Shown here piece after piece: positions 1 to 19,014 of a stretch of 19,014 nucleotides of DNA. Below the pieces are notes generated by a model, which had not been told where the DNA came from, searched no databases, and saw only the letters and a program-made list of their open reading frames with translations. The stretch comes from an uncultured Deferribacteres bacterium (GTDB lineage Bacteria > Zhuqueibacterota > Zhuqueibacteria > Zhuqueibacterales > Geothermadaptataceae). A program made the position numbers and the translations under genes. The stretch's first letter is position 1; the number at the start of each line of letters is the position of its first letter. The DNA lies in NCBI GenBank assembly GCA_964014485.1, contig CAXHAT010000157.1, positions 1-19,014 of the forward strand, written 5' to 3'.

Positions 1-40
1 GGAACCCTGGGCTGTGGAGTATAACGCCTTCGGCGTAAGC
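1..40. repeat. REP-like intergenic repeat unit (truncated at window edge)
   Basis: AACCCTGGGCTGTGGAGTATAACGCCTTCGGCGTAA with hairpin ACGCC-TTC-GGCGT (24-36); resembles REP-type extragenic repeats; only one copy visible. Confidence 0.45.
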
Positions 41-150
41 TTTTAAGCGTTTCACACACTCAATTCGACATAGAGCCAAGAATAGAATCTTGAGACCAAA
101 GATGGAAAACTGCAATGGGGTATTGTGATAACCAAAAGCCGGAGCCTTAA

Positions 151-2412
151 ATGATTTCTTTGCTCAACCAGATTCCTGACCCTGCATTATCTCTCATCAA
201 AAACATACCGATAGTCAATCCTGTGAATCCGGTTGATCCAATCAAAAACAAGAAACGAATTCTCTTTTCGTTTTTAGCCGCCTTATTTTTCCTGCCTGCA
301 CTCGCTCAAGCGCAAATCGACGTCTATTCAAGACCTGTCCAGGCTGAGCGCAGTCATGATTTCGACGTGCAGCATTATCGCATAAAACTGCGCTTCGACG
401 AATCGACGAAATCGATGTGGGGCGAAACGACAATCACGCTGGTTGCACTGAAAGACGATTTTGTCCGCGCTGCGCTTGACGCCGAGACGTTCACCGTTGA
501 TGCGGTTAGCGACAAATCAGGGGCGACGCTGCCGTTTCAACACAGCGACGGCGTGCTGGAAATCCAGCTTGCGAACAGCATCGATTACGGCGACACGACG
601 GTTTTCACAGTGATTTATTCCGGGACAGGCGTGGACGTGAACCCGGAAGAATTCGGCATGTCCGCGGGCTACGATCTTGGCCTTGATTTTAAGGCGGAAA
701 CTGAAGATAATCCTCAACTCATCAACACGCTTTCCTTTCCCGAAGGCGCGCGTCACTGGTTTCCGTGTTACGACCATCCGAACGACAAAGCGACGAGCGA
801 AATGATCGTCACAGTGCGCAAGGATTACAACGCGCTTTCAAACGGCAAGCTTTTGAGCGTCACGGAAAATGCGACCAACAAGACCAAGACGTTTCACTGG
901 TTGAACGACAAGCCGCACCCGACCTATTTGTACGTACTCGCCGCCGGGCCTTATGTCGTCCTCAAGGATTCTCTCGGCAGCCTGCCGATCAATTATTGGG
1001 TTTATCCGAAAGCCGTTCCTGACGCAATGCGTTCGTTTCACAAAACGCCGGAAATCGTCGCGTTTTTCAATCGCGAATACGGCGTGGATTATCCGTGGGA
1101 CAAGTACGACCAAGTGACGATTCCGGGCATCGGCGGCGGCGCGGAGAGCACGTCCGCGACGGTGCTGGGGCAATCTACGATTCACGACGAACGGGCGGAA
1201 CAGGATTTTTCGAGCCATTGGCTGGTGGCGCACGAAGCGGCGCACCAATGGTGGGGCGATTTGGTGACCATGCGCGATTGGACGCACGCCTGGATCAACG
1301 AGAGTTTCGCGACCTACGGCGAGTATTTGTGGTCGCGCCATGACTTGGGCGCGGACGAAGGCGCGGTCAATCTTTTGAACAAGAAAAACGCTTACCTGAA
1401 CGAAGCGAAAAACAGGTACACGCGCCCGATTGTGTTCAATCGCTGGAACCGGCCAAACGACATGTTCGACCGACATCTGTACCAAAAAGGCGCGGTCGTT
1501 TTGCACATGCTGCGCGACGTTTTGGGCGACGAACCGTTTCGGCAAGCGATGTCGATCTTTCTCAAACGCCATGCTTTTGGAGCGGCCGACACGAACGATC
1601 TTATCAATGCCATTCGCACGGCGACGGGACAAGATCCGCAGTGGTTTTTCGATCAGTGGCTCTACGGTGCGGGACACCCAATTTTCGAAGTCGAAAGCGC
1701 TTGGAATGCTCAGAAGAAAAAACTGCGTTTGCGTGTCGCTCAGGTTCAAAAGCAGCGTCACGACATCGGCGTTTTCCGAGTTCCGGTCGATATCCGCGTT
1801 GCGTCTTCAAAAATTGATTCCGTGCGTCGCTTTTGGATGAATGATTCCGTGGAAACGATTGAATGGACGCTTCCGGAAAAACCATTGTTGGTGCGTTTCG
1901 ATGCGAACAATGTCCTTTTGAAAGAGCTTCGTTTTAAGAAGTCGCCGGAAGAATTGATTTATCAATTGGAAAATGACGACGTCATCGGGCGTGCATGGGC
2001 GGCGACTGAGTTGGGTAAATTGGATGATTGTACTTCCTGTGAAAAAGCATTGACTACCGCAAGCGAGCATGATCCGTTTTGGTTCGTGCGCAAAAGCGCC
2101 GTCGAGGCCCTGCCGAAATCTCCCAAACTCATCAAGCTTCTCGAACGTGTCAGCCTTGACAAAAACTCCAAAGTGCGCGTCGCGGCTCTGAAAGCGCTTG
2201 GAAAATTCGAGAGACCGCAGCTTGCATCGTTTCTGAAAACCAGATTCGCCGAAGATGACAGTTATCTCGCGCAAGCGGAAGCTTTACGAGCGCTTGGCGG
2301 CACCGGTGATGAAAACGATATTGAATTTTTGGAAAAAGCCGCGCAAATGAAATCGCCGCGCAATGTTGTTGCAAGGGCGGCAAAACAGGCGATTGAGCAA
2401 AACAAAAAATGA
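151..2412 (+). CDS. pepN: Exported M1-family zinc aminopeptidase (aminopeptidase N-like) with C-terminal HEAT-like repeats
   Basis: HEXXH-X18-E motif (VAHEAAHQWWGDLVT...WINESFATY), GAMEN-like GGGAES, ARHWFPCYD, catalytic-Tyr segment LYQKGAVVLHML; signal peptide (KKRILFSFLAALFFLPALAQA); HEAT-like repeats (VRKSAVEAL, VRVAALKALG); GGAG RBS at 141-144. Confidence 0.92.
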   Translation: MISLLNQIPDPALSLIKNIPIVNPVNPVDPIKNKKRILFSFLAALFFLPALAQAQIDVYSRPVQAERSHDFDVQHYRIKLRFDESTKSMWGETTITLVALKDDFVRAALDAETFTVDAVSDKSGATLPFQHSDGVLEIQLANSIDYGDTTVFTVIYSGTGVDVNPEEFGMSAGYDLGLDFKAETEDNPQLINTLSFPEGARHWFPCYDHPNDKATSEMIVTVRKDYNALSNGKLLSVTENATNKTKTFHWLNDKPHPTYLYVLAAGPYVVLKDSLGSLPINYWVYPKAVPDAMRSFHKTPEIVAFFNREYGVDYPWDKYDQVTIPGIGGGAESTSATVLGQSTIHDERAEQDFSSHWLVAHEAAHQWWGDLVTMRDWTHAWINESFATYGEYLWSRHDLGADEGAVNLLNKKNAYLNEAKNRYTRPIVFNRWNRPNDMFDRHLYQKGAVVLHMLRDVLGDEPFRQAMSIFLKRHAFGAADTNDLINAIRTATGQDPQWFFDQWLYGAGHPIFEVESAWNAQKKKLRLRVAQVQKQRHDIGVFRVPVDIRVASSKIDSVRRFWMNDSVETIEWTLPEKPLLVRFDANNVLLKELRFKKSPEELIYQLENDDVIGRAWAATELGKLDDCTSCEKALTTASEHDPFWFVRKSAVEALPKSPKLIKLLERVSLDKNSKVRVAALKALGKFERPQLASFLKTRFAEDDSYLAQAEALRALGGTGDENDIEFLEKAAQMKSPRNVVARAAKQAIEQNKK
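217..248. repeat. 9-bp-unit short tandem repeat (AATCCTGTG/AATCCGGTT/GATCCAATC) inside the 5' end of pepN
   Basis: Its reverse complement resembles the intergenic repeat at 18900-18932; translates as NPVNPVDPIK. Confidence 0.55.
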
Positions 2413-2960
2413 GTGTAAGAAAGGAAAGATCGCTTTTGAAAATCCAGATTGTCCCCAGCGCGCTGATGACGGATCGTGAAATAGAAAATATCATTTCGTT
2501 CTGCAATCGCGCCTACGCAGAAGAGCTGGACGCCTTGTTTGAAACGTTCGAGAACACGACGCATGTTCTTGGCTTGATTAACGAAAAGTTGGTCAGTCAC
2601 GCCATGTGCGTGACGCGATATTTGCAAACCGGAGCGGCGCCGATCATGCGCACCGCGTACGTCGAGATGGTCGCGACGGAAAAAGCGTACCGAAGGCGCG
2701 GGTTTGCAGCGGCGATCATGAAACGCTTGATCGATGAAGTGCAGGATTACGATTTGGCCGCACTCTCACCGTCCGATCATAAATACTACGCGAAACTTGG
2801 CTGGGAGCTTTGGCAAGGCCCGCTTTTTATCCGCACCGACGACGGGCTTTTAGCTTCACCGGAAGATGAAGAAGCGATGATTTATCGACTGCCCAAAACG
2901 CCGGTTTTGGATTTGGCCGCACCGCTTTCGGCGGAATGGCGTGAAGGGGAGTTGTGGTGA
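2409..2960 (+). CDS. GNAT acetyltransferase, aminoglycoside 2'-N-acetyltransferase AAC(2')-I-like
   Basis: Acetyl-CoA motif A (YVEMVATEKAYRRRGFA), YDLAALS, YAKLGWELWQGPL and C-terminal EWREGELW resemble AAC(2')-I (DWRxGDxW); ATGA overlap with the pepN stop. Confidence 0.8.
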   Translation: MSVRKERSLLKIQIVPSALMTDREIENIISFCNRAYAEELDALFETFENTTHVLGLINEKLVSHAMCVTRYLQTGAAPIMRTAYVEMVATEKAYRRRGFAAAIMKRLIDEVQDYDLAALSPSDHKYYAKLGWELWQGPLFIRTDDGLLASPEDEEAMIYRLPKTPVLDLAAPLSAEWREGELW

Positions 2961-3037
2961 CGGCGTGACGCCACACAAATTTCCCAAAATCGCTTCCAAA
3001 AACATGTAAACGGGGTCAAAGTACAACCTTAATTCAG

Positions 3038-3835
3038 GTGGAGAAAATGTTGACTAACATTTTGATTTTGGCGATTGCTCTGGGAATAGTAGCCGGATTG
3101 GTGATATTGCGCGGCAAATCCGACGGTAAGTTTGATGCAAAACCAACGGATGTTCTTATTGCTGTAAGCTTTGTCATACTCTGGATGTTCATGTCCGGTC
3201 ATATTGAAAAAATGGTTGTCGGCGGCGAGGGCGTCACGCTGCAGACAAGCGACGCTATTTTAAAAGCTTCGAAGCAGAATATTACAGACGCAGTATCGTT
3301 GGTGAGCTTGACCGGCGCTTTTGCCGTTGCCAGACATGATGCGGAAAAAACGGTTTCCGAAGCCGTCGCCAACCGCGCCAAAGCATTAGAATATCAACTT
3401 GGCGTGAATCGTTACAGTGCGGACGCAATCAGGCGGGAACTGGATGTTTTGACGCAGTATGTTTTTTTTGAATATGTTGTTCTGAGTAACGTCGACGGCT
3501 CCTTGTTCGGGGTAATCAATGCGCACAAACTGGTTCGAATTTTGGCGCGCGAACCGGGACCGTACTCATGGGAGGATTTTGTAAGCTTTATCAATGAGGC
3601 GAAACCGGAAGACCTCGAAGCGCTGCGCGGCGTCCCGAGTTTTGTTGACGGCAAGCTTGCGGTAACGGACCGCCTTTCAAAGGACGAAGTTCTGACCCGC
3701 ATGGGCAAAACGCAGCGCAATTGGCTGCCGATTGTGTCCGAAAATAGGCGTTTTCTAGGCGTCGTCAGTCAGTCGCAATTGACCGCAAGCATGATTTTGG
3801 ACGTCACGAAAAGGCTTTCCGGTAAGGCCAAGTAA
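3038..3835 (+). CDS. Membrane protein with two N-terminal TM helices and C-terminal CBS-like domain
   Basis: Two hydrophobic segments; C-terminal EVLTRMGKTQRNWLPIVSENRRFLGVVSQSQL is a typical CBS signature; start may be ATG 3047. Confidence 0.7.
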   Translation: MEKMLTNILILAIALGIVAGLVILRGKSDGKFDAKPTDVLIAVSFVILWMFMSGHIEKMVVGGEGVTLQTSDAILKASKQNITDAVSLVSLTGAFAVARHDAEKTVSEAVANRAKALEYQLGVNRYSADAIRRELDVLTQYVFFEYVVLSNVDGSLFGVINAHKLVRILAREPGPYSWEDFVSFINEAKPEDLEALRGVPSFVDGKLAVTDRLSKDEVLTRMGKTQRNWLPIVSENRRFLGVVSQSQLTASMILDVTKRLSGKAK

Positions 3836-3852
3836 CTGTTACAGAAGAATTT

Positions 3853-3879
3853 TAACTTTTTTCAAAAGAGACTGTCTAA
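3853..3879 (+). promoter_or_regulatory. Candidate ECF (sigmaE-like) promoter upstream of tricorn gene
   Basis: TAACTT-N16-TCTAA resembles the GAACTT-N16/17-TCTRA consensus; about 40 bp upstream of ATG 3920, which has a GGAGGAG RBS. Confidence 0.35.
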
Positions 3880-3919
3880 AATTAAAACCCCAATTTTTTA
3901 CCTAACCGGAGGAGTTAAA

Positions 3920-6900
3920 ATGAGAAAGGCGGCGTTATTGCTCGGACTTTTGATCTTTTGCACAAATGCGGGCGCCCAAATCAATGCGAAATTGATGCGC
4001 TACATGGACGTTTCCGATTCACAGATTACGTTTGTTTTTGGCGGCGACATTTGGGTAATGCCCAAATCCGGGGGAACGGCGATTCAGGTGACGCATTCGC
4101 CGGGCGAAGAAACATGGCCGCGTTTTTCTCCTGACGGCAAGCACATCGCTTACACCGCAAGTTACAACGGCAATCAAGACGTGTTCGTCATGCCTGCGGC
4201 GGGCGGCGTTCCCACGCGCCTGACCTACCAATCCCACACGGATCGCTTGATTGACTGGCATCCCGACGGCAAGCGCATTTTGTTTGCTTCCGGGCGTGAA
4301 AGCGGGCGGCAGTCGTTTCGCCAGCTTTATCTGGTGAGCATGGAAGGCGGTCTGCCGGAAAAACTGCAGGTACCTTACGGCGAATTGGCCAGCTATTCGA
4401 AGGACGGCAATCGCCTCGCCTACATCACCAAAATCACCGAAAATTATCCCTTCAAGCGTTACAAAGGCGGTTTGGCTTCTGACGTGGTTATTTTCGACCT
4501 GCGCAGCAACACCGCCGAGAATATCACCAACAATCCCGTGAATGACGGACAGCCGGCATGGGTCGGCGATGAAATTTATTTTTTGTCTGATCAGGGCGAA
4601 GAGTTCCGCCGCAACATTTGGGTATATGACACAAATTCAAAAACCGCGAAGCAAGTCACGACATTCAAGGATTTCGATATTTCCTTCATGTCCGCCGGGC
4701 CTTCGGAGTTGGTATTTGAAATGGGCGGCGGCATTTACCTGATGGACGTGAGCACGCATGAGTACAAGCAAGTTGAAGTCAACGTCGTCAGTGATTTGTC
4801 GGCGGAAATGCCTCGCACCGTTGACGTGAGCGGGCGGATCAACAACATGACCGCCTCGCCCGAAGGCAAGCGCGTTGTTTTTGAAGCGCGCGGCGAGTTG
4901 TTCAACGTTCCCGCGACCGAGGGCTACAGCTTCAACATGACCCAGAGCAGCGGCGCTTTCGATCAAAATCCCGCCTGGTCGCCGGACGGCAAATTCATCG
5001 CCTATTGGAGCGATTTTTCCGGCGAATACGAACTTTACCTGCAATCCAGCGACGGCAAATCGGAACTGCGGAAACTGACCAATCGCGGCAAAGGTTTTGG
5101 CTATTCGCTCTTTTGGTCGCCGAACAGCGAGAAAATCGCTTTTATCGATGAGACAAATTCGATCTATGTTGTCGATGTCGAAAGCAAAGAGTTGACAGAG
5201 GCGGGCAACACAAATTGGAACACCGGACACGGCTCGCGATTCGGCTATCCCATTTCCTGGTCGCCGGATTCGAAATGGCTCGCGTTTACGCAAGGTCTTG
5301 AAAATGCGAACAATGCAATTTTCTTGTATGACGTGGAAAATAAAAATTTGCAGCGAGCGACCAGCGGCTTTTTTGAAGACAACACCCCGGTTTTTAGCGC
5401 CGACGGCAAGTACTTGTTTTTTCTTACCAATCGCAGCTTCTCCGCCGCCTATTCCGATATGAATGACGGCACCTGGATTTATCCGAATTCAACCCAAATC
5501 GCCTCGCTCAGCCTGACGCCGGACGCGCCTTCGCTTCTTGCCCCGAAAAATGATGAGTCGAAAAAAGAAGAGAAAAAGCCTGAGGGCGAGAAGAAAGAAG
5601 AAAGTGAAAAAAAGGAAGATGCGGAGAAGAAAAAATCGGAGGAAGTAAGTGTAGAGATCGACTTTGACAATCTTGAGTCGCGACTGGTGCTGCTTCCGCC
5701 CAAGGCTGGAAATATCGGCTGGCTGGCGCCGTTTGAAGGCAAGCTGGTTTTCCTTCGTTTTCCCAACACAGGCTCAGGGGAGCGAGGCGCTTCACTCCAT
5801 TTTTACGATTTCAAAAAACGCGAAGAAAAAGAGATTATCGGCAACGTTCGCGGCGCGGCTGTTACTGGCGACGGCAAGTCGCTGCTCGTACGAAGCGGCA
5901 ACAAGTACGGCGTCATCAAGCCCGCGCCGAAGCAGAAAATCGAAAAGCCTGTGCCGACAAACGGCTTGGTGATGAACCTGACGCCGCGTGAAGAATGGCG
6001 GCAGATTTTCAACGACACCTGGCGCCGTCACCGCGATTTCTTTTATGATCCCGCCATGCACAAAGTCGACTGGGACGGCTTGCGCAAGCAGTATGGCGCG
6101 CTGATTGAAGACGCACGCACGCGCTGGGACGTGAGCAACATTCAATCGAACCTGGCGGCGGAATTGAGCGCCGGACACACTTATACTTTTGGCGGCGACA
6201 CTGAAAACGTGCCGCGCCGAGTGACTGGATTTCTTGGTATCGACTGGGAATTGCACAATAATTTGTATCGGATCAAACGCATTGTTCAACCCGCCGTTTG
6301 GGACACGGAAGTGCGCTCGCCGTTTGATCAACCGGGCGTAGACGTCGGCGCGGGCGACTACATTTTATCGGTCAACGGCGTGACGCTCGATCCGAAAAAA
6401 GATCCCTACGCTGCGTTCGAAGGCTTGTCCGGACAAACGGTCTCTCTAACGGTGAGCAAGACCGGCGAGAAAAGCGACGCTAATGATCTGGTGATAAAAT
6501 GCCTGACACAGGGCGAAGAAATCAATTTGCGCTACCTCGAATGGATCGAAAATAACCGCAAGATGGTGGACAAGCTTTCGGACGGCAAATTGGGCTATGT
6601 TTACATGTCGAACACGGGCGGGCGCGGGCAATTGGAATTGGTGCGTATGTTTTACGGCCAGTTGGATAAAAAGGGCTTCATCATCGACGAACGCTTTAAC
6701 GGCGGCGGCCAATTGGCGGATCGTTTTCTGGAATTAATGCAACGCCCGGTCGTCTATAATTTACATTGGCGGCACGGGAAAGATCATACTTGGCCGATGA
6801 AAACCAACACCGGCCCGCTTGGCATGTTGATCAACGGCTGGGCCGGTTCCGGCGGCGACGGTCTGCCGTGGGCGTTCCAGGAATTAAAAGCCGGCCCGAT

Positions 6901-7210
6901 TGTCGGCGAACGCACGCTCGGCATTTTGGTCGGCCCGGCGACGGGACACCAACTCATCGACGGCGGCGGCATTACCGTACCCGGCGCGCGGCTTTATGAC
7001 AACGACGGTCACTGGTTCTGGGAAGGCGAAGGCGTCGCGCCGGATTTCAAAGTGTGGGACGATCCAAACATCCTCGTGCAAGGCCGCGATCCGCAGATTG
7101 AAAAAGTGGTGGAAGAAGTGCTGAAGCTTTTGAACGCGAACCCGCCGAAAATGACCCCAGCCCCTGCGCCGGAAGATCGTACGGCGGCTGGTTTGAAAGT
7201 GAAAAAATAG
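3920..7210 (+). CDS. Exported tricorn protease homolog (peptidase S41 family; beta-propellers, PDZ, catalytic domain)
   Basis: Signal peptide; PD40-like repeats (PRFSPDGKHIAY, PAWSPDGKFIAY, PVFSADGKYLFF); FFYDPAMHKVDW; LSAGH catalytic His; PDZ (GDYILSVNG); IIDERFNGGG; catalytic Ser in AGSGGD; EGEGVAPD, GRDPQIEK. Confidence 0.95.
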   Translation: MRKAALLLGLLIFCTNAGAQINAKLMRYMDVSDSQITFVFGGDIWVMPKSGGTAIQVTHSPGEETWPRFSPDGKHIAYTASYNGNQDVFVMPAAGGVPTRLTYQSHTDRLIDWHPDGKRILFASGRESGRQSFRQLYLVSMEGGLPEKLQVPYGELASYSKDGNRLAYITKITENYPFKRYKGGLASDVVIFDLRSNTAENITNNPVNDGQPAWVGDEIYFLSDQGEEFRRNIWVYDTNSKTAKQVTTFKDFDISFMSAGPSELVFEMGGGIYLMDVSTHEYKQVEVNVVSDLSAEMPRTVDVSGRINNMTASPEGKRVVFEARGELFNVPATEGYSFNMTQSSGAFDQNPAWSPDGKFIAYWSDFSGEYELYLQSSDGKSELRKLTNRGKGFGYSLFWSPNSEKIAFIDETNSIYVVDVESKELTEAGNTNWNTGHGSRFGYPISWSPDSKWLAFTQGLENANNAIFLYDVENKNLQRATSGFFEDNTPVFSADGKYLFFLTNRSFSAAYSDMNDGTWIYPNSTQIASLSLTPDAPSLLAPKNDESKKEEKKPEGEKKEESEKKEDAEKKKSEEVSVEIDFDNLESRLVLLPPKAGNIGWLAPFEGKLVFLRFPNTGSGERGASLHFYDFKKREEKEIIGNVRGAAVTGDGKSLLVRSGNKYGVIKPAPKQKIEKPVPTNGLVMNLTPREEWRQIFNDTWRRHRDFFYDPAMHKVDWDGLRKQYGALIEDARTRWDVSNIQSNLAAELSAGHTYTFGGDTENVPRRVTGFLGIDWELHNNLYRIKRIVQPAVWDTEVRSPFDQPGVDVGAGDYILSVNGVTLDPKKDPYAAFEGLSGQTVSLTVSKTGEKSDANDLVIKCLTQGEEINLRYLEWIENNRKMVDKLSDGKLGYVYMSNTGGRGQLELVRMFYGQLDKKGFIIDERFNGGGQLADRFLELMQRPVVYNLHWRHGKDHTWPMKTNTGPLGMLINGWAGSGGDGLPWAFQELKAGPIVGERTLGILVGPATGHQLIDGGGITVPGARLYDNDGHWFWEGEGVAPDFKVWDDPNILVQGRDPQIEKVVEEVLKLLNANPPKMTPAPAPEDRTAAGLKVKK

Positions 7211-7255
7211 ACTTCCTGGAAATGCGGCAGATTTTTAAAAGCTGCGTCTAGCGTC

Positions 7256-7305
7256 AAGCGCCTTTGTTATGGCAAAAAAAATTGTCGTAACGAAGGCGTT
7301 TTTAT
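7256..7305 (+). terminator. Long-stem intrinsic terminator between convergent tricorn and toxin genes
   Basis: AAGCGCCTTTGTTATGGCAA / TTGTCGTAACGAAGGCGTTT pair with G-U wobbles, followed by a T-rich tract. Confidence 0.7.
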
Positions 7306-7335
7306 TTCGGACGCGATTTCCGGTGCGAGAAGCGT

Positions 7336-7737
7336 TCAAACAAACGCAATGGTTTGTACGGTTAAATCATTGACGTCGTAATAATCGACGTGTTTGCGCC
7401 TGACGCGGAGCGCTTTGCCCATGCGGGAAGCCTTTGTTTTAAAAGACTTCATCGCAAAAAGCTTTTGAAGCAAGGCGGGAATTTCTTCGATGCGGTCATT
7501 GGGCAGGACGAAACAAATCAGGCAGTAATTTTTGTGCAGAGGCGTCCTGCGCCAAAAGTCAGCGGTATTGTTTGTGATAAAAGTTGGATGCTTTGCTGTT
7601 CTGAGAAGCGTTGGGACGGCTTCGTCTTTGATAACCGTTCCCGATCTCAGCGTTAAAAGTGACGTGACTTTGCCTCGATACCACTGTTGCGTCTCCAGAA
7701 AAACTTTATATTTGATATTCTCGTCAAAAACGATCAT
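7336..7737 (-). CDS. PIN-like (DUF5615/VapC45-like) toxin, 133 aa
   Basis: Starts MIVFDENI; D-E-A-V and FITNNTADF match the PIN-like acidic motifs; ATGA overlap with the DUF433 stop; the 202-aa ORF-track call is over-extended. Confidence 0.75.
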   Translation of the reverse strand: MIVFDENIKYKVFLETQQWYRGKVTSLLTLRSGTVIKDEAVPTLLRTAKHPTFITNNTADFWRRTPLHKNYCLICFVLPNDRIEEIPALLQKLFAMKSFKTKASRMGKALRVRRKHVDYYDVNDLTVQTIAFV

Positions 7738-8045
7738 GCCGCAGCCCGTACACTGTCGACTTCTTGCACCGAATGCATTAACGCATTTTTTGCAACCTGA
7801 ATCGCTTCCTGTACAGATTCCTTTGAAATATCGCTGTACGGATATTGCTCCAGAACTTGTTCGACTGAACGTCCTGCAGCGATCAGGTCGAGTATTACGG
7901 CCACTTCGAGGCGCGTATATTTGAAGGTTGGTCTGCCGCCGCAAACGCCCGGCGCCGCGACGACGTGTTCACCCAGGGGGACGTACTCATACCATTCGCC
8001 GCCCACTTTCTCTCGCACGATTCGGGATTTCTTTTTTTTCATCAT
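7734..8045 (-). CDS. DUF433-family antitoxin (VapB45-like HTH)
   Basis: PGVCGGRPTFKYTRLEVAVILDLIAAGRSVEQVLEQYP...ISKESVQEAI is a clear DUF433 signature; start probably ATG 8045 or 8042. Confidence 0.88.
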   Translation of the reverse strand: MMKKKKSRIVREKVGGEWYEYVPLGEHVVAAPGVCGGRPTFKYTRLEVAVILDLIAAGRSVEQVLEQYPYSDISKESVQEAIQVAKNALMHSVQEVDSVRAAA

Positions 8046-8108
8046 CACGCCTTTTTGAAATGTCACAACGAATTTTCGGTTCTTGAATATATAAATCCGC
8101 GTCGGTTT

Positions 8109-8831
8109 TCAAAACGATAAACTCAGAATTGCCGCCGAACCCGCGAACCTGCCGCCATTCACGGAATGAATAGGCCGGACGACGATTGACGGCACGCCAA
8201 ATTGGAAATGATTTTCATTGAAATTGAGCAGCGCGTGATTTGGCGGCGACGTTTTCTTGTAACGCCGCGTCGCATTAAAAAACAATGTTGCGCCAACGGG
8301 CGGCCAAAGCCAGAAGTTCGCCAGCCAGGCGTCTTCGGAATTTCCGGCGAAGGCAAAGTACCAAAACCAGAATCCAGCAACGGCTCCAATAATTCCTGCG
8401 CCGAATGACCCTGTTTCGTTTCCGCGACTGCCGATAATTTTCACGCCAAGCGCGCTGCCGAACGTGTAGCCTGCTGCGAACCCCAAAAGCGCTCCGCCCA
8501 AACCGCACCAATCACCGGAGCAGGGGCCATTAACGATTCTTTCCGTGATCACGCCTGCCATAACGCCGCCCATCCCAATAAAACCGCCGACCGCGCCGCC
8601 AATGATGACTTGGCCAATCATGCGTCCCGGACGCAGCGGCGGTTTTCCCTTTTCTGAAAATGCTGCGGATGCTTCGGGAATTGGCGTTCTTCTGCCATGA
8701 GATTCGAAGGACGACAAGCGATTTTCGTTGGTTAACTCCGAAGGATGGAAGGGAAATGACTGGCCTCGCATTTGTGCATTTACGTTGATCACGCACATAA
8801 AAATGCTGCAGAGAATAGCAAAGTTTTTCAT
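8109..8831 (-). CDS. Hypothetical exported/membrane protein with glycine-zipper helices
   Basis: Signal peptide (MKNFAILCSIFMCVINVNA); GxxxG repeats (GGAVGGFIGMGG, GGALLGFAAGYTFG, GAGIIGAVAG); CSGDWC loop; C-terminal beta-strand ending in F; GAGG RBS. Confidence 0.75.
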   Translation of the reverse strand: MKNFAILCSIFMCVINVNAQMRGQSFPFHPSELTNENRLSSFESHGRRTPIPEASAAFSEKGKPPLRPGRMIGQVIIGGAVGGFIGMGGVMAGVITERIVNGPCSGDWCGLGGALLGFAAGYTFGSALGVKIIGSRGNETGSFGAGIIGAVAGFWFWYFAFAGNSEDAWLANFWLWPPVGATLFFNATRRYKKTSPPNHALLNFNENHFQFGVPSIVVRPIHSVNGGRFAGSAAILSLSF

Positions 8832-8852
8832 TTTCGACGCCTCTTGTTTAAC

Positions 8853-8882
8853 ATTTACCGGAAAAGCTTTTCTCCGGTAAAT
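8853..8882. promoter_or_regulatory. Inverted repeat immediately upstream of the glycine-zipper gene (operator or leader hairpin)
   Basis: ATTTACCGGA (8853-8862) / TCCGGTAAAT (8873-8882) enclosing the palindrome GAAAAGCTTTTC. Confidence 0.4.
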
Positions 8883-9436
8883 TCAAAAAGCAGACCGTCT
8901 TGAGTGAACGAGAAACCGGATGTTTTGAGTTCAAAGCCGAATTAAAAACTCCATTGAGGAGCGTTAATTTGCTTCCGTAGTAGCGGAGAGACAATCATGT
9001 AAATGCGACATTAATGTAACCTGGCGGGATAATGCTGGAGCGCTGAGGTCTCTTAAACCAACTTTCAAATATTCGTTAGTCGAATTGATGGGGAATATTA
9101 AAATGGGTGACTAAAATACAGCAGCGCGAGATCCGAGATTTTTTTCGGCTTTCGCAAACAGACACGCCTCCAATTGGGGATTGACAAGCGGCGTTTTTTG
9201 CAAAAACCATCGCGACTCCAAATTTCGGGGACGAGCCTTGTCACAAAAATCCTTCTTCCAAAACGGAGAGCACTCAAAAAGTTCATTCACTGCCCGTCCG
9301 TCATTGTCTCGGACGCGGCGTCGGGGAAGATTGATTCAGCGGCGAGCTTTCACAGAGCCGTCGTTGAAATCGTGACTCCAATTATAACTGATGTTACGCG
9401 TGCCGCCGCATTTTCTGTGGCTCAAACGCACACACC

Positions 9437-9574
9437 TTCTCATTAGCGCCGGGCTTCAGCCCGGTGACGCGCGAAACGCCCAATTTCACCTCTTCCCGCC
9501 GCGCCGGCGGGGCGGGAAGAGGCGGGATGGCCGCCCTCAAACATCTCCGCTCTGAAGAGCGGAGCTAATGAGAA
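9437..9574. repeat. REP-doublet / MITE-like element (138 bp) with inverted ends and internal hairpin
   Basis: Terminal IR TTCTCATTAGC / GCTAATGAGAA, each followed inward by an 8-bp hairpin with a TTCA loop; internal 12-bp stem CCTCTTCCCGCC (9489-9500) / GGCGGGAAGAGG (9511-9522). Confidence 0.75.
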
Positions 9575-9881
9575 TCAAAGGTTTCCCGCAGGCTTTGATT
9601 GCGGGCGCCAAACGATGCGTGCTTAACTTCAGATTATAATTTCGACAATGCTTTCAGCAGTTCAGACGGCTGTTCTGAACCTTGGAAACGTACGGCTTTG
9701 CCGCTCCTGCAAAAGATGGTTCGTTTCGTATCGGCGGGAATACGCAAGCCATAGAAGCCCTCGTTTTGAACAGCGATTGACGCCTGCGGGTAGCAAGTCG
9801 ATTCTTAGAACCATAAATCAAAAGGTGATTCTCAGGGCGAGAGTCGTCTGAAATTGACTATTAGCAAAAAGGTAAATAAAA

Positions 9882-11828
9882 ATGAAAAACTCATATTTTA
9901 TTCATTCAATCCGCAATGTCGCGAAAATGCTCGCGATGTTGTTTGTTTTGACGTTGGGCGTCCAAAATACGATTGCCAGACAGGATCAATGTAACCGCCC
10001 CAACCCGAATTTCTGTCCCGGCAATTTTTTACAGAACGGCGATTTTGAAACCATCACCGGTAATCCCAACCTTAGTTCGGACGTTGATGTTAATATGGCC
10101 TCGGGCTGGCTTTCTCTCTGGAATAGCCAGGTCAGTGCTGATTTGCATTGTAACGGCGGCGGCAATTCGACTGGGACAGCTCCCGTTCCCAACTCGTTCG
10201 TTTACGCCGGCATGTGGATTGAAAACAGACCAGGCACAAATACGGTAAACGCCAGTCAGCGTGAAGGCATGCAGAACAGATTGGCGACGCCGATTGCCCA
10301 AAATTCCGGTCAATACACATTAGAGTTCAACATCGCAAACGCTTTGGCGCCAGGCGGGAACAACAGTTCAAGCGTAAGCATCGGCGTCTATGGCGTTTAC
10401 AATCCTAACTCCTCTGTTGCTGTCAGACCGACCGGCGCTAACGCAAATCCGACAAATGTCAATTTATGGCAATCCGTCGATTCTTCCGTTGAAGTCGTCT
10501 TGTTAGGTACGATTACGACGCCTTCTAACTTTACCAACACATGGGTTCCACAAAGCGTCTCGTTTGACTCCGCGATTCTGCCTGACGGCGGAATCACCCA
10601 CATCATGATAACCGCGGATGACAACGCGCGTCCCGCAACTTACAGAAAAGTGTATGTGAACTTCGACGAGTTTTGTCTGCAAAGACAGCCTTGCGAATGG
10701 CTGAATAATCCGTTTACGCCGTCGATAGTTTACGGCCTCCAGGGTTCGACTTTCTCCGGAGGGGTAGATTCGTTCACGCCGCCGATTGACTGTCAAAACA
10801 TCAAGTATACCTGGACTTTTGATAATGACGGTGTCATCGAAAAATGGAACGACGGTTCCGTCAGTTTTACTTTCCCGCCGGTCAGTGGACCGTTCGGGCT
10901 CGTAAAAGATGTTTGTGTGGAAATCGCGTGCTTCGGCAGCGATACGACCGGCATGCCTTCCTGCGTCAGTCAAAAGGCCTGCGTCAACTTTCCGTTGCAT
11001 CCATGCGAATTCGAAACAGTTGATCTCGGCCCCGACACGACGGTTTGCGATACTTCCAATTTTGTTCTGGACGCCGGGCCCGGATGGCCGTCATACAAGT
11101 GGTTTGAGATTTCGGACAATACAAACGTGCTTTCCACCAGCCAGACCTACCAGCCGACTGCTCCCGACGGCGTTTATATCGTGGAAGTCAGCAATCCGGA
11201 CATCGGCAAGGCCTGCACCAAGCGCGATACGATTAAAGTTAAGGTAAAGGAATGCGATCCGTGCATCAGCAGTCTCACCTTCGACGCCCAGCCCGGCGAA
11301 TTCTGTACTATTGACTTCGCGGCCATCGCTTCCGGAATACAGATCGTTGGCTATCACTGGGATTTCGGCGACGGCGCAACGGCTGTCGGACCAAGCCCGT
11401 CGCATCAGTACGATGGCCCCGGCATTTACGCCGTGACTTTGACGGTGATTGGCGTCGATGCGGATGGAAAATGCTGCACAAGAAAGATCACTCGAAAAAT
11501 TAAGGTGGTTTGCAAGGAGTCCGGCGAATGCCTTGTTAGGCCGGATTTCTCGGTAAACAACATCATCAATCTCGAATTCCAGTTTACCAATGAAAGCGTC
11601 TCAAACAGCGTGACGACGATTGTCGGCTACCACTGGGATTTTGGGGACAACAACACTTCAACAGCGGAAAACCCGATCCATACTTACAACACTTTCGGGG
11701 TGTATCGAGTTACCCTGACCGTTTACGGTCTGGATAAAAACGGCGACTGCTGCATGGAGAAAATCTACAAATATATTAAAGCCTATCCGGCTGCGACAGG
11801 CTCAACAGTCATTGTGCCTGAAAAATAG
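9882..11828 (+). CDS. Secreted Cys-rich protein: N-terminal CBM-like jelly-roll, Ig-like segments, two C-terminal PKD domains
   Basis: Signal peptide; NFLQNGDFE...VNFDEFCL; VDLGPDTTVC...LDAGPGWPSYKW; two PKD motifs (YHWDFGDGATAVGPSPSHQYDGPGIYAVTLTV; YHWDFGDNNTSTAENPIHTYNTFGVYRVTLTV). Confidence 0.85.
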   Translation: MKNSYFIHSIRNVAKMLAMLFVLTLGVQNTIARQDQCNRPNPNFCPGNFLQNGDFETITGNPNLSSDVDVNMASGWLSLWNSQVSADLHCNGGGNSTGTAPVPNSFVYAGMWIENRPGTNTVNASQREGMQNRLATPIAQNSGQYTLEFNIANALAPGGNNSSSVSIGVYGVYNPNSSVAVRPTGANANPTNVNLWQSVDSSVEVVLLGTITTPSNFTNTWVPQSVSFDSAILPDGGITHIMITADDNARPATYRKVYVNFDEFCLQRQPCEWLNNPFTPSIVYGLQGSTFSGGVDSFTPPIDCQNIKYTWTFDNDGVIEKWNDGSVSFTFPPVSGPFGLVKDVCVEIACFGSDTTGMPSCVSQKACVNFPLHPCEFETVDLGPDTTVCDTSNFVLDAGPGWPSYKWFEISDNTNVLSTSQTYQPTAPDGVYIVEVSNPDIGKACTKRDTIKVKVKECDPCISSLTFDAQPGEFCTIDFAAIASGIQIVGYHWDFGDGATAVGPSPSHQYDGPGIYAVTLTVIGVDADGKCCTRKITRKIKVVCKESGECLVRPDFSVNNIINLEFQFTNESVSNSVTTIVGYHWDFGDNNTSTAENPIHTYNTFGVYRVTLTVYGLDKNGDCCMEKIYKYIKAYPAATGSTVIVPEK

Positions 11829-11837
11829 ATAAAACCG

Positions 11838-11872
11838 CCGCCTTCGAAATTCAATTTTGAGGGCGGCTTTTA
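11838..11872 (+). terminator. Intrinsic terminator after the PKD gene
   Basis: GCCGCCTTCGAAATT / AATTTTGAGGGCGGC stem (with G-U pairs) followed by TTTT. Confidence 0.7.
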
Positions 11873-12050
11873 CGCAGGTCGGAGCGCGGTCGTCAGGCTC
11901 TTGTTGAACGGCAATTTGACTGAATGCACAGCGTCCCGGCAGGCGCAGCGACGGAGATCGTCGCTGCATGACGACAATTCAAAATAACAGTTTATGCTTC
12001 AGGTTTTCAATGCAGCCTGAAGTGAAAATTTAATAGAGGGCAAGATAATC

Positions 12051-12551
12051 ATGGCTATAGTATGTTATACAGCGAGTGGGGAAAATCACTGGTTTTATAA
12101 AAGCGGCGGTTGAGGCGGAGTCGAGTTGGGCGGGCCCCACAACGTAACCTGCTATGAAGCGATTCCGACAGACCCGACGACTTTCCCTGACGGAAACGTC
12201 ATTGGACAAGGCGGAGGCGTCGTGCTGACCGAACTGGACAACATGACTTATGAAGCTGATCTCGAAACCGGGAACGTCTCGGTCGTCTTTCAGGGAGACG
12301 ACAGACCGAGAGTTTTCAGCGCCGTTGATTTGAACGGATTAGCCGCAGAGTACGATCTCATCGTCAGCGGCAGCGTCATCAAATACGGAATTCCCGCAAA
12401 AGTCATCAAGGGAGCAAAAAACCTGCGGTACAAAAGGGTGGCGATTTCCGTTTCATGCCTGAGCAAATGCTCAAAGAAAAAAAGGGTTCTCAAAGAGAAA
12501 AGCGTCATTATCGATCCATATAAATTCAGGACCGTGACGTTAATCGATTAG
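12051..12551 (+). CDS. Hypothetical 166-aa protein with in-frame TGA at codon 21 (candidate selenoprotein, otherwise nonsense-disrupted gene)
   Basis: AGAGGG RBS then ATG 12051; MAIVCYTASGENHWFYKSGG-TGA(12111-12113)-GGVELGGPHNVTCYEA continues in frame into the 12126..12551 ORF, which ends at TAG. Confidence 0.6.
12114..12153 (+). promoter_or_regulatory. Candidate bacterial SECIS hairpin directly 3' of the in-frame UGA
   Basis: GGCGG...GTTGGG-CGGGC-CCCACAAC...CTGCT can fold into an imperfect stem; the apical loop starts after a 17-nt spacer from the UGA and has G at its second position; folded by eye only. Confidence 0.4.
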
Positions 12552-12635
12552 ACGGACCATGACTCACGTCGAACCAATCGACAATGACAAACAACCCATA
12601 CAAAACAAACTCCCAAAATAACAAAGGATACAAAA

Positions 12636-14621
12636 ATGAAAACAATCATATATATGCTCTTCCTAAGCCTGCCGATGTGTCTTTTTGCGCAACAGCAGGC
12701 GGAAGTTTGCAGCGATACGCTCGACAACGACAACGACGGCCTCTACGATTGCGCCGATCCTGATTGCAGCGACGAAGCGGCTTGTGAAAACGCCATTCCC
12801 TGTACCAAAAACAGCGTTTTTTATCAGGTTCTGGGCGGGGACAGGTTTGTCAGTTATGATCCCGCCGCTCTGCAATACACTGACATCCATACGAATCCAT
12901 ATACAATCAACGCCATCGGCTACAATGTGCATGACGGCTTTATTTATGGAATCAAGCAGCGAACTAACGAGCTGGTCAAGGTCGGCAAGGACGGCGTTTT
13001 CGATAATCTGGGAGCCGTCGTCGATCTGCCCCCGCCCCTAAGCGGCAGGTGGTACGTCGTCGGCGATTTCGATCTGGACGGTAATCTGTACGTTTATCAT
13101 GCAAGTCTGAACTCCGTTTACCGCATAGATGTTACCGACCGCAGCGCCGCGGCCATTGCTTTAAAGGACGATATGGGCGCACTGACAAAAGTGAAAATCG
13201 CAGACTTTTCATTCTTGCCGGATACGGAAAAGCTTTACGGACTGGAAAGCGGTACGGCGAGCTTGTTCTCAATTGACCTCGCCGGAAATGTAGAAGAGTT
13301 GGGACCGCCGTCGCCGCTTTCAGGGGATGCTGACAACAATCCTGCCGGATGCAACTCAGGTTTTGGCGCTTCATTCGCGGATAACAGCGGTTCTCTTTAT
13401 TTCTTCTGTAACGCCGATGGAGACTTGTTTAAAATTGACCCTGACAACATGATTTCGGAATTGCTGCAAGCCACAGGAGACACTCTTTTCGTCAACGACG
13501 GCGCGGCGTGCGCCCTGTCAGACAGCCTGGTGATCCCGGACGGCGCGTATTGCTGCGAGGGAGAAAACCTGATCGAAAACGGCAATTTCGAGAGCGGCGA
13601 TACGGGGTTTCAGAGCGACTACAAAGCCGTGATCAAGGGCTTTGCCGTCGATCCGAGCGAGTACGCCGTCATCGATTTCAACGACGCCGATTCGGTGTGC
13701 GCTGAATGGGAAGTCGCTGACCACACCTGGTGCGTGAACGGCGGCGGCAACAATCAAATTCTCGTCGTCAACGGTCAAACGCAGCAGAGCGCCAATGTTG
13801 ACAACGTCATCTGGCAGACGGCGAAGCCGGTTCAGGTCGAGCCGGACAGCATGTACAAATTCTGTTTTTTCGCCAACCATTTGCCGCAGTGCTGCTTTGA
13901 CATTGTCCCGGAACTTTCCGTTGAAGTGCGGGACGCGGGGACGATTGCCTGGATGCCCATCGTTCCGGCCTGGACTTCCGCCGCCTACACCGGAACGGAG
14001 CCGCCGCCCTGCGATTGGGAGAAAATCAGCGGAACGTTCGAAGCGCAGACCGGCGCCGTTGAAATCAGAATTCTGCTCAACGAAACAGGCAACGGCGACG
14101 GCAATGATTTGGCCCTCGACGACATTTCGCTCACCAAAATTCCGAAAACGGAACTGAGCATCGAAGTCTCCGCCAAAATTCCTTCCAATCCCTTGCAATT
14201 GCAAGCTTCCATCAACGATATTGTCAACACCGATGACGTTCTGCCGTCGCCTGAGTGCGAATATCTCTGGGCGATTGTGGAAGTTACGGATTTGTCTCCG
14301 CTGAATCTGGATTGGGGACAAACGATGAACAACGGCTGGTACGGCGGCAGTTCCGCGGGCCACGCCTGGGGGTTGACGACGGATTTTCCGGGAATCAGCC
14401 TGCCGGGCGACAAGCTCTACCGCGTTTATCTCTGCGTCTACGACTGCGACTGCCTGGCGGAAGCGAGCGTCTTCGAAGATTCCGGCGGCGCTTTCTCACT
14501 GGACGGCGATTCGCCAAAACTCGATCTGCGCCCCCGCAAAGCAAACGCAGGAAAACCAGACGCTACAGAAGATTTTCTCAAGAAAGTCCTGGAAAGAGAG
14601 AAAAACGAAAATAAACAATAA
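12636..14621 (+). CDS. Secreted Cys/Asp-rich protein: DxDxDG metal-binding motif, DUF6923-like beta-propeller, CBM-like domain
   Basis: Signal peptide; EVCSDTLDNDNDGLYDCADPDC; INAIGYNVHDGFIYG, VGDFDLDGNLY, FGASFADNSGSLYF, NDGAAC; NLIENGNFE...GNDLALDDISL. Confidence 0.85.
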   Translation: MKTIIYMLFLSLPMCLFAQQQAEVCSDTLDNDNDGLYDCADPDCSDEAACENAIPCTKNSVFYQVLGGDRFVSYDPAALQYTDIHTNPYTINAIGYNVHDGFIYGIKQRTNELVKVGKDGVFDNLGAVVDLPPPLSGRWYVVGDFDLDGNLYVYHASLNSVYRIDVTDRSAAAIALKDDMGALTKVKIADFSFLPDTEKLYGLESGTASLFSIDLAGNVEELGPPSPLSGDADNNPAGCNSGFGASFADNSGSLYFFCNADGDLFKIDPDNMISELLQATGDTLFVNDGAACALSDSLVIPDGAYCCEGENLIENGNFESGDTGFQSDYKAVIKGFAVDPSEYAVIDFNDADSVCAEWEVADHTWCVNGGGNNQILVVNGQTQQSANVDNVIWQTAKPVQVEPDSMYKFCFFANHLPQCCFDIVPELSVEVRDAGTIAWMPIVPAWTSAAYTGTEPPPCDWEKISGTFEAQTGAVEIRILLNETGNGDGNDLALDDISLTKIPKTELSIEVSAKIPSNPLQLQASINDIVNTDDVLPSPECEYLWAIVEVTDLSPLNLDWGQTMNNGWYGGSSAGHAWGLTTDFPGISLPGDKLYRVYLCVYDCDCLAEASVFEDSGGAFSLDGDSPKLDLRPRKANAGKPDATEDFLKKVLEREKNENKQ

Positions 14622-14696
14622 TAATCTCTCTGTTTCCAGTAATACTCATTCATAAATCGTAACAAAACTGAGCATAGAATCAAACGCTCTGTTTCG

Positions 14697-14733
14697 CAAA
14701 AGCCGGGTTTGATAAATTCAAATCCGGCTTTTG
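14697..14733. terminator. Intrinsic terminator (probably bidirectional)
   Basis: CAAAAGCCGGGTTTGA / TCAAATCCGGCTTTTG 16-bp stem, 5-nt loop, A and T tracts at the stem ends. Confidence 0.75.
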
Positions 14734-14865
14734 AATCGTGCCCTTTGTGAAACGAAATGTCTTGTTGATGCAGTTCCGATGCGGCGCCGAAAGTTCTGTC
14801 GTCCGTCAAACCCGCTTTTCTGTTCATCGGACGCAAATCGTTCAATTTTTAAGCTTACCCGCCTG

Positions 14866-14897
14866 ACAAATCGGTCATAAACCCGCACAAAACGGTC
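14866..14897. promoter_or_regulatory. Direct repeat with 21-bp period, LytTR-type operator candidate, upstream of the DinB-SnoaL-AhpD-HK cluster
   Basis: ACAAATCGGTC at 14866 and ACAAAACGGTC at 14887 (10/11 identical); a weaker copy GCAAATCGTTC at 14833. Confidence 0.45.
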
Positions 14898-15001
14898 GTT
14901 CCGCATTTTTCCAGCAAAACAGCCAGCGTCTCATGGCTGCTCCGTTTTATCTTCAGCCCAGCTTTGCAACAGGAATGCAAATTCAAAAATGGAGAATTGT
15001 T

Positions 15002-15547
15002 ATGAACGTGAACTTACCCTACCACGAAATTCCAGACTATCCGCCAGAATACAATGTCGGCACGGTTTTGAGTCGATTCATCGACGGCCTTGGCTTTCGC
15101 TATTTTTGGGCGACGGAGGGATTGACTGTCGAAGATTTTCAGTACAGGCCGTCAGAAGGCGCCCGCTCGCTCGGCGAAACCGTAGACCACATCTACGACA
15201 CGGCGTGTATGATCAATGGCGCTTTTATTCGCGAGCGATTCAACGTGAACGAAGTGAAACCGTCCGGGCTGCCCGCGGACAAATTGCGACGAAGAACGCT
15301 CGCATTGTTAAAAGATATGAGCGATTGGTTGAAGCAAAAAGATGATGCGAACTGGGATCAGGTTTCGCTTGGATTTCAAATTGGAGACAGCAAACCGGAT
15401 TTTCCCTTCTGGCATGCTTGCAATGGGCTCGTTTTGGATTTTGCTCAACATGTGGGGCAAATCGTCAGTTTCCGACGCACTCTGGGTAAGCCGATTAACC
15501 CTGAAGCGCACGTTTTTTTCGGTAAGTTGATGAAGCAAGCGGCATAA
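15002..15547 (+). CDS. DinB/YfiT-like four-helix-bundle protein
   Basis: DGLGFRYFWATEGLT..D..YRP...ARSLGETVDHI and D.AQHVGQIVSFRR..G.P motifs; GGAG RBS at 14991 favours ATG 15002 over 14933. Confidence 0.8.
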   Translation: MNVNLPYHEIPDYPPEYNVGTVLSRFIDGLGFRYFWATEGLTVEDFQYRPSEGARSLGETVDHIYDTACMINGAFIRERFNVNEVKPSGLPADKLRRRTLALLKDMSDWLKQKDDANWDQVSLGFQIGDSKPDFPFWHACNGLVLDFAQHVGQIVSFRRTLGKPINPEAHVFFGKLMKQAA

Positions 15548-15609
15548 AACCGCAAAGAAAATCAATTCACAAAACTCGTTTTTATTCCAAAGCGAAAGGG
15601 AGATTAGCA

Positions 15610-15984
15610 ATGTCTACAAACCTCGCTCTCACACAAGCTGCTTACGAAGGCTTCGGTAACGGTGACATGAATCCGCTTTTTAGCATACTCGCCGAAGATA
15701 TTCTCTGGAACAGCCACAGCCATCCGAGTTCGCCCTTTCACGGCGTCCATCGCGGCGTTCCGGCGATTCAGGCTTATTTTGGCAACATGGTAAAAGTTGA
15801 ACTGGAAAAATTTGAGATCATGAACATGATTGAAGCCGACGACAGAGTTGTCGTGCTCGTCGACGTCCGCCGAGTCACAAAGGAAAGCGGGCAAATGATT
15901 GAGGGAATGGCCGTTCACACTTATAAGTTCGCAAATGGTAAAATCACGCAGGCGGACTTGTACGAACCCAGTGCAGCGCTGTAA
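15610..15984 (+). CDS. SnoaL-like / NTF2-fold protein
   Basis: AYEGFGNGDM...LAEDILW...FHGVHRG..AIQAYF...DDRVVV...VHTYKFANGKI pattern; GGGAG RBS. Confidence 0.88.
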   Translation: MSTNLALTQAAYEGFGNGDMNPLFSILAEDILWNSHSHPSSPFHGVHRGVPAIQAYFGNMVKVELEKFEIMNMIEADDRVVVLVDVRRVTKESGQMIEGMAVHTYKFANGKITQADLYEPSAAL

Positions 15985-16069
15985 GATGGAGTAATGGAAT
16001 GATGGAGTAGTGGAATGCAAAACTCCATTATTCCAGCAATCCATTAATCCAATATTCCACAACTCCACT
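15985..16069. repeat. Inverted arrays of 8-bp tandem repeats (4x nnTGGArT, then 6 inverted units)
   Basis: GATGGAGT AATGGAAT GATGGAGT AGTGGAAT ... ACTCCATT ATTCCAGC AATCCATT AATCCAAT ATTCCACA ACTCCACT. Confidence 0.85.
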
Positions 16070-16101
16070 TCCCCGGTTTTTAAAATTTAGAGGAGAATGC
16101 A

Positions 16102-16677
16102 ATGCAAAGATTCGATCCGATAAAATACCCTGACGCGGGGACGCCGCTGGCGGAAATGTACAAAATGATCGTCGAGGGCGGCGGCCAGGGCGCGGAAGAA
16201 GGCGTGCCGACAAACTATGTCACTTCGATGGGTCAGCGTCCCGATTTGCTTGGCGGCGTGATGGGCATGGCGGGCGCGATTTTTTATGAAGGCCAAATTC
16301 CGATGACCGTCAAGCAAATGATCGGCATGGCCATCGCGATTTTGCATGATTGTCGTTACTGCGCCACCGGAACGCGCCGCGCTTTGGAAGCGATGGGCGT
16401 GCCGGTCGAAGTCATCGAAAGCTGCGCCAGTGATCCGGAGTTTTCAGCGCTGCCGCCCTCTCAGCGGGCGATTTTGAAATTCGCTCTGAAAGCCGATAAA
16501 TCCGCCGCTTCTTTAACCGACGATGATTTCCAGACGATGTACGATTTTGGCTTTTCCGAGGAGGAAGTCATCGAGATTTTGATGATCGTCGCTTCCGCGC
16601 GTTTTAACGATTTTTGGGCGGACGTCAGCCAAATTTCGCTGGACGGCGAGGAAGAAGCGGTATCGGCTGCCGCGTAA
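16102..16677 (+). CDS. AhpD/carboxymuconolactone decarboxylase-like protein (CRYC), atypical active site
   Basis: RPDLL, KQMIGMAIAILHDCRYC, SQRAILKFALK, LTDDDFQ..YDFGFSEEEVIEI match the peroxidase-related AhpD family; GAGGAG RBS. Confidence 0.85.
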   Translation: MQRFDPIKYPDAGTPLAEMYKMIVEGGGQGAEEGVPTNYVTSMGQRPDLLGGVMGMAGAIFYEGQIPMTVKQMIGMAIAILHDCRYCATGTRRALEAMGVPVEVIESCASDPEFSALPPSQRAILKFALKADKSAASLTDDDFQTMYDFGFSEEEVIEILMIVASARFNDFWADVSQISLDGEEEAVSAAA

Positions 16678-16728
16678 AATCAAGGCGAGTACATTTTAGT
16701 GAATTCTTTGCGTTTGACTTTGTGACTT

Positions 16729-16884
16729 AACGCAGAGAGGCGGAGATCACAGAGTTCCGCGGAGTTTTAAAAAAACAAAAGTTCAGATGTCCGCTTATGG
16801 GTGCTCGTACCTCAGTTTCGTCCATCATTGAAGTCACAATTAAGTGATCTTTGCGCTTCTCAGCGTTCTTTGCGTCTCTGCGTT
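16729..16884. repeat. Inverted arrays of ~9-bp tandem repeats (ACGCAGAG-type) flanking an ~84-bp spacer
   Basis: AACGCAGAG AGGCGGAG ATCACAGAG TTCCGCGGAG (16729-16764) versus CTTTGCGCTT CTCAGCGTT CTTTGCGT CTCTGCGTT (16849-16884). Confidence 0.7.
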
Positions 16885-17013
16885 TGTAAAAAACCCATGC
16901 GCGAATGCTTTTTTCGAGTACGATGGGAAATGGATTCATCAGAAACTGAACGATAATTTTGAACCGGATTGAGAGAGTGTACGAAATTTGATCTATCCAT
17001 CAAGGAGATAATC

Positions 17014-17565
17014 ATGTCCAGATTTACACAAACATTAAACCCGGACGCCAGTCAGCCGGAATTGGCCGAAATCTACGGCGAAGTTATGCAAAACGGCTTT
17101 GGCAAGAAAACGCCTTTGAACTGGTTTACCTCGATATCAAAACGTCCTGATATTTTGGCGGCGTGCTGGGGATTCGCCAAATCGATTATTTTGCAGGGAC
17201 AGGTGCCCGCGACGGTAAAACAGATGATCGCGGTAAAGATTTCGACGGCTAATCAATGCGAGTATTGTTCCGTCATCTATTCCCGTGCACTCCGAGCCAT
17301 GGGTGTGAAGCCGGAAGTGATCGATTGCGTGACCAACGATTTAAGTTTGTCAAGAGTGCCGCCGTCGCAGCGCGCCATCTTGCAATTCGCGCTCAAAGCG
17401 TCAAAACATCAGCAAAATTTGACCGACGAGGATTTTCAGGCATTGTACGATTTCGGCCTTTCTCAAGGCGAAGTCATGGAAATTCTGCTCGTCGCCGGTT
17501 ACACCAATTTTATCAACTTTTGGGCGGAGGCCAGCGGTATTCGCGTCGACGAGGCCGCGGCATGA
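17014..17565 (+). CDS. Second AhpD/CMD-like protein (CEYC), paralog of 16102..16677
   Basis: AAGGAG RBS before ATG 17014; KQMIAVKISTANQCEYC, PPSQRAILQFALKA, LTDEDFQALYDFG closely match the first copy. Confidence 0.85.
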   Translation: MSRFTQTLNPDASQPELAEIYGEVMQNGFGKKTPLNWFTSISKRPDILAACWGFAKSIILQGQVPATVKQMIAVKISTANQCEYCSVIYSRALRAMGVKPEVIDCVTNDLSLSRVPPSQRAILQFALKASKHQQNLTDEDFQALYDFGLSQGEVMEILLVAGYTNFINFWAEASGIRVDEAAA

Positions 17566-18893
17566 TGATGCGCAACGACACGGCGTTTGGCGGCCAGAAC
17601 AACGTCGGGTTCCAGGTGTCGGTCAGCACGCTGACGTTAGGCACTTTGTACGAATCGATTCTGGCCTTTTCCAGCCAGGAAACGCTCGAGACGTTTTGGC
17701 CGGCGGTCTGCGGCAATGCGCGTTGGCTGATTCCCTCGCGCCGCCTGCTGGTTTTGCTGTGTGCGAACGATCATGAAGCGGAGATCGTCGGGAAATTCGA
17801 GCAAGGCAAGTTTGCGTGGCCTGAAAATGACGAGCGCTGGACGTCTTGCACGGAATTACACAGCCTGTTCAAAACGCCAAACGCGCGTTGGATTGAAAAA
17901 CCTGGCGAAAACTTTCGCGAGGCTGAACCACAGTGGCGGGATTGGCTTTTTCGCGACGAGAAAGAGATGCTGTTTCTCGTGCCGATCCGCACCCGCGGCG
18001 AAACGCTCGGCGTGATGATGTTTGTCACCGGCGGTACGTCCCGGGAAGACCAGGCGATGCTCAACACGCTCGGCACCATCTACGCGCTGCACACTGGCAT
18101 GACCTACGAGATGATCCGCATCACCGAAGACAAACGCCAGATGCAAAGTCAGTTGATGATGCAGGAAAAAATGGCGACGCTGGGTAATTTGGCGGCGGGC
18201 GTTGCACACGAAGTGAACAATCCCATCGGCGCGATCAACAGCGCGGCGGACGTGGTGACGCGCAGCGCTCAAATGCTCGAAAAACTCATCCAGGAAGCGG
18301 ATTCCATCGAATCGCTGCGATCCCACCCGAAACTGGCGAAAGCGATTAACATTATCTCGAAAAACAACGCCGTCACGAAAGACGCCGGGCAGCGCATCGC
18401 GAAAATCGTCAAAAGTCTGAAGAATTTTGCTCAGCTCGACGAGGCTGAGTACCAAATGGCCGACATTCGCGAAGGCGTTGAAAGCACGTTGACGCTCGTG
18501 CAACGCGAGATTCCGGCAGGCGTGAACATCATCACCGAATTAATGGACGTGCCGGAAATTCACTGCAACATGGGGCAATTGAATCAGGCTTTTATGCACT
18601 TGATTCTCAATGCGTTGGACGCGGTTGAAGGCGAGGGCGAAATTCGTCTCCGCACTTTTCAAGTCAACGACAGGGTCTGTTTTGAAGTGTCTGATTCCGG
18701 CGTTGGCATTGCGCTGGACAAATTGGAGAAGATTTTTGAACCCGGTTTTACGGAGAAAGGGGTCGGGGTTGGCGTCGGTCTGGGCTTACCAATTTGTCGA
18801 AATATCGTTCGAGATCACAACGGAGAAGTCGATGTTCGGAGCACGCTTGGCGAAGGCAGCGTTTTTGCGGTGAAATTGCCGGTAAAAAATTAA
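17562..18893 (+). CDS. Soluble sensor histidine kinase with N-terminal GAF-like domain (NtrB-like HisKA + HATPase)
   Basis: EKMATLGNLAAGVAHEVNNPI H-box; QLNQAFMHLILNALDA N-box; DSGVGI; IFEPGFTEK; GVGLGL; GAF-like LVPIRTRGETLGVM; ATGA overlap with the upstream stop; no clear TM helix. Confidence 0.92.
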   Translation: MMMRNDTAFGGQNNVGFQVSVSTLTLGTLYESILAFSSQETLETFWPAVCGNARWLIPSRRLLVLLCANDHEAEIVGKFEQGKFAWPENDERWTSCTELHSLFKTPNARWIEKPGENFREAEPQWRDWLFRDEKEMLFLVPIRTRGETLGVMMFVTGGTSREDQAMLNTLGTIYALHTGMTYEMIRITEDKRQMQSQLMMQEKMATLGNLAAGVAHEVNNPIGAINSAADVVTRSAQMLEKLIQEADSIESLRSHPKLAKAINIISKNNAVTKDAGQRIAKIVKSLKNFAQLDEAEYQMADIREGVESTLTLVQREIPAGVNIITELMDVPEIHCNMGQLNQAFMHLILNALDAVEGEGEIRLRTFQVNDRVCFEVSDSGVGIALDKLEKIFEPGFTEKGVGVGVGLGLPICRNIVRDHNGEVDVRSTLGEGSVFAVKLPVKN

Positions 18894-18899
18894 TTTTTC

Positions 18900-18932
18900 T
18901 TTTGACAAGATTTACAGGATCAACGGGATGAT
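18900..18932. repeat. 9-bp-unit short tandem repeat (GATTTACAG/GATCAACGG) just after the kinase stop
   Basis: TTTTGACAAGATTTACAGGATCAACGGGATGAT; same family as 217-248, opposite orientation. Confidence 0.55.
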
Positions 18933-19014
18933 CTCTATCAAATAATTTTACTGGAATATGTTTTATCCGACATTCCGCAAGTCAATTGTCGCATTTGAAA
19001 TCATTTGTTGAAAG

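Follow-up and report, generated by a model that had tools for sequence, protein, structure and literature searches.

A candidate selenoprotein gene with an in-frame UGA and a short downstream hairpin in an uncultured marine bacterium

Results

A reading frame interrupted by a single TGA

The window, which is the whole 19,014-nt stretch of DNA that was analysed, contains a reading frame, P0001, that would pass from an ATG through one in-frame TGA to a TAG stop (Table 1). The elements that a preliminary description of this DNA had listed at the locus, namely the ATG at 12051, the AGAGGG ahead of it, the in-frame TGA and an ORF opening at TTG 12126, were each borne out by the sequence. The read-through product is 166 aa long, as had been proposed, with CY motifs at residues 5-6 and 34-35 and CLSKC at 136-140. 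The residue at the TGA lies in the context GGUGG, the nearest few residues containing no Cys, and the 145 codons on its 3' side are open in this frame without a second defect. Counting the TGA as read through, the frame is open for 501 bp within an 807-bp spacer between the neighbouring genes. Both of these genes encode Cys-rich proteins, in agreement with the preliminary description (22 Cys in 648 aa and 21 Cys in 661 aa), and the N-termini of both proteins are hydrophobic and signal-like as judged by eye. P0001 lacks a signal peptide, and a search of three upstream frames revealed no trace of a former one. P0001 was not similar to either neighbouring protein (best E 24 and 1.3). An Rfam scan of the window gave 0 matches, and no tRNA was found in it.

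Table 1. Features at the candidate locus (positions in the window).
Feature	Position	Strand	Details
Read-through ORF P0001	12051..12551	+	166 codons plus TAG stop (12549-12551); UGA is codon 21
ATG start	12051-12053	+	Same frame as TGA 12111-12113
TGA, candidate Sec codon	12111..12113	+	In frame; aligns to Cys47 of P0007
Rival start	12117..12128	+	GGAG (12117-12120), 5-nt spacer, TTG 12126; opens the 141-aa table-11 ORF P0002
AGAGGG, Shine-Dalgarno-like	12035..12040	+	Precedes ATG 12051; GAGG ends 11 nt before the start
Sigma-70-like promoter match	12022..12049	+	GTGAAA-16-GATAAT; 9/12 consensus positions
Apical hairpin	12127..12139	+	UGGG/CGGGC/CCCA; 4 bp, 5-nt loop, -3.9 kcal/mol
Possible full SECIS-like stem-loop	12114..12153	+	Starts directly after UGA; -11.3 kcal/mol in a 45-nt window with the apical hairpin forced

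Searches of Pfam, NCBIfam and PDB sequences using P0001, P0002 and the metagenomic protein P0007, or their alignment, returned no match; for P0002 and P0007, Pfam gave none even at E up to 1. An AlphaFold2 model based on a two-row alignment of P0001 and P0007 was poor (mean pLDDT 42.7, pTM 0.38). The ESM Atlas, queried with P0007, gave no lead: the best feature score was 0.77, structure rows reached a TM of at most 0.51 by query, and the model supplied by the Atlas had a pLDDT of 0.41. The lack of family matches, the poor AlphaFold model and the lack of a relative in 40 related genomes would fit a chance coding-like open frame in the spacer between two large secreted-protein genes. Set against this are the length of the open frame within its spacer, the similarity to P0007 and the codon usage: the in-frame score over the 141 codons of 12126-12548 was 0.277 per codon, as compared with 0.20-0.36 for known genes and -0.26 to -1.70 for the other five frames over the same codons. 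We consider it very improbable that there is no gene at the locus.

The TGA is real, and a one-off assembly error is set aside. The same TGA recurs in another sample of that study, in a contig that covers 12062-12311 with 0 differences; in this comparison of assembled contigs, the depths were low, at 3.65 in the second sample and 6.26 in the run that is possibly the source. The preliminary description had named reads that do not support the TGA as a finding contrary to its proposal, and the contigs of the two samples agree. Among the runs listed as containing the stretch, none was of RNA.

Two possible translation starts

The locus may instead hold an ordinary 141-aa gene, P0002, translated from TTG 12126 and preceded by GGAG, with the ATG and TGA lying in its 5' UTR and with both the P0007 likeness and the hairpin due to chance. 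The ribosome-binding sites favour this start. Genome-wide, GGAG spacers peak at 7 nt (127 cases) and include 58 cases at 5 nt, the distance found at the TTG, with 17 each at 3 and 4 nt; GAGG spacers also peak at 7 nt (90 cases), versus 15 cases at 11 nt. The 11-nt GAGG spacer ahead of ATG 12051 is thus far from the optimum, and the GGAG is better placed at the TTG than the GAGG is at the ATG. Consistent with this, a word-index search of the protein database showed that gene callers report the 141-aa product. The 20-codon upstream extension had a neutral codon score of 0.016 per codon; the score is uninformative, as the test does not discriminate between true N-termini (density 0.24) and upstream non-coding sequence (0.21). 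Finally, the promoter-like match, if real, would put transcript initiation close to ATG 12051 or immediately beyond it, which would favour the TTG start. However, the match is weak: the region contained three sigma-70-like sites, as compared with 1.1 ± 1.1 in shuffled sequences, and the match is therefore not evidence of function.

Selenocysteine decoding in the genome

The machinery for selenocysteine (Sec) named in the preliminary description is present in the genome, with selA, selB, selD and tRNA-Sec all over curated cut-offs. The scores were 566.6 bits for selA, 332.3 bits for selB and 377.1 bits for selD, which itself carries an in-frame TGA; the tRNA-Sec scored 68.8 bits and has the anticodon TCA. 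Searches with Pfam and NCBIfam families alone, hairpins not being consulted, revealed at least seven selenoprotein genes. The seven with an in-frame TGA were selD, 3 of 20 AhpC-TSA matches, the one Rdx match (1/1) and 2 of 11 CMD matches. A hairpin scan, from which 20 frames were sent to Pfam, added four of the ArsC, DUF3179, OsmC and MerB families, and one further frame was thioredoxin-like, with a UxxC motif and no Pfam match. A molybdopterin family search for a Sec formate dehydrogenase gave nine matches, all of them free of stops. Selenoproteins are numerous in this genome, which decodes Sec at other loci.

TGA was ruled out as a genome-wide sense codon, as it terminates 936 of 2669 long ORFs. 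Since TGA is otherwise an ordinary stop, recoding at the candidate codon must be local. Scanning the 8.4-Mb genome identified 455 TGA-interrupted coding-like frames, 44 of which have a hairpin at least as good as the candidate's; family or motif support was found in only 7 of the 44. The bare configuration of a TGA and a hairpin is common in this genome, which speaks for an ordinary gene starting at the TTG.

A single distant relative with Cys opposite the UGA

Among 1.84 billion representatives, the best single-stretch match to P0001 was P0007, a 204-aa secreted metagenomic protein (source ENA, unnamed) that is itself an orphan. Four better-scoring matches of the P0007 search were long repeat proteins matched in 6-9 stretches and were taken as spurious. 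The alignment is N-terminal, joining residues 4-82 of P0001 to 28-104 of P0007 with 34% identity over 79 residues. U21 lies opposite Cys47 in a gap-free stretch, with HW and GGP anchoring either side, and Cys5 is aligned with Cys28, and Cys34 with Cys60, of P0007. The pattern in common is VC[YW]T..A.G..HW, six residues, [U/C], five residues, GGP....CY and then IG.GGGVV. The proteins differ in that P0007 has an N-terminal signal peptide and P0001 none, and in that P0007 has C-x-C where P0001 has U-G-G. Their C-terminal halves are unrelated, 2406 of 5000 shuffles doing equally well.

Using HMMER, the E value of the match was 7.9e-4 with Cys at site 21 and 0.018 with X. Calibration with shuffled P0007 sequences gave extrapolated E values of 0.003-0.14 when Cys was kept and of 0.06-1.7 when the site was masked, and BLASTP gave 47.4 bits, corresponding by our own arithmetic to an E of about 0.2 against 2.4e11 residues. 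Judged by these scores, the match is marginal at database scale, and the upper calibrated values, 0.14 and 1.7, would suit a chance likeness to an ordinary 141-aa protein. Residues 26-166 alone gave an E of 41, leaving the 141-aa part without a detectable relative, versus 0.018 or 7.9e-4 for the full length; the match therefore needs the upstream 20 codons. On their own, the upstream 20 residues find the collinear place in P0007 with a score of 36, equalled by 8 of 5000 shuffles; they contribute about 10.7 bits with the Cys not counted, in a match that is as a whole marginal at database scale. The alignment starts at the apparent signal-peptide cleavage site of P0007, placed by eye between ALA and ITVC, opposite M-A-I-V-C of P0001.

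Several of these observations weigh against an ordinary gene: a single-stretch match across the TGA, agreement on rare residues (three Cys, H, W and Y) without gaps around U, the bits contributed by the extension, an alignment that opens at the apparent mature N-terminus of P0007, and the missing relative of the protein once the extension is removed. Taking both sides together, we regard translation of an ordinary gene from the TTG as possible, though somewhat doubtful. With regard to the selenoprotein proposal, the preliminary description had named Gly or Trp at this position in homologs, or homology ending at the UGA, as contrary findings. The one relative has Cys opposite the UGA, and the similarity, marginal as a whole, appears to extend upstream of it, as given above.

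No further Cys or TGA relative was found in 40 related genomes. A search of 167 genomes from the phylum gave one other match only, of 17.6 bits and with three stops, and neither two contig collections nor word-index searches yielded a further relative.

P0007 also bears on the possibility that the gene is broken, a Cys codon 21 (TGT or TGC) having changed to TGA and left a 20-aa fragment, perhaps with a 141-aa remainder from TTG 12126, or a gene in decay. The change from TGY to TGA is one transversion, and P0007 has Cys in this column. The tiny family and a copy lacking the relative's signal peptide would fit a gene on its way out, and translation could restart at GGAG-5-TTG, 12 nt beyond the stop. 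On the other hand, 20 codon sites are one change from TGA (the TGA itself included) and 3 are Cys columns common to P0007. By our own arithmetic, a random TGA-creating change would meet such a column in about 15% of cases, or fewer if transversions are rarer. Apart from the TGA, the frame shows no defect: its 145 downstream codons are open and have gene-like codon usage, and the allele was identical in the two samples. The one intact homologue available for a pseudogene test, P0007, is distant.

The downstream hairpin

The hairpin proposed just 3' of the UGA was confirmed, with its loop, CGGGC, starting after exactly 17 nt. In the 45-nt window, the unconstrained fold was at -12.5, as compared with -11.3 kcal/mol when the apical hairpin was forced, and the probability of the apical closing pair was 0.20. 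Over 60 nt, a different fold is favoured (-21.3 vs -15.1). The 66-nt fold indicated in the preliminary description was no more stable than shuffled sequences (z -0.14; equalled or bettered by 84 of 200 shuffles).

The limits for bacterial SECIS elements given in PMC13188914 are a loop of 3-9 nt with G within its first two positions, a stem of 4-16 bp, a UGA spacing of 16-37 nt and an MFE of -7.5 kcal/mol or lower. In our implementation of these limits, the candidate formally passes (CGGGC, 4 bp, 17 nt, -11.3 kcal/mol forced), but so do 12.2% of true TGA stops and 27.2% of out-of-frame TGAs (500 of each examined). Similarly, a hairpin of -4.0 or better was found after 7.3% of the true TGA stops (n = 927) and 10.0% of the out-of-frame TGAs (n = 2589). 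The candidate was the weakest of 13 hairpins compared, the 12 in-genome SECIS hairpins having stems of 5-8 bp and energies of -5.0 to -12.8 kcal/mol. Its 17-nt spacing matches 3 of 7 independently found in-genome SECIS elements (range 16-24). That the hairpin falls below every in-genome SECIS in strength would suit a broken gene; its placement at SECIS distance and its loop type, used by in-genome SECIS elements, would not. On balance, we judge a broken gene to be improbable.

When the encoded peptide was recoded synonymously, 12% of recodings kept a hairpin at least this good. In the same test, 5% of 60 control positions had p ≤ 0.1 and the 12 known genes had p values of 0.003-0.29. Part of the hairpin is accounted for by the codons of Gly-Gly-Pro (GGC GGG CCC), a motif that P0007 conserves; this counts in favour of an ordinary gene. 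A loop motif defined post hoc (CG[GU]G in a loop of 5-6 nt on a stem of 4 bp or more, located 14-26 nt past the TGA) was present after 4 of the 1839 true stops and after 539 of the 116301 out-of-frame TGAs, as well as in 6 of the 455 interrupted frames and 3 of the 12 known SECIS hairpins. As the motif was chosen after seeing the candidate, it was given little weight.

Discussion

We propose positions 12051-12551 as a candidate selenoprotein gene, a reading to which we assign nearly even standing. It is no more than a candidate, since its support comes from a single distant relative and a weak RNA hairpin. The suggestion in the preliminary description of a selenoprotein of an unrecognised family stands in so far as none of the contrary findings it named was made; it is weakened in that the relative is single and marginal and the hairpin the weakest of those compared.

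According to this proposal, the stretch would be one gene for a 166-aa protein without a signal peptide, belonging to a tiny orphan family, in which the UGA at codon 21 is read as Sec. With the UGA occupying the A site of the ribosome, SelB loaded with Sec-tRNA(Sec) would bind the minimal stem-loop directly downstream, recognizing an element that would span 12114-12153 with its apical hairpin at 12127-12139 and the CGGGC loop at 17 nt. SelB would then deliver Sec, pre-empting termination by release factor 2. In the protein, Sec would replace the first Cys of the C-x-C pair of P0007. Since Sec would lie at a Cys column of that pair, and since Cys5 and Cys34 are conserved with P0007, a selenol/thiol redox centre is likely, in which Sec may form a selenylsulfide with Cys5 or Cys34.

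The SECIS of the E. coli fdhF type combines a GGUC loop with a stem that contains a bulged U and is longer than that of the candidate. The candidate resembles it in having an intragenic hairpin directly 3' of the UGA, with a small G-rich loop at a comparable distance, and differs in having four contiguous pairs and a loop without U. A closer counterpart is encoded in the same genome and would be served by the same SelB: an AhpD-like gene (CMD, PF02627; G000:C274:7670-7840) has the loop CGGGA at 16 nt, as compared with CGGGC at 17 nt in the candidate. Its stem is longer and more stable (5 bp, -6.7 kcal/mol, versus 4 bp, -3.9), and it has a C-x-x-U motif with the TGA inside a Pfam CMD match of 33.7 bits, whereas the candidate matches no family and has no Cys close to the U.

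The candidate is also comparable to the single-sequence "selenoprotein candidates" and the "hypothetical protein" selenoprotein families from screens for Cys/Sec pairs (PMC1088965; deep-Sep, PMC12013277). The likeness comprises a TGA/Cys pair, a host with Sec machinery, the lack of an assigned function, and a downstream stem-loop with a small, G-bearing apical loop. The Sargasso Sea screen demanded more: PMC1088965 asks for two or more Cys homologues, with TGA/Cys pairs seen in over 50% of the homologues, and reserves the label "new selenoprotein" for at least two different TGA sequences. The present case has one Cys homologue, the marginal P0007, and one TGA sequence across the 40 relatives, 167 phylum genomes and two contig collections.

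A narrower proposal, which we find plausible if tentative, is that this is a newborn selenoprotein: a leaderless orphan copy of the Cys-rich N-terminal domain of a secreted family, in which one Cys of C-x-C has become Sec and a minimal 4-bp SECIS has arisen largely from conserved Gly-Gly-Pro codons.

According to PMC12013277, more than 100 selenoprotein families have been described to date, and one more candidate without an assigned function is therefore of only moderate importance. The authors of that report also state that, in the deep-Sep test genomes, bSECISearch failed to detect at least 40 known genes (13.0%). If the selenoprotein reading is false, the locus is a caution that a Cys/TGA pair based on a single match, together with a hairpin that passes the consensus, can arise among some 450 similar frames. 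If it is true, four apical base pairs are enough for a functional SECIS, which bears on the thresholds of prediction tools, and a little-studied phylum would have a selenoprotein family that lacks any known domain and has an unusual Gly-flanked Sec. Should the gene moreover be a newborn selenoprotein, existing peptide motifs can supply a SelB-binding hairpin, which would ease the conversion of Cys to Sec.

Reading frame and start sites

The preliminary description had proposed that a TGA-interrupted frame may encode a novel selenoprotein, and its observations on the sequence are correct as written. The ATG and the TGA are in frame with the 141-aa ORF that, under translation table 11, begins at TTG. 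Translation with TGA read as U yields exactly the proposed 166-residue product (P0001), with U at position 21. The AGAGGG reported upstream of the ATG is present, and both neighbouring genes encode Cys-rich proteins with hydrophobic N-termini. In the downstream neighbour, the signal-like N-terminus is directly followed by a match to NF033662, 'acidic double-disulfide repeat', at 37.6 bits, below the 41-bit cut-off.

Coordinates of the features discussed (in the window unless a contig of the source genome, G000, is named)
Feature	Coordinates	Strand	Remarks
Upstream neighbour gene	9882-11828		PKD domains
Imperfect 15-nt inverted repeat	11837-11867		87% complementary, then TTTT; just past the PKD-domain gene's stop
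Perfect inverted repeat	11945-11967
Perfect inverted repeat	11997-12022
Sigma-70-like match	12022-12049		weak
AGAGGG	12035-12040
Candidate frame	12051-12551	+	ATG 12051-12053, TGA 12111-12113, TTG 12126, TAG 12549-12551
Forced-pair stem-loop	12114-12153
Apical hairpin	12127-12139		UGGG/CGGGC/CCCA
Downstream neighbour gene	12636-14621		DUF6923
CMD/AhpD-like gene	16102-16677		CMD match 16240-16482, no internal stop
CMD/AhpD-like gene	16969-17565		CMD match 17146-17331, no internal stop
TGA-interrupted frame, C207	7119-7361	-	GGGC-loop hairpin 17 nt past TGA, -11.7 kcal/mol
TGA-interrupted frame, C38	20512-20751	-	GGGC-loop hairpin 23 nt past TGA, -9.0 kcal/mol

The TGA was checked in assembled contigs from three runs of one marine-metagenome study, compared over 11850-12650. 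The contig from the possible source run spans this entire region at a depth of 6.26. The contig from a second sample covers 12062-12311 with 0 differences at a depth of 3.65, and that from the third covers the region from 12428 onwards only. As the second contig is identical across the TGA, the codon is not a one-off assembly slip, although contig depth is low.

We compared the two possible starts with the Shine-Dalgarno sites in use in this genome. GGAG is most frequent at 6, 7 and 8 nt upstream of starts (118, 127 and 113 cases; 58 at 5 nt, 34 at 11 nt), and GAGG at 7 nt (90 cases, versus 15 at 11 nt). The TTG is preceded by GGAG with a 5-nt spacer, and the ATG by GAGG with an 11-nt spacer. 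Transcription from the sigma-70-like match would start about at the ATG, and the 20-codon extension has neutral codon usage. Together, these features lean slightly to the TTG start and decide nothing. An ordinary TTG-started gene whose upstream similarity (described below) arose by chance is a serious possibility, to which we give roughly one-third of the weight.

The spacer upstream of the ATG contains two perfect inverted repeats, one with 9-bp arms and a 5-nt loop and the other with 7-bp arms and a 12-nt loop, which could be regulatory or leader structures. The imperfect repeat looks like a terminator of the PKD-domain gene, in which case the candidate would be its own transcription unit; a consensus scan did not call it as a terminator.

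Selenoprotein capacity of the genome

The organism can make selenoproteins, and often does. The 8.4-Mb source genome encodes selA (566.6 bits), selB (332.3 bits), selD (377.1 bits) and a tRNA-Sec with anticodon TCA (68.8 bits), all passing curated cut-offs, and selD itself contains an in-frame TGA. Family searches selected independently of any hairpin yielded seven genes whose family match contains an in-frame TGA: selD, three of the 20 AhpC-TSA matches, the only Rdx match and two of the 11 CMD matches. Searches for Thioredoxin and Redoxin re-found the same genes only. Elsewhere, TGA is a normal stop that terminates 936 of 2669 long ORFs.

We scanned the genome (GC 50.2%) for frames of gene-like codon usage in which a start codon and five or more codons precede a TGA and 25 or more open codons follow it. 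Of the 455 frames found, 44 have, 14-26 nt past the TGA, a hairpin of -3.9 kcal/mol or better with a G at loop position 1 or 2. The configuration is therefore not unusual. In our judgement, it is very improbable that the candidate is not a gene at all. Of 20 frames from the hairpin-ranked scan that were compared with Pfam, four matched a domain that spans the TGA (ArsC, 26.8 bits; DUF3179, 171.9; OsmC, 50.1; MerB, 96.6). No domain was found in the other 16, one of which has a thioredoxin-like AIPGUPHC motif.

The sizeable selenoproteome lies outside the window, on contigs C68, C217, C371, C40, C214, C71, C274, C89, C18, C130, C438 and C23. It includes selD, three peroxiredoxin-like, one Rdx/SelW-like and two AhpD-like (CMD) proteins, frames whose ArsC-like, DUF3179, OsmC-like or MerB (alkylmercury lyase) domain contains an in-frame TGA, and a lipoprotein that resembles thioredoxin and carries a UPHC motif. 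The CMD paralogues on C71 and C274 have the TGA in a C-x-x-U motif; the window holds two adjacent CMD/AhpD-like genes. Two short frames with strong hairpins, on C207 and C38, are without a Pfam match and encode peptides that look low-complexity; each could be an additional orphan candidate or simply an open frame that arose by chance.

The hairpin

The proposed apical hairpin is present, its loop beginning 17 nt past the UGA; the 66-nt fold suggested with it was no better than shuffles (z -0.14). In the SECIS elements of the seven independent genes, the apical stem is perfect and 5-7 bp long (-5.0 to -11.6 kcal/mol), and the loops (GGUC, UGC, GGU, GGC, GUU, CGUGCC and CGGGA) start 16-24 nt past the UGA; hairpins of five scan-derived genes fall in the same range (6-7 bp, -5.1 to -12.8 kcal/mol). 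At 4 bp and -3.9 kcal/mol, the candidate ranks last in strength among the 13. It shares its spacing with three of the seven independent elements, and its CGGGC loop nearly equals the CGGGA that one CMD gene of the same genome has at 16 nt. As background, hairpins with an energy of -4.0 kcal/mol or better occur past 7.3% of the 927 true TGA stops and past 10.0% of the 2589 TGAs lying out of frame.

Forcing the apical pairs gives a full stem-loop of -11.3 kcal/mol. The candidate is formally within the consensus limits in a figure legend of PMC13188914 (loop 3-9 nt, stem 4-16 bp, 16-37 nt, MFE ≤ -7.5, a G at loop position 1 or 2). In our implementation, the same limits also let through 12.2% of the 500 true stops examined and 27.2% of the 500 TGAs out of frame (4.8% and 8.6% at -11.3 or better). 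Under synonymous recoding with the peptide fixed, 12.2% of sequences kept a hairpin as good as the candidate's. The value was 0.3-29% for the 12 known genes (median of the independent seven, 3.5%), and 5% of 60 control positions reached 10% or less. The hairpin is partly a by-product of conserved Gly-Gly-Pro codons. Given its rank and the background pass rates, it agrees with Sec decoding and supports it mildly, but is far from proof.

A Cys-containing relative

P0001 is an orphan protein. A word-index search, 40 related genomes and two contig collections (protein query, then two-row alignment) each returned the window's own 141-aa product only; in 167 genomes taken from the phylum, only its own locus and, at noise level, one other match turned up (17.6 bits, 3 stops). 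In an exhaustive HMMER search of 1.84 billion representatives, six proteins reached E ≤0.001, the window's own product among them. Four were long repeat proteins whose 6-9 matching stretches lie in the Gly/Thr/Val-rich middle; we read these as spurious. The sixth, P0007, is a 204-aa metagenomic protein with an apparent signal peptide, itself an orphan, which aligns in a single stretch (query 4-82, residues 28-104) with 34% identity over 79 residues.

In this alignment, Cys5 and Cys34 of P0001 lie opposite Cys28 and Cys60, and HW, GGP and CY pair with their counterparts. From HW to GGP, both proteins have 6 residues, U or Cys, and 5 residues, gap-free, which puts U21 opposite Cys47, the leading Cys of C-D-C. 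The alignment begins at the apparent end of the P0007 signal peptide (ALA/ITVC opposite MAIVC, cleavage site judged by eye). Such an arrangement would be the classical signature of a Cys/Sec pair spanning the UGA. The C-terminal halves showed no similarity (2406 of 5000 shuffles as good).

Using phmmer with E-values computed for the library's size, full-length P0001 gave E 7.9e-4 (35.4 bits) with Cys at position 21 and E 0.018 (31.0 bits) with X, whereas residues 26-166 gave E 41 (20.3 bits). Thus, the relationship is visible only with the upstream 20 codons, which contribute 10.7 bits before the Cys is counted. The upstream 20 residues alone hit the collinear place in P0007 with a score of 36, equalled by 8 of 5000 shuffles. 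BLASTP gave 47.4 bits, about E 0.2 at database scale by our arithmetic. Tail fits to 60,000 shuffles of P0007, extrapolated to E, gave 0.003-0.006 with Cys and 0.06-0.15 masked for global shuffles, and 0.007-0.14 and 0.18-1.7 for 15-residue block shuffles; these values are conservative because every database protein is treated as having P0007's composition. A chance match, Cys included, is accordingly of low to very low probability.

Weighing of the readings

We weighed the readings from the 37 hairpin-bearing frames without family or motif support, assuming by our own estimates a few per cent of real novel selenoproteins and ~2% TGA pseudogenes. At our settings, the likelihood of the P0007 result was ~0.24 if the selenoprotein is real, ~0.02-0.03 under a random Cys-to-stop mutation and 0.001-0.1 under chance. 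The second value reflects the fact that 3 of 20 TGA-mutable codon sites, the TGA itself included, are shared Cys columns. Such a mutation would also leave a TGA opposite Cys47; we consider it unlikely. Under these priors, the posterior for a true selenoprotein extends from improbable to highly probable, centred near one half, and we hold that the candidate is a selenoprotein with just under even confidence.

According to PMC1088965, the Sargasso Sea screen retained a TGA ORF only if it had two or more Cys homologues, and a family counted as new only when two or more distinct TGA sequences represented it, singles remaining 'candidates'; by that standard, P0001 is at most a candidate. The deep-Sep results presented in PMC12013277 include some newly called 'hypothetical protein' selenoproteins also without TGA homologues, and in the genomes on which deep-Sep was tested, at least 40 known genes (13.0%) escaped bSECISearch; neither failure is therefore disqualifying here.

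No family was found for P0001, nor any similarity to the two neighbouring proteins, and its AlphaFold model was unusable (pLDDT 42.7). The Cys pattern is the only basis for any statement on function: by analogy with how bacterial selenoproteins generally work, P0001 may have a selenol/thiol redox role in which U21 would act with Cys5 or Cys34.

Follow-up and report, generated by a model that had tools for sequence, protein, structure and literature searches.

AhpD-fold cysteine proteins encoded beside a divergent GAF input domain: a candidate two-protein cytoplasmic sensor

Gene organization of the locus

The window, that is, the whole stretch of 19,014 nucleotides analysed, carries two genes for AhpD-type proteins (CMD1 and CMD2) followed on the same strand by a histidine kinase gene. 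Both proteins passed the Pfam CMD profile PF02627, CMD1 with 39.3 bits and CMD2 with 47.6 bits (cut-off 23), in agreement with the initial annotation, which had placed two AhpD-type paralogs ahead of a kinase. The locus comprises:

16102-16677, + strand: CMD1, 191 aa, type-A AhpD-fold protein (Pfam PF02627)
16315..16374, + strand: CMD1 active-site stretch, Q72 ... C84xYC87 ... T91
16678..17013, no strand: spacer between CMD1 and CMD2, 336 bp
~16717-16932: copy of a dispersed repeat in the spacer, with matches within its own genome
16729-16754 and 16859-16884: imperfect inverted arms in the spacer, 26 nt, 77% complementary
16727-16939, - strand: 70-aa ORF inside the spacer repeat, probably not a gene
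17014-17565, + strand: CMD2, 183 aa from ATG, type-B AhpD-fold protein (Pfam PF02627)
17221..17280, + strand: CMD2 active-site stretch, Q70 ... C82xYC85 ... Y89
17562-18893, + strand: kinase, 443 aa, HisKA histidine kinase without a transmembrane segment
17562..18131, + strand: hkN (kinase residues 1-190), predicted divergent GAF input domain (AF2 model, Foldseek)
18180..18317, + strand: HisKA phospho-acceptor domain (residues 207-252), H-box HEVNNP, His216 (Pfam PF00512)
18576..18887, + strand: HATPase_c catalytic domain (residues 339-442; Pfam PF02518)

The description of the paralogs as tandem held only in part: both lie upstream of the kinase on one strand, but they are 336 bp apart with a repeat between them. 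Spacers in orthologous two-copy loci mostly measure ~5–30 bp, or the genes overlap, and that of locus L018 measures 177 bp. The repeat had 50 matches in its own genome at 68–95% identity; an Rfam scan of the whole window returned no family, so the repeat corresponds to no known RNA.

CMD1 has a Shine-Dalgarno site of its own, GGAGGAG. For CMD2, whose longest ORF form begins at TTG 16969, the start was set at ATG 17014, behind an AAGGAG motif. The stop codon of CMD2 overlaps the start of the kinase gene in an ATGA, as had been claimed, and this arrangement is predicted to couple the two genes translationally. A kinase start at ATG 17256, given by the longest ORF, was rejected, as it overlaps CMD2 in another frame and ortholog alignments begin at 17562. 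Flanking genes of the window belong to the generic types DinB_2 and SnoaL_2 (Pfam), and no ahpC or lipoamide-system gene was found among its annotated ORFs.

Active-site motifs, family and fold of the AhpD-type paralogs

CMD1 reads K71-Q72-M-I and then C84-R-Y-C87-A-T-G-T91, and CMD2 reads K69-Q70-M-I and then C82-E-Y-C85-S-V-I-Y89, which gives the common pattern Q-x11-CxYC-x3-T/Y. The initial annotation had likewise read a retained CxYC, a Q 12 residues before the first Cys and, in place of the His, a T or Y. When the solved relatives 2prr, 2pfx and 3c1l are aligned, their Glu and His fall in the columns occupied here by Q and T/Y. The AhpD of Mycobacterium tuberculosis is an alkylhydroperoxidase that re-reduces AhpC and operates a Glu/His proton relay, its active site being formed by Glu118, Cys130, Cys133 and His137. 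CMD1 and CMD2 resemble it in their CMD fold and in the helix that carries the CxxC, and differ from it in the Q and T/Y at the relay positions and in having a GAF kinase as the partner gene. Compared with AhpD-type alkylhydroperoxidases in general, both copies possess the CxxC and have neither a Glu 12 residues ahead of its first Cys nor a His four residues past its second (T91, Y89).

Neither protein reached the 81.8-bit cut-off of NCBIfam TIGR01926 (peroxidase-related enzyme), CMD1 scoring 52.3 and CMD2 71.9 bits. CMD1 contains a third family-conserved cysteine, Cys108 (SCASDP), and groups with the type-A copies (clade support 98/91, end branch 0.98), and CMD2 is the sister of the second copy at locus L009, which also has Y at the His position. 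The AF2 model of CMD2, the paralog that was modelled, reached a pLDDT of 92.6 and predicts an all-helical AhpD-core fold; Foldseek matched it to 2prr at TM 0.84–0.87, to 3c1l, 2pfx, 6k40 and Bmp8 at ~0.8 and to sestrin2 (5cuf, 5dj4) at TMq 0.69. A reading of the two genes as decaying pseudogenes was rejected: each has an uninterrupted reading frame and a ribosome-binding site, and CMD1 and CMD2 keep 28/32 and 29/32 of the family-conserved columns, respectively.

Family-wide comparison showed how far the window pair is typical. Q occupies the AhpD Glu position in 61 of 71 relatives and is a family trait, Glu being kept in nine of the 71 copies outside the window. The active-site His is retained in 68 of those 71 copies and CxYC is intact in 70; only in the window is His missing from both copies. 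A Q-x11-CxxC motif lacking His, proposed earlier as the mark of a kinase-linked family, therefore fails in that role. Because the AhpD active site is better preserved in most members than in the window pair, the label ‘pseudo-peroxidase’ may hold for the window lineage only, which shows parallel changes at two further conserved columns besides the Q and T/Y positions. The third Cys is present in 33 of 35 type A/C copies (window CMD1 included), and further family-specific features are an invariant N-terminal R3-F4 and an NWFT motif. Roughly one locus in three has both a type-A and a type-B copy; the hetero-oligomer suggested in the initial annotation is compatible with this co-occurrence.

The window genome carries at least seven CMD-family genes. 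Its five other CMD paralogs have the canonical E...CxxC/U...H arrangement, with no sensor gene within ~1.5 kb on either side.

The kinase and its divergent GAF input domain

The kinase passed HisKA (PF00512; 30.3 bits, cut-off 26.9) and HATPase_c (PF02518; 81.7 bits, cut-off 26.4) and carries the H-box histidine in HEVNNP, which identifies it as a HisKA sensor kinase. Its highest 19-residue Kyte–Doolittle mean was 1.17, with no transmembrane segment, as the initial annotation had supposed. The GAF domain assigned there to the kinase stood at the level of fold but not of sequence profile: residues 1-190 gave no Pfam match at E ≤ 0.01, GAF and GAF_2 included, whereas the AF2 model of hkN (pLDDT 83.3, pTM 0.81) returned 338 Foldseek matches in the PDB at E ≤ 0.001, and all among the matches listed were GAF domains (for example, 4g3v at TMt 0.75, 3k2n at 0.70 and 5w10 at 0.65). 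Structure matches in the ESM Atlas were of the GAF_2 type at TM ~0.7. On these models, the kinase N-terminus is predicted to adopt a divergent GAF fold with a long C-terminal helix (residues 161-189). When the orthologous hkN domains of 24 sensors were compared with GAF_2, matches were weak in L009, L018 and L021, and L019 passed the cut-off (29.9 versus 28.6); stronger matches in L013 and L014 belong to a separate internal GAF domain at residues ~350-492.

In an alignment of 31 hkN sequences, W46, R54, W55, P58, W110, P141 and H177 were invariant, and Cys50, in the motif VCxNARW, was near-invariant (28/31). The three domains without Cys50 belong to L018, L030 and L031, and their CMD partners retain CxxC. 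The domain is rare, with 106 clusters at E ≤ 1e-3 and 76 at E ≤ 1e-10 among 1.84 billion representatives, and all 37 matches at E ≤ 1e-30 start within residues 2-25.

Conserved pairing of CMD and hkN genes across genomes

The CMD-seeded search yielded 32 genome loci, of which 30 had an adjacent hkN homolog, placed directly downstream on the same strand in 28 and convergently in two (L028, L033). Both unpaired loci are incomplete: in L039 the contig ends inside the CMD gene, and in L037 the CMD is truncated. The reciprocal hkN-seeded search yielded 24 metagenome loci with a CMD homolog directly upstream in 22, the exceptions being L062, which starts at a contig end, and L063, a weak partial match (E 7e-5) without a CMD gene. 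No assessable full hkN match lacked a CMD gene. The claim that the CMD genes are tied to the kinase is thus upheld, through the N-terminal GAF domain.

The genome loci of the CMD-seeded search span about ten phylum-level labels, and their carriers include metagenome-assembled genomes and at least one cultured organism with a complete genome (L017). Many of the loci derive from related genomes, including about a dozen Bryobacterales and two sets of metagenome contigs that are almost identical (L041-43, L047-50); the 52 paired loci therefore represent a much smaller number of independent lineages. A search of 40 relatives of the window genome (same family, order or class) gave no hkN match at E ≤ 1e-10, which suggests that the cassette moves as a unit; among 301 Bacteroidota genomes, the only match of the hkN profile at E ≤ 1e-5 was the seed genome itself. 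A word-based search, which gives weak evidence, revealed no fused CMD-GAF protein among 1146 word-sharing longer candidates.

These data bear on one rival reading of the locus, namely that ordinary AhpD paralogs happen to lie beside an unrelated kinase and that their adjacency is meaningless. The abundance of CMD-family genes in the window genome and the generic flanking genes would suit such a coincidence. It is contradicted by two-way synteny across many phyla, by the absence of the module from the 40 relatives, indicative of transfer as a unit, and by the ATGA overlap of CMD2 with the kinase, and we consider it very improbable.

Domain scans of 24 of 30 sensors revealed diverse outputs behind hkN: HisKA-HATPase, PAS-GAF-HK-REC-REC, PAS-PAS-HK-REC, HK-REC and sigma54-AAA+ plus Ser/Thr kinase. 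The pairing tracks the input domain, whatever output follows. Genes beyond the cassette were unrelated between loci (69 flanking ORFs from 17 loci). Scans of the flanks of 17 loci revealed no response regulator next to the cassette in 11, and where one was present it often had a cyclase or GGDEF output (L026, L036, L030).

A second reading treats the CMD proteins as regulated cargo, products of antioxidant genes that share a transcript with the regulator controlling them. It has a precedent in ECF41 sigma factors, beside which CxxC-bearing CMD (‘COE’) genes are conserved neighbours across phyla; in two species, CMD genes are reported to be the only detected ECF41 targets, and the order is often COE and then ECF (Wecke et al. 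2012, PMC3426412). Both cases have a CxxC-bearing CMD gene conserved beside a signal-transduction gene, and the window CMD genes do lie upstream of the kinase on its strand. However, the CMD in the ECF41 pairs is reported as the target of the sigma factor, whereas the cassette described here pairs CMD with a sensor input domain and no DNA-binding regulator, and its outputs are often non-transcriptional. The scarcity of neighbouring response regulators, the frequent cyclase or GGDEF output of those present, a sigma54-AAA+/Ser-Thr kinase as one partner and the constant company of a CMD gene in assessable full hkN matches all speak against cargo, and we judge this reading quite unlikely.

A candidate thiol co-sensor cassette

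The conserved pairing suggests a cytoplasmic sensor made of two proteins, so far undescribed, that probably responds to redox or thiol stress. We lean, by a modest degree of confidence, towards the CMD proteins being dedicated thiol-based co-sensors of the hkN GAF input domain. One or two AhpD-fold CxxC proteins would cooperate with the GAF input domain of the signalling protein encoded by the next gene, the CMD protein(s) serving as the primary thiol-reactive receptor. The state of the CxYC, together with the third Cys in type A, would change upon oxidation, on encounter with an electrophile or possibly with a metal; binding, or thiol-disulfide exchange with Cys50, would relay this change to the GAF domain, whose C-terminal helix (residues 161-189) would in turn control how active the kinase core is. 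The gene anatomy, folds, motif states and two-way synteny are established by the data above; a physical CMD-GAF contact, the type of signal and the direction of control are inferred. A complex prediction for CMD1, CMD2 and the GAF domain from separate alignments scored 0.01 against a mark of 0.32 and counts neither way. Deposited structures of relatives such as 2prr contain 12 chains, and kinases are dimers.

Both window paralogs have lost the active-site His, and for this reason they are probably sensor subunits or disulfide exchangers and not peroxidases. For the CMD family at large, ordinary catalysis is possible, since most members keep His and nine of 71 keep Glu. Speaking for the co-sensor reading are the two-way synteny, the pairing with the input domain whatever the output, the unrelated genes beyond the cassette, the family-specific conserved cysteines on both the CMD and the hkN side, the canonical E...CxxC/U...H paralogs of the same genome that have no sensor neighbour, the intact state of the window copies and the ATGA coupling of CMD2 to the kinase. 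Against it count the retention of His and, in some copies, Glu across the family, the three hkN domains without Cys50, the relatedness of many loci and, weakly, the negative word-based search for fused CMD-GAF proteins; an enzyme and a sensor that share one small molecule would also give conserved adjacency.

The latter arrangement constitutes the main competing explanation, in which the CMD proteins are working enzymes (peroxidases, disulfide reductases or catalysts of Bmp8-like reductive chemistry), the GAF domain binds the same compound, and the genes are linked metabolically with no contact between the proteins. Retention of His in 68/71 and of CxxC in 70/71 relatives fits this explanation, as do the closest structures, namely TIGR01926-type proteins known or presumed to be enzymes and the debrominase Bmp8. 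GAF domains often bind small ligands, and the Foldseek list includes the cAMP-bound GAF domain of Lcd1 (5w10); linkage to the input domain irrespective of output fits equally well. Nevertheless, the proton-relay Glu is replaced by Q in 61/71 copies, the window pair is devoid of His yet otherwise conserved, which is hard to square with a retained catalytic cycle of the AhpD type, conserved cysteines specific to the family occur in both partners, and no further pathway genes are conserved nearby. We regard this explanation as somewhat unlikely.

A more specific form of the co-sensor reading is a full AhpD-fold thiol relay. Here, CMD would capture an oxidant or electrophile on its CxYC/third-Cys site and pass the signal to Cys50 of the GAF domain, either through a mixed disulfide or by docking that depends on redox state. 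The GAF domain would in turn switch kinases of simple or hybrid type, cyclase pathways or a sigma54 activator; the window subunits would be pure sensors and a prokaryotic counterpart of sestrins. In this complete form the proposal is speculative, and we hold it to be unlikely. A Cys50 relay cannot be universal, because three hkN domains lack this residue despite having CxxC-bearing partners.

Comparison with known systems and significance

The nearest structural relatives of the CMD family are the TIGR01926-type AhpD-core proteins (2prr, 2pfx, 3c1l, 2oyo and D. radiodurans AhpD, 6k40), which share its fold, length (TM 0.82–0.87) and a CxxC in the same helix; the profile match to 2prr had an E-value of 1.2e-26. 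In those proteins, Glu and His flank the CxxC, whereas the CMD family has Q in 61/71 copies, R3-F4, NWFT and the third Cys. Kinase linkage as a trait of TIGR01926-type proteins was not found in the literature searched, and searches of full-text literature outside subscription journals found no description of a GAF kinase with an AhpD/CMD protein as its partner.

H-NOX/HnoK and NosP/NahK are stand-alone cytoplasmic haem sensor proteins encoded beside their signalling partner. The CMD-hkN cassette resembles them in having a small soluble sensor gene directly upstream and a constant pairing with varied outputs (kinases without transmembrane segments, cyclic-nucleotide enzymes), and the adjacency independent of output domain observed here follows the same logic. 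Unlike these systems, the candidate sensor is an AhpD-fold cysteine protein and the putative receiver a dedicated GAF-type domain.

The yeast pairs Orp1/Gpx3-Yap1 and Tpx1-Pap1, in which a thiol-peroxidase-like primary sensor hands its signal to a cysteine of the regulator, resemble the mechanism proposed for transfer from CxxC/Cys108 to GAF Cys50. They involve other folds and domains of life, and the relay here is a proposal with three GAF domains devoid of the cysteine. Sestrins also employ an AhpD-like fold in signalling but share 19% identity, are fused two-lobe proteins and act on GATOR2, with neither a GAF nor a kinase partner. On the CMD2 model, the likeness to sestrins is one of fold only, with no sign of shared descent of the signalling role.

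To our knowledge, cytoplasmic histidine kinases with unannotated N-termini form a large blind spot, the inputs of most being unknown. The cassette would supply an input with two defined partners, one being an AhpD-fold cysteine protein and the other a specific GAF subtype, and this input is portable among outputs of the kinase, hybrid-kinase, cyclic-nucleotide and sigma54 kinds. Should the CMD protein prove to be the receptor, the few stand-alone sensor proteins known from bacteria would gain a new fold, and bacteria would offer a case in which the fold of an antioxidant enzyme serves signalling. The window pair without His and its His-containing relatives offer a natural comparison on whether catalysis is needed for signalling, and the cultured L017 carrier makes the hypothesis directly testable.

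Two minor observations concern occurrence. An AhpD-family gene is reported from an organohalide-respiration region and is unrelated to the CMD-GAF pairing (PMC7755780). No RNA run is listed as containing the stretch; three DNA runs of one marine-metagenome study contain it or parts of it.

Gene organization of the locus

The two AhpD-fold genes, CMD1 and CMD2, and the kinase gene lie on the same strand, at these positions in the window:

16102–16677, plus strand: CMD1 gene, 191 aa
16678–17013, no strand: spacer between CMD1 and CMD2, with a copy of a dispersed MITE-like repeat at about 16717–16932
17014–17565, plus strand: CMD2 gene, 183 aa, its ATG preceded by AAGGAG
17562–18893, plus strand: kinase gene, 443 aa, with HisKA (residues 207–252) and HATPase_c (residues 339–442) assigned by Pfam

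ORF calling gives a longest form of CMD2 with a TTG start at 16969, and the kinase ATG overlaps the CMD2 stop codon (ATGA). Both CMD proteins score above the cut-off of Pfam CMD (PF02627); TIGR01926 ('peroxidase-related enzyme') is the NCBIfam model that fits them best, at 52.3 and 71.9 bits, both below its cut-off of 81.8. Residues 1–190 of the kinase contain no Pfam domain at E≤0.01, and the protein has no hydrophobic segment of transmembrane strength (maximum 19-residue Kyte–Doolittle mean, 1.17). The contig ends 121 bases past the kinase, so a downstream response regulator, if any, would lie outside view.

The spacer repeat has 50 matches spread over many contigs of its genome (68–95% identity) and imperfect inverted arms of 26 nt. 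At most other two-copy loci, the CMD genes overlap or are about 5–30 bp apart. The repeat seems to have been inserted between CMD1 and CMD2, and a 70-aa minus-strand ORF within it is probably spurious. Two genes lie directly upstream of the cassette and on its strand (14933–15984), one resembling DinB_2 (23.9 bits, slightly below the cut-off) and one for a SnoaL_2 protein; neither is conserved beside the cassette at other loci. The window also encodes a secreted protein of 661 aa (12636–14621) that has a DUF6923 repeat and is rich in Cys along an N-terminal stretch; further large genes code for an M1 peptidase with HEAT repeats, a tricorn-like protease and a PKD-domain protein.

Reciprocal linkage of CMD and sensor genes

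Synteny was scanned both ways, from CMD-seeded genome loci and from metagenome loci seeded with hkN, the N-terminal 190 residues of the kinase, and this two-way result decides the reading. A gene for an hkN-bearing signalling protein (the sensor) adjoins the CMD gene in 30 of the 32 genome loci, directly downstream on the same strand in 28 and convergently in two (L028 and L033); the remaining loci are L039, cut by a contig end, and L037, with a truncated CMD and no sensor. Reciprocally, a CMD homolog lies directly upstream of hkN in 22 of 24 metagenome loci, the exceptions being L062, which begins at a contig end, and L063, a weak partial match (E 7e-5) with no CMD. Adjacency of the two genes without meaning is, in our judgement, very improbable.

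Record titles place the loci in Latescibacterota, several Acidobacteriota classes, Actinomycetota, Ca. Entotheonella, SAR324, Myxococcota, Bdellovibrionota, Pseudomonadota, Bacteroidota and Chloroflexota. These loci are not independent: Bryobacterales account for about a dozen, several of the metagenome contigs are almost identical to one another, and the lineages truly represented number perhaps about twelve. Genes outside the cassette vary between loci (69 ORFs at 17 loci), 40 genomes related to that of the window yielded no copy of the module, and the three carrier genomes checked have one copy each. The CMD–hkN module behaves as a mobile, self-contained unit.

A rare GAF-type input domain with varied outputs

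The AF2 model of hkN (pLDDT 83.3, pTM 0.81; residues 1–18 disordered, long terminal helix at 161–189) matches GAF domains in Foldseek, in agreement with the ESM Atlas. The GAF label given to the kinase in the initial annotation is right, though for a divergent subtype, in which Pfam detects only weak GAF_2 similarity, in 4 of 24 orthologous sensors. Ten positions are invariant in 31 aligned domains (G27, F36, S37, W46, R54, W55, P58, W110, P141 and H177), and C50 of the VCxNARW motif is near-invariant (28/31). This GAF subtype is rare: among 1.84 billion representatives, the hkN profile recovered 106, 76 and 37 clusters at E≤1e-3, E≤1e-10 and E≤1e-30, respectively, and in all 37 hits of the strictest set the match starts within protein residues 2–25. 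The domain precedes several outputs:

HisKA-HATPase: most loci
PAS-GAF-HK-REC-REC: L013, L014
PAS-PAS-HK-REC: L016, L017, L020
HK-REC: L022
Sigma54-AAA+ followed by a Ser/Thr protein kinase: L032 (1689–3989), an Acidobacteriota MAG

The L032 fusion of a GAF-type input, a sigma54-interaction AAA+ and a Ser/Thr protein kinase domain is an unusual architecture. Downstream genes, where present, encode REC-cyclase (L026, L036), cyclase (L011), REC-GGDEF (L030) or REC and Hpt (L022) proteins. The CMD gene tracks hkN whatever the output, as a co-sensor, or a protein linked to the signal of hkN, would be expected to do. Another reading, in which the CMD genes are cargo targeted by the regulator, on the model of the ECF41–CMD gene pairs (PMC3426412), is improbable.

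Active-site motifs and their conservation

CMD1 carries K71-Q72-M-I...C84-R-Y-C87-A-T-G-T91 and CMD2 K69-Q70-M-I...C82-E-Y-C85-S-V-I-Y89. The catalytic residues of M. tuberculosis AhpD are Glu118, Cys130, Cys133 and His137. In a PDB profile search, 2prr, 2pfx and 3c1l have Glu in the Q column and His in the T/Y column, and the CMD2 AF2 model (pLDDT 92.6) superposed on 2prr at TM 0.84–0.87. Besides other AhpD-core proteins, the model matches the debrominase Bmp8 at about 0.8 and, at a greater distance, sestrin2 at 0.69. Sequence, profile alignment and superposition confirm the original description of Q at the Glu position, a retained CxYC and T or Y at the His position. Because two of the four catalytic AhpD residues are missing from both proteins, their classification as alkylhydroperoxidases was set aside.

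Among relatives, the motif was compared in 71 copies (45 from 32 genome loci and 26 motif-covering copies from 24 metagenome loci). At the Glu position, 61 copies have Q, 9 have E and one has H; CxYC is intact in 70, all except the degenerate second copy of L010; and His is kept in 68. Q is therefore a family trait and His is normally retained, so that of the homologs first envisaged, with Q-x11-CxxC and no His, the former feature is borne out and the latter is not. His is replaced by Y in the second copies of L009 and L044, which may form a single lineage, and by D in the degenerate L010 copy; among the loci compared, only the window lacks it in both paralogs.

CMD1 and CMD2 keep 28 and 29 of 32 family-conserved columns (at least 90% in 39 relatives, after removal of truncated L037, L038 and L039 and the degenerate L010 copy), and the window copies are not decaying. 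The same three conserved columns are altered in parallel in both (L to I/V, H to T/Y and P to A/Q; residues 66, 91 and 135 of CMD1 and 64, 89 and 133 of CMD2), which suggests a remodelled site common to both subunits. The general retention of His, together with the presence of enzymes among the closest structural matches, would fit a CMD enzyme and a GAF sensor serving the same small molecule without protein–protein contact; set against the family-wide E-to-Q change and a window pair that lacks His yet is conserved, this main alternative is rather unlikely. The first CMD copy of L008 (4428–4985; Latescibacterota MAG) has an in-frame stop where a conserved Trp is expected; sequencing error, pseudogene status and codon recoding are the candidate explanations.

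Paralog types

The 42 CMD copies of at least 150 residues fall into three groups in a maximum-likelihood tree. Type A includes CMD1, first copies from the two-copy loci and the single copies of many Acidobacteriota; type B, a grade, includes CMD2 (sister to the L009 second copy) and the other second copies; type C contains single copies accompanying hybrid kinases and both copies from each of L030 and L031. A third conserved Cys (SCASDP) occurs in 33 of 35 type A and C copies and is missing from 9 of 10 type B copies. About a third of all loci have two copies, in the order A, B, sensor; the genome set contains 10 such loci and one more with a degenerate second copy, and the second copy of L015 is apparently frameshifted. 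The recurrent A+B pair is compatible with a hetero-oligomer but falls short of proof. The two-copy cassettes of L030 (Gammaproteobacteria-labelled MAG) and L031 (Flavobacteriaceae MAG, Urechidicola) are nearly identical (branch lengths 0.02–0.08), reflecting either recent transfer or a binning error.

A putative two-part sensor

The reading best supported by the observed folds, motifs and synteny, and the one we slightly favour, is that the CMD protein(s) make up a single sensor together with the GAF-type domain. The AhpD-fold subunit, with its cysteines, would take up an oxidant, electrophile or metal signal and pass it by contact to the GAF domain, which would relay it through its own C-terminal helix to the catalytic core. 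By fold, the nearest known proteins are TIGR01926-type AhpD-core proteins; by functional logic, the cassette is nearest to the H-NOX/HnoK type, a stand-alone cytoplasmic sensor protein whose gene lies beside its kinase or cyclase. No published description of an AhpD/CMD protein–GAF kinase pairing was found in full-text literature outside subscription journals.

Other CMD paralogs of the same genome

Five further CMD paralogs, all with the canonical E...CxxC...H motif, occur in the window's genome, with no sensor gene within roughly 1.5 kb on either side. Two, in which Glu and His are in place, have TGA in frame exactly where the second CxxC cysteine belongs, in the contexts C-F-Y-TGA and C-V-Y-TGA:

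G000:C274:7442-7852, minus strand: in-frame TGA paralog L004
G000:C71:180-626, minus strand: in-frame TGA paralog L005

Both are likely AhpD-like selenoproteins.
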